NCBI RefSeq assembly: GCF_026571515.1
Contig: NW_026859995.1
Location: forward strand, 248,001-312,000
From: Ruditapes philippinarum
Taxonomy: Eukaryota
Length of the DNA stretch: 64,000 nt
Direction: 5' to 3'
Below are positions 1 to 64,000 of this stretch, one piece after another; position 1 is the stretch's first letter, and every line of letters starts with the position of its first letter. Both the position numbers and the translations under genes were made by a program. A model generated the notes under the pieces. That model was given only the letters and a program-made list of their open reading frames with translations, did no database searches and was not told where the DNA came from.

Positions 1-165
1 GTATATATTGAGGAAACTCTAAGGTACCGTTCTGTTTATCATTGCAGGCACAAGATGGCATCCCAGTAGAACAACCGATATTTGTGTTGCCCCAGTCGCG
101 AATATAACCCACAAAGGTTTGATGTAAATGGTTCAACATCAGCCACTGGGTAAAGATACATACAC
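1..165 (-). mobile_element. Degenerate SINE in gene A intron 4 (paralogous head at ~63925-64000, +)
   Basis: The reverse complement contains tcggttgttctactgggatgcc...gtgcctg, matching the SINE core. tgtatgta...cccagtggctga...tgtgggtt is shared with the end of the window. Confidence 0.6.
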
Positions 166-504
166 TATAATCTTTTTTTTATGAAATCCTGTACACAGTT
201 AACAAATACATAGAGATCAAAACGAAATAAGTTTACCCTTTCAATGCTAAAAATTTTAAATAAAAAGTAAAATTAATATTGCGATCTCAACAAAATCATT
301 CACAATTGTTAAGAAAAATGTCAACACAATAACTGATGGAAGAAACGAACAGACCATGAACAATGGGCGTGATTGTTCGGTGTCGGCTTATATTTCTTGC
401 ACTGGTAGCATGGCAGAATATGCGTTCGCCACTATGCTAAGGGTAATATAATAGTTTGACATAGTTTCGGATCGATGCAAGCTTTATCTAAATATTTAGA
501 TTAC

Positions 505-618
505 CGTTTTCACAATGATCACCGTTGTATCCTTTTTTACAGACGCACGCGTAATAGTTGCTGCCATCCACACATTGGGCTTTCTTAGGACACGGGTTCG
601 ATTGGCACTCGTCAATAT
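505..618 (-). CDS. EGF-repeat gene A, exon 4 (Ca-binding EGF DIDECQSNPCPKKAQCVDGSNYYACVCKKGYNGDHCEN)
   Basis: 114-nt phase 1-1 exon with AG/GT sites, DIDEC start and C-x-D-x4-Y-x-C motif. No stop is reached, so the gene presumably continues left of the window. Confidence 0.92.
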
Positions 619-2248
619 CTGAAAGGGGATTACTGAAAATAACATTCGGTATAGATACGTCGACAAATAAAGGCAAGTAATACCGATATATTTCTAAAGT
701 CGATTCATATTCTTCAATACTATGAGAGCGATAAGAAACAAAACATCAAGAGGGAGATAACTTCATTATAAGAAGGGATTTTACTAGCAGAAACTGGCAA
801 AAAATATTTTCTCATTCATCAATATCTGAAGGACGATAATGAAGAATATTTGAACTAATCAACTGCAAAACTGACATGATGACCACACCTTTTCTGAGTT
901 TAAATTGTCGTATATTTAAAAGGAGATATCAAACGATAGAAACAGGAATAGAATTTCCTCTATATTTACAGAACGTAATTAAGCTGAAACATTCTATTTG
1001 AATTTGTTCATATATAAAGGGAGATAATTAATAAAATCATACGATGGAATAAACAAGAAATATTTGATACAGAATACACACACATCAATATCTAATGGAG
1101 AATAATGTACAAAATAGTTCAAAGTTAAACACGTCACTATCTTAATAAGGCTCATTTGGTTGTTCTAAGATGTTTATCTGTCTGTCTGTATCTACGTTTG
1201 CAATAATTATAAATTGAATGAGATACATTTCATAAACCATGTTTTTATTACAATAGATTTACGGAATAATTTAAGAAACAACTGTTGAAATAATTAATTA
1301 TCTATCTATTTCACAAAGTTTATCAATATTCAACAGGTCGAGGATTTGAACCCCTCTTTATCAAGAAGATTGTTGTTCAATTTCAAAAACACAACTTCTT
1401 CTTTTCTTACACTATGTTATTGAACCTACATTCATTTAAGTAATGGAAATACTACTAGTTCTTAAGGTACAGACGTAAGAAGAAGTTTGTAAGGATAAAC
1501 AACAAATTGTCACAGGCGAAGCTGACTATAAACTGTTGTTTGTCCAAGCGAACTGTCTTCTTCACGTCTGAAAGAAGACACTTTTGAAAAAATTCGAGAA
1601 ACTGTATCTGACTTATACGGCGTTTAAGTGTAAAGAACAGATAAATAGATAAGGTTAACACATTTAATGTTAAATATATCTGACTGAAATTAATTGTATA
1701 TACACGTTGAAAATATAAAACTAAAACTGACAAGAAAATATTTTAGGCCTTAAATTGTTGGGCACTTTTATTCATGAAATATATAATTTGCTAAGTTTCT
1801 TAATTCACATGCTAAACGTAAAGCAATGTTGAATGGCGTTGAATGCCGTGAAAAGTTTCTTCCTATGACGTTAAATCTTGGTACATTATCTACAAAAATA
1901 CAAAAATGCTGGGTAAGACTTTAGAAAACAATAGCATGTCAATAGAAATACTTTAACTGGCCCAAGCAGGACATCGTATATTTCAACTTTGTTAAATCCA
2001 CGTGGAAAGTAACGATTGTTTAAAAGTGTCTCCTTACAAACGACGGAAGACATATTTTGAATAGCTCCGCTAGTCGTATAATATGGTAAATGGCATAGTG
2101 TAAGATAAAAAAATATATGATTTAGAAAAGAAACAAACAGCAAACTCCTATACATGAAAAAAGAGGAGGTTACCCCCTCCCCCGAAACGTTGGAAGGTTA
2201 TAAACTTTGTGAAATAGATCGTTATGAATAATAATAATAGAAACATAC

Positions 2249-2362
2249 CAATTTCACACATATCCCCGGTGAACCCCTCTCTGCAATTACACGTGACATT
2301 ATTGGTGTATTGCACACACGAGCCCCCGTTTTTGCACGGCTTTGACGAGCAACTGACCACAT
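2249..2362 (-). CDS. EGF-repeat gene A, exon 3 (EGF-like domain DVVSCSSKPCKNGGSCVQYTNNVTCNCREGFTGDMCEI)
   Basis: 114-nt phase 1-1 exon with AG/GT sites and six-cysteine EGF spacing (Notch/fibropellin-type repeat). Confidence 0.92.
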
Positions 2363-2544
2363 CTTAATGATATAAAATATACAGCCTTTAATGGAAGCCT
2401 CATTCACTCTTTATGTGAAACTTCTTGGGTATATTTGCGCACCTCATTATGTTAACACAACCAAAACTTCGTGCCGAATCGAAAATGTAAAAGTTTTTAT
2501 TAAATCATAAACAGGTGTGAAAGGGAATTTTTTATAGCAACTAA

Positions 2545-3175
2545 GCTTATCTATCACACACTCGTGCAGCTTTTGGTTATTCCCGGATGTGACGTGACAT
2601 TTGCGTTATAAAAACATGTCGTATAGCCGCACTAATAATATTAGCGTTACACTATAAGTGCGTCAATGAAACAGCAATTCTTTTTACCTTAAAGAGTTAT
2701 TTATTTTTGATATGTAATAAAATGATTACAATACTCGTGAAGCTTCATTACTAAATTTACTGAACGTGTTGAATAGAAAGTAGATATTAAATGAGTATAT
2801 ATTCAGTACCAATTTTATTGAACTAGTTGAATGAAATAATATTCTCTGAACATAATACTATTTCATTCAACAAGTTAATTAAATCTACACGAATATAATA
2901 TTCAATTTATCACATAACCAACATAACTGTTTACAGTAAAAACAATCGGTGTTCGATATTGACGCACTTATAGTGTTACACTAAAATTTAGGGCGTGTTA
3001 ACGCTATTTTTGTAAAACGCAAATGACGTCACGTCAAAATATATGTATCGTTTTACGGAGTCGCAAAGCGGCACGAATATGTGAAATAATAATATGCTCG
3101 ACAGAGGCTCGAATTATATAATTCTATTCAACTCGTTCAATAAATTAAAAATTGACCTACACTCATTTAATATCC
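2545..3175. mobile_element. Foldback/MITE-like repeat in gene A intron 2 (homologous remnant ~57180-57370 in gene B)
   Basis: Inverted arms gtgacatttgcgtt...ttacactataagtgcgtcaat (2590-2670) and attgacgcacttatagtgttac...aacgcaaatgacgtcac (2957-3035). Confidence 0.65.
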
Positions 3176-3294
3176 CCAACACATGTCAAGAGTCAATTCT
3201 TAAAAGTCAAAGTGTACGATCTGCAGTAATGTTGAAATAAAATTTTGACTTTTCCTTTTGTATACTATAACATGTATATGATCTATGTTCATAT

Positions 3295-3328
<34 letters not shown>

Positions 3329-4784
3329 AAACAATGATTATTTTAGCATTTATTAATATACATTTACTTCGAGCCTGTTTATGTACGTGTATGCAACTAT
3401 TATCTAAATATGTGTAAATGACATAATGTGTAATTGTGAGGTGTTTGGTTAACTTAGGATGACTTTGCAAAATTAAGTTTATCACATTGTTTATCAAAAG
3501 TAATCGATACAGGGACATGATAAGCTTCGAAAACAATATGCGCTAAACAAACTTATGATGTAGTCATAATTATAAATAACACGACCAATTAAAGATAAGT
3601 TTTTCAATACTGGAGTGATTTAATAATAGATACCAGTAACTGTTGTACCTAGTGAAAATATTATTTATTGTCAATTATGTAATCAGCAAATTGATAAATA
3701 ACGCAACGCATTACATGAGTGTACGAAATAAGTAGACCTGATACTGGTTTATACGAGTTCATATCGATAGTACTGACACAATCAGAATAATTCATGTATG
3801 TTTATGCGGGTGAGGAGTGAAAAATATTTAGTTTTTTTTTCTGTTTCTTTTGCCGATTTAACACACTTTTAATACTTTGATTTCAATACTTCCATTTCTC
3901 ATAGAGCCTTATTTATGTTGTTTCTACCGACACATATCCAAGACACACGCATATATTTCAAATGTGTAGATAATTTCAAAGAAAGTGTACGAGGCAATTG
4001 CAAGCTACCGTCCATGTTCCCTAGCCTCCCTGAAAGAATGCGGTGGATTTTTCTCATGTGGAGATGATTCGTGTTCCTCAGAGCAATCATTGTGAAAATA
4101 TGACGCTGATATATGCTTAAATTATACTCAAACACTGATTTCAATTTCAAAAAGATTATAAATGAGGTTTTTTTATTACATGTGTTTTTTTTCCTCAAAT
4201 ATTTACCGAAAAAGTAATATTACAAATAAATGTTAACTATGTCCCTTTTGCGCCATCGCGACACACACACATAACTAGAAACAATGAAAATACGACACTA
4301 TGATCGTAAAAAAGTGAAATAACGAAACCAGGATGGTGAAAAAATGAATGCACGATGGTGGAAAGTGGACATTACGAAACCACGATGGCGCAAAACTCAA
4401 AATCGAAACTTGGATTTTTTAATTCCTCTCCCGTAAATATAAGGACTTGCCATGGGTTGGCATAAGAACCGTTCTAAATGTAGAACAATTTGACTTTGTT
4501 CTTATTACATTGGAAGCCTGTAGTGCAGTAAGAAGTCAGAGCTCTGGTGTTTGAATGTTTAGTCAAAATAACTAAAAACATCGTGTGTCTTTTAGAAATG
4601 ACATGAACAGTTTTTCTTAAGAAATCATCAATATATGCAAAGGGAAAGTAGTATTTGTATTTAAAAAGCAACATTCAAGATGTATCCGATTTCAAAATAT
4701 TATAGGCTAAATGCTAGGGTAAAACTAGTTATTTAAATTCAGATAAAACCGAAAATAAGAAAGTCTAGTTAATATTATTTTACA

Positions 4785-5430
4785 TGATACAGTGTCATAA
4801 ATGTAACTTATAGTGACATACAATACAATGTAAAAAATGATGATTTTAATATTACATAACTCTGCCATAAATAATAATTTTAAATAATACAGTGCCAAAA
4901 TGATGAGTTTAACATAATATAATGCAATGCAATTATATAATGTATTTACAGTAAAATAAATAATTATGTAATTATAATACGATCCCTTTTGTAACGTTAA
5001 ACAATATAACATGTACAGTTCCATTAATGATGGCAGAAAAAATGATTACGTCACAAATTGCAATATATGATGAAAATTATATAATACAGTGACATAAATG
5101 ATGATTATAATATAATACAGTGACATAAACGCTGAATATTACATAATACAGTGACATAAAAGATGATTATTATATAATACAGTGACATGAATGATGATTA
5201 TAACATAATACAGTGACATAAAATATGATTATATAATACAGTGACATAATTGATGAATATTACATAATACAGTGACATAAAAGATGATTATTTTATAATA
5301 CAGTGACATAAATGATGATTATTACATAATACAGTGACATAAATGATAATTATTACATAATACAGTGACATAAATGATGATTATTAGATAATACAGTGAC
5401 ATAAATGATGGTAATATCAAACAGTGCCAT
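4785..5430. repeat. ~31-bp minisatellite in gene A intron 2
   Basis: Unit approximately cataatacagtgacataaatgatgattatta. About 11 homogeneous copies at 5080-5410, degenerate copies to the left. Confidence 0.9.
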
Positions 5431-5738
5431 ACAGTATTGGTATAATATGATCATGATAAATGATCACTGCGAACAATGTATGGATATACGAAAGTGTACG
5501 GAATTCAGTATATCATTAATAGACAGATAGAGATACGGAAAACTTGAACAAAAAGAACATATTTTTATGAATTATGCTGTGGATAATATTTAAAGATAAT
5601 GAAAATATGACACTCATAACACTTTCCAACACAAACAGTTTTTTCATCCATCCAAAAAAAACAAAAACAAAGAAACAAAACATAATTAAACAAAACGAGC
5701 AAACAACAAAAACGGCCAAATAAAAAGCTTCAACTTAC

Positions 5739-5868
5739 CTTTATTGTTGGTTAAAGAAGGAGTATTTGTCACTTCAGAAGCACAAACGTTGCACAAAATA
5801 CCTGATAGTAGCAAATAAACCAATACAAAATATATGTACAAACAACAATATTGACCCCGGGCACGATC
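5739..5868 (-). CDS. EGF-repeat gene A, exon 2 (signal peptide/hydrophobic segment DRARGQYCCLYIYFVLVYLLLSGILCNVCASEVTNTPSLTNNK)
   Basis: Polypyrimidine tract plus AG acceptor, gtaagt donor, 130 nt, phase 0 to 1, open frame. The paralog at 53794-53923 has the same length. Confidence 0.85.
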
Positions 5869-6103
5869 CTAAAACAAAAACAAAAACTGAATTAAGAAAT
5901 AGCAAAAGTACAGTATTAAACAGAATGCAATAAGACAACTGTGTAAGTGTTTTACAGTTTGGTGTTCAACATGTGTACTTTCATTCATTAACTAAAATAA
6001 TTAACAATTCAATATCACTACTGAATATCCATACTACAAGTATATTCAACTAAGTGAATCGATACACAAAAATAAACAATAAGTATTGTTTGTAAATTGA
6101 TAC

Positions 6104-6130
6104 CTTTCGTAAAAATTCTGTTGATTCCAT
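6104..6130 (-). CDS. EGF-repeat gene A, coding exon 1 (MESTEFLRK)
   Basis: On the - strand, cagtaaaag-ATG GAA TCA ACA GAA TTT TTA CGA AAG is followed by donor gtatca. A paralogous 27-nt exon with the same flank lies at 53494-53520 (+). Confidence 0.8.
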
Positions 6131-6915
6131 CTTTTACTGATTTGAATTATCATTACAAGCCTTGTAACTGATCACAATTTTAAAAATAATCAAATAGTGA
6201 ACAAAAACAAATTATCAGTGAAACACATAAAATTCAAACCAATGTTTAAATAGGACAGGGTAGACAAAGTAAAAGCGCCGCGTAGACTGAGACTTTAGAA
6301 AAAAACATAGCAAGCTGCACTGCAACAAAGAAATGTCTGGTTATATTTTTATATATTATCAGTGTAAAGATAAACACTTACAGTCATTGTCACGTTATGA
6401 TAGAATGAAAATACAACTTGTATATTCTCTATTAAATTGGTTTGATTATATATTTTAAATTGCTTTGATAGTGAACTGGTCCACAGTGGAAAATCAGTAA
6501 CACCATTATTATACATGTAATTATGTTGTTATGTTGAAAGTATTTAACAGTCATCAGATGTGAACACCTAGTACCATGAATGCGTTTCTAATTTGCTCCA
6601 ATACTACGTATCTTCATATTAGCTTATAAATTGTTCTAGAACCACTATTATTTATCATGTATACATATATATATCCATAACAAAAAACCTTCAATCTCTG
6701 TCAATAGTTTTATTTTTTCTGATATATTTCATGTAATTATTTTTTATTGTTCTTATCAATATTTGGAATATTTGTGGAACATGTGCACATTGTAGATCAA
6801 TCCCCTATTAACTACCCTCGGTCTCAGATTTATCAATAGCGATTAAACCAGCCCTGAAAATAATTCAACGGAATTCCAGCGTATAATTGGTGAGTTTCTT
6901 TTGCTCCCATACAAC

Positions 6916-7012
6916 GATATAAATCTCGACCTGAGAAGTAAGAGATAAAGATACATATATATTTTATTTCTCTTTATCTGTTACATGTACTTCTCAGGTC
7001 GAGATTTATATC
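6916..7012. repeat. 97-bp hairpin with perfect 25-bp arms
   Basis: gatataaatctcgacctgagaagta (6916-6940) pairs with tacttctcaggtcgagatttatatc (6988-7012). The inner agataaaga/tctttatct also pairs. Confidence 0.9.
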
Positions 7013-8717
7013 TGAAGACCATTTATTTTATCCTTTTTTTCTTTATAAATATATATACTTTTAACTTTTGAAACATTGTGATCTTTATCATTTCAAATAA
7101 TATCTTATTATAATCATTTGTTTCAATCAAATGAATGAAGGCAAACAAACCAAAGCTTCTTTGAAATGAAATTTCGATCAAATAAATATTGTTTGTCTTC
7201 ATTTGATTAAAAAATAATAATGATAATAATAAAATATTATTTGAAATGCTAAAGATCACAATGTTTTAAAAGTCAAGAGTCTTGACACAACTTACATTAT
7301 ATACAATGTAATGAGCTTTGATGTGCAATGTTGGAGTAATTATGTTATAATATGAATGTTTTTTTTGCCAAATGCTATAAAATTGAATATCAAAACACAG
7401 CAACTAGATACATGTATGAAAGTCGAGTAGCATGAATGCATGAAGACATAACTTATTTTTATGGAAAGAAAATGAGAAGAAAATGTGATAAACGTATGAG
7501 ATACAGTCTTTATTCTTATACTATGACATTATAACAATGAAGTAATAAGATCTTAACTATTTATATTTATATGCGAATGTCACACGCATGCATGTTGTGC
7601 GTGATAATATCATACGGTATACGGCGGGTTGTGACAAATTCATACGTATATTTCTTACGTTTTCGAACGTTTTGTGAAAACTGAGGTTCAAAAAAGAAAT
7701 ATATTTATTTCACCATTCTTCGTCATACTACGTAATTTCATAATGACATTAAATTAGATACAATGTATATAGATCGTTGCATAATATTTCATTTTAATGT
7801 GTGTATTTAAGGTGATTCTAGAATGAAGATGATTTGTTTATTTTGTTTTAACTCATAAATAAATTTACTAAAAGAAACTCAACCGAGGTCGAAAATCCCT
7901 TAATTATAAAATTTGAATGTCTTATATATATTAGCTTGGGCACTTTAAACAGAAATATTTTACAGATAGTACAAAATACACTAAGAAATAAATTGAAAGT
8001 TGTATTTTTGTCCTATTCTTATCCAGCTATTCAGTTTTTTTTACATTTCACATTTTAAAATAAATGTTCTGGAAAAAACGGAGTGAGCGAATGACCTTCA
8101 ATTTTGCATCCACTTTATTGGTCTGGACGTACAAAAATGGAACATTAAGATCCAAAATATATTACAAGTCCAGTCATGTCAAAAACCTTCAGTGGATTCC
8201 CTTTAATATAGACAACATAGTCATTTTGAGGTTTGGAATAAATATTTACCTGCATAACGGAAGTATTATAGACAGGGTGTGGATTTATTATTTTCTGTAA
8301 AGTAAATTTCGTAGACAAAACTTACTTAGTAACTTATTATGGGGAATAAATATGCAACATAGTTTAATTGAATACCGGTAAAAGAGCTATTTTTATGTTT
8401 GCTATTTGCATCAGCTGTTGGTTGTGAATATAGAAACATTTAATATCATCTTGATTAAAAAATAAATCTACCTTATGTAAATGATTGGCATTAATAAGAT
8501 AAGATTGTATTATATCTAAGTATTTTATGAACGCATCTCTTGTGACAACTCGTTGCTAGGCGATCCAGTCAGTTCCATTTTATACATGTTAACAATTTAT
8601 ACTTTATTTGTTAAGCTGTCTTCAGGCATAATCGTAAATGATAAATCAGTCGGACTTGCAATATTTGTCAATCTCATTAATATTTGAAAGATTCATTTAC
8701 AGTATAACACAACTTGA

Positions 8718-8890
8718 GGACAGCTATCCAGCAAGCTTACGGAACGTCGGTGGTTCTACTCAGGTGCCCGTTCGTGCCTGAAATAATGCACGGAGGGGCA
8801 CCTGAGGTCTTCTTCCACCAGTAAAGCTGGAACGTCGCGATATGACCTATACTTAGTCGATGTGACGTAAAACCCAAACAAACAAACAAA
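8718..8890 (+). mobile_element. 5'-truncated SINE resembling bivalve MetaSINE-type elements
   Basis: Core ggtggttctactcaggtgccc...gcacggaggggcacctg, (AAAC)n tail, TSD AACTTGA at 8711-8717 and 8891-8897. Empty site in unit 2 near 24450. The family name is from memory. Confidence 0.85.
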
Positions 8891-9115
8891 AACTTGATAA
8901 CAAACATCAAATGTGACTGTTTCAATGGCAAGTTGCAAGTCTAAATCGCCTTTCCCGCAGTGAAAATTGGACATATATCTTATATATTGTCATATTGGTC
9001 AAATTCACAGTCTATGATAAGGTGAACAAAAAGAATTAAATTTGTTTCTTGTAAATTAATATCTGATAAAACGTAAATGTTTGCTTAAATAGCTGCTAAT
9101 AATACATGTACAACA

Positions 9116-12100
9116 GTGTATTTGTTACGGTATAAAACACTAGTGTATTTGTTACAGTATAAACACTAGTTATAAAACTCTAGACTAAGTGTATTTGTTA
9201 CGGTATAAACACTAGTGTGTGTGTATCGTCACAAAACGGGTGTATTTGTTATGGTATAAAACACTAGTGTATTTGTTATGGTATAAAATACTTGTTATAA
9301 AACTCTAGACTAAGTGTATTTGTTACGGTATAAACACTAGTGTGTGTGTATCGTCACAAAACGGGTGTATTTGTTATGGTATAAATCACTAGTTATAAAA
9401 CACTAGACTAAGTGTATTTGTAACCGTATAAACACTTGTGTTTGTAACCTTACAAAACGGGTGTATTTGTTATGGTATAAAACACTAGTTATAAAACTCT
9501 AGACTAAGTGTATTTGTTACGGTATAAACACTAGTGTGTGTGTATCGTCACAAAACGGGTGTATTTGTTATGGTATAAAACACTAGTGTATTTGTTATGG
9601 TATAAAATACTTGTTATAAAACTCTAGACTAAGTGTATTTGTTACGGTATAAACACTAGTGTGTGTGTATCGTCACAAAACGGGTGTATTTGTTATGGTA
9701 TAAAACACTTGTTATAAAACTCTAGACTAAGTGTATTTGTTACGGTATAAACACTAGTGTGTGTGTATCGTCACAAAACGGGTGTATTTGTTATGGTATA
9801 AAACACTTGTTATAAAACTCTAGACAAGTGTATTTGTTACGGTATAAACACTAGTGTGTGTGTATCGTCACAAAACGGGTGTATTTGTTACGGTATAAAC
9901 ACTTGTTATAAAACTCTAGACTAACTGTATTTGTTACGGTATAAACACTAGTGTGTGTGTATCGTCACAAAACGGGTGTATTTGTTATGGTATAAAACAC
10001 TTGTTATAAAACTCTAGACTAAGTGTATTTGTTACGGTATAAACACTAGTGTGTGTGTATCGTCACAAAACGGGTGTATTTGTTATGGTATAAAACACTT
10101 GTTATAAAACTCTAGACTAAGTGTATTTGTTACGGTATAAACACTAGTGTGTGTGTATCGTCACAAAACGGGTGTATTTGTTATGGTATAAAACACTTGT
10201 TATAAAACTCTAGACAAGTGTATTTGTTACGGTATAAACACTAGTTATAAAACTCTAGACTAAGTGTATTTGTTACGGTATAAACACTAGTGTGTGTGTA
10301 TCGTCACAAAACGGGTGTATTTGTTATGGTATAAAACACTTGTTATAAAACTCTAGACTAAGTGTATTTGTTACGGTATAAACACTAGTGTGTGTGTATC
10401 GTCACAAAACGGGTGTATTTGTTATGGTATAAAACACTTGTTATAAAACTCTAGACTAAGTGTATTTGTTACGGTATAAACACTAGTGTGTGTGTATCGT
10501 CACAAAACGGGTGTATTTGTTATGGTATAAAACACTTGTTATAAAACTCTAGACAAGTGTATTTGTTACGGTATAAACACTAGTGTGTGTGTATCGTCAC
10601 AAAACGGGTGTATTTGTTATGGTATAAAACACGTGTTATAAAACTCTAGACTAAGTGTATTTGTTACGGTATAAACACTAGTGTGTGTGTATCGTCACAA
10701 AACGGGTGTATTTGTTATGGTATAAAACACTTGTTATAAAACTCTAGACAAGTGTATTTGTTACGGTATAAACACTAGTGTATGTGTATCGTCACAAAAC
10801 GGGTGTATTTGTTATGGTATAAAACACTTGTTATAAAACACTAGACAAGTGTATTTGTTACGGTATAAACACTAGTGTGTGTGTATCGTCACAAAACGGG
10901 TGTATTTGTTATGGTATAAAACACTTGTTATAAAACTCTAGACTAAGTGTATTTGTTACGGTATAAACACTAGTGTGTGTGTATCGTCACAAAACGGGTG
11001 TATTTGTTACAGTATAAACACTAGTTATAAAACACTAGACAAGTGTATTTCTTACGGTATAAACACGTCTAGTTATAAAACACTAAACTAAGTGTATTTG
11101 TTACGGTATAAACACTAGTGTGTATGTAACGTTACAAAAGGGTGTATTTGTTATGGTATAAAACACTTGTTATAAAACTCTAGACTAAGTGTATTTGTTA
11201 CGGCATAAACACTAGTGTGTGTGTATCGTCACAAAACGGGTGTATTTGTTATGGTATAAAACACTTGTTATAAAACTCTAGACTAAGTGTATTTGTTACG
11301 GTATAAACACTAGTGTGTGTGTATCGTCACAAAACGGGTGTATTTGTTATGGTATAAAACACTTGTTATAAAACTCTAGACTAAGTGTATTTGTTACGGT
11401 ATAAACACTAGTGTGTGTGTATCGTCACAAAACGGGTGTATTTGTTATGGTATAAAACACTTGTTATAAAACTCTAGACTAAGTGTATTTGTTACGGTAT
11501 AAACACTAGTGTGTGTGTATCGTCACAAAACGGGTGTATTTGTTATGGTATAAAACACTTGTTATAAAACTCTAGACTAAGTGTATTTGTTACGGTATAA
11601 ACACTAGTGTGTGTGTATCGTCACAAAACGGGTGTATTTGTTATGGTATAAAACACTTGTTATAAAACTCTAGACTAAGTGTATTTGTTACGGTATAAAC
11701 ACTAGTGTGTGTGTATCGTCACAAAACGGGTGTATTTGTTATGGTATAAAACACTTGTTATAAAACTCTAGACTAAGTGTATTTGTTACGGTATAAACAC
11801 TAGTGTGTGTGTATCGTCACAAAACGGGTGTATTTGTTATGGTATAAAACACTTGTTATAAAACTCTAGACTAAGTGTATTTGTTACGGTATAAACATTA
11901 GTGTGTGTGTATCGTCACAAAACGGGTGTATTTGTTATGGTATAAAACACTTGTTATTAAACTCTAGACTAAGTGTATTTGTTACGGTATAAACACTAGT
12001 GTGTGTGTATCGTCACAAAACGGGTGTATTTGTTATGGTATAAAACACTTGTTATAAAACTCTAGACTAAGTGTATTTGTTACGGTATAAACACTAGTGT

Positions 12101-12960
12101 GTGTGTATCGTCACAAAACGGGTGTATTTGTTATGGTATAAAACACTTGTTATAAAACTCTAGACTAAGTGTATTTGTTACGGTATAAACACTAGTGTGT
12201 GTGTATCGTCACAAAACGGGTGTATTTGTTATGGTATAAAACACTTGTTATAAAACTCTAGACTAAGTGTATTTGTTACGGTATAAACACTAGTGTGTGT
12301 GTATCGTCACAAAACGGGTGTATTTGTTATGGTATAAAACACTTGTTATAAAACTCTAGACTAAGTGTATTTGTTACGGTATAAACACTAGTGTGTGTGT
12401 ATCGTCACAAAACGGGTGTATTTGTTATGGTATAAAACACTTGTTATAAAACTCTAGACTAAGTGTATTTGTTTACGGTATAAACACTAGTGTGTGTGTA
12501 TCGTCACAAAACGGGTGTATTTGTTATGGTATAAAACACTTGTTATAAAACTCTAGACTAAGTGTATTTGTTACGGTATAAACACTAGTGTGTGTGTATC
12601 GTCACAAAACGGGTGTATTTGTTATGGTATAAAACACTTGTTATAAAACTCTAGACTAAGTGTATTTGTTACGGTATAAACACTAGTGTGTGTGTATCGT
12701 CACAAAACGGGTGTATTTGTTATGGTATAAAACACTTGTTATAAAAACTCTAGACTAAGTGTATTTGTTACGGTATAAACACTAGTGTGTGTGTATCGTC
12801 ACAAAACGGGTGTATTTGTTATGGTATATAAAACACTTGTTATAAAACACTAAACTAAGTGTATTTGTTACGGTATAAACACTAGTGTGTATGTAACGTT
12901 ACAAAAGGGTGTATTTGTTATGGTATAAAACACTTGTGTAATTGTAACTGGATAAAACAC
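9116..12960. repeat. 98-bp tandem satellite, about 39 copies
   Basis: Unit gtgtatttgttacggtataaacactagtgtgtgtgtatcgtcacaaaacgggtgtatttgttatggtataaaacacttgttataaaactctagactaa (e.g. starts at 11581 and 11679). Near-identical copies built from ~20-27-bp subrepeats. Confidence 0.97.
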
Positions 12961-14453
12961 TTGTATATCTATAACGGTTTAAAAATACTAGTGTATGTGT
13001 TATGATATAAAACACTAGTGCATGTGCCGTACTTGCCCGGTACTTCACTTCAGTGTTGTTATATTCTTCTGGTTCTTCGGGATCATAGATGCCAGCACTT
13101 TTAAGTGTGATCATCTTTGTATGCAAATTAAAGGCGCATTATGCCTCAGATATCTATATTTTTCTTAATTCGCTGTAAACACATTAGTTTTTGGACTTCC
13201 ATACAAAATACTAAATCATTAAAATATACTATTTGCCGACGGACAAAAATAAGAAAAAAGATAGTTTATGTATATGGGCAACGAATATTTCTTGGAAACT
13301 GTTGCCAGACTCTCAAGACACTTTTTTGAAAAAATAAACATTACAGTTTTTTTAAGAAATAATGTGCCTTTCCAAATTGTAGAAATAACGAAGAAGATGG
13401 GAGAGAGACGTTCATAGTTCATGTCAACATCTAAAAGACAGGAACACTAAAATCAGCACAATGAGGTCACCAAGCAGAACCAGGGCAATATCGTGAAAAT
13501 GATGCAACAGATAGAGTATAGTAGGAAAGACCGATGGGAACACTTTATCGTTACGAATTTACGATTCCAATTTCATGAAAAAAAGTTGTTATCGTGCAAT
13601 CGTGAAGTTGAAATTTTGACTTCATGAACTTCATGTTGAAATCGCGACATGGTGTTGTTGAAATCGTGAATTCATGAAGTAGAAATTTCCCCACTGATCT
13701 TAGAATCATTGAATAGAAAGCATTGTTATCAAAGTCGACTTAATTAAGTAGCAGGTGCTATATGTCTCAAATTCACCGTGTCTTGCGACCTTAAGGAGTC
13801 TAATATCGTGTATTATAAGTTTTAATAATTTTTTTAATATTGATACTAAGTAAGATAATTATTGTCATGAATATTGAAGTACGGTTTTAGACATCACGAT
13901 CCGTTTTTGTTAATTAATTTAAACTTAAATTGCTCGATACTGAGAGTGATCTTTCTCTAGATTCCTTTTTATAAACCACTCGGAGTCTAAAATAGCTACT
14001 AGACGCAAAAATTATAGTAGTGTACATTGTATATGAATGTATTTTCTTCAATATCCTACTTGAAAAGTAAAATTGTAACATTTGAAATGCCGTAAATGCA
14101 ACAAATGGAAGAACAGTGTTACATTTCTTAAACTTGTGTTTCTCTTTATAGTTATGTTTAAAAGTGAGTTGGTCTGTAAAATAATATATTATGTAATACA
14201 ATAACAATTCATGTTGATACATGCTAAGATGTGACTATATGTCATATAAATTTACAGACGATAATAAAGTGTTCTAGAAAATTATATTAGTATTCTATTC
14301 AAAGTAAGTAAAATTACTAAAAATGTAATTCTCTCGTTTGTTTATAAAAAAAATCGAGAAACAGAAAGAAATCAGCGACAATTTTTGCACTTGTTGAAAA
14401 ACGACGTTTAAACAACAACAACACTTACAGTTTTTCAAAATATAATTATTTCT

Positions 14454-14494
14454 TTATCGACGCGTTTCGGTTAACAACACCTTCATCAGGATAA
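14454..14494 (-). ncRNA. Minimal type I hammerhead ribozyme (Penelope-like element type)
   Basis: The - strand reads TTATC-CTGATGA-A-GGT-GTTGTTA-ACC-GAAA-CGCG-TC-GATAA. It has the CUGAUGA and GAAA core, stem I TTATC/GATAA, stem II GGT/ACC, palindromic ACGCGT stem III and a GUC cleavage triplet. Confidence 0.85.
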
Positions 14495-16244
14495 TAATAA
14501 TAATGACGTAATAATTATAGCATCACATAAGTTGGCGGAAAAATGACGTTACATTAATAATATCAAGCTAAACATCGGTACAGATTTTGGCGATCCAGAA
14601 GATTTAACAAATTGTCACATCCAAGATTAAAAATTTTAACATTATTATAGGAAAGTAAGACAATGTAAAAAATCACTTTATAAAGCATATTGGGTATCAG
14701 TCTGCGATTTTATTTACAATTGTTGTAGAAATTCTATTAAAAGTCGAGAGGAACAGCTTTAGGCCGCTACCTTTTGTTCCTCAACAACGGTCTCGTAAAA
14801 TTTTGCGGCTAGTAATAACAATTTCCAGCAACTTGGCGACATTTTATTCGTAAATATTCAGGAGTATGGTTTAAATATCAACAGGTATGTCTTTTCTTTA
14901 TAATATTTCTATAACCTATATGGCCAATACCTAGCCCAAAATGATTACTTACTGTAGGTACGGTTAGAAACACAGGAAATATGTAACACACATTTTATAA
15001 AGGAATGCCAAATAAGGTGTCCACTGTTATGTCATTTTTGTCTAAAACTTCAAAGTTTATTAAAAAGAAGCTGTCTTATAAGCTTAGAAAAGTACCCAGG
15101 TGGCCATCGCTGACTGAAACAATTCTCACGAGGCACAGTTACTTATTCCATATATCATAACACCAAATAACCTTTCGCTTCTATACAAAATTAAAATATG
15201 TATTTAGTATAACATTTTGTATATTTATACTATCTATTGGTTTGAACATATTTATTTTCATCAAGTTACAATACAAATACAAAAACGAAATGTATACAAT
15301 ATAAACATCGGTACAGATTTCGGGGATCCAAATGATTTAACAAATTGTCACATCCAAGATTAAATATGTTAACACTATTATAAGAAAAAGTTTAAAAAAC
15401 TATTTAAAGCACGATGGGTATCAGTCTGCGATGTTTGTTTTATAAACACCTGTCTATCAAGAAGTTAACTATTATTATATGAATCATATTTAATATGTGA
15501 CTCATTTTAATTATTTCTACAATATTTTAAGTTTCCAGAGTGGATTCTGTTTATTGAAGCAAATAATGTTGCATCTTGTTTCTATAGTACCTACAGCAGT
15601 TACTATGGCTACATATTATACAAGGAAACACCTGTCAGTGAGTGTCACTCAAATTAACTACATTTAATACGTATTTCATGATTATAAGCAACTTTACAAA
15701 TTGATAGTGACTACTTTCATATTTAATCTTAAAGTTCTGCTTTAGCTAGGTTTAATTTACCTCACATATATTTTGAGGCAAGATTTCGATTGAATTATAA
15801 TTACAACAAACAGCTTGATTATTTGATTCTTTTTTATTCAAGTACAGCTCTTATTTTCTCTATTTTGATACCGCTATGTGTGCCGACACAATGCGTCTGT
15901 TAGAAGAGGTTATATTGATAAAATAGATAAATACAGAATCCCTAAATAAAGCCCAACACTGCAAAATTGAGAATGTTGCAGGCTCGGTTTGATTGAGCCT
16001 GTTCATGGACGGTACTGGAAAGTGCAAGTAACCGTCAACGCCCCCTAGCACCGGCTTAAGCAGAATGCAACATTTGATGTTTTGATTTATCTTTATCCTA
16101 TTGATAACAACAATGTGCCTAAACAGTAACTACACTAATACAAGATTGAATATAACTCATTTTTCTCCCGATTTCTCCAATATTTCAAAATTACAAAACA
16201 GAGGTAAATCATCGGAAGTCTTGCAAAAAGTATTTGTGTTTGAT

Positions 16245-16530
16245 ATTCGGCGGCCGAGTGATGAATGACTTTGGCTTCAATTAACCCACTTGCACTTCCT
16301 TCACCGCTAAGGATTTGAATCTCGCCAATGACTTTGGATTCTTACACGCCAGGAAGCTCTCAAGTCAGCTTATGGAGCGTCGATTTTTTTTCTACTCAGG
16401 TGCACATTCGTGGCTGATAAAAAGCAGGGAGTGACAGCTGGCTCCTCAACAACGTTGAAACTGAGAAATCGGCTTATACTTATCAGTGATGGAGCGATGT
16501 TCTAGTAAAGCCCAACCAAAATCAATCTTT
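16245..16530 (+). mobile_element. Older full-length tRNA-derived SINE (paralogous copies ~28045-28290 and ~37048-37320)
   Basis: A-box-like gcggccgagtg, B-box-like gtttgaatccc (clearest in the unit 3 copy), and the same core as the 8718 SINE. Present in all three units. Confidence 0.75.
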
Positions 16531-17828
16531 ATTTTTTGTTTATTTTCGATCGGATGTAACAGGTCAACAATTTTATAATCTTTCATAAACAAATAAATAT
16601 GAAGAAACATTAAGAAAATGTACGCACAATTTTGTTGTCGATACAAGGATCCTGTACATGAAATGGTCATATATGTCATGCTTATAAAACGTAAAGCGTA
16701 TAATATAGAAAACAAAACATATCAATATCTTACGAAGGGTTCTGAACCAGAGACTATTTTAACGCTATTATAACATATTTGTCAAGCGACCACAATTGAA
16801 AGCTCAAGCCTTGGATTACGAACTTTGGTAACAATAGACAATAACTGTTATGGGTTGAGACCTTTGGTCAGCTTTCAGCTTTTTATTTAAAACTAAGTCT
16901 TGTTATTAACCACTAAATGTATCGAACACTAACAGTTGCAATAAACTTAAGACTAATAAATATTCATTTGATATACGCAAATATCATGTTCTTTTACAAC
17001 AGTCAATCACAATTATATTTTATGATAACTTATATCAATACCATCTATAATATCAAAAGTACATCACTTTTATTGTGTTAAAGTGTTGAAATGTTATATT
17101 CTAGCGAAAGATTCCAAAAAGACAAATAATTTTTAGCTTTTTGAAACTCGACAGAGATATTACAAAAAGGAATTTCAGTAGAAAAGGAACACTGTGAAGG
17201 TTTAAATAGACAACATTTTTATATAACGCAGCAGTTATAATTATTTCTTACTTATTGAATGACCCTCGTATTTTCATGCAAATTACAAAATACTCTTCAT
17301 ATTTAATATTTAATATGCACGCCTTTTTTAAAGACTGATTTTTAATGTTATTATCATCATCAGCCTCTTAAAATAACAAAATTGTTCTCAAAACATGGCC
17401 TATCCGCTCATTTCACTCGATTCTATATAAGGTTTCATAGTTTCCATAATCATATATAAGTAAATTGCTACCAATTGTGTTTTCCACTACATAGATTATT
17501 TTGCGAAAGCTGTATTCAGCAGGGAGACATTTGCAATCATGTGTAAACGTTCTGTATTCCCTAGTGTCTTTTTTTTCTGAATATCTTGTAATATTTACAT
17601 TGAAAACCTTTATTATGCTTTAAGTGAAATTTATCTTCTACTCTTGAATGCGATTGTCTTTCCGTGTCATGAAGGAAGTTTTAGTTATTCAGTCAATTTT
17701 ACTAACAATTGAAGAAGTACTTAAATCAACGCATTAATAAAAAATCTTATTATAAACCTAATGAACAAGGGAAAAACAACGGCATAGAAGTCAAGCAAAT
17801 ATAAAAAGTAATAATATAATAAAAACAA

Positions 17829-18621
17829 CTAGAAAAGAAAAAGCATTCTTGTCGGTGACTTTCTTTGTTGCGGATTTCGTGTGTCAGCACCGCTTATTTC
17901 AGGATGAACGCGTCTCAATGTTTTCTTTTGTTTCAGGATAGTAAAAGCGATTATCAAGTTCCAAAGAATTATAATGATCATTGGAATTATATTCAGAAAA
18001 AGGGAACAAGAATTTCCCTGAAAAAAATGTTTCATAATCCTCGGAGCTATATACACACTTAAAAACCTTGTCAGACCTTGTTATGTTAGTTGATATAGAA
18101 ACTTCCATTTCAACCAGATGGAAGCCTAACATTAAATGACTTGAAAACACGATAATCACAATGAGCAAATTGGTTGAAGCAAGAACAGCAAACCTCGGCG
18201 ACATTTTGTGAGACGAAATAGAGTGAAATCTTGTCAGAAACACCCGTTCGATCGTCAACAAAACAAGCAGCTATACGGAAAACCCACATGAAGCCATTAC
18301 GAAAAATCTAACGCTTTTACACATAAAGTTTGTCATATCTGAGAAACGTATTCCATTGATATTTTCATTTGTATCAAGCACAGTTCCTGTCCACAACACA
18401 ACAAGGGCGGAGCCCGCCAAAAATAGTAAATAGACGCTCGTAGAGTATTTCCGCATTCCTTTTCTTGAAAGTACAACAAAGTTTAATATATTTCCACATG
18501 TTCCGACAGTAATCAAGAAGAATGGAACAGTACGCCAAGTATAGTACGCGAGAAAGCATTCCGTGTACGTATTGATATCACAGGTGACTTGAATAAAATT
18601 GTACGGTGTATCATTCAACAT
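17829..18621 (-). pseudogene. GPCR copy 1 pseudogene
   Basis: Near-identical to copy 3 but with TGG>TAG at 18271-18273, a 7-nt deletion near 18015, TM2 D>A, and a ~0.83-kb deletion removing most of TM6, TM7, the C-tail and the proximal 3' flank. Confidence 0.9.
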
Positions 18622-19910
18622 AGCTAGCTGTATTTAAAAAAGCGAATACTTTATCCAATTTGGTTTACATCGATATAATTCTATAAAGATTTTATATAGT
18701 GTAACTAATCCTGTAGGCAGAGCCAGAGAACAGAAGCATTGTATTGGTCGTAAATGTGTCTCGATGAAATGGATAGGCGTGAGCGAAGAGCTTCTAAATA
18801 AATATTATTATATATTTAAAGATTTTATGTATCCTTTACATTAAGTTCAAACTACTTTATAAAACAATTTTACCAAAGACATAATGTTCTCAAGGCTTTA
18901 CGCAAAACGTTATTTATCAATTGTCGCTTTGTTTATTTTCTATTATATCTTATTTCCCAGGAGAGGTTTTTTCTCTATTCTGTTTCATGTGTAAGCTATT
19001 GACTCAAGATATTTATAAATAAACTGATTAAACAGTCTTTCATAATTCGCAATCAAATTAACAACAGAGATCAATTGCCATATACGTTATCATTTATGGT
19101 TAATGTCAAGTCATCAATATAAATATTTTAACAGTATTCATGTTTAGTTATGATTATTGTTAACAAACATTTAAATGAAAGAAAGACTTGATATTTGAAC
19201 ACGTTTTAATTAAAAAACAATATTTGACTATGTGCAATGTAACCTTTTTCCGTATGAGCATTTTGCGAAAAATGGCTGTTTTCATTGAAAGTTCAAACTG
19301 CTATGAAACTATTAAAAATGCTTCAATTCTAATCAAGCTTGGCAAAAAGGTTGACTGGACAGTAGCCTTTATAAGAGCATGCTCACTCTTAAGGTTCTTA
19401 TTACCATGGCAACAGGGGAATGTCTCAACATTGCAAAAATCACTATTTTGCGTTGTCTTAAACCCTAACCTATTGTTATGCTCTGGAAGACTTGTGTTCT
19501 ATCTGCGAATTTCAGCACTAAACCTCATTTTTTCGACACACTCCAAAATTCACTTTACTACCATTAAAGCTGGAAATTCACAATATGAAATGTGTATATA
19601 TGAAATAGATATATATGTAAACATAAGAAGTACATTGAAAATGCTAAAGTCTGGGCAAGTTTCCTTTGAATAACTGATTCAAATCATAATTTCATTTATA
19701 TTTATTCCCTTTGGGAGAGCGAAAGGATTGAATTTGTTTAACAGCAGAAAGATATTTAATCTTTCATTAATATATTTTTTTCCAATTTGTCTGCAATGAA
19801 GAAATCAGTTATTATTTCATTCAAAAAAGTGTCTGTTGTTATTCCTGACTTACGTATCAGTTGCGTCTTACGATGAATAAAATCGAGTTACTTTATATTT
19901 AATGTTTTAT

Positions 19911-20437
19911 ATAGCATCTTTATTTAATGCTTTGCAGTATTTTATTGTAATATATCAGATGATTATATTCTGATTAACCATAAATATAATTTTCACTGTA
20001 GCCGGACTTTATCTGAATGCGGATGAAAAGAAAATCATAACTAAATGGAATAACAGGCAGACATAAATGGCGTCATGCGTAAATTTTGCTTCTTTAGGAA
20101 AAGAAAGTCGATATCATCATACATAATGTTAAAAATATAACAAAATTAGAGAAATGTAACATACCTATATTTCAAAATTGATAATGTGACGTCATGATGT
20201 GATGACGTCACAAGGGAGAATGCGAGACGTTACGCGGCGGCAAATTAGTAAAAAAAAGTACTCAAAATCACTTAAAAAGCATGAAATAAAAAGAAAATTT
20301 ATTTGTGTTACATATAAGATTGAAATATATTTCATTCGTGATCACCAGCTATTATATTTTAAAATATTGCATCTGGTGTTCACTCAGTGAAATTATATTG
20401 CAATCTTACATGCAAAACAAACAAATATCCTCTATAT
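19911..20437. mobile_element. Unit-1-specific insertion, probable non-autonomous DNA element
   Basis: Absent at the homologous sites near 32525 and 44597. TA-rich junctions; ends aaatatcctctatat. Confidence 0.6.
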
Positions 20438-23400
20438 AACATCATTACATAAATGTCAAATGTATAGAATATCGTTTTTAATAACATTTTATCGTTAGAT
20501 ATAACGAAACATTCTGTTTTTTATCAAGTTAGAGCGATAGTCTTGTTGTTGTTTTTTTAAATGTCTTTGTATTTTTTTAGGTATTGATAAACCATTTATT
20601 GACAGTTATTTTCAGTCAATACCACGTGCTAGAGCATAATAGGCAAAGTTTGCTAGCAATTTGCATAACGACAAATTCTTTGTTAGCCGTGACAGTGATT
20701 TAGAAATCGGGGCTGTTACTTTCATCGCCCGACTTGGGCAAGTTTAATTGACTACATGTTATTGAATTGCCAATATTTTGATAATGTTTTTAATTTTATG
20801 GTTCATGATTTAAATAAATTTTCTGATCATGCTTGTATATCACTTGTAAATCATATCTAAGGTACTAAATTCCAAGCAAAAACTCAACTGTATTTTCATC
20901 AATTACGAGTAGTGTTTCGATAAAATTGACAGGAACTTGTTGTGGCAAAAGTTGATAAATTAAATTGTAAGTAGTAAATTTGTTATGACATTAAGGTCCA
21001 TATATACTGCGGCAAAGTCTTCCGTGCATTATAATTCAGAAGTCTCTGACTTTAGTCTATATCTTCTGACATTGGATTAAAATATGGAGATCCTAGTTCG
21101 TCGCGTATGTTTATGTTCTTCGTTAACGACGTCACACAAAACATAAACATAGATTTAGATGATGTCATAACAATTGATGAAGTCAAACTTTTATGATATT
21201 ATATACGCGGATTACATGGCCTTTTTCGCTACATCTCTTTATTCTATGCTTAACGATGTCGAATTACTGCTGTACATGGGGTATGAAAACATTGTTAACA
21301 AAACGAATTTCACGATTTTTGAAAATAGCAGTACCTTCGCAGATTTCTTTATATTCGTCAAAAAATTAAACTGGTTAACTCTTTTAAATATCTCAGTGTA
21401 TTTTTTTTTTTTTTTCAAAATTGGTAAATTGGTAAAATTTTCAACAAATTAAATTGCATAACTCAATAATGATTCATTTCTTTTATATGTGTAAGTTGGA
21501 TCCGATTTTTTGCTCAGAAATTTGGAGTACACACTTATATTGATATAATACACTTAAAATTTTCGAGGTACATTCTAGGGGTACATAAATCAACAAACTT
21601 ATCAGCCTTGTATGGGGAGCTTGGTAGAGTCTATTTACTCTTTATCAAAATTTCGGATATCTGCACATAAGCTATTTATAGAATCCGGAAGATATACGAA
21701 TACTCCAATGGCTATACAATCTTTGGAAGTTTTTTATTTTGCTAATTAAGAGAGAATATCTTGATGATGTAGTATCAATTTCATAATATCATTATTTAAC
21801 ATATTGATGATGTAGTACCAATATCATATTTCAGTATTTTTTTGGCCACTTGCTATTCACTCGGTATTATAAGACCTTTCAGGAAATAGTGTTGCTGTTA
21901 TTTTTTTCGTTCCAATGTCAGATATATTTTTATGAAATGTATATATATGGTCTTTTTTGTTTGTTTTTCTCTATTAACATTGAAATAATGTTTTATTCTA
22001 AATATAGTTATTTGTATTGTATATTGCATTGTATATTTATTATGTATTTGCTAGCTATATCCATTGCGGCCGATCAGTCTATATTATTTCAAGATGAAAA
22101 GAAAAAGATATATGAACTGTTATTACATGTTTTAAACTTGATATTGAATTAATTAAAAGTTAACGTTGTAGAATATAATGTTGTTGATTTACCTTAATTA
22201 ATATGTTTTAAGTAGCCTCACTTGCAGTCCTATGTATAGTTATGAATTCTATTAATTAAAATAGAAAACGAAAGAAGCCGGTGTTGATATTGTGTTAAAA
22301 CCTTGAAGATTATTGGGAAAACACCTGAGTAAAACCCAGTCTCGATGGGAAAAATTTGGGCCCAGAAAATCGGGCGAAATATTGAAAAAATCGGAGGGTT
22401 GCAGCAGCAAATGAAAAGTAGCAGTAGCCCAAAATTTTTTAAAAAAAATAATTAAAGCAGTATTTTTTTGAATAATAAAAATTAAACGTGAAAATTGGCA
22501 GTAAACTGTTGCACGGGAGTAAACATTAGCAAATTTTAAAAAAACTTTAAGTTGAAAAGTAAACAGTAAATTAAATTATAAAACGTGAAGTTTTGGGGGT
22601 AAAACAGTAGCACAGAAAAAAACAGTTAAAAACAAAAAATAAAAAGGGAAAGTTTTGGGAAGGGAGCGTAAAACACACCCGTAGCAAAATTTTTAAAACT
22701 GAAATTTGGGAGTTCCCAGTAACACAGGAGTTTGCAGTACAAAAATTTTTTAAAGTGAAGTTTTTGGGAGTGGAGTAGTTCTGGGACAAATTTTTTAAAC
22801 GAAAAAACACTCAAAACAATACATGCCCTTTTTAATTTTTTATTCAAGAAAATAGTAAAAGCCACAGAAAATTAAAAATTCCCTACCTCAAAAGATAAAA
22901 AATTAAAAATTGAATTTTCAAAAAAATTTATTTTATTGGGGAGCTTTTTTGGTTTTGTTTTTGTTTTTTATTTTGTGATAAAAAAATTTTTATTAATGAA
23001 ATAAAAAGGGTTTAATTGGTTTTAAAAAGGACGTTTTAAAACAAAACCTTTGTTTTTAAATTTGACACAACTTAACAAATTTTACAATTAAAAAGAGTTT
23101 GATGTGCAATGTTGAAATAAAATTTTGTTTAAAATATGAATGTTTCTTTGCAAAGTGCTATACAACTGAATATCAAAATACTGCTACCATAGTGGAAAGC
23201 ATGAAAGCATTGTGACATAATTTAATTTCCTGGAAAGAAAGTGAGAAGGAAATGTGATAAAAGTAAGAGGTACAGTCGCTATTCCTTATATTGTGACATT
23301 ATAACAATTGTAGTAATAAGACTTTACATATGAATGTCACACGCATGCATATTGTGCGTGGTAAAGTCATACGGTGTACAGAGGTTTGAGACAAAGTCAC

Positions 23401-25030
23401 ACGTGTATGTCTGACGTTTTCGAATGTTTTGTGAAAATTGAGGTTCAACAAAAGGACTATATTTATTTCTCAATTTTTCGTCATACTACGTAATTGCGTG
23501 ATGACACTAATCCAATTTTAATTTATTGCAGCATAATATTTCTGTTTAATGAGTGTATTTTAGAGGATTTTAAAATTTAGTTGATTTGTTATGTGTACAT
23601 TATGTGTACACTTTTTTCAATTTATAAACAAACTTGCTAAAAGGAACTCAACCGAGGTCCAAAAGCCCTTAATTTAAATATTTGAATGTCTTTTATATAT
23701 CAGCTGGGGTACTTAAAACATAAATATATTACAGATAGTAAATTGAAAATTGTATTTTTGTCCTATTCTTATCCCGCTATTCAGTTTTTGGTTACATTTC
23801 ACATGTTCTGGAAAAATTGAGTGAGCAAATGACCTGCAATTTTGCATCCGCATTTTTTGGTCTGGACCCTCATCAAATGGAACATTAATCTCGAAAAATT
23901 ATGTCCAGTGCAGTCTTGTCAAAAAATGTCTAAATAAACCGATAGCCGACATCGTCATTTTTAATGTTTTGAATAAATATTTCTCTGGAAAAAGAAAGTA
24001 TTATAGACATGGACTAGATTTATCATTTTCTGAACAGTAAATGTCTTAGACAGACTTACTAAAATGACTTCGTCATGGGAAATAAATATGCAACATAGTT
24101 TAATTGACTATAAAAGAGCTTTCGCTATGTTTGCTATTTGCACCAGCTGCTGGTTGTGAATGAAGTTACATTTTATATCATCTTAATTCAAAAAATAAAT
24201 CTTCCTTAAGCTGATGTAAATCATTGTCCATTTAGAAGATAAGATTTATGTATATTCTAAAGTAATAATGATGAACGGATTTTTTAAAAAATTTTTAAAA
24301 AATCTCTTGTGACAACTCGGGGTTGCTAGGGCGATCCAGTCAGTTCCAAATTTTATACATGTTTTAACGATTTATACATGTTAAAAATCTAAACATTTGT
24401 CAATCTAATTATTATTTGAATGATTCATTTACAGGAACCTATAACACAACTTGATGACAAACGCCAAATGACTAGTTCATTGGCATGTTGCAAGTTTAAA
24501 TTGCTTTTCCCGCCGTAGGTTATATCAGGGAAAATGGGATATATATCTTATATATTCTCATATCAGTCAAATTCTCAGTATATGATAAGGTAAACAAAAA
24601 AATTAATTTGTGTCTTGTCATAAAAAATCTGATAAAAAAGTTTTAAAAAGTTTTTGTTTAAAATTTGCTGCGAAAATCCTTTTTAAAAACATGTACATGT
24701 TTTTGTGGTTTCAGTAAAAAATCACTGTTTTTAAAACACTGACTACTTCCCTAAAATGTATTTTTAACCGTATAAAAACTTTTGGGTTGTTTTGTGTGTA
24801 AGTTACAAAACGGGTGTATTTGTTATGGTATAAAACACCTAATTGTAATTGTAACAGTTTAAAATACTAGTGTATGTGTTATGAAATAAAACACTACTAC
24901 ATGTGCTATTATATAGAACACTAGTGTATGTATTATGGTTTAACGCACTAGTGTATAAACACTAGCGTATGTGTTACGGTTTAAAAATGGAATTGCAAAA
25001 TTGTTATGGTCATCTTGGTACGAAAATTAA

Positions 25031-25269
25031 AGGCGCATTGTGCCTTAGATATCTACATTTTCTTAATTTTCTGTACACAAAGTAGTATTTGGACTTCCAT
25101 ACAAATTACTTATTAATTAAACATACGATCTACCAACAGACCAAAACAAGCAAAAGATGGTTTATGTATATGGTAAATGAATATTTCTTGGAAACTGATA
25201 CAAGATACTCCAGACACGTGTTTTAGAAATACAAAATAAAAATACAGCATTTTAAGGCAGAATGCGCCT
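25031..25269. mobile_element. Old Kolobok-like MITE (paralogs 13132-13369 and partial 33330-33560)
   Basis: ttaa-AGGCGCATTGTGCCTTA ... TAAGGCAGAATGCGCCT-ttca imperfect TIRs. Explains the spurious ORFs at 13141, 13219, 25113 and 33331. Confidence 0.65.
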
Positions 25270-28200
25270 TTCAAAATTGTAAAAAATAAAGAAAACGAAG
25301 GGAGAGAGACGTTCATAGTTCCTGACAACATCTAAAACACAGGCACGCTGAAAAAGACACCAATGAGTTCACCAAGCAGAACCTGGGCAATATTATAAAA
25401 ATGATTCATTAGATATAGTATGGTGGAAACATTTCAAATTTACGAATTTACGAATTCAACTTCATGAAAAAAAGTTTTTTTAAAAGTGGGATTCGTGAAA
25501 ATTTGGGAAAAGCTGGGGTTTTAAAGAAGTTTTAAAAACGCGAATTTGGTGTTTTTGAAAAACGTGGGGAAATTTATTTAAAAATAAATCGTAAATTCAT
25601 TTTGAAATTTCCCCCCTGGGTCTTCGAAGCATTAAATAGAAAAGCAAATTTATATCAAAGTCGATTTAAATTTAAAAGGGAGGTGCTATAGTCTTAAATT
25701 CACCCCTGATTGCGAAACCTTTAGGATCCCAATTTTCTTTTTATTATTATTTTTAAATTTAATTTAAAATTAATTTTTTTGTCATAATTTTTGAAGGGAA
25801 CGTTTTTTTGACCCTCACGGAAAACGGGTTTTTGGGAAAAATTTAAATTTTAATTAAGGGTTTAAAGTGCTCGATACTTTAGAGTTTATCTTTCTCTTGA
25901 TTCTTTTATTAACCACCTAGACTCTTTATTATCTCGTAAACTAAGTTTGCAGAATATAGTTACTAGACGCAAAAAAGAGTGGTTACATATGTTTATGAGT
26001 GTACATTGTATATGAATGTATTTTCTTCAATGTGTTTTCTTCAATGTGTTACTTGAAAAGTAAAATTGCAAAACTTGAATTGCCGTCAATGTTACAAATA
26101 GAACAGTGTTATATTTCTTAAAGTTGTGTTTCTCTTGATATTTATGTTTTAAAGTGAAAATTGGTCTGTAAAATAATATCTGTAATACAATAAAAATTTA
26201 TGTTGATACATGCTAAGATATGACAATGTAATATAAATTTACAGACGATAATAAAGTGTTCTAGTACATTATATAAGTATTCTATTCAATTTATGTATAT
26301 TAATACAAAATCACTTATTATAATAAAAGCTCCATGTAAAATGTCATTAGAATATCATAATGATATCTTCCTTTTGATTTTATTAATATTTAAATTAACT
26401 ATGAATACATATGATGCAATTCGATGCAGATGTTAAAGATTAAGTTAGTTTTTTGGCAAAAGCTTACTATTGTGGCGTAAATTTTGTCAAAATTGTTAAG
26501 AACATTAGTGTTTGTACACGTAACATGCTCTGACATAAATCAGTGAAGGTTGTGAGAAAAGAAAAACATAATGTCAGACATCTTTATGACACACATTTAG
26601 AGCCAATATGTTTCGATATCTATTTTCATTTCGGCAAATTTCAATGTAACATGTAAACAAAATAGTGTTTTTATAATATGTTATCTATGATAGCCGGTTG
26701 CAGCAAATTTAAACACACGAGAAACGTTATCGTTTATTGCAAAATGTCTTGGGCAACTTACAAACCCACTGAAACCGTATAAAATGTAAAGTGGAACGTA
26801 TGAACCTCAACGGTCGTTGAAAACAGCAAGGAAAGTGTAAATTCTAGTGACCGGTAGCGTCCATACTGTTAGAAAGACAGGGAATATGTAACACAAACTT
26901 AATGAAGGGATGCCAAAGAAGGTTTTATGTGTTATGTCATTTTTTTTTTCAAAAGGATCAACGTTTATTAAAAGGAAGCTGTCTAACAAGCTTAGAAAAG
27001 AACCCAGGTGGCCATCGCTGACTGAAACAATACTAACGAGACACAGTTACTTATTCTCTATATCATAACACCAAATAACCTTACGCAATCTTATGTGTGA
27101 GTCAATATCAAATCAAAATACGTATTTAGTATAACAGTTTGTGTATAAATACTTACTTTTGGTTTAAAAAAATATATTTTTCAAGTTACAATACAATAAC
27201 AACATAAATAATATGTATACAATATCATTTCTAGCTAAACATCGGTACAGATTTTGGCGATTCAGATTGCCTCATCCAAAATTAAATAATATTATGTTAA
27301 TATTATTATACGAACATAAGACAAAATTAAAAATACCATATTTTGCACAATGGGTTTTACTTTGCGATGTTTCTATCAAAATCACTTTATCAAGAAGTTT
27401 ATTGTTATTTTATTATTCATATTTAATATGTGATTCATGCAATAAAGAGCAAACTTCTTGATAAAGATGGGTTAAATCGCTGCAAAAATCAAAGAGTGAC
27501 TTTATATTTGCAATAGATAGTATTTAACTATTTGTTTTCAGAGTGGATTTTGTTCTTTGATGCGAATAATTTCGCCTGTTGTTACTATAGTACTTAGAGC
27601 AGTTACTATGGCTACATATAATATACGGAAACATTTGTCAGTGAATGTCACTCGAATTTAGCATATTTAATGCATATTGTTACGATTATAAGCAACTATA
27701 TAAATTCATAGTGACGACTACTTTGATATTTAATCTTATAGTCTTGCATTAGCTAGGTTTAATATACGTCACATATATTTTGAGACAGATATATCAATGA
27801 AACTACCGCAATACATTTTCAAACAGCTTAAATCTGCCAAGACAATGATAAATGTAGAAAGGTAATATTGATGTTTGAATTCACCTTTATTCTGATAATT
27901 AGAAACCAGTTTGCCTAAAAGATGACTGCACTCAAACAATATTGCTCCCGATTTTTCCACGAATTCAAAATTACAAAACTGAGGTATATCATCGCAAATC
28001 TTTTAAAATTTGCTATAGAAATTATCATCTTTGTTTTTGTGTGCGTCGGTTGCCGAGTGATTTATGGCGTTGACTTCAATTTACCAACTTGCACCTCACC
28101 GCTAGAGGTTTGAATCCAGCCAGTGACGTTGGACATAGCAGGAAGTTCTCTGCTCACGGAGCGTCGGTTCTTCTACTCAGGTTCCAATTCATGCATCCGT

Positions 28201-29761
28201 GGTCTTCCACCGCCTATACAGCTGGAACGTCGATATACACCTTATCAGTGTTGCTGCAATGTACTTGTAAAATCCAACAGAAAACTGAAAAAAGAAATGT
28301 TTGTTTTTTATCGGATGTAACTTGTCAACAATTTAATATCATTTTTCAAAGAAAATTAAATGCGAGAAAACATTTCCCAATAAATAAGCATATTTTTGTT
28401 CAAATTACAATGATCCTGTTCTGACCGCATTCTAATATACGTCCATGTGTTCTCTTGGCAGTGCAATTTATGAGTTTCTTCCACAGATTCTAAAAAACGT
28501 TTACAAACGAGACAGATATATTACGAAAATGCATTTCAGTAGAAAAGGAACACTTTGAAGGTTTGAAATAGACAACATTTTTATAAAACGTAGCAGTTAC
28601 AATATTTTAACTAATTGAAAGATCCTCGTATTTTCGTGCGTATAATAAATGCTGTTTATATTAAAGAAAAAATACACGCCATTTCTAGAAACAGGTTTTC
28701 AATTTAATTATCTTCATCAGCCTCTTGCAATGATAAAATTGTTTCCAAAACATGGCCTATCCGCTCTTTTCACTCGATTCAAATTAAGGTTTATAGTTTT
28801 CATTATCAACTTATTGCGTTTTCCCCTACATTAATAATTTTACGATAGCTTTATTCAGCAGGGAGACATATACATTCATGTATAAATGTTCTGTATTCCC
28901 TAGTGTCATTTTGTCTGAACATCTAGTTATATTTTTATTGTTGCTTTCATTAATAGTCTTAATTATGCTTCACGTGAATTTTATCTTCTACTCGTGAATG
29001 CAATTGTCTTTCCTATTCCTGTATGAACTTTTAGTTATTTAGTCCATTTTACTAACGACTGAGAAAGTACCTAAATAAACACATTAATCAAATAACTTGT
29101 TAGAATACGATATACCTCGTGAATGAGTGACTAAAATAAGAATGGTTGTTTTATCTAGCCTCATATATCCGCTGACCTTATGTAAAACTACAGCATAAAA
29201 ATCAAGCAAATATAAAATTGAATAATATAATAATAACAAATAATGTTTTATTTTACTTTTAAAAAACGGATTTTCTTCCCCTTGGAGATTTTGATATTTT
29301 TTAGAAAATTGTTATAAAAAATCTCCTTTTAAAACCCCCATAACCCCAGTAAACCAAAAGTGTTTTAATTTTTTTTCGTAAGAAAACAATTTTAAATGTA
29401 GCGTGTTTGTATTTTTTTCTGGGGAAAAACATAATTTTCAGTTTTCAGCCCTCCCGAATATTCACTATCAAAAATTGTTTTAAACCCTTCTATTTTCATA
29501 TAAGCATATTGTTTAAAATTTTCCCGCGGGAAAAAAAGTAAATTAAAAAGGGCTATCACAAGATATACCAAATTTCACGGACCAAAATAAAACTTTAGCC
29601 CAAAAAAACTTTTATTATTTAAAAAATTTAAAGTGGAATGGAACGCTTTTATCACAAAAAACAAAAATAATTTTGCATTCCCTTCTTTTCAATCACTTTA
29701 CCCCTATTAAAACATACACATATACATATTTGTGATAGTACTATCACATAACTGTGATATA

Positions 29762-31192
29762 CTATAATGTCGATGGTATGTGCTGTAGTTGAATACGGTC
29801 TGTTTGTGTTTGCGTTCGACTTGTGGTAAATACTTCACTAAATTTCCGACGGACGTCCGCTACCAGTTTACTCCATTCATGCTTAAACAAGGTCCCACTG
29901 ACGACATACAAGAAAACATTACAGGTGAAATTGCTGTAGACAAGCATCAAAATAATGGCAGTTATCAGCTGGTGTTGAGCAAAACACCGTTCATCCAGGT
30001 TTTTCAAATCACTTTGGACAACCATCTAAGAGCTGTATGGAAATGTCTTTATCAAAAATGCACCGCTTAAAAGAAAAAGCATTCTTGTCGGCGACTTTCT
30101 TTGTTGTTGATTTCGTGTGTCAGCACCGCTTATTTCAGGATGAACGGGTCTCAACTTTTTTTTTGTTGCAGAATAGTAAAAGTGATTGTCAAGTTCCCAA
30201 GTATTATTATGATTATTGGAATTATATTCAGAAAAAAGAGAACAAGAATTCCCCATGTTTCTGAAAAAAAATGTTTCATATTCGTCGGAGCTATATATAC
30301 ACTTAAAAACCTTGTGAGACCTTGTTAGCTTAGTTGATGTAAAAACTTCCATTTCAACAAGATGCCAAACATTAAAGCAGCATGCCTCCAGAATCATGCC
30401 CATTTTCATGAAAATTTTAAAAAAATGTATTGGAAAGTAAAATATTATTTAATTTAAATAATCAAAGAAAATAATTTTCGCATTGCAAACAGCATTTGCA
30501 ATCCACGTAAATAACCCAAAAAGAGGTCAAAATAAGCAAAAATAGCCCCTACTTCTGCAAAATCAGCCCTTAATAGCACATAACATGTAATTCATTACTC
30601 GAATCGTTATTTTTTTAATTTTTCTTAAAACCTAAGTACATTTTCTCAGGTTTAATTTTCTTGACATATTTTGGTTCATCTGGAGGCATTCAGCTTTAAA
30701 TGACTTGAAAACACGATAATCACTTGAAAAAAGTGGCAAAGCAAAAAACGGCAAAACCTTGGTGTCATTTTTTGGGGCGAAATAAAATAAATTTGTGTCA
30801 GAAAAAACCCGTTCAAACGTCAAAAAAACAGCAGCCCTAAAGGAAAACCCAAACCCGAAGCCCTTACCAAAAAAACTAAAACTTTAACAAAAGTAAAAAT
30901 TTTTCATAAACTAAAACGTATTCCCGAATTTTTTATTTTTATGTACAAATTTCCCACCCCAAAAAAAACAAGGCGGACCCCCCCAAAAAAGTAAAAAGAC
31001 GCCGGGAGAGTATTTCCGCTTTCCCTTTCTTTTAAAATTAACAAAATTTTAAAATTTTTGCCAAAGGGGTTTCCCACCGTATCAAAAAAAAATGGGAAAA
31101 GTACGCCAAATTAGTACCCCGAGGGAAACCCTTTCCCTTAAGATTATATTTAGAGGTGACTTTGTAAATTGGGATGGGGTATCATTTAAAAT
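29762..31192 (-). pseudogene. GPCR copy 2 pseudogene
   Basis: Homologous to copy 3, with TAC>TAG at 30026-30028 and a 320-bp TTAA-flanked MITE at 30376-30695. The 5' half is further garbled by homopolymer-type errors. Confidence 0.85.
30376..30695. mobile_element. Kolobok-like MITE inserted in the GPCR copy 2 CDS
   Basis: TTAA TSD at 30372-30375 and 30696-30699. TIR AGCAGCATGCCTCCAGA / TCTGGAGGCATTCAGCT. Empty site cattaaatgac in copies 1 and 3. Confidence 0.85.
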
Positions 31193-31641
31193 ACCCAGCT
31201 GTTTTCAAAATAGCGAATACTTTACCCTTTGTTTACCCTCATATATAAAAAGATTTTTTTTAGTGTAACTTTAACCCCGGGGAGAGCCAGAAACAGAAGC
31301 ATTTTTGGTCAAAAAGTGTTTCGGGTGAAATAAAATAGGGTTAGCGAAAAAGCTTTAATACTCTTTTTTGTAATTAAAATTTTATGTATCCCTTTAATTA
31401 AATTAAACTATTTTTTAAAAAAATTTTAACCAAAGAAAATTAATTTTTTAAAGGGTTTACGAAAAAGTTATTTATCAATTGTCCTTTGTTTTTTTTCTTT
31501 TTAACTTTTTTTCCCAGGAGAGGTCTTTTCTCTATTCTGTTTCATGTGTAAGCTATTGACTCAAGATATTTATAAATAAACTGATTAAGCTGTCTTTCAT
31601 AATTCGCAATCAAATTAACAACAGAGATCAATTGTCATATA

Positions 31642-31677
31642 CGAGGGCTGTCCGGAAAGTTCGTAGACAAGGCCTCG
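31642..31677. mobile_element. 36-bp remnant of the same mariner-like element
   Basis: cgagggctgtccggaaagttcgtagacaagg is identical to the left end at 47433 and is followed by the terminal cctcg. Absent at the homologous sites in units 1 and 3 (catatacgttatcat). Confidence 0.85.
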
Positions 31678-33734
31678 TTATCATCTATGTCAAGTCATCA
31701 ATATAAATATTTTTAACAGTATTTATGTTAAGTAATGATTATTGTTAACATACACTTAAAAGATAGAAGAATTGATATTTGATATTAAATTTTAAACACG
31801 TTTTAATTAAATTTCTTTATTTGACTATGTACAATGTTACCTTTTTCCGCATGAGCATTTTACGAAAAATGGCTGTTTTCATTGAAAGGTCAAACTGCTA
31901 TGAAACTATAAACAAAATTCTTCAATTCTGATCAAACTTGGCAAAAATGTTGACTGCACAGAAACCTTTGTAAAAGCATGCTCAATCTTACATTTCTTGT
32001 TACCAAAGCAAAGGGAGAACGTCTCAAAATTGCCAAAATCACTATTTTGCGTTGTCTTATATCCAAAGCTAGTGTTATGCTCTGAAAGACTTGTGTTTTA
32101 TCTGCGAATTTCAGCACTAAACCTCATTTTTTCGACTCACAACTCCGACGTTCACTTTACTACCATTAAAGCTGGAAATATACCATATGAAATATGTGTA
32201 TATGAAATATATATGTATACATACGAAGTAAATTGAAAATGCTAAAGGCTGAACAAGTTTCCTTTGAATAACGGATTCAATTCATAATTTTATTTATTTT
32301 TATTCCCTTTGGTAAAGCGAAAGGATTGAATTTGTTTAACAAGTTAAATTTAAGCAGAAACATATTTAATCTTTCATTTAATATATTTTTTCAATTTGTC
32401 TGCAATGAAGATATTAGTTATTATTTCATACAAAACAAAAAAGTGTCTGTTTCATTTTCCTAACTTTAGGTATCAGTTGCGTCTTATGATGAATAAAATC
32501 AAGTTAATTTATATTATATTTTTATAAAAGATTATTACATAAATGTCATATAATTATATAGAATATCATTTTATTGCATTTTATTACATTAATATCGCGT
32601 TAGAAATTACAAAACATTCTGTTTATTATCAAGTTAGAGCAATACACTTGTTTTTTTATGATTTTATAATTTGTTTTTGAGTCAGCAATATGCGACATTT
32701 TTAAGTCTTGCAAGAATATGATTTGTTTTTTTTCCTCGAAAAGTAAATTGAAAAACGGTATTATATCAATATGTTTAACCACAGCATATTTCCTGGTTTG
32801 AATTGCCTTATTATGTGTCGCAGCTCGAATTTTTCGATATGATTTGCTTGAAGTAATTTAGGGTCATATAATTTTATCAAAAATAAATTGCTGTACGTTT
32901 GTCCGTATGTAGATCTTAATATGTATACATTTCCATCAGATGAAAAATGTCATATAAAGGTTATTATACATGCATGCATTGTTATGACAAAGAGCTAACT
33001 GATTAAATTATTTTAACTTTATATGCTCAATAACATGACTGTATAAATTTCAAAAACAAGCAAGAATTAGAAGTCTTGACAACAAGGCAAAGCGGGCAAA
33101 AGATACGTATCGGTTGAAATTTTTCTTTAGACCAAGTAAGATCGCTTATATGATGTGCAATAACAAAGTATTGTGAAATTTGATTTATTCTGACAATGTT
33201 ATTGACAAGTGATTCAAGTCAATAATTGTGTGAATTAAATTTTTTGCAAGATTAAGAACAATTATATCCACGCCTGATCAATTTAATTGTGTAAATACAT
33301 GTACGTACTAATAAACTTTAACCTATACTTATGCCTCAGATATCTATATTTGTCTTAATTCTCTGTAAACAACGTAGTATTTGGACTTTCATACAAATTA
33401 CTTATTCATTTCTTATACTATTTGGCAACAGACCAAAAAAAAGGAAAATAGATAGTTTTTGTATATGGGCAACTAATATTTCTTGGAAACTGTTTCAAGA
33501 TACTCCAGACACGTTTTTGAGAAATACTCATTACAACATTTTAAGGCACAATGTGCGTTTCAAAATTTTAAAAATAAAGAGGAAGAAGGGAGAGAGACGT
33601 TCATAGTTCCTGTCAACATCTAAAACACAGGAACACTGAAAGAGGCACCAATGAGATCACCAAGTAGAACCTGGGCAAAATCATGAAAATGATACAAGAA
33701 ATAATGTATAGTGCGAAAGTATGATGGGGACATT

Positions 33735-33930
33735 TCAACTTCACGAATTCACGAATTCAACTTCATGAAAAGAAGTTAATATCGTACATTCGTGAAAATG
33801 AAATCGTGAATTCATGAAGTTAAAATCCCGATTTTGTGTTGTTGAAATCGTGAATTCATGAAGTTCAAATCCCGACTTTGTGATGTTAAAATCGGGAATT
33901 CATGAAGATGAAATTGGGAATTCGTGAAAC
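33735..33930. repeat. Short tandem array of gaaatcgtgaattcatgaagtt-type units (paralogs ~13550-13690 and ~25435-25610)
   Basis: Repeated ~21-22-bp units containing GAATTC and TTCATGAA palindromes. Confidence 0.7.
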
Positions 33931-35272
33931 TGGTCTTAGAATCATTTAATAGAAAGCATTCATATCGAAGTCGACTTAATTAAGTAGCAGGTGTTATATG
34001 TCTTAAATTTACCGACTCTTGTGACCTTTAGGATCCTTGTATCATATACTATTTTTTCAGACTTTATTAATTCTGAATTTAAAAAGTAAAGAAAACAAAC
34101 TGACTATAATCACAATAGTAACACAATTAATATCATAAATAGACATCACTATCCGTTTTTGTTAATTAATTTAAGTTAATGTGCTCGATGCTGAGAGTAA
34201 TCTTTCACTAGATTCTTTTATTAACCACTTAGACTCTTTATTATCTCGTAAACTATGTTTGCAGAATATAGCTAACGAAGCTAAAAAGAGTAGTTATATA
34301 TGTTTATGGGTCGCATGCATTATATATGAATGTATTTTCTTCACTGTCGTACTTGAAAAGTAAAATTGCAATACTTGAATTGCCGTAAATGTTACAAATG
34401 GTACAGTGTTATATTTCTTAAACTTGTGTTTCTCTTGATAGTGAAGTGGTCTGTAAAATAATATCTGTCATACAATAAAAATTTATGTTGACACGACATG
34501 ATAATGTCATATAAATTTACAGACGATAATAAAGTGTTCTAGAACATTATATAAGTATTCTATTCAAAGTATGTATATTAATACAAAATCACTTAAAAGC
34601 TCTATGAAAAATTGTCATTAGAATGTCATAATGATATCTTCCTTTTGATTTTATTAATATTTAAATTAACTATGAATACATATGATGCAATTCGACGCAG
34701 ATGTTAAGATAAGTTAGTTTGGCAAATGCTTACTATTGTGGCGTAAATTTTGTCAAAATTGTTAACAACGTTAGTGTTTGTATATCTGACATGCTCTGAT
34801 ATAAAGCAGTAAAGGTTGTGAGAAAGGAAAGACATAATGTCAGACATCTTTATGACACACATTAAGAGCCAATATGTTTCGATATCTCTTTTCATTTCGG
34901 CAAATTTCAATGTAACATATAAACAAAATAGTGTTTTTATAATAAGTTATCTATGATGGCCGGTTGCGGCAAATTCATCACACGAGCAATGTTATTGTTC
35001 AAAACAAAATGTCGCGGGCAACTTACAAACCCTCTGAAACCGTATAAAAAGTCGAGGGGAGCATATGGATCTCAACAGTTGTTGAAAACAGCAAGGAAAA
35101 TGTTAACTCCAGTGGCCGGTAGCGTCCATGATTTGACTCGACATTTCTCGCTTGTCTATAAAAAAATCGAAAAACAGAAAAGAAAAGAAATCAGCGACAA
35201 TTTTTGCACTTGTTGAAAAACGACATTTAAACAACAACAACACGTACAGTTTTTCAAAATAATATTATTTCT

Positions 35273-35313
35273 TTATCGACGCGTTTCGGTGAACAACACC
35301 TTCATCAGAATAA
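35273..35313 (-). ncRNA. Minimal type I hammerhead ribozyme, second copy
   Basis: The - strand reads TTATT-CTGATGA-A-GGTG-TTGTT-CACC-GAAA-CGCG-TC-GATAA. Core intact, 4-bp stem II, U-G wobble in stem I. Confidence 0.85.
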
Positions 35314-38300
35314 TAATAATAATAATAATGACGTAATAATTATAGCGTAACATAAGTTGGCGGAAAAATGACGTTACGTTAATAATATCAAGCTAAACAT
35401 CGGTACAGATTTTGGCGATCCAGAAGATTTAATAAATTGTCACATCCAAGATTAAAAATTTTAACATTATTATTACAAAATAAGACAAAGTAAAAAAAAA
35501 CACTTTATAAAGCAAATTGGGTATCAGTCTGCGATTTTTTTTGCACTTGTTGTAGAAATTCTATTAAAAGTCGAGAGGAACAACCATAGGCCGCGACCTT
35601 TTGTTCCTCAACAACGGTCTCGTAAAATATTGCGGCTAGTAATAGCAATTTCCAGCAACGCAACGTGGCGACATTTTATTCGTAAATATTCAGGAGTTTG
35701 GTTTAAATATCAACAGGTGTGTTTTTTCCTTATAATATTTGTATAACGTATATGGCCAATACCTAGCCCAAATTGATTACTTACTGTAGGTACGGTTAGA
35801 AACACAGGAAATATGTAACACAAATTTTATAAAGGGATGCCAAATAAGGTGTCCTCTGTTATGTCAATTTTGTCAAAAACTTCAAAGTTTATTAAAAGGA
35901 AGCCGTCTAAAAAGCTTAGAAAAGTACCAAGGTGGCCATCGCTGACTGAAACAATACTCACGAGGCACAATTACTTATTCTCTATATCATAACACCAAAT
36001 AACCTTTCGCTACTTTATGTGTGATTCAATACAATATTAAAATATGTATTTAGTATAACATTTTGTATATTTATACTATCTATTGGTTTGAACATATTTA
36101 TTTTCATAAAGTTACAATACAATTACATCATAAAGAAAATGTATACAATATCTAGCTAAACATCGGTACAGATTTGGCGATCCAGATGATTTAACAAATT
36201 GTCTCATCCAAGATTAAATATGTTAACATTATTATAAGAAAATAAGACAAAGTAAAAAAACACTATAAAAAGCACAATGGGTATCAGTCTGCGATGTTTT
36301 TATTAACACCTCTTTATCAAAAAGTTAACTATTATTATATGAATCATATTTAATATGTGATTCATGAAATAAAGAGCAAACTTCTTGATAAAGAGGTGTT
36401 AAAACCCTTAAAGAAATCGAAGATTGGCTGTTTGCAATATTAAGTATCTAATTTTATTTAATTCTTTATACCTTATTTTAAGTTTCAAGAGTGGATTCTG
36501 TTTATTGATGTGAATAATGTTGCCTGTTGTTTCTATAGTACCTACAGCAGTTACTATGGCTACATATAATACAAGGAAACACTTGTCAGTGAATGTCACT
36601 CAAATTAACTACATTTAATACGTATTTCATGATTATAAGCAACTTTATAAATTGATAGTGACTTCTTTGATATTTAATCTTATAGTTTTGCTTTAGCTAG
36701 GTTTAATTTACCTCACATATATTTTGAGGCAAGATATCGATTGAATTATAATTACAATACATTTCCAAACAGCTTGATTATTTGATTCTTTTTTATTCAA
36801 GTACAGCTCTTATTTTCTCTATTTTGATACCGTTATGTGTGCCGACACAATGCGTCTGTTAGGAGAGGTTATATTGATGTTTTGATTTATCTTTTTTCTA
36901 TTAATAAAAACAATGTGCCTAAACAGTGACTACACTAATACAAGATTGAATATAACTCATTTTTTCTCCCGATTTCTCCAATATTTCCAAATTACAAAAC
37001 AGAGGTAAATCATCGGGAGTCTTGCAAAAAGTATTTGTGTTTGATATTCGGCGGCCGAGTGATTAATGTCTTTGGCTTGAATTAACCCACTTGCACTTCA
37101 CCGCTAAGGGTTTGAATCCCGCCAATGTCTTTGGATTCTTACACGCCAGGAAGCTCTCAAGTCAGCTTACGGAACGTCGTTTTTTTTCTTCAGGTGCACA
37201 TTCGTGGCTGATAAAAAGCACGGAGGGACACCTGGCCCCTTAACAACGGTAAAACTGGGAAATCGGCTTATACTATCAGTGATGGAGCGATGTTCTAGTA
37301 AAGCCCAACCAAAAACAATCTTTATGTTGTGTTTTTTTTCGATTGGATGTAACAGATCAACAATTTAATATTCTTTCAAAAACAAATAGATATGACAGAA
37401 GAAACATTAAAAAAATGTGCGCACAATTTTTTTCTTCTCCATTACAATGATCCTGTACATGAAATTGTCATGTATGTCATGCTTATAAAATGTGAAGCGT
37501 ACTATAGAAAACAAACAATTTTTACGAATGGTTCGGAAGTAGAGACTATTCTAAACGCTTTTATAGCACATACGTCAAGCGATCACAATTGAAAGTCTTG
37601 GATTACGAGCTTGGGTAACAATAGGCTATAACTGTTATGGGTTGGGACCTTTGGTCAGCTATTTATTCAAAACTAAGTATTGTAATAAACCACTTAATGT
37701 ACCGAACACTAAGACTTGTAATAAACTTAAGCCAAAAAAAATCATTAAAAATTTTAATATACGCAAATATCACATTCTCTTACAACAGTCAATCACAAAA
37801 ATATATTAAGAGAAATTATAAGAAATTAATATAAGAACATCTATAATGTCAACAATACGTCACTTTTATTTTGTTAAAGTGTTATATTCTAGTTAAAAAC
37901 AGGAATGTTATAAGATTTGCCCTCTGTCTGTCAGTCCGTCGTCTGTCTTTCTTTCCCTAAAAACTGTTTCCTGAGAAAAGGAAAAAAGTTAAAACATCAG
38001 TAATACATATTTATCCTGCAAAAATATGATTTGTTGTAAAATGTTGCTGGGGTTCTATCCGGTAGCGAACTTTCAGTTTGCTTACAATACTTTGATAACT
38101 GCTTGTTTAGTCTTTATTGGCATCTGAAAAAGTGACAGCTGTAAACTACCAGCCGTATTCTACCTACTACTTTGAAGTGTTTCACAGGCATCAGGAAATG
38201 CTTTCTTCAATGAGTTCTCTTTGCAATTTATCAGCTTCTGCGACGGATTCCAAAAATATGATTACTTTCAGCTTTTCGAAACTAGACAGAGTTATTACAA

Positions 38301-39578
38301 AAAATGAATTTCAGTAGAATTGGAACACTTTGAAGGTTTAAAATAGACAACATTTTTATCAAACGTAGCAGTTACAATATTTTAACTTATTGAATGACCC
38401 TCGTATGTCCGTGCATATAACAAAATGCTTTTAATATTAAAAAATACACGCCTTTTTTGAAGACAAGACTGATTTTCAATGTGATTATCATCCTCAGCCT
38501 CTTGCAATAATAAATAAATTGATTCCAAATTCCAAAACATTGCCAATCCGCACTTTTCACTCGATTCGATTTAAGGTTTATAGTTTTCATAATCATATAT
38601 ATAAGTTAATTACTACTTTTCCACTACATCGATAATTTTACGATAGCTATATTCAGCAGGGAGATATATGTATTCATGTATAAATGTTCTGTATTCCCTA
38701 GTGTGATTTTCTCGAAACATCTAGTAACATTTTTATTGTTGCTTTCATTAAAAAGTCTTAAATATGCTTTAAGTGAAATTTATCTTCTACTCGTGAATGC
38801 GATTGTCTTTCCTAGTCATGTATGAACTTTTAGTCCTTCAGTCCATTTTACTAACAATTTAGGAAGTACTTAAAATAAACACATTAATCAAATAACTTGT
38901 TAGAATACGATATACCTTGTTAATGAGTGATTAAAATATGAATGGTTGTTTTATCTAGCCTCATATATCCGTTAACCTTATGTAAAACTAATACAATAAA
39001 ATAAAAGTCAAGCAAATATAAAAATTAATAATATAATAATAACAAATAACGTTTTATTTTACTTTTAAAAGACGGATTATCTTCCGCTTTGGAAGATTTA
39101 AAATATTTGTTGTAGAAATTGTTATTATCAAAATACGAACCTTTCAAGCAATATAACCTTAGTTAACCGGAGAGTGCTGAATTTTATTCTGGAAGTAGAA
39201 ACAAGTCATAAATATGAGTGTGTGTTGGATTTTATTCTGGGAACTAGTCATAATTGTCAGTTATGTTCAGCATCATGAATCATGCATCATGCAACATTGT
39301 TTCAAACATTCTATTTACATATAATTACATATTATTTTAACTTCCCGCGATAAAACAACGTACTTAAAATGGACCATAGCAAGATTTACCAATTGCACGT
39401 GACAAGATATATCTGGGCAGAAAAATACATTTCATTTATAAAAATTGAAATTCGGAGTGGTAACGCTTGAATCACTGATAAAAGCATAATCCCTTCTTGC
39501 AATCACTTAACACCATTAAGTATACACATATACATATTTGTGATAGTACTATCAAATTACTGTGATCTACTATAATGT

Positions 39579-40673
39579 CTATGATATGTGCTGCAGTTGA
39601 ATACGGTCCGTTTGTGTTTGCGGTCGACTTGTGGTAAATACTTCACCAAATTTCTGACGGACATCCACTACCAGTTTACTCCATTCATTCTTAAACAAAG
39701 TCCCACTTACGAAATACAAGAAAAAATTACAGGTGAAATTGCTGTAGACAAGCATCAAAATAATGGCAGTTATCAGCTGGTGCTGAGCAAAACACCGTTC
39801 ATCCAGGTTTTTCAAACCACTTTGGACAACCATGTAAGAGCTGTATGGAAATGTCGTTATCAAAAATGCACCACTTAAAAGAAAAAGCATTCTTGTCGGC
39901 GACTTTCTTTGTTGTGGATTTCGTGTGTCAGCACCGCTTATCTCAGGATGAACGCGTCTCAACTTTTTGTTTTGTTGCAGAATAGTAAAAGCGATTGTCA
40001 AGTTTCCAAGAATAATAATGATTATTGGAATTATATTTAGAAAAAAGAGAACGAGAATTCCCCATGTTTCTGAAAAAAATGTTTCATATTCATCGGAGAT
40101 ATATACACACTTAAAAACCTTGTCATACGTTGTTAAGTTTGTTGATATAGGAACTTCCATTTCAACCAGATGGAAGCCAAACATTAAATGACTTGAAAAC
40201 ACGATAATCACTATGAGCAAAGTGGTCGAAGCAAGAACGGCAAACCTTGGTGTCATTTTGTGAGACGAAATAAAGTGAAATCGTGTCAGAAAAACCCGTT
40301 CGAACGTCAACAAAACAAGCAGCCATACGGAAAACCCACCAGAAGCCATTACCAAAAATCTAACACTTTTACACGTAAAATTTGTCATATCTGATAAACG
40401 TATTCCATTGATATTTTCATTTGTATCTAGCACAGTTCCTGTCCACAACACAACAAGGTCGGAGCCCGCCAAAAACAGTAAATAGACGCTCGTAGAGTAT
40501 TTCCGCATTCCTTTTCTTGAAAGTACAACAAAGTTTAATATATTCCCACATGTTCCGACAGTAATCAAGAAGAATGGAACAGTACGCCAAATATAGTACG
40601 CAAGGAAGCATTCCGTGTACGTATTGATATCACAGGTGTCTTGAATGAAATTGTACGGTGTATCGTTCAACAT
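39579..40673 (-). CDS. Intronless class A (rhodopsin-like) GPCR, 364 aa, FMRFamide-receptor/GPR139-142-like expanded lophotrochozoan type (copy 3, intact)
   Basis: Seven hydrophobic segments, with GN in TM1, LAGSD in TM2, Cys at the top of TM3, TFERV at the DRY position, TM5 IIP, TM6 TTFP and TM7 NFTCNFFLY. N-terminal NDT sequon. Confidence 0.93.
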   Translation of the reverse strand: MLNDTPYNFIQDTCDINTYTECFLAYYIWRTVPFFLITVGTCGNILNFVVLSRKGMRKYSTSVYLLFLAGSDLVVLWTGTVLDTNENINGIRLSDMTNFTCKSVRFLVMASGGFSVWLLVLLTFERVFLTRFHFISSHKMTPRFAVLASTTLLIVIIVFSSHLMFGFHLVEMEVPISTNLTTYDKVFKCVYISDEYETFFSETWGILVLFFLNIIPIIIIILGNLTIAFTILQQNKKLRRVHPEISGADTRNPQQRKSPTRMLFLLSGAFLITTFPYSSYMVVQSGLKNLDERCFAQHQLITAIILMLVYSNFTCNFFLYFVSGTLFKNEWSKLVVDVRQKFGEVFTTSRPQTQTDRIQLQHIS

Positions 40674-40727
40674 ACCTAGCTGCTTTCCAAATAGCGACTT
40701 TGCTTTACATCGATATATATAGACAGA

Positions 40728-40785
40728 TTTTATATAATGTAACTAACCCCGTAGGCAGAGCCAGAGAACAGACGCATTTTATTGG
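40728..40785 (-). promoter_or_regulatory. Putative core promoter of GPCR copy 3 (TATA and CCAAT boxes)
   Basis: On the - strand, TATATAAAA at 40728-40736 lies 55-63 nt upstream of the ATG and CCAAT at 40781-40785 lies ~45 nt further upstream. Both are conserved in copy 1 (~18690-18748) within a conserved block. Confidence 0.5.
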
Positions 40786-41306
40786 TCGTTAATGTGTTGC
40801 GATTAAATAGAAAGGCGTGATCGAAGAACTTCTTTATATCATCTTGTATATCGATAACATCTTGTAAATTCTATGTATTTGATATTACGGATCTTTTACA
40901 TTTTAACTATTTCATAAAACAATTTTACAGACATTATGTTCTCAGGACTTACGCAAAACGTTATTTATCAATTGTTGATTTGTTTATCTTCCATTATATC
41001 TTATTTCCCCAAGGAGGTTTTTTTTCCACTTTATTTCATGTATAAACTATTGACTCAAGATATTTAATATTATAGATAAAATAATTTATCAGTCTTTCAT
41101 AATTCACAATCAAATTAACGGCAGGGTTCATTTGTCATATACGTTATCATCAATGTTCAATGCTTAGTTATAAATATAATTATTTTAACAATAATGTTTA
41201 GTTATAATTATTCTTAACATAAATGTAAAAGAAAGAAACACTTGATTTTTAATATTATATTTTAAACACTTTTTAATTAAATTTCTTTATATGACTATGT
41301 ACAATT

Positions 41307-42400
41307 TAACCTTTTACCATAGGAGGATTTTGCAAAAAAAAAAAATGGCTGTTTTCATTGAAAAGCCTTCTGTTACAAGTTCAAACTGCTATGAAACTAT
41401 AAAAAATGTTTCAATACTGATCAAACTTGGCAGGAATGTTGACTAGACCATACCCACTGTAACACCGTGCTCAATTTTAAATTTCCTGTTACCATGGCAA
41501 CGGGGTGACGTATCATAATTGCCAAAATCACTACTTTGCGTTGTCTTTGCCATTAAAAAACTGATTTCAAAGTGCTGCAACTACTCAATGGATTGCGATA
41601 AAGTTTTCAGCTTTAGTTACCTTACGATCGACCTAAGGCCATTTTAATCCCACACAGGTCTTAAGTTTTGTTGACGATAAGGGGGCTACCACCACTTTTA
41701 AACCCCACAAAAAGAAGGGGAAACATCCCCCTCTGGCACGCACTTGATGAACCTTTTTTGGATTGGGGCGGCGCCGAAAACGTGATCACTTTTTTGAACA
41801 ATATCTTTAAACGAAAAACAGTGTTTAGGACCTACATAGGGCATTTTGTTCACTATTTGAGGCCTACAAAGAGGGGATGAAAAGCTTTGAAAACACGCCA
41901 ATATGAGGTAAAAGTTTAATTTATGGATATGAAATGATAAAATATTTCTAAATTCATAGGGAAAAGGGGTTTACAGTGATTGTCATCTAAATTTGCTTTT
42001 TTCATTTTTTGTTTTGTTTTTGTTTCTTTCATGAATGATATATATAAACGGTTATTACAGCCACAAATGTTGATTCTTTCTTTTCTGTTCTATAATGACT
42101 AACTACGTGAAGCAATGTAGAATCTGCTATGTTTATTTATCCTTTAAATAAAAATTAAATGTTTATACCACAAGAAAAATATCGACCTATTTTGCTCATT
42201 TTATGTTTAGGAAAAAAATGTTGGAAATTCTTATATATGTTTCGCTAGATTCAAGCTATTTTGCCATCATTTGTTTTTCTTTATTCCAGAACCCGGTAAA
42301 ACAGAAATATGCCATTTGGTACAGTAACAGTTATATCCTAACCTATTGTTATGCTCTGAAAGCCTTTTGTTTTGTTTTCGGATTTCAACACTAAACCTCC
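41307..42400. mobile_element. Longer relative of the piggyBac-like MITE upstream of the GPCR (internally shorter at ~19240-19560 and ~31840-32165)
   Basis: Begins ttaaccttttac and shares its first ~100 bp with the 63543 element. Interrupted by the LINE at 42401. Right end not resolved. Confidence 0.55.
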
Positions 42401-44250
42401 TTTATTGAGATGGATCCCCAGTTATTGCTAGTCCATTAGCTCATATCATAAACTTATCCCTTATCCAAGGTCAAGTCCCTGATGATCTTAAATCTGCAAG
42501 AGTTGTTCCCCTCTATAAAAAGAACGACAAATTGTATGTTGGTAATTACCGGCCTGTGTCCATTTTAAATGTTGTATCTAAAATCCTTGAAAAGGTGGTT
42601 TATGATCAGGTTGAAGCTTATTTTTAGGATAAAGATCTGCTGTATAAATTTCAATCAGGTTTCAGGAGTGGCTTCTCTACTGATACTTGTCTGATTCACC
42701 TTAAATACTTTATCAGGTATGAAAACGATAAAGGTATGTTTTTGGTATGGTGCTGCTGGATTTGCAGAAAGCGTTTGACACTGTCGACCATTCCTTTTAT
42801 TGAAACTGCAAGCATCAGGTCTTAGTATTGACGTCCTAAATTGGTTCAAATCATATTTATCAGATAGACAGCAGCTTGTGGATGTCTCTGGTACTTATTC
42901 TTCCAATTCCAAAATAATATGTGCTGTTCCTCAGGGCTCAATCCTTGGACCCCTTCTCTTTTTAATTTATGTAAATGATATGTCAGCTGTAGTCAAAAAT
43001 AAATTGCTTTTATATGCTGATGATTCTGGTACTCTTGTATCTAGTAAAAATTTATCTGTTGTTGAAAGGCATTGAAAGGTGATATGTAATTGGTCAGCTA
43101 ATGGTTAGTGAACAATAAGTTGTCATTGCACTTGGGTAAAACCGAGTCAATTTTATTTGGGTCCAGGCAAAAGGTTAGGTCACAATCTAACTTGCATATA
43201 ACCTGTTCTGGTACATCCATTGAATGAGCTTTATCTATCAAGTATTTTGGGATAACTAAAGACCAAAATCTGTCATTTTGCTCCATGGCTAAGTCTGTTC
43301 TTAAGAAGGCCAGGTCTCGGTTAAAATTTCTTTACCGCAAGAAAGAGTTTCTTACTCAGAGCATACCAAGAAACTTCTGGTTATGACTCTTATTCAGTGT
43401 CACTATGATTACGCATGCTCTGTTTGGTATAATAGCTTGACACAGTCTTTAAAAGACAAGTTACAAATTTGTCAAAATAAAATAATGAGATTTGTACTTG
43501 ACTTGGATTCCAGAGCCCATATTGACCCATCCCACTTTAAGTCCCTTAGCTTAGCTGGTTACCGATCCACAGAAGAGTTGAACAGATAATGTTGTGTCAT
43601 GTTTTTAAGATAAAAAAATGGCCTGTCTGCGGATTACATGTCTGAACACTTTATTTCGCAGATTCCGTACATAATCATAGTAAAAGACTTAGTTAAAAGG
43701 GTGGGTATTGTCTACCTAAGGTCAAAGGTCAGAGTTCAAATCCTTTGCTTTCTCTGGAATTAAATTATGGAATGATTGACCTGTAGAGTTAACGGAACAG
43801 GTTACAAAATTTTAAGGTTGCCATCAAAGGTCATCTTATGAACTGAATTTATTTTTTTCACTACTTTTTTACATATTTCGGCTCAGGATTTTAAATTATT
43901 GCTGATTATCTTTTTACACTTTTAGTAATGTGTTCAATCCTAGCTGTGAACAGGAGTGTCATTAAATCAAGATTGGACAGTAATATACATTTTTATGACT
44001 TCATTAGACTAAGTATTTTTAAACATGATTATATTTAGGTCTGCCTCTCTATGTCATGCCGCCAATACAAAGGACCACAATGGAAATAAGAGCTTTTTTA
44101 CCCTTTTTTATGTTATCCTTGGTATTGGTGAGCATGTCATAGCTATCTCGTATGTGATATAGTATTTAATAATGTTCATTATTTCATCCTATGTTATGTT
44201 GTCAACTATGTATATGCTTCCTATGCCGAAAAAAATCTATCTATCTATCT
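42401..44250 (+). mobile_element. 5'-truncated LINE of the L2/Crack/CR1 group (RT fragment, 3' UTR)
   Basis: Motifs NYRPVSIL, FQSGFR, LDLQKAFDTVDH, VPQGSILGPLLF and LYADD, with stops and frameshifts. (TCTA)n tail. The empty site aaacctc...gactcacaac is seen in unit 2 near 32120. Confidence 0.92.
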
Positions 44251-45949
44251 GACTCACAACACCAACGTTCATTTTACTGCCATTAAAGCTGGAAATTCAC
44301 AATATGAAATGTGTATATATGCAATATATATGCAAACATAAGAAGTAAATTGAAAAATGCTAAAAGCTGAACAAATTTCCTTTGAATAACTGATTCAAAT
44401 CATAATTTCACTTATATTTATCTCCATTGGGAGAGCGAAAGGATTGAATTTGTTTTACAAGAGAGCAGATTTAATCTTTCATTTTATATATATTTTCATA
44501 CTTGAACAAAAACGTGTTTGTTTCTATACCTGACTTTACGTATCAGTTGCGTTTTACGATCAATAAAATTAAGTTACTTTGTATTAAATGTTTTATAAAA
44601 ATGATTACATAAATGTCAAATGTATAGAATATCGTTTTTAGTTACATTTTATTACTTTAATATTGGGTAAGATATAACAAAACATTCTGTTTTTGTATCA
44701 AGTTAGAGCTATACTCTAGTTTTTTATGCTTTTTATAATTTCTTTTTAGATAGTGATACACCATTTATTTACACACACTAAGAGTAGGTCAAGACCACGT
44801 GCTAGATCATAGTAGGTGGAGTTTGCTAGCAATGTGCATAGCGACAAAATCTGTGATAGCCAATGGTAGGCTTGACAATGATTTAGGCATCGAGGCTATT
44901 ATTTTAACCTCCCGACTTGGGGCAAGTTTAGGTGACTACCTGTTTTTGAATTACCAAGGTTTTGATAAATAAATGTTTTTTTTTTTATTTTACGGTTCAT
45001 GATTTTAATGAATTTTTGGATCATGCTTGTAAATCAGTTGTTTATCATAATAATTTCCAAAAAAAATCTTTACTGTATTTTCATCGATTACGAGTAGTGT
45101 TTCGATTAAACTGACGCAATATTTGTGGCAAAAGTTGAAAATGTAAGTAGTTAATTTGTTATGACGTTATGGTCCATATATACTGCGGCGAAGTCATGCG
45201 TTATAATTAAGAAGTCTCTAACTTAAGTCTACATCTTCTGACATTGGATTAAAACAGGGAGACTCCAGTTCCCCTCTTATATTTATTTTCTTCGTAAACG
45301 ACATCACAAAACATTAACAGTGATTCATTCTAGTCTATGCTTAACGATGTCGAGAATTACTGCTGTACATGTGATATGAAAATAAATGTTAAGAAAAGGA
45401 AGGTCATGATATATGAAAATGGCAGTACATTCGCAGTTTTCTATATATACGGTCAAAAAGTTCTGGGCACGCACACAGAAACTTATTGCCGACCATGCCT
45501 CGTTTTCGCTGCATAACCATTTCCTACGAATTGAATTGCCTAACTAAAAAAATACTCATTTATCCGATGTGTTAGTTGGATCCGTGCTTAATTTTTGCTC
45601 AGAGATATGGGCAACACATAGAGCCAATGATATGGAAATGATGCACTTAAAATTGTTAAGATACATTCTAGTAGTACGTAAATCAACAAACTTATCGAAG
45701 AATCCTGGATAATTATAAGCAGTCATGGTACCCAGAAATAAAAATTCTCTGCTATTACAAAGCTATATATTTATTTAAGCACACTTTTGAACGCGAGACA
45801 TATATTAATTGTATACAAGATAGAAAATATATGACAACTTAATCAAAACTTGGGATATCTGTACATAAGCTATTTATAGAATCCGGAGGATATACGAATA
45901 CTCCGCAGGAGCAACGGTTATGTAAGTACTGTAACATGAAGAGAGCTGT

Positions 45950-47388
45950 GTAACACCACAAAACGTCCGTATACGTCCGTTTTGCGGCGCATATCGTCCA
46001 CATTTTTCTGACGTACATTTTGTGGCAAAAAGGCATGGTCCTGCGGCAAAACGTCCATATTTTAAAGTTTATATAATTTTCGTTTATTTTGACCAGTTAT
46101 TATCAAGTGTTATTGTGTGTTAATTTTAGCTCACTTGAGTATGCGCCTGTTTGTCTGTCCGTCCAAATATAGCTTGTTACAACTCTAGCATCCACATACC
46201 CTAAGCAATATGCCCAGAGTTATCTACCCTTGAATTACAATATGTGTTATATTTCACATCGTTGTCACTCCAACGCTTTCATTTCTTCTTCAATCTTGAC
46301 AATTTTCAACAGAATATCTATGACCATACAATCTCAACAAAGTTAGATTATAGGCTAAATCTAACAAAAAAAAAAAACACAACAAAAAACAACAACAACA
46401 ACAAACGCACTATATTTCACCTTGTTAGTGCTTTCGTTTCTTCTCCATTTTTATTTTTTTTATATAATTAGATTATGTATAACATAAAGGTTTCGATCAA
46501 GTTCATTTATGTGCTAAAACGACTGAATATGTCAAGATTTATTTGCCTTTGAATAATAAAAATAAAGACATATTTTAAAGTCAAATTATTGAAATGTGAT
46601 AAAACGGACTAGGCGGCTAAAGCCCCTCCCCACATCACAACAATAGCTCTCACACTCAGATAAAATCTCGAACTAAAAGCATCCCCCGCCCCCCCCCCCG
46701 CGCGACAAAAGCTCTCTCAATTATGACAAGGCGACTTAAAGGCCCCATCTCCATCACAATATAGCTCTCTCGCTCGAAGATGACTACGCTGTCAAAAGCC
46801 CCATCCATCTCCCGTGAAAATGAACGGTAGAACCAAACCTCCATAGTCAACAAGAACACAAAAAATCATTCCCACTTCTTGATGCAATTAAATGAAAAGC
46901 TATTGTCAAAAGCAAAACTTAATTTTAATATTTGTTGTCATTCACTCAGTCCAATCCCCGGTTCGTCCGTTCGTATAGCCGTCCTTTTTTGTATGTCTAT
47001 AAGATTACAATTATTTCAATATCATCGTTTTTATATCTCTGCTGCTGCTGTTGCTGCTGCTGCTTGGTTCCATTCCATAAAAAATCTATTCGAAAAACAT
47101 CCTCGGCTTAAGCATATTTCTTTTTTCTTAAATAAAAAAAGTCAGAATTATATAGGATCACAATAATATTGCACTTTAATGTTTATTTCGTCATATCTTT
47201 ACCTGAAACAATATGAAAGTGACAGAACCAATAAAAGTAATGTTTATAATGAATATAATTTAATACAGAAAATATGGACGATATGCGACGCAAAGACACA
47301 CTCTCGCCGCAAAACTTACTAAGTACGATATGCGCCGCAAAACGTCCACACGCGTACGTTTTGCGGTAAGGACGTTTTGTGGTGTTCC
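45950..47388. mobile_element. Non-autonomous TIR element with 8-bp TSD (Merlin- or MULE-like)
   Basis: TSD AGAGCTGT at 45942-45949 and 47389-47396. TIR G(T/G)AACACCACAAAACGTCC, with subterminal inverted ttttgcggcgcatatcgt motifs. Confidence 0.8.
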
Positions 47389-47432
47389 AGAGCTGTAACA
47401 GAGTTTCATTTTTTGAAAGTGTGTGCTAAATA

Positions 47433-48462
47433 CGAGGGCTGTCCGGAAAGTTCGTAGACAAGGCTATAAAATTATTATTAGCAGTCATATTAATATGATG
47501 ATTAAATATTTTGCTTAAGTATTTATTCTGCTACAAATTTCTAAATTAAAAAACTTGATAAAAGTTGTATTCGCAAATCGCCAATCACCATGGCAACATG
47601 ATCAACGAATCACGGAGCACTTTGATTTCATGACAATATCTACTCGAATAAAAAGTTGCTGAAAGTTGTAATTTTAACGCAAACTCTTGTTTTAATGTTG
47701 TGACATCAAAGGGTACTACTGCTTGATATTTAGTGAAAATTACGACGTCATACACAAAGAAACAACTTGTTTACGACGATTATAGGCAATGAAGTTGCCT
47801 TAGTTTTGTGTCGCAAAAATGACGTCAAATTCAAGAACGGAGCAACGTAATGTTATTTAACTTCAAAGCAAGGCTTATAATGATTATAATCTTTACTTGA
47901 AAAACAAAATCAACCATAAATTGTTAAGGGCAACTTGTGTTTAATTGTCAAACACGATTAAGAAGCGGTGATGACAGTATTTTGTATAAGAAACGTATCA
48001 GATTACCAAAAGTAGCATGGCCGAAATGTCGTAGATAATGATTGCGTTACAACAATCCTTGAAAAAGACAGACTTTTCACACACTGTATGGGAACCAGTG
48101 ACACCTTTGTTGTTGTTGTTGTTTTTAATGTAGTATATGAAATTAAGAAAGTAATAGCAAGGGAACATAACATGTATAAAGTATACGTCAGACAGGTTCC
48201 ATGGCTGTTTAAATCAGAAGAATTTGAATAGTGGATAAACATGACATTAAATTGACGCCGTTGACGTTGTCAAAGTGCTCCATGACGATGTATATTAGTT
48301 GTATGTAAATGCTGTAAAAATACAAACGTAAGTCACAATTCAGTAATTTTTCATAAATGTGTTCGCTAGATATGTACATTTTTGCTGACAAAATTTGTAC
48401 AACGTATGTATTGTTATACAATAAAAAATGAAGAAGTATATGAACTTTCCGGACATCCCTCG
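47433..48462. mobile_element. Non-autonomous Tc1/mariner element
   Basis: TA TSD. TIR CGAGGGCTGTCCGGAAAGTTCGTAGAC / GTATATGAACTTTCCGGACATCCCTCG, with mariner-type CGAGGG termini. No transposase ORF. Confidence 0.88.
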
Positions 48463-49139
48463 TATAGAGTTTATAAAAGGATATTTAAAAGGATATATCT
48501 GTAGGTGGCCGACTATTTAAGATACTAAGTATGCTCATGCTTTAGTAAAATATTGTGTGTGTTATGTATTTGCTAGCTACATCCATTGCGGACAATCAGT
48601 CTATTTTATTTCAAACAGAAAAAAGATATATGAACTGGTAAACATGTTTTACACTTGATATTGCTTTAATCAAAACGTTGTAAAATATAAATTTGTTGAT
48701 TTAATTTTAATTAAGTTGATCTCAGTTACCTCTCTTGCAGTCCTATGTATAGTTAGGAAGTCTATGAATTTAGATAGAAAAAGCAAGTAGTATATCGACG
48801 GTGTTGATATTGTGTATCATCTGAGTAACCGAGTACTCGATCGGAAAAATGATCGAGTAATCGAGTATTGAATTTGGTATTCCTTGCCATCCCTATAAAA
48901 AAAGTTAAACATATTCCTGAAACAAAAATTGTTATGCTTGTTAAAGTATAATATCGTAGCAGCCGTATGCGCAAATTAATTTCTTTTAATTTAATTTAGA
49001 AAAAAACTGTTTTGGTTCGTTTACTTACTGTGCTATTCGTTTTGACAATAGCGTCACACAGATTCGGCGCTACTTTTATGTTATTTGCACATTCTTGCGT
49101 TACCGGTTTGGCGGGGCGTTAATACGAAGCTGATTGTAA

Positions 49140-49395
49140 TCTGATCGTGGAGAGCTATTCTTATCACCAGGCGTCGGTGTGGGCTTCACACTTTGGTTTA
49201 TGTTGGTGTCTCCAGGACTACTGACAGCAATCACGCGCTTATTTGAGATCATAATAGGTGGTCACTATCAAAAGCCCGTTACTCTAATGTAGGTGTTGAC
49301 CGAACTATAGCCCTTTTTGACCTTAAAAAGGTTTACATTATTCAGGTTCTTGTTTTACTATCCAGCACTGAGAATAGTCTAGCGCACTGGCTCAA
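49140..49395 (+). mobile_element. Possible Helentron/HINE-type fragment (similar fragments ~37895-38110 and ~46125-46360)
   Basis: Motifs gctatt..atcacc..gcgtcggt here, and ctgtccgtc microsatellites, ttttagctcac and gcttgtt ends in the other fragments. Assignment from memory of mollusc repeats. Confidence 0.4.
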
Positions 49396-51529
49396 AAATC
49401 ATATAAATAAACTGCAGTTTTCGAAAGAAATATGAGAGAATTAAAGTTAATCATCGCGATAAAGTTCACATTTTGAATTTTACGAGGATTACATGTTACA
49501 TGTTTAAGCATGCGACAAATTCAACATTGAATGGCGCCAAACGTTTCTTACGGGAATATGAAATCTTGCTTTTTATCTATAAAAGTACAGGAGGGCGGAT
49601 AAGGTATTGCGTGTCAGTAGGTGATCTTTAAGTGGTCAGAAGACGACATCGTATATTATAAACAGCTATTTCAAAGTGTCTTCTAACGAACGTAGGAAGA
49701 CAGTTTGAATAGCTCTACTTGGAGTATAGTCGTATAAATAGAATAACAAAAAATGTCAAACAATCTAAAGGCTTATAAAAGAAATCACTTGATCCAACAT
49801 CCTTAACCTGCTAAATGTGCGTATTGAATCTGCCCTGGTATGAATTTGAACGCATCTATTTAACACTTACGGGATTCTTTTATCAAAAAACAGCCGGCTG
49901 GTCAGAATGCACGATATCGGAGGCTAGCTCGGATTTATACTGGTAATAAAGCCTTCTTATTTACAATTCAAGCAGGCAAATGGTGAATCTATCTTCATTG
50001 AATAAAAATAATTCGTACAGAACGTTGTTTATTTGATTAAGTTTCCTGAATAAAATAGGTTTATACTACAGTATACTCAATTAAATTGGCATTAATATGT
50101 TAGAAATGGTGAATGAATATAATTATCTAGGAGTCATTAAATGCACGCGGCGTATATTAGATATGCATTCGTCTATTCAGCAAATTGGAAAATTTTAGTC
50201 TTGCCTTTGTGTATTTTTGTGTAACAAAATCACACTGTTTTCTAATAAAAATAGCTTTTCTGATGTATAATATGTCACCGAGCTTTAAGGAATTTAAATA
50301 AATGTTTAACTGAAGTGACATTGCCATGTTTGAATATCATATTCTTTTTATCAATATATAATTTTATTTACCTAATAAATAAAGTGTCTATGAGTCAGTC
50401 TATATTCTAACGACGACGGGAACAAAATTCGGACAGGGAACAAGTGGTATGACTAAAATACGCAAGGGAGATATTTCGCACTACGGGCGTAACGGAAATA
50501 GTTTTTGCAAACAGGCAAAACGTGTGCGTATCCATGAAAATAGTTAACCTTTAAGTTATATAACCGATTAACTGAGTGAAAATAGTACTTTTATTTTTAA
50601 ATGAACAGGACTGTCATTGCACCTTTTCACGTCTTCTCGAATTTTTTAATGTCTGAAAATCCTGCTTTGATACTAGACAATTTTGTATGTACAGTTTTCG
50701 CACGGTCTAAACACGTTCACACTTTCGACCCGCATAACACATCCCTTGTAATACATCAGAAATAAAACAGAAACTTCCGTAGGATATCCGTTTTTAAACA
50801 GTTTTTTTGCGCTGTTTGCTTTCAGAAATATGCTGAGCACCTATAATTACTTAGAAGCTCATGCCTTATTGTATCTTTTAAAAATATGTTCATATTGTAC
50901 GAGTATGTTGTAATTCATGTTACTATAATAAACAATGTATCTATTTATATAACAAAATAAATACTCCATTTTCTTACAACTAATTTTGGGTACAAATCAT
51001 GAATAGCTTTTCTTTTGTCTACATGCTTTTTGATTTTTTCTGAAGGAAATTTATGCATTTTATGTTTAGTACTGATATCTTTTATCGTTGAGATTATGAG
51101 ATTAAGATTTAAACCGTTGAATGGTATTAAATGAAACGCTCCATTGATCCCGATTTATTTTAATAACAAACATGAAACTGGAATCCCGTTGATTTATTTT
51201 TAGAGTTGCTTTAAGAGTTACTAATAAATTTAATATCGAGGGTAGTTAAATAAGTTAATAGAGAAATTATCTCTAATGTTCCATTAGTATTTCAAATATT
51301 GAAGAACACAATAAAAATATCAGATAAATCAGGCAATAATAGTACATTGTATTACAGACTTTCCACTTTGAACAGCAATATATATTCACAAGCAACATAT
51401 CAGGATGTATATTTTTATTGTGTTCTTGTATCGCTAAAACGGTGTTAAGTAATAACTCTTTGTATTGTTATTGGGTGTCATGTAATGGAACAGTCAGGCC
51501 TGACATTTTTAATTTAAGAACAAAAGATA

Positions 51530-53220
51530 TATTTAATATTTTAAATTATAGTAGTGAAATATTAGGTTTAACTAATGATATATCAATAGAAAGAGTTAAT
51601 TTGCAATTCTGTAAAAGTATTCTTGGTGTGAAAAAAAAACAGCCCAAAATGATTTCGTTTATGGAGAACTGGGTAGAACCTCTTTACAAGTTATTCATCA
51701 TATGAACATTGTTAAATACTGGGTAAAGATATTAAGAACACGCGAAAATAAGTATATTTATTTGATCTATAACATGTTAAAATAAGATTTTGAACGAGAT
51801 GAGCGTAAGGTAAACTGGTGTTCAATGGTTAAAAATTTATTATGTTCTCTTGGTTTTTATGATGCTTGGTTAGAGCAAAATGTTGGTGATGTTGAATTAT
51901 TTTTATCTTCAGTTAAAGTGACATTATGCTCATATTTTCATAGTCAAATTGAGCTGAATTGCCTTTTCATTTCAAACGATTGACTGTTTAAATGGTGTTG
52001 ACCAACAGTTTATTTTGAAAAATGTTCTAGATAAAATTTGAAATCTGCCTAAAATATAAAAGGACTGCACCACTCTTTTTATAAACGAAACGTTTCAGGT
52101 AAGTTCTAATTGATATTTACATAAATTCCGTTTCGATCCGGGGGTTATTTATTGTTTTTATGAAGTTAATTATTAAATTAAAATAATTTATGGCTTTATA
52201 AAAACTTATTTTTACTTCCACCTGTTCACTCAGTGTATACCCTTAAATGAGCATAATGTCACTTTAAACAAAGATTAACAGATCAATTTATTCAAAACTG
52301 GCATAGTAGACTAAATGATTCAAGCAGAGCATTATTTTACAGAAACATAGCATCTTTCCAAATTCAGCCATATCTTCGAATGTTTTTCAATTAATAAATT
52401 TTGCCAAGCATTATCTAGATTGCGTGTTTCATCACACAGGTTACAAATTGAGTCAGGTAGATGGGCACGTCCAGTAAGAATTGAAATAAATGAAAGGAAA
52501 TGTAACTTATGTGGTTTATTGGAGGATGAATTTCATTTTGTAATTGAATGCTATCTTTACAATGATTTCAGGAAAAAGTATATACCAAGATACTATTGGA
52601 ATAGACCGAATTATGTTTAAGTTTTTAGAATTAATTAAATCTGATAACAAAACTGTAATTAGAAATTTGGGAATATATGTATACAACGCTTTTGCTATTA
52701 GAAATAACGTTATGTACGGGCAATGATACAAGTAAAATAATGTATATATCTCAGCATTTTTCTTCTTCTCTTCTTTTGGTTGCTACAGCACAGTGGAAAT
52801 ATTACTCCTTTCAAGATATAAAATTCAATACTAAAAGTTTCAAAGAGAAAAGAATAAAATTAATGATATCTGAATCAATCTACAATTATTTTGATGATGA
52901 TGTTTCACGAATAGCCAATGAGTTGACCTTTTTCTCTTTTGTTTTCGATTTCGATAAAGGTTGACTAAAAATTGGAGTACTATTCCCATGATTGCTTATA
53001 TATTATAATGTATTGTATTGAATAATTGTTTCTCCTCTATTGGAGAAGTTTTTTAAGGTTGAGTTTCAACCTTCTCGTATATTTCAAAAATTTGAAAAAG
53101 AGATGTATTATTATCATTATCATGCATTACTCTGACATGTCATATATAGTATGTTTGTAATATGTTGTCCTATTGGGCTTATTAGCCTATTGGAAATGAA
53201 ATAAATAAATTCAATTATAT
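51530..53220 (+). mobile_element. Degraded 3' part of a second RTEX-like LINE
   Basis: Fragments LNYSSEI..FCKSILGVK, YGELGR and RVSSHRLQIESGRW..C..C...EDEFHF..EC. Putative 3' end with AATAAA near 53200. An upstream fragment LEMVNEYNYLGVI lies at ~50100-50138. Confidence 0.8.
51917..52263. mobile_element. Kolobok-like MITE nested in the LINE fragment
   Basis: TTAA TSD and perfect 17-bp TIR AGTGACATTATGCTCAT. Removing it restores the LINE frame SSVKQRLTDQF. Confidence 0.88.
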
Positions 53221-53493
53221 TTTTAAAGAATTCATGCCTGATTATTTAAAGTCATCTTATCTATATTTCCAGACAATTCTGTGAAAAACATTCCAATGCT
53301 AGTAACCGCTTTCTAAATATATACTTGTATGCAACGTAAAAAAGCTAGCGTTTTATAACTTTTTGACTTTCCCTCGCGTGTTACAAAATGTTTTAATATG
53401 CAATAATAATTTTTACATGCATTGGCATGTTATGAAAGTGAAAAATGTTATAAATCTCTGAAAGGGGGCATTCAGTTTCAAATTCAGTAAAAG

Positions 53494-53520
53494 ATGGAAT
53501 TTACAGAAAGTAAACGAAAG
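53494..53520 (+). CDS. EGF-repeat gene B, coding exon 1 (MEFTESKRK)
   Basis: cagtaaaag-ATG...CGA AAG followed by donor gtaacg. Paralog of 6104-6130. Confidence 0.8.
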
Positions 53521-53793
53521 GTAACGATAAACATGCTTATTGTTTATTCATAACTATAGACAAATGAAGATATTGCGCGTTATTTTCGATTTCACTTTAT
53601 CGAAAATAGCTTATAAATAAGGTAGTAGAGTGTGCATATTCAATAGTATGAAAGGTAAATATTGAATTGTTATTATAACTTTTTTTAATGTACAAATGTT
53701 AAACACCAAACTTGAATGTAAATCGAATACTCTGTATTCTATTTGATATTGTACTGTTTCCGTTCCTTAATTCAGGTTTTGTTTTTGTTTTAG

Positions 53794-53923
53794 GATCGAG
53801 CTCGATGTCAACATTATTGTTTGTCTATGAATTTAGTCTCGGTTTATTTCTTAATGTCAGCTGTTTTGCGTAACGTTAGTTGTTCTGAAGTGACATCTAT
53901 TTCTAAACAAACCAACAAAAACG
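53794..53923 (+). CDS. EGF-repeat gene B, exon 2 (DRARCQHYCLSMNLVSVYFLMSAVLRNVSCSEVTSISKQTNKN)
   Basis: Acceptor ttttgttttag, donor gtaaga, 130 nt, open frame, homologous to gene A exon 2. Confidence 0.85.
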
Positions 53924-54289
53924 GTAAGATGAAGTTTGGTCGTTTTTTGTTGTTTTTCCTTTCTTAATTTTGTTGTTGTTGTTGATATTGTTGTTCTTTA
54001 TTGTTGTTTTTCTTCTTCTTTTAAAATACAAAATAGAATGGATAGAAAACTGTTTTTGTTTGAAAGTGTAATGGCTGACAGTATTTTTCTTGCAATGATA
54101 CTTTCATTGTAACAAACCTATGTGTTATTTATATACTTTTCACAGTACATGTATAATTCATAGAAATTTATTTGGTTAAACATTTAAACATTACAATCTA
54201 TATCAATGATTAATATTTACAACACTGTATTTAAATTAGAGCATTATAAATGAGACTGAATTAAAAACATACATAAACAGACATGAATA

Positions 54290-54720
54290 TCAATGACACT
54301 GTATCATAATATCGTAGTCATCATTTATGGCATTGTATAAAATTTACATAATGATTTATGACACTGTATTATATTGCAATCATAATTTATAGGACTTAGG
54401 ATAACATAGCCCGTACATTATATATGGCACTGTGTTTTAATAACATCATTTATGACACTGTATTGTGCAATAATCATCATTTATAACAATTTATGACACT
54501 GCATTATACTATAATCATCATCTATGACACTGTTTGATATTATCATTATATATGGCCCTGTATTATTTTGTCCTTGGAATTACAGTGTTATATTTACATT
54601 GTCATTGATATTACAATGTTATATTCACATTGTCATTGGTATTACAGTGCTATATTTTCATGTTATTGATAAAACAGTGTTATAGTGGCATTGCTATTGA
54701 CATTACAGTGTTATATTCGC
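54290..54720. repeat. Degenerate minisatellites in gene B intron 2
   Basis: 54290-54565 holds catttatgacactgtatt units (reverse complement of the gene A minisatellite). 54578-54720 holds about five copies of a ~31-bp ttacagtgttatatttacattgtcattgata unit. Confidence 0.75.
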
Positions 54721-55508
54721 TTGTTCGATCTCCTGCGAAATTTCTCCGTTACACTTAATCACGAACATTGGGTCTAATGGTAAATTTTGTCTCTCACGAC
54801 TGATTTAGAAATAATGTGGGGTTAAGGTCAGTGTCTTGTAGAGTAATTGATAATTAGTGGTTAGTTATCCAGAAAGGCCGGTTAAGTGAGTCAACTGTCG
54901 GTTGACATATTATGAAAATGTGATAAGTCGACAAAAGAAAAAGAAACAGATAAAAATAAAACAAATTAATTAACACAATATTAATTTATTTGCTGCTGTT
55001 TTCTTTTTCTCTCACTCCAATGCGCACGCATATCCAGACACACACGACACACATAATTGATTCCAATCCTTCTAGTACAATCGATATGAACCTGAAAAGC
55101 TCATTATACGTTTATATAACCATATTTGTCAAACAAATACACAGAGAATACGTGTAATCGATATATAAAATCTCTAACTTGTCGTATATAATCAAAAATG
55201 CTAATTTAAATTTGCCGTAGCTTTCGGCCTTGCGGCCTTCTTTAATATATAATTATATATTCTGATAACATAAGCATACTTAAAATAATATAATGTCACT
55301 GGGTACAACAGGTATTTATTATTTACTCAATTTCATAATCATTGAATAGCCGTGCTATTTTTAATCATGACTATACAATGTTTTGGTAAGGGCAAACTGA
55401 ATCGAAGTTTATCATGTCAGACACTATATCGAATTTTATCATGTCGATAAACCTCCTGATAAACTTAATTTGTAAGTCACTCTAAGTATATCAAACACGT
55501 GACATATA

Positions 55509-56878
55509 CAGTAGGGTGAACGTTTCGGTTGTCAAAAATAGTGTTTTTCGTGCGTCCGTTTTTCGTGTAACGTGCCTGCGTATATCGTGCAACGTGCGTT
55601 TGATGAACTAGTTTATTAGCTTTTAACGTTTATCGTTTTCCGTGTATCGTTTTACGTTTATCGTGCGTTTGAGAGCGTGCGTTTGCTATCGTTTAGCGTG
55701 CGTATGCGCCCGTTTATCGTTTGGTCCAGAACGTTTTAATAACGTGCGTCTGCGTCTGTTATTAGTTTAAAACATATAGTCTAAGCGAAATGATGGTAAA
55801 CTTTATATGATATTATTTTACAGTTCCTTTATTTTTTAAGTAAACTCTTTTCTATAAATAACAAAAATTTAGTGTTGTTAACTCTAACATTCCATTTAGT
55901 TTGTGACCCTATGATGAAGTATCATGAACACCGGACATCGACACGCGTTATTCACATCGGAGATTAGGAATTTAATTATATTTTACAGACGCCAAGGATT
56001 TAATTACTCTTCCATTGCAAAGTTGCTGTTACTTAAACATTCTGTGTAAAGAAAGCAGACAGGGTGTAAGAAATTTTTTGCAGAACTATCAACAAACGGG
56101 GAACATAAATGTACTTAAAAGGTACGGTATGATTGTTTTCTTTTGTTTTGAAAAGTTATAGGCAACTTCATATGACTGTACAGTACAGTACAATCTACTG
56201 TACTTGTTGTTTAGTAAATTTAGCTTAAAATCATTACAAAAGATTTCGTTTGTTTTAAAAAGTTATAGGCAACTTCATATGATTGTAAAGTAAAGTACAG
56301 TCTACTACACTTGTTTTTTTTTCTTTTTTTAGTTAATTTAGCTTGAGAACATTACAAAAGATTATGTCAATTAGCGCATTATACACAGATAAAGACTCCA
56401 TAATATCCCACCGACATTGTTTTCAGAGACACCTTTCTTATTTGTGAAGGGTAAATAACGGCCGGTTTTATTGTTATTGTAAATGCGTGGAATGCAAAGG
56501 ACCAATCAAATCTTTTACATAAAGATCAATTGTTATATCAATAAAAATAATAGAAAAAATATAAATGTTTGCTGTCTTACAATCAAGCCTATTTTAATTT
56601 ACTAACTTTATTGTTATTATATATGAATATAATAGGCAAAATATTGCTGTTGAACGTATTGAAACGTCTGGACGAAACGTTTTATAATTTTGCGTGCGTT
56701 TCAAAGCGTTTCGAGAAAGCGTAAATAGTTTAGCGTATATCGTTTATCGTTTCGCGCGCGTTTGCGTATTTCGTTTGGTATAGCGTGCGTTCAACGTGCG
56801 TTCGTTTAGCGTGCAAATTGCGTGCGTTTTTCCCGAGCGTTCGTTTTGCGTGTGTTAACTAAAACTTTCACCCTACTG
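55509..56878. mobile_element. Non-autonomous TIR element in gene B intron 2
   Basis: TA-CAGTAGGGTGAA ... TTCACCCTACTG-TA. CpG-rich cgttt/cgtgcg subterminal arrays and an internal ~110-bp tandem duplication near 56140-56360. Confidence 0.8.
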
Positions 56879-57498
56879 TAAACATTATGACATTAACGTG
56901 TAGTTACATAATATTTAAATACATGTATATTAACATACTTAATATGCATGTGTAAGTAAACAAAAGGGCTACCAATCTATTTCTACATCATTGCAGGTCA
57001 TACCCTCTTTATTCAAAGAAGGCAAATAACCTTTAAGATATAAAGAGGATATCATATGAGTGTAAAGTCAATGCTGGATTAATTGATCTTAATTAATTAA
57101 TTATTATTATTGATATTAATTTATTTATTAATTAATTAATTAATTAATTAAGTTGAATAAAATTATATTATAAAAAAATATTATTTTATTAAACGAGTTC
57201 AATAAATTTAGCAATGAAGTGAAACAAATACAATATTCTTAGACTTTTCATCACATACTAACAATAGGAACTGTATAAGGTAAAAAGAATCGCATTTTTA
57301 TTGACTCGTGTATAGTGTAACGCAAACATATAACCCAAATGACGTCAAAAATATGCACGGCCGTGTAATATCGCGAAGAATCACAAAAACAACAAGGATA
57401 TGTGATTGCCATAAAATGTTTTGGTTGTGTTTAAATAATGAGGTGCGAAAGCAGACACAAACGTGTAATGATTTGAAAACTAGTTTACACTTACTGTT

Positions 57499-60400
57499 AT
57501 TGCTCACGTGATATTGTACACGGAGAACGTGGTTTAGAACGGTCCGATAAAATGTCAATTTTTACAACATTTCTAAAGGATTTAGTTAACAATATGTGGA
57601 TATAAAGTAATTTCAGTATATGTGTTCTAATGTCCGATAAGAAAAAAAGTGAAAAAAGTGAACTTTTGTCTGAAAATTCAAAAAATAAACGTGAAGCCAC
57701 GTCACCTTTGTTAGAGGCCAATGACCCGGATTGCACGGACTACTCGTATGGTGATTTACACAAGTGTAGTGAGAAGTGTAGTGATAACAAAACGCAACGG
57801 ACAAATAAATATAGGAATAAAAAAAGCAAACACACTAGTGATAATACACAAACTGTAAGTAGTCACTTTATAGATTGGCCTATGGCTTTTTCCGGCGCTG
57901 CATTCGGAATGATTCAGCCGTCATATGCTACGAGCCCGCCGCCAGCTATGGGGTTCGGGTTCCCAACGCCAGGCGCTGGATTCCCTTCAAATCCACCACA
58001 ATGGGCGACTGAACTCATAAATGACGTAAAAATGATAAAGGAAAAACTTCATTCTATCGATAAAATTGAGAAGTCAATTTCATCCATTAATATAAAAATG
58101 ACAGACATAGAATCAAAAATGAAATCATTCGGTACTAGGATCACTGACACTGAAAAATGCTGTGAATACTTGTCTAAGGACAATGATTCGATACACACGA
58201 AGTGACCTGAAAAATATAAAAAAGGATTTTAACTTTGTATAATCACTATCCACTCAGATATGCGGGGTGCAAGAGAAACTTGAACAACAGGTTATAAATC
58301 TAGAAATGCAGTCACTGCAGAATAACCTTTTATTTTATGGATTTCCCGAGGAACTAGACGAGAACTGCGGAAACCTAATAAAAGAGCTATGTAGAGATAC
58401 GTTGAAATTGTCTGACGCTGAAACATTTGGGTTTGAGAAACCCCCCTATCGTCTTGGAAAACGTTCGCCTGGAAAAACACGTCCAATTTTAGCACGTTTT
58501 ATACAAAATCATCAGCGAGAACGTGTAAGGTCCGCGTCTTTCGATCAAGCAGACGACTTGAGGGATGTAGCACGTGGGATCGGGATTCAACTACCTAGGG
58601 GCAGTGCGTGATGCTAGAAGACCGCTGTATCCGAAAAATGGAAGAGGCGAAAAAGGCCGGTAAAATTTGTAAAATTCATCGGAACAAAATTATTCATTAA
58701 TAGTGTAGAATACAAACCGAGTAGTGATTACTAGAGATGTCATGAAGAGTTATCCTTAAATGTACTGTGTTGGAATGTCAACGGACTAATAAGACATATT
58801 ACTGATAATGATTTTATTTCGTTTATATCTAGTTATGATTTAGTGTTTCTAAATTAGACTTGGATTTCGAAAACTGACTTATATAGATATGATATTTCTG
58901 GATTTACTTGCATTCAACTTAGTGGAAATAAGGTAAAGAACAGTAGTAGAGGTAGATACAGTGGCGGTATTTCTTTATACTTTAATAATGATATTAAAAG
59001 ATATATATAACTGTAGCAGAAATGAACCAATATGGATATATGTGGATTAAATTAAGTCAAGAACTATTTTCATTTAATGAAGATGTATTTATATGTCACT
59101 TGTATATACCTCCCGTAAATTCTAAGGTAATTAAACTGGAGGAATTTGATTTTTTTGAAAATTTAGAAAATGATATTTTGAAATATAACGAATTAGGCAA
59201 AATATACGTAACTGGCGATTTTAATAGTCGTACCGCCGATTTGCCTGACTATTTTTTATTTGATAAATACTTAGACGAAAACTACCCTTTTGTTAACCGA
59301 ATAAACATACCCGAACGAGTTAACAGAGACCACGTGATTGATACGCACGGGCGTCGTCTGCTGGATTTGTGTATATCAACCGGTTTGTCGATAGCAAACG
59401 GTAGGGTGTCACATGACCGCGATACGGGCGATTACACTTACTGTTCACATCAAGGGCAAAGTACTGTAGACTACTTACTATTAAACCGGCATGATTTCGA
59501 CTCATTATTGAGTTTCGAAATTCTCGATTTCAACTCATTTTCGGACCACGCGCCTTTAACGTTTAGTTTGCCTAGAAAGAATTTAAACAAAAACTATCAG
59601 TCAGTACCTTCCGTTAATAATACATCTATACAAAGAATTGTATGGGATCAAAATAAAGTCAGTCTTTTTACAGAAAATATAAATAATAAAAGAAATACGT
59701 TTTTGCAATTATCAAACGCTTTAAATATGGAACCAATAGATGTTGTTGTTGAAAACTTTTCATCGGAACTTTTAAAATCTGCTTCTGATGTATTCAGACA
59801 ACAAACAATCGTAGAAAAAATTAATACTCGCCAAAACAAAAATAAATGGTTTGACTATGCTTGTTTACGCGAAAAAAAAAGCAGTTCAATAGCGTCCGAA
59901 CTAATTTCTTGCGTAACAGAGATAATGATGATATCAGACGGAACTTTGTGCACGCGCGAACAAAATATAATAAAGTTAAAAAAATCGCGAAACGGAAATT
60001 CAAAATTAACGAGGGCAAAAGACTAAAAGATCTAGCAAAGAAAAATCCTAGAAATTTCTGGATAACCCTGAAAAAAATAAATAAGAATGTCATAGACAAC
60101 CCAGAATCTCTTAATATTAATGACCTACGTGATCATTTTAAAACACTTTTTGGGGAAACCAGCTCAAACGATATGAGTGGTAATGTCTTCGTCGGTTCCG
60201 AAATTCCGGAAATTGATATAAATTTTACAGAAACAGAGTTACGAACTGCCAATTTTTTTCGCAGAAAAATAAAAATCGCCAGGCAGTGATCAGATTACTA
60301 GCGAAATGCTAAAAACCTCATAAGATATTATTTCCCCCTTTTTTATTAAACCTGTATAACAAATTATTTAATACAGGGGAATATCCAGTAAGTTGGGGTG

Positions 60401-62553
60401 AAGGAATAATCGCCCCCATATTTGATAAAAGGAGATGTAAATAAGGCTGAGAATTATCGTGGCATTACTCTTATTAATACATTAGCAAAAAAACCTATTC
60501 ACAATTACTTTTGAATAGGTTAACTTCTGGTCAAACAAATATGAGAAAATTTCCAAAAACCAATTTGGCTTTCAAAAGGGTAGATCGATAACTGATTGTA
60601 TATTTATTCTCCATTCTATTATTCTTAAGGTACTTAATTCTAGGAAAAAGCTATATTGCGCCTTTATAGATTACCAACAATGCTTTGATAAAATTGATAG
60701 ATATTTTTTATATGAAAAACTTGCTGCTGCAAATCTCAGTTCCAAATTTGTTTCGAGCTATCAAAATCGATGTATACTGTAGTAAAATCTTGTGTAAAGT
60801 TTAAAAATACATATTCCGATTTCTTCAATTGTGATATCGGTCTCAAGCAGGGAGACCCGAGCTCGCCTCTGCTGTTTCATGCTCTTCGTTAGTGATATAA
60901 TACAAAACATAAACACTGACATAGATGATATATTTAGTCTAAATGAACAAAAATTATTTCTCATTCTATATGCAGATGATCAAGTGCTGTTTGCAATGTC
61001 CCCTGAAAAGTTTTACAGTCAATGTTAAATGACGTCGTTGTTTATTGTAATACTTGGGGTTTGAAGATAAATACGTCAAAAACCAGGGTCATGATCTTTG
61101 AAAAGGGAAGAACCACAATTTTTCTTTTTATATTAATGACACACAACTTGAAATAGTAGACTCTTTTAAGTACTTAGGAATTACTCTTTTTAAAAAATGG
61201 GCAATTGGTCGAGGACACAAAAATGTATTGCTCAGCACGCATCGTTTGCATTATTTAATTTGTTTCGTTTGTTTAACAACGCAGAATTTACTTTTTCAAA
61301 GAAATTTTACTTATTTGACACGTTGGTTGGTTCAGTTCTTAACTTTGGATCTGAGATTTGGGGGCACCATAAGGCCAGGGAGATAGAAGTTCTACACACG
61401 AAATTTTTACGACGAATACTTTGCGATAAACCGATCAACCAACCTATCGGCACTATATGGTGAAACTGGGCGTTTTTTCCCTTGAAATTATGCGAAAGAT
61501 TTACTATGTTAAAATACTGGATGAAAATATTATCGCAAAAACTCAAATTCACTGATTTTACAGACATTTCTAATGCTAAAAAAATGAAACACTGATTTTA
61601 ATAGACATTACGCACGAACAAACTGGGCGTACAAATCAAGACTATACTAGATAGCCATGGTTTTAGTTATATTTGGATCACCAATTTAAAAATCGACATT
61701 CCTTTCGATGAAATTAAGAAAAGAATTTATGATTCGTACATGCAAACATAGTATGGGGAAATTAATAATTCAAATCGACTTAATTCATACGCGATATATA
61801 AACATGAATTCGAGCTTGAGAAATACCTTAATACATCATTACGAAAATAAATACCCGAATAGCATTAACTAGATTTAGAACTTCGTCACATAGCTTAAAT
61901 ATTGAAACCGGAAGATATAATAACATCCAAAGAGAAGATAAATTATGTAGGTTATGTAATATGAATCAAATCGAATCGGAATACCATTTTCTTCTAGTTT
62001 GCCTTTTTATCGTGATTTAAGAAAAAAATATTTTCAGCCTTACTTCTGTCACTGGCCAAATATCAAGAAACTTGAGTTACTATTATCATCACGTTCGAAT
62101 AAAACTATTTATAATGTAACTAAATTTTATATACTATGCGAATCAAAGTCGCGACGCGTAAATAAAGTTCATACAGCATGTTCAATCTATAATTAGTTTA
62201 ACTCACGATTTTTTCCCGTATTTAGTTGGTTTACTACTAGATAGAAGTATTTTAAGTATTTACACGCGCACGAGAATCTCATTTTAACGCGCGGGAGGTA
62301 TAAACAGAAACCTTGTGTAGCTGATTCAATTTATATTTAAATGACCAGTCTTTTTTTCTTGTAGTTTATATTTAAATGATCAGTCTTTCTTCTTGTATCA
62401 AAAGTAAAATATTATCAATTAAGTATTAATCATAATTGAATATCATGTACTTCTGTAAACCATGTTCTCTTTGTATATAATTATACTCTGTATGCTAAAA
62501 ACATTGTAAAATGTTTAATGTTGAATAAACTATTATTGTATATTGTATTGTAT
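57499..62553 (+). mobile_element. Full-length non-LTR retrotransposon, probably RTEX clade, frameshifted
   Basis: ORF1 spans 57630-58734 (coiled-coil-like region, NNLLFYGFPE, KLFIN). ORF2 has APE endonuclease motifs (WNVNGL, TGDFNS, STVDY, SDH), RT motifs (GLKQGDP, LYADD) and a C-terminal ETGRY..C..C..E.EYHF..C motif. AATAAA at 62525, (ATTGT)n tail, TSD acttactRtt at 57489-57498 and 62554-62563. Confidence 0.9.
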
Positions 62554-62580
62554 ACTTACTATTGATTTTTTATCATTTAG

Positions 62581-62694
62581 ATGTGGTAAGTTGCTCGCCA
62601 AACCCTTGCGAAAACGGGGGTTCGTGTGTTCAAGACGTCAATAAGGTCATGTGTAACTGCGGAGAGGGTTTTACCGGGTATTTGTGTGAAATAG
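62581..62694 (+). CDS. EGF-repeat gene B, exon 3 (EGF DVVSCSPNPCENGGSCVQDVNKVMCNCGEGFTGYLCEI)
   Basis: Acceptor catttag, donor gtataa, 114 nt, phase 1-1, six cysteines. Not in the supplied ORF track. Confidence 0.9.
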
Positions 62695-63243
62695 GTATAA
62701 GCTTATGATTCTATTTTGTTTTAATTACAACATTGATCATATTGCAATACTTATATAAGTTTTGAAGCATTTTGTAAGCTATTCCCTTTTACATATTGAC
62801 GTGTACGTGTAATGTGTATATCTATTTAATCATATGATTATCTCCCTTTATAAATAATCAAAAGAAAATATAATGTTTCAGAATATTTACTTGTTGTAAA
62901 TATTGTTGAAATGTGATTAGATTCATTTATTGTTTGATATAGATACTGTACAGGGTAACCTTTAATGAATATGTGTGTTCATCAAGTCCGTTTTACAGTT
63001 GATTAGTTAAAATGTGCTTCAGTATCTCTCTTTAGTTATTGATTAATTTGAATGCTTATTTCTGCAAATAAAGTATCTTTTGATAAGGAAGAATGTGAAA
63101 TAGTTATCTCCCTTTGATTTTTGATCTCCTTTTTATAATTGAAGGATATTGATATAATACATGTGTCTAAATCTTTCGGTATTATTTCCGTTTCTTTATC
63201 GACGAATCTACATCGAATGCTATTCCCGGGTATCCCCTTTCAG

Positions 63244-63357
63244 ATATTGACGAGTGCAAGTCGAACCAATGTCCTAAGAAAGCAAGATGTGTGGACGGAA
63301 GCAACTATTACGCGTGCGTCTGTAAAAAGGGATACAATGGTGAAAATTGTGAAAACG
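63244..63357 (+). CDS. EGF-repeat gene B, exon 4 (Ca-binding EGF DIDECKSNQCPKKARCVDGSNYYACVCKKGYNGENCEN)
   Basis: Acceptor ccctttcag, donor gtatct, 114 nt, close paralog of gene A exon 4. The gene presumably continues right of the window. Confidence 0.92.
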
Positions 63358-63542
63358 GTATCTAAGAATTACTTATGGCCGATATTATATAGATATATCC
63401 GAATTATGTTATTCTTTTATCAAACTTTTAGCATGGTGACGGCCGCATATTCTGTCAAGCGTAGATAAGCCTTCTCGTCCATGCCTTCTGATCAGGGTGT
63501 GCTCTGTTTGTTCAATCAGTGCTTGTTTTACATTTCCTTTAA

Positions 63543-63655
63543 CCCATTACTTTATGAGCAATTCGTGAAAAATGGCTGTTTTCATTGAAAAGTCTCCCGT
63601 TACAAGTTCAAATTGCTATAAAAATATAAAAATATAATGTAAAAAATGTAATGGG
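63543..63655. mobile_element. 113-bp piggyBac-like MITE
   Basis: TTAA-CCCATTAC ... GTAATGGG-TTAA. The internal aaaaatggctgttttcattgaaa is shared with longer elements at ~19240, ~31840 and ~41307. Confidence 0.8.
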
Positions 63656-64000
63656 TTAAACATGTTGAATGATTTTGTTAAGATTGGGATATTAACTATT
63701 CTATTTAATCTATAAAGCATAAAAGGTGTTAACTATTTTCGTCTCTATCGTGTACTTTTTGGCAATTTACAACACTTTCTGTATTGTACCGCTGGACAGT
63801 TTCCAAAACAATTTACCTATACTTTACTCGGTTTTTGCGAAATAAATCAAGTTTCTCTAAACATATCTCATGAAAAATGATAAGGGATAAAGTTTTAAGA
63901 AACATTAAAGATAAAATTAAACATATTGTATGTACCTCTACCCAGTGGCTGACTAAGAAATACTTATATATCAAACTGTTGTGGGTTCAAATCCTGACTG

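Follow-up and report, generated by a model that had tools for sequence, protein, structure and literature searches.

The sequence analysed here is a stretch of 64,000 nucleotides from Ruditapes philippinarum, referred to below as the window, and is occupied in part by a duplicated GPCR cassette. Window positions 12830-48800 together with G000:C8482:436511-466510 contain at least six tandem cassette units and one inverted unit, each with a single-exon rhodopsin-type GPCR; the GPCRs of units 1 and 2 are pseudogenes, while those of units 3 and 4 are open frames. The same insertion, the 3' end of a Penelope-like element (PLE) with a hammerhead ribozyme motif, is present in units 1 and 3. In both it lies on the GPCR-coding strand, 3.3 kb downstream of the gene in unit 1 and 4.3 kb in unit 3. 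The features relevant to the analysis are the following:

14382-14396, no strand assigned: 15-bp target-site duplication (TSD) copy at the element's 3' end, unit 1
14398-14558, minus strand: last 161 bp of a Penelope-like element of the Neptune/Nematis type, truncated at its 5' side and reaching the family 3' end
14454-14494, minus strand: PLE-type hammerhead motif, type I and minimal, with cleavage predicted at 14459/14458
14559-14710, no strand assigned: X', the 5'-junction patch (152 bp), copied in direct orientation from a cassette segment that lies about 600 bp farther along
14711-14725, no strand assigned: second TSD copy, decayed in unit 1 (12/15 match), exact in unit 3
15302-15440, no strand assigned: X, the unit-1 copy of the segment that is the likely patch template
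17844-18633, minus strand: GPCR pseudogene of unit 1, with a stop codon at 18271-18273, a frameshift around codon 200 and its final ~100 codons unmatched
35201-35552, minus strand: the same insertion in unit 3 (element 35216-35383, hammerhead 35273-35313, patch 35384-35537)
36147-36301, no strand assigned: unit-3 copy of X, the closest match to the patch (90-91%)
39579-40742, minus strand: unit-3 open single-exon GPCR frame of the rhodopsin family (7tm_1, E 2.5e-20)

Several other repeats were seen in the window. A 98-bp tandem array of about 35 copies occupies 9130-12990, with a near-identical core (99%) from 11136 on. Short repeats of very high copy number, deeply covered by both RNA and DNA reads, are found at 15920-16075 and 19254-19330; unit 3 lacks the segment 15915-16073, as does a run X1 contig. 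A broken LINE-like element with ORF1-like frames and an endonuclease domain (PF14529, below its cut-off) lies at 57606-60289.

The layout of the motif was examined base by base on the minus strand (14494-14454). Stem I has 5 bp (14494-14490 pairing with 14458-14454) and is likely to extend through the TTA/AAT runs to about 14504/14441. It is followed by the core box CUGAUGA (14489-14483), a single unpaired A (14482), stem II (14481-14469), GAA, a palindrome ACGCGU (14465-14460) standing where helix III would be, and a GUC triplet; cleavage is predicted to fall between 14459 and 14458. The conserved core boxes and the NUH triplet are thus present, A14482 is the unpaired base at 9/10.1, and G14481-C14469 is the G10.1-C11.1 pair. 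A descriptor made of the core boxes, a stem I of at least 5 bp and a stem II of at least 3 bp matched exactly twice in the window (core boxes at 14489 and 35308) and in none of 200 dinucleotide-preserving shuffles searched on both strands. The second match is the twin in unit 3 (35313-35273, minus strand), which has a 4-bp stem II and one wobble in stem I. The motif had been described as a minimal type I hammerhead accompanied by a (TAA)n run and an upstream motif, all of which is borne out; it had also been called intact, and this holds for the core, where every base is kept, but not for stem II, which has 3 bp instead of the 4 bp that most family copies have (at 14472, unit 1 has A where the majority of 21 copies has C, and the fourth pair is broken). 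The Rfam scan gave no match at E ≤ 1, and the minimum-energy fold is not a hammerhead: the core pairs with the palindrome instead (−5.8 kcal/mol against −2.9 for the hammerhead-like fold), with no excess stability (z = −0.2). Such a fold is to be expected of a motif without helix III. The predicted minimum-energy cofold of two copies was likewise not a double hammerhead.

These features closely resemble the minimal hammerheads (min-HHRs) described by Cervera and De la Pena in 2014 (PMC4209133), which share the 4-5 bp helix I, the unpaired 9/10.1 base, the G10.1-C11.1 pair and a palindrome for helix III. According to the same text, most min-HHRs are single motifs from truncated metazoan PLEs, and a single motif did not cleave. 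The predicted helix II has 4 bp in the window family (3 bp in the window copy), whereas 7-8 bp are given for Schistosoma (PMC4209133). In another PLE hammerhead (PAc HHR) cleavage needs the PLE protein, and reverse transcription starts internally, downstream of the ribozyme (PMC11167929). By analogy with what is reported for other PLE hammerheads, cleavage in the parent element of the window copy would require either a dimer or the help of protein, and a lone copy would cut poorly. A 2017 paper is said to have described dimer cleavage of PLE hammerheads.

Positions 14380-14600 were compared with the clam's own genome, and 40 of the 49 candidates were scored. All 40 match the query, which sets a lower bound of 40 on the size of the family. 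The copies stop sharply at one common 3' end, 61 nt past the cut site, and differ at their 5' ends, which lie between ~55 nt and more than 1.9 kb upstream of it, the longest running on into a coding region. The window copy itself (14398-14558) comprises promoter-like motifs, a TTA run, the hammerhead and the 61-nt tail to the fixed family 3' end; the upstream motif is a putative E2F-like and CRE-like promoter. In longer copies the 3' part is preceded by a 3'UTR with a 27-bp minisatellite and, upstream of that, by a GIY-YIG frame (P0001, from L004) that scores 27.3 bits against PF01541 (cut-off 22.6, E 4.5e-6) and has a CX4CXXC linker and the CCHH residues, with a CXXC between GIY and YIG and two downstream His. 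One further copy of the same family (L032, 88% identical to L031 over 896 bp) reaches reverse transcriptase (RT) sequence and matches the RT-to-endonuclease part of a sister ORF (tblastn E 2e-50). Together with an 819-aa frame in a sister family, this copy supports an RT upstream of the endonuclease in a single ORF. The earlier statement that the hammerhead architecture marks a PLE terminal piece is therefore confirmed by the GIY-YIG and RT of the longer copies, and no PLE ORF was found in the 64-kb window, again as stated. The genome search, which established the size of the family and its PLE coding sequence, yielded no tandem dimers among the 40 scored matches and no intact parent ORF: for this exact family only broken pieces of a full-length parent were found, the best RT-GIY copies being broken, and no partial tandem of the pLTR-ORF-pLTR type, an arrangement that was found in the sister copy L094.

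On sequence grounds, the family would be classed among the EN+ PLEs with a Neptune/Nematis linker finger and a C-terminal endonuclease, a placement that does not separate Neptune from Nematis. A CX2-5CXXC linker finger and CCHH residues are described for both groups (PMC8557442). The likeness to these elements extends to the order of RT and C-terminal GIY-YIG, a terminal repeat that contains the hammerhead, TSDs of variable length, truncation at the 5' end and, in the sister families, inverted 5' copies and partial tandems (PMC8557442; PMC3846280). A difference is that the window family looks inactive, its copies being 81-95% alike with no intact ORF found among them. As a separate matter, three copies (L025, L028 and L095) were considered as a re-mobilised chimeric subfamily; this was rejected, all of them lying in duplicated regions.

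The insertion as a whole measures about 330 bp and is bracketed by the 15-bp TSD. In unit 3 the TSD is exact (35201-35215 and 35538-35552) and encloses the element together with an additional 154 bp. The joint between this patch and the TSD is covered by a run X2 contig (35403-35625). The fixed 3' end, the 5' truncation, the variable TSDs and the existence of empty sites are marks of target-primed reverse transcription (TPRT). The initial annotation was right that the piece is a PLE terminus without its ORF, but in place of a solo pLTR left by recombination, an insertion truncated at its 5' end, flanked by a 15-bp TSD and joined to a patch copied from the flank, fits better. Among the six units seen, the site is filled in two, empty in two (units 4 and 5, on the same contig, where both element and patch are absent) and deleted in two (units 2 and 6, which are unusable as empty sites since the deletions remove the site). 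In contig positions 322001-436510, outside this comparison, the genome searches listed no match. A contig of run X1 also shows the empty form, skipping 14383-14712 with only 21 letters on one side; it may stem from an empty paralog or from the host repeat and was not counted as a polymorphism. The insertion target itself (14330-14396 and 14711-14830) is an unclassified dispersed repeat with at least 40 scored copies.

We then asked from where the patch was copied. Its identity is 90-91% to X of unit 3, 82-83% to X of unit 1, 74-86% to X of the other units and 70-77% to nine dispersed copies of the repeat to which X belongs; its final ~40 nt align with cassette copies only. That the patch is closer to X of unit 3 than to X of unit 1 requires mosaic evolution of the units. 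No clean microhomology was seen at the joint between patch and element. This last observation, and the fact that X is part of a dispersed repeat, would suit a history in which stub and patch arose in separate events, either by a later local duplication or by a template switch to RNA of the same repeat from elsewhere. We consider this history very unlikely, since stub and patch lie within one exact 15-bp TSD, neither is present in the empty paralogs, the patch includes cassette-specific sequence, and the patch-X distance of ~9-10% fits twice the ~4% distance between the stub and the family majority.

A single event is therefore favoured, in which the patch belongs to the insertion. Of seven other copies searched for locally templated 5' extras, six had none. 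In the seventh, L021 (L117:4628-4825), TSD and element are separated by 92 bp copied from the upstream flank in inverted, fold-back orientation, a second locally templated 5' junction. PLEs have been noted to capture host DNA (PMC3846280), and the 5' extras of zebrafish LINEs (ZfL2-2) often derive from flanking DNA (PMC4245944); the 'templated insertions' of L1 are shorter than 250 bp, with templates typically within 15 bp (10.1101/2024.08.27.596794). The window insertion resembles these LINE cases in having near-target host DNA of less than 250 bp in the 5' junction, inside the TSD, and differs from them in that the element is a PLE and the template lies ~600 bp away in direct orientation. 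PMC13174262 and PMC9977147 provide context only.

The initial annotation had also offered a retrozyme-like unit as a possible description. Retrozymes consist of tandem 150-450 bp units, each with a hammerhead (PMC7229834; 10.64898/2026.07.22.740005), and the window element might be one monomer from a retrozyme or SINE-like family, non-autonomous and mobilised via circular RNA as a short unit of fixed length. Seven copies (L016, L018, L019, L025, L026, L029 and L030) do start close to the hammerhead on its 5' side, at 55-73 of 161, and non-LTR retrozymes share with the window family a type I hammerhead in a short, non-coding, AT-rich repeat related to PLEs, of which they are proposed derivatives (10.64898/2026.07.22.740005). 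Unlike retrozymes, however, the window family is dispersed, 5'-truncated, flanked by TSDs and continuous with a PLE ORF: tandem arrays are absent among the 40 scored matches, with at most two, distant, copies per contig; the spread of 5' ends reaches the coding region; and the end of the unit, 61 nt past the cut site, does not coincide with it. With no tandem array and variable 5' ends, this description is not supported and we hold it to be very improbable. The starts of the seven copies fall within the TTA run, past the promoter-like motifs and immediately before the hammerhead, and may mark an RNA start or slippage.

Between units 1 and 3 the hammerhead shows no extra conservation: identity is 39/41 in the hammerhead, 152/161 (94.4%) in the element, 145/154 (94.2%) in the patch and 268/284 (94.4%) in the flank. 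This flat profile indicates that the insert predates the duplication of units 1 and 3. A comparison of non-CpG changes used 21 of the 40 copies, leaving aside 19 that were segmental duplicates or whose ribozyme was affected by truncation or deletion, and gave 7/210 (3.3%) in the core and 45/975 (4.6%) outside the ribozyme (P = 0.58). The core thus decays like its flanks, in a test of small power (7 core changes among copies ~4% diverged) that young weak selection on one copy would escape.

RNA evidence came from six runs, of which 4-19% of each was read, with tissues unspecified and libraries apparently unstranded, so that power is low. At position 14425 all 11 reads carry the base of another copy (9/9 in run X18 and 2/2 in run X24). 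In three RNA runs the depth over the unit-1 GPCR was 0-0.1, and in three it was below 1 over the unit-3 GPCR frame. Across the six shallow runs the depth over the element was below 2, with no back-joint listed there, no locus-specific reads and no pile of molecule ends at the site; a search of sequencing runs listed no RNA run that contains the site. Shallow RNA from unspecified tissues gives no support for regulation, rather than excluding it, and the stub, which retains the upstream promoter-like motifs, could be transcribed in an unsampled tissue.

These data bear on the suggestion that the hammerhead could cut GPCR read-through transcripts, for which the stub would have to be co-opted as a cis-acting ribozyme that cleaves read-through or terminates transcription between units. 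Its position on the GPCR strand, the retention of all 11 core bases in both window copies and the open GPCR frame of unit 3 would be compatible with such a role. Against it, the unit-1 GPCR is a pseudogene; the site is filled in only 2/6 units, and unit 4, where it is empty, has a 410-aa open GPCR frame; the core is also retained in 12/21 unrelated family copies; each window copy has a private stem change; and the low-power RNA data are those given above. With no sign of selection either, cutting of read-through is unsupported, and co-option appears highly unlikely.

We conclude that this is very probably a PLE-borne hammerhead in a 161-bp 5'-truncated stub that was inserted with a TSD and a local patch and was later carried along when the GPCR cassette duplicated; it is likely to be a relic under neutral decay, without a role for the receptor. 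As to the steps, the GIY-YIG endonuclease of an autonomous family member would have made a staggered cut, ~15 nt apart, within the dispersed repeat; reverse transcription would have set in ~60 nt beyond the hammerhead cut site and ended once ~161 nt had been copied. By means of its terminal A run, the free target strand is then likely to have annealed to a T run ~600 bp away, X having a matching run, and to have copied ~154 nt, and the copied segment would have been joined to the cDNA as flank-templated 5' extra DNA. PLE stubs of this kind have been described in thousands per animal genome. The ribozyme as such therefore adds little, the hammerhead stub being an ordinary truncated PLE insertion, but it serves as a dated marker for the order of cassette duplication, being present in units 1 and 3 at a site that is empty in units 4 and 5. 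The insertion also illustrates cleanly how the 5' junction of a PLE can be repaired from a flanking template, and the anatomy of such junctions, namely the local patch and the 5' A-tracts of sister families, is the sole mildly interesting part. The 5' junction step of PLE integration is still experimentally unproven (PMC11167929).

Sister families were obtained by a search with P0001, in which 150 of 1762 candidate relatives were scored; two young families are among them. One of these has the 819-aa frame, with RVT_1 and GIY-YIG both above cut-offs, and the copy L094 is a partial tandem with two hammerheads 3.6 kb apart. In both families a hammerhead of this layout lies 52-57 nt before the 3' end; they also have the upstream promoter-like motif, and differ from the window family in the sequences of stem I, stem II and the palindrome; one has the U3-A8 core, also described in PMC4209133. 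An architecture that is shared while stems and palindromes differ links the motif with the transposon and not with the locus.

Among the 24 loci of the young sister families with a placeable 5' boundary, 14 were examined and 12 of these have a TSD of 11-16 bp. At 8 of the 12 TSD-resolved loci, the 8 bases that follow the upstream TSD include 7 or more A (background 0.75%). The same A-richness was found in 3 of 17 candidate TSDs of the old (window) family, for which 18 of the 40 copies were tried and some short TSDs may be due to chance. At L052, L053, L056, L059, L064, L067, L069 and L071, a sense A-tract of up to ~40 nt lies between the upstream TSD and the truncated element. A literature search, covering freely accessible papers and the main texts of preprints, found no report of templated or A-tract PLE 5' junctions. 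We tentatively propose, as a possibility that we would not yet favour, that Neptune-type PLEs in this genome seal their 5' ends via an A-tailed target strand, whose tail would usually prime on the cDNA, giving a sense A-tract, or else on a nearby T run, giving a host patch (such as the 154-bp patch and the 92-bp fold-back of L021). If true, A-tail priming would be a general rule of PLE second-strand priming. Finally, four of the sister copies (L072, L094, L113 and L114) belong to a young PLE family, with copies 98-99.9% alike, the U3-A8 core and a 4-nt palindrome, which, with its 819-aa RT-GIY-YIG frame and its partial tandem, is a good candidate for an active element.
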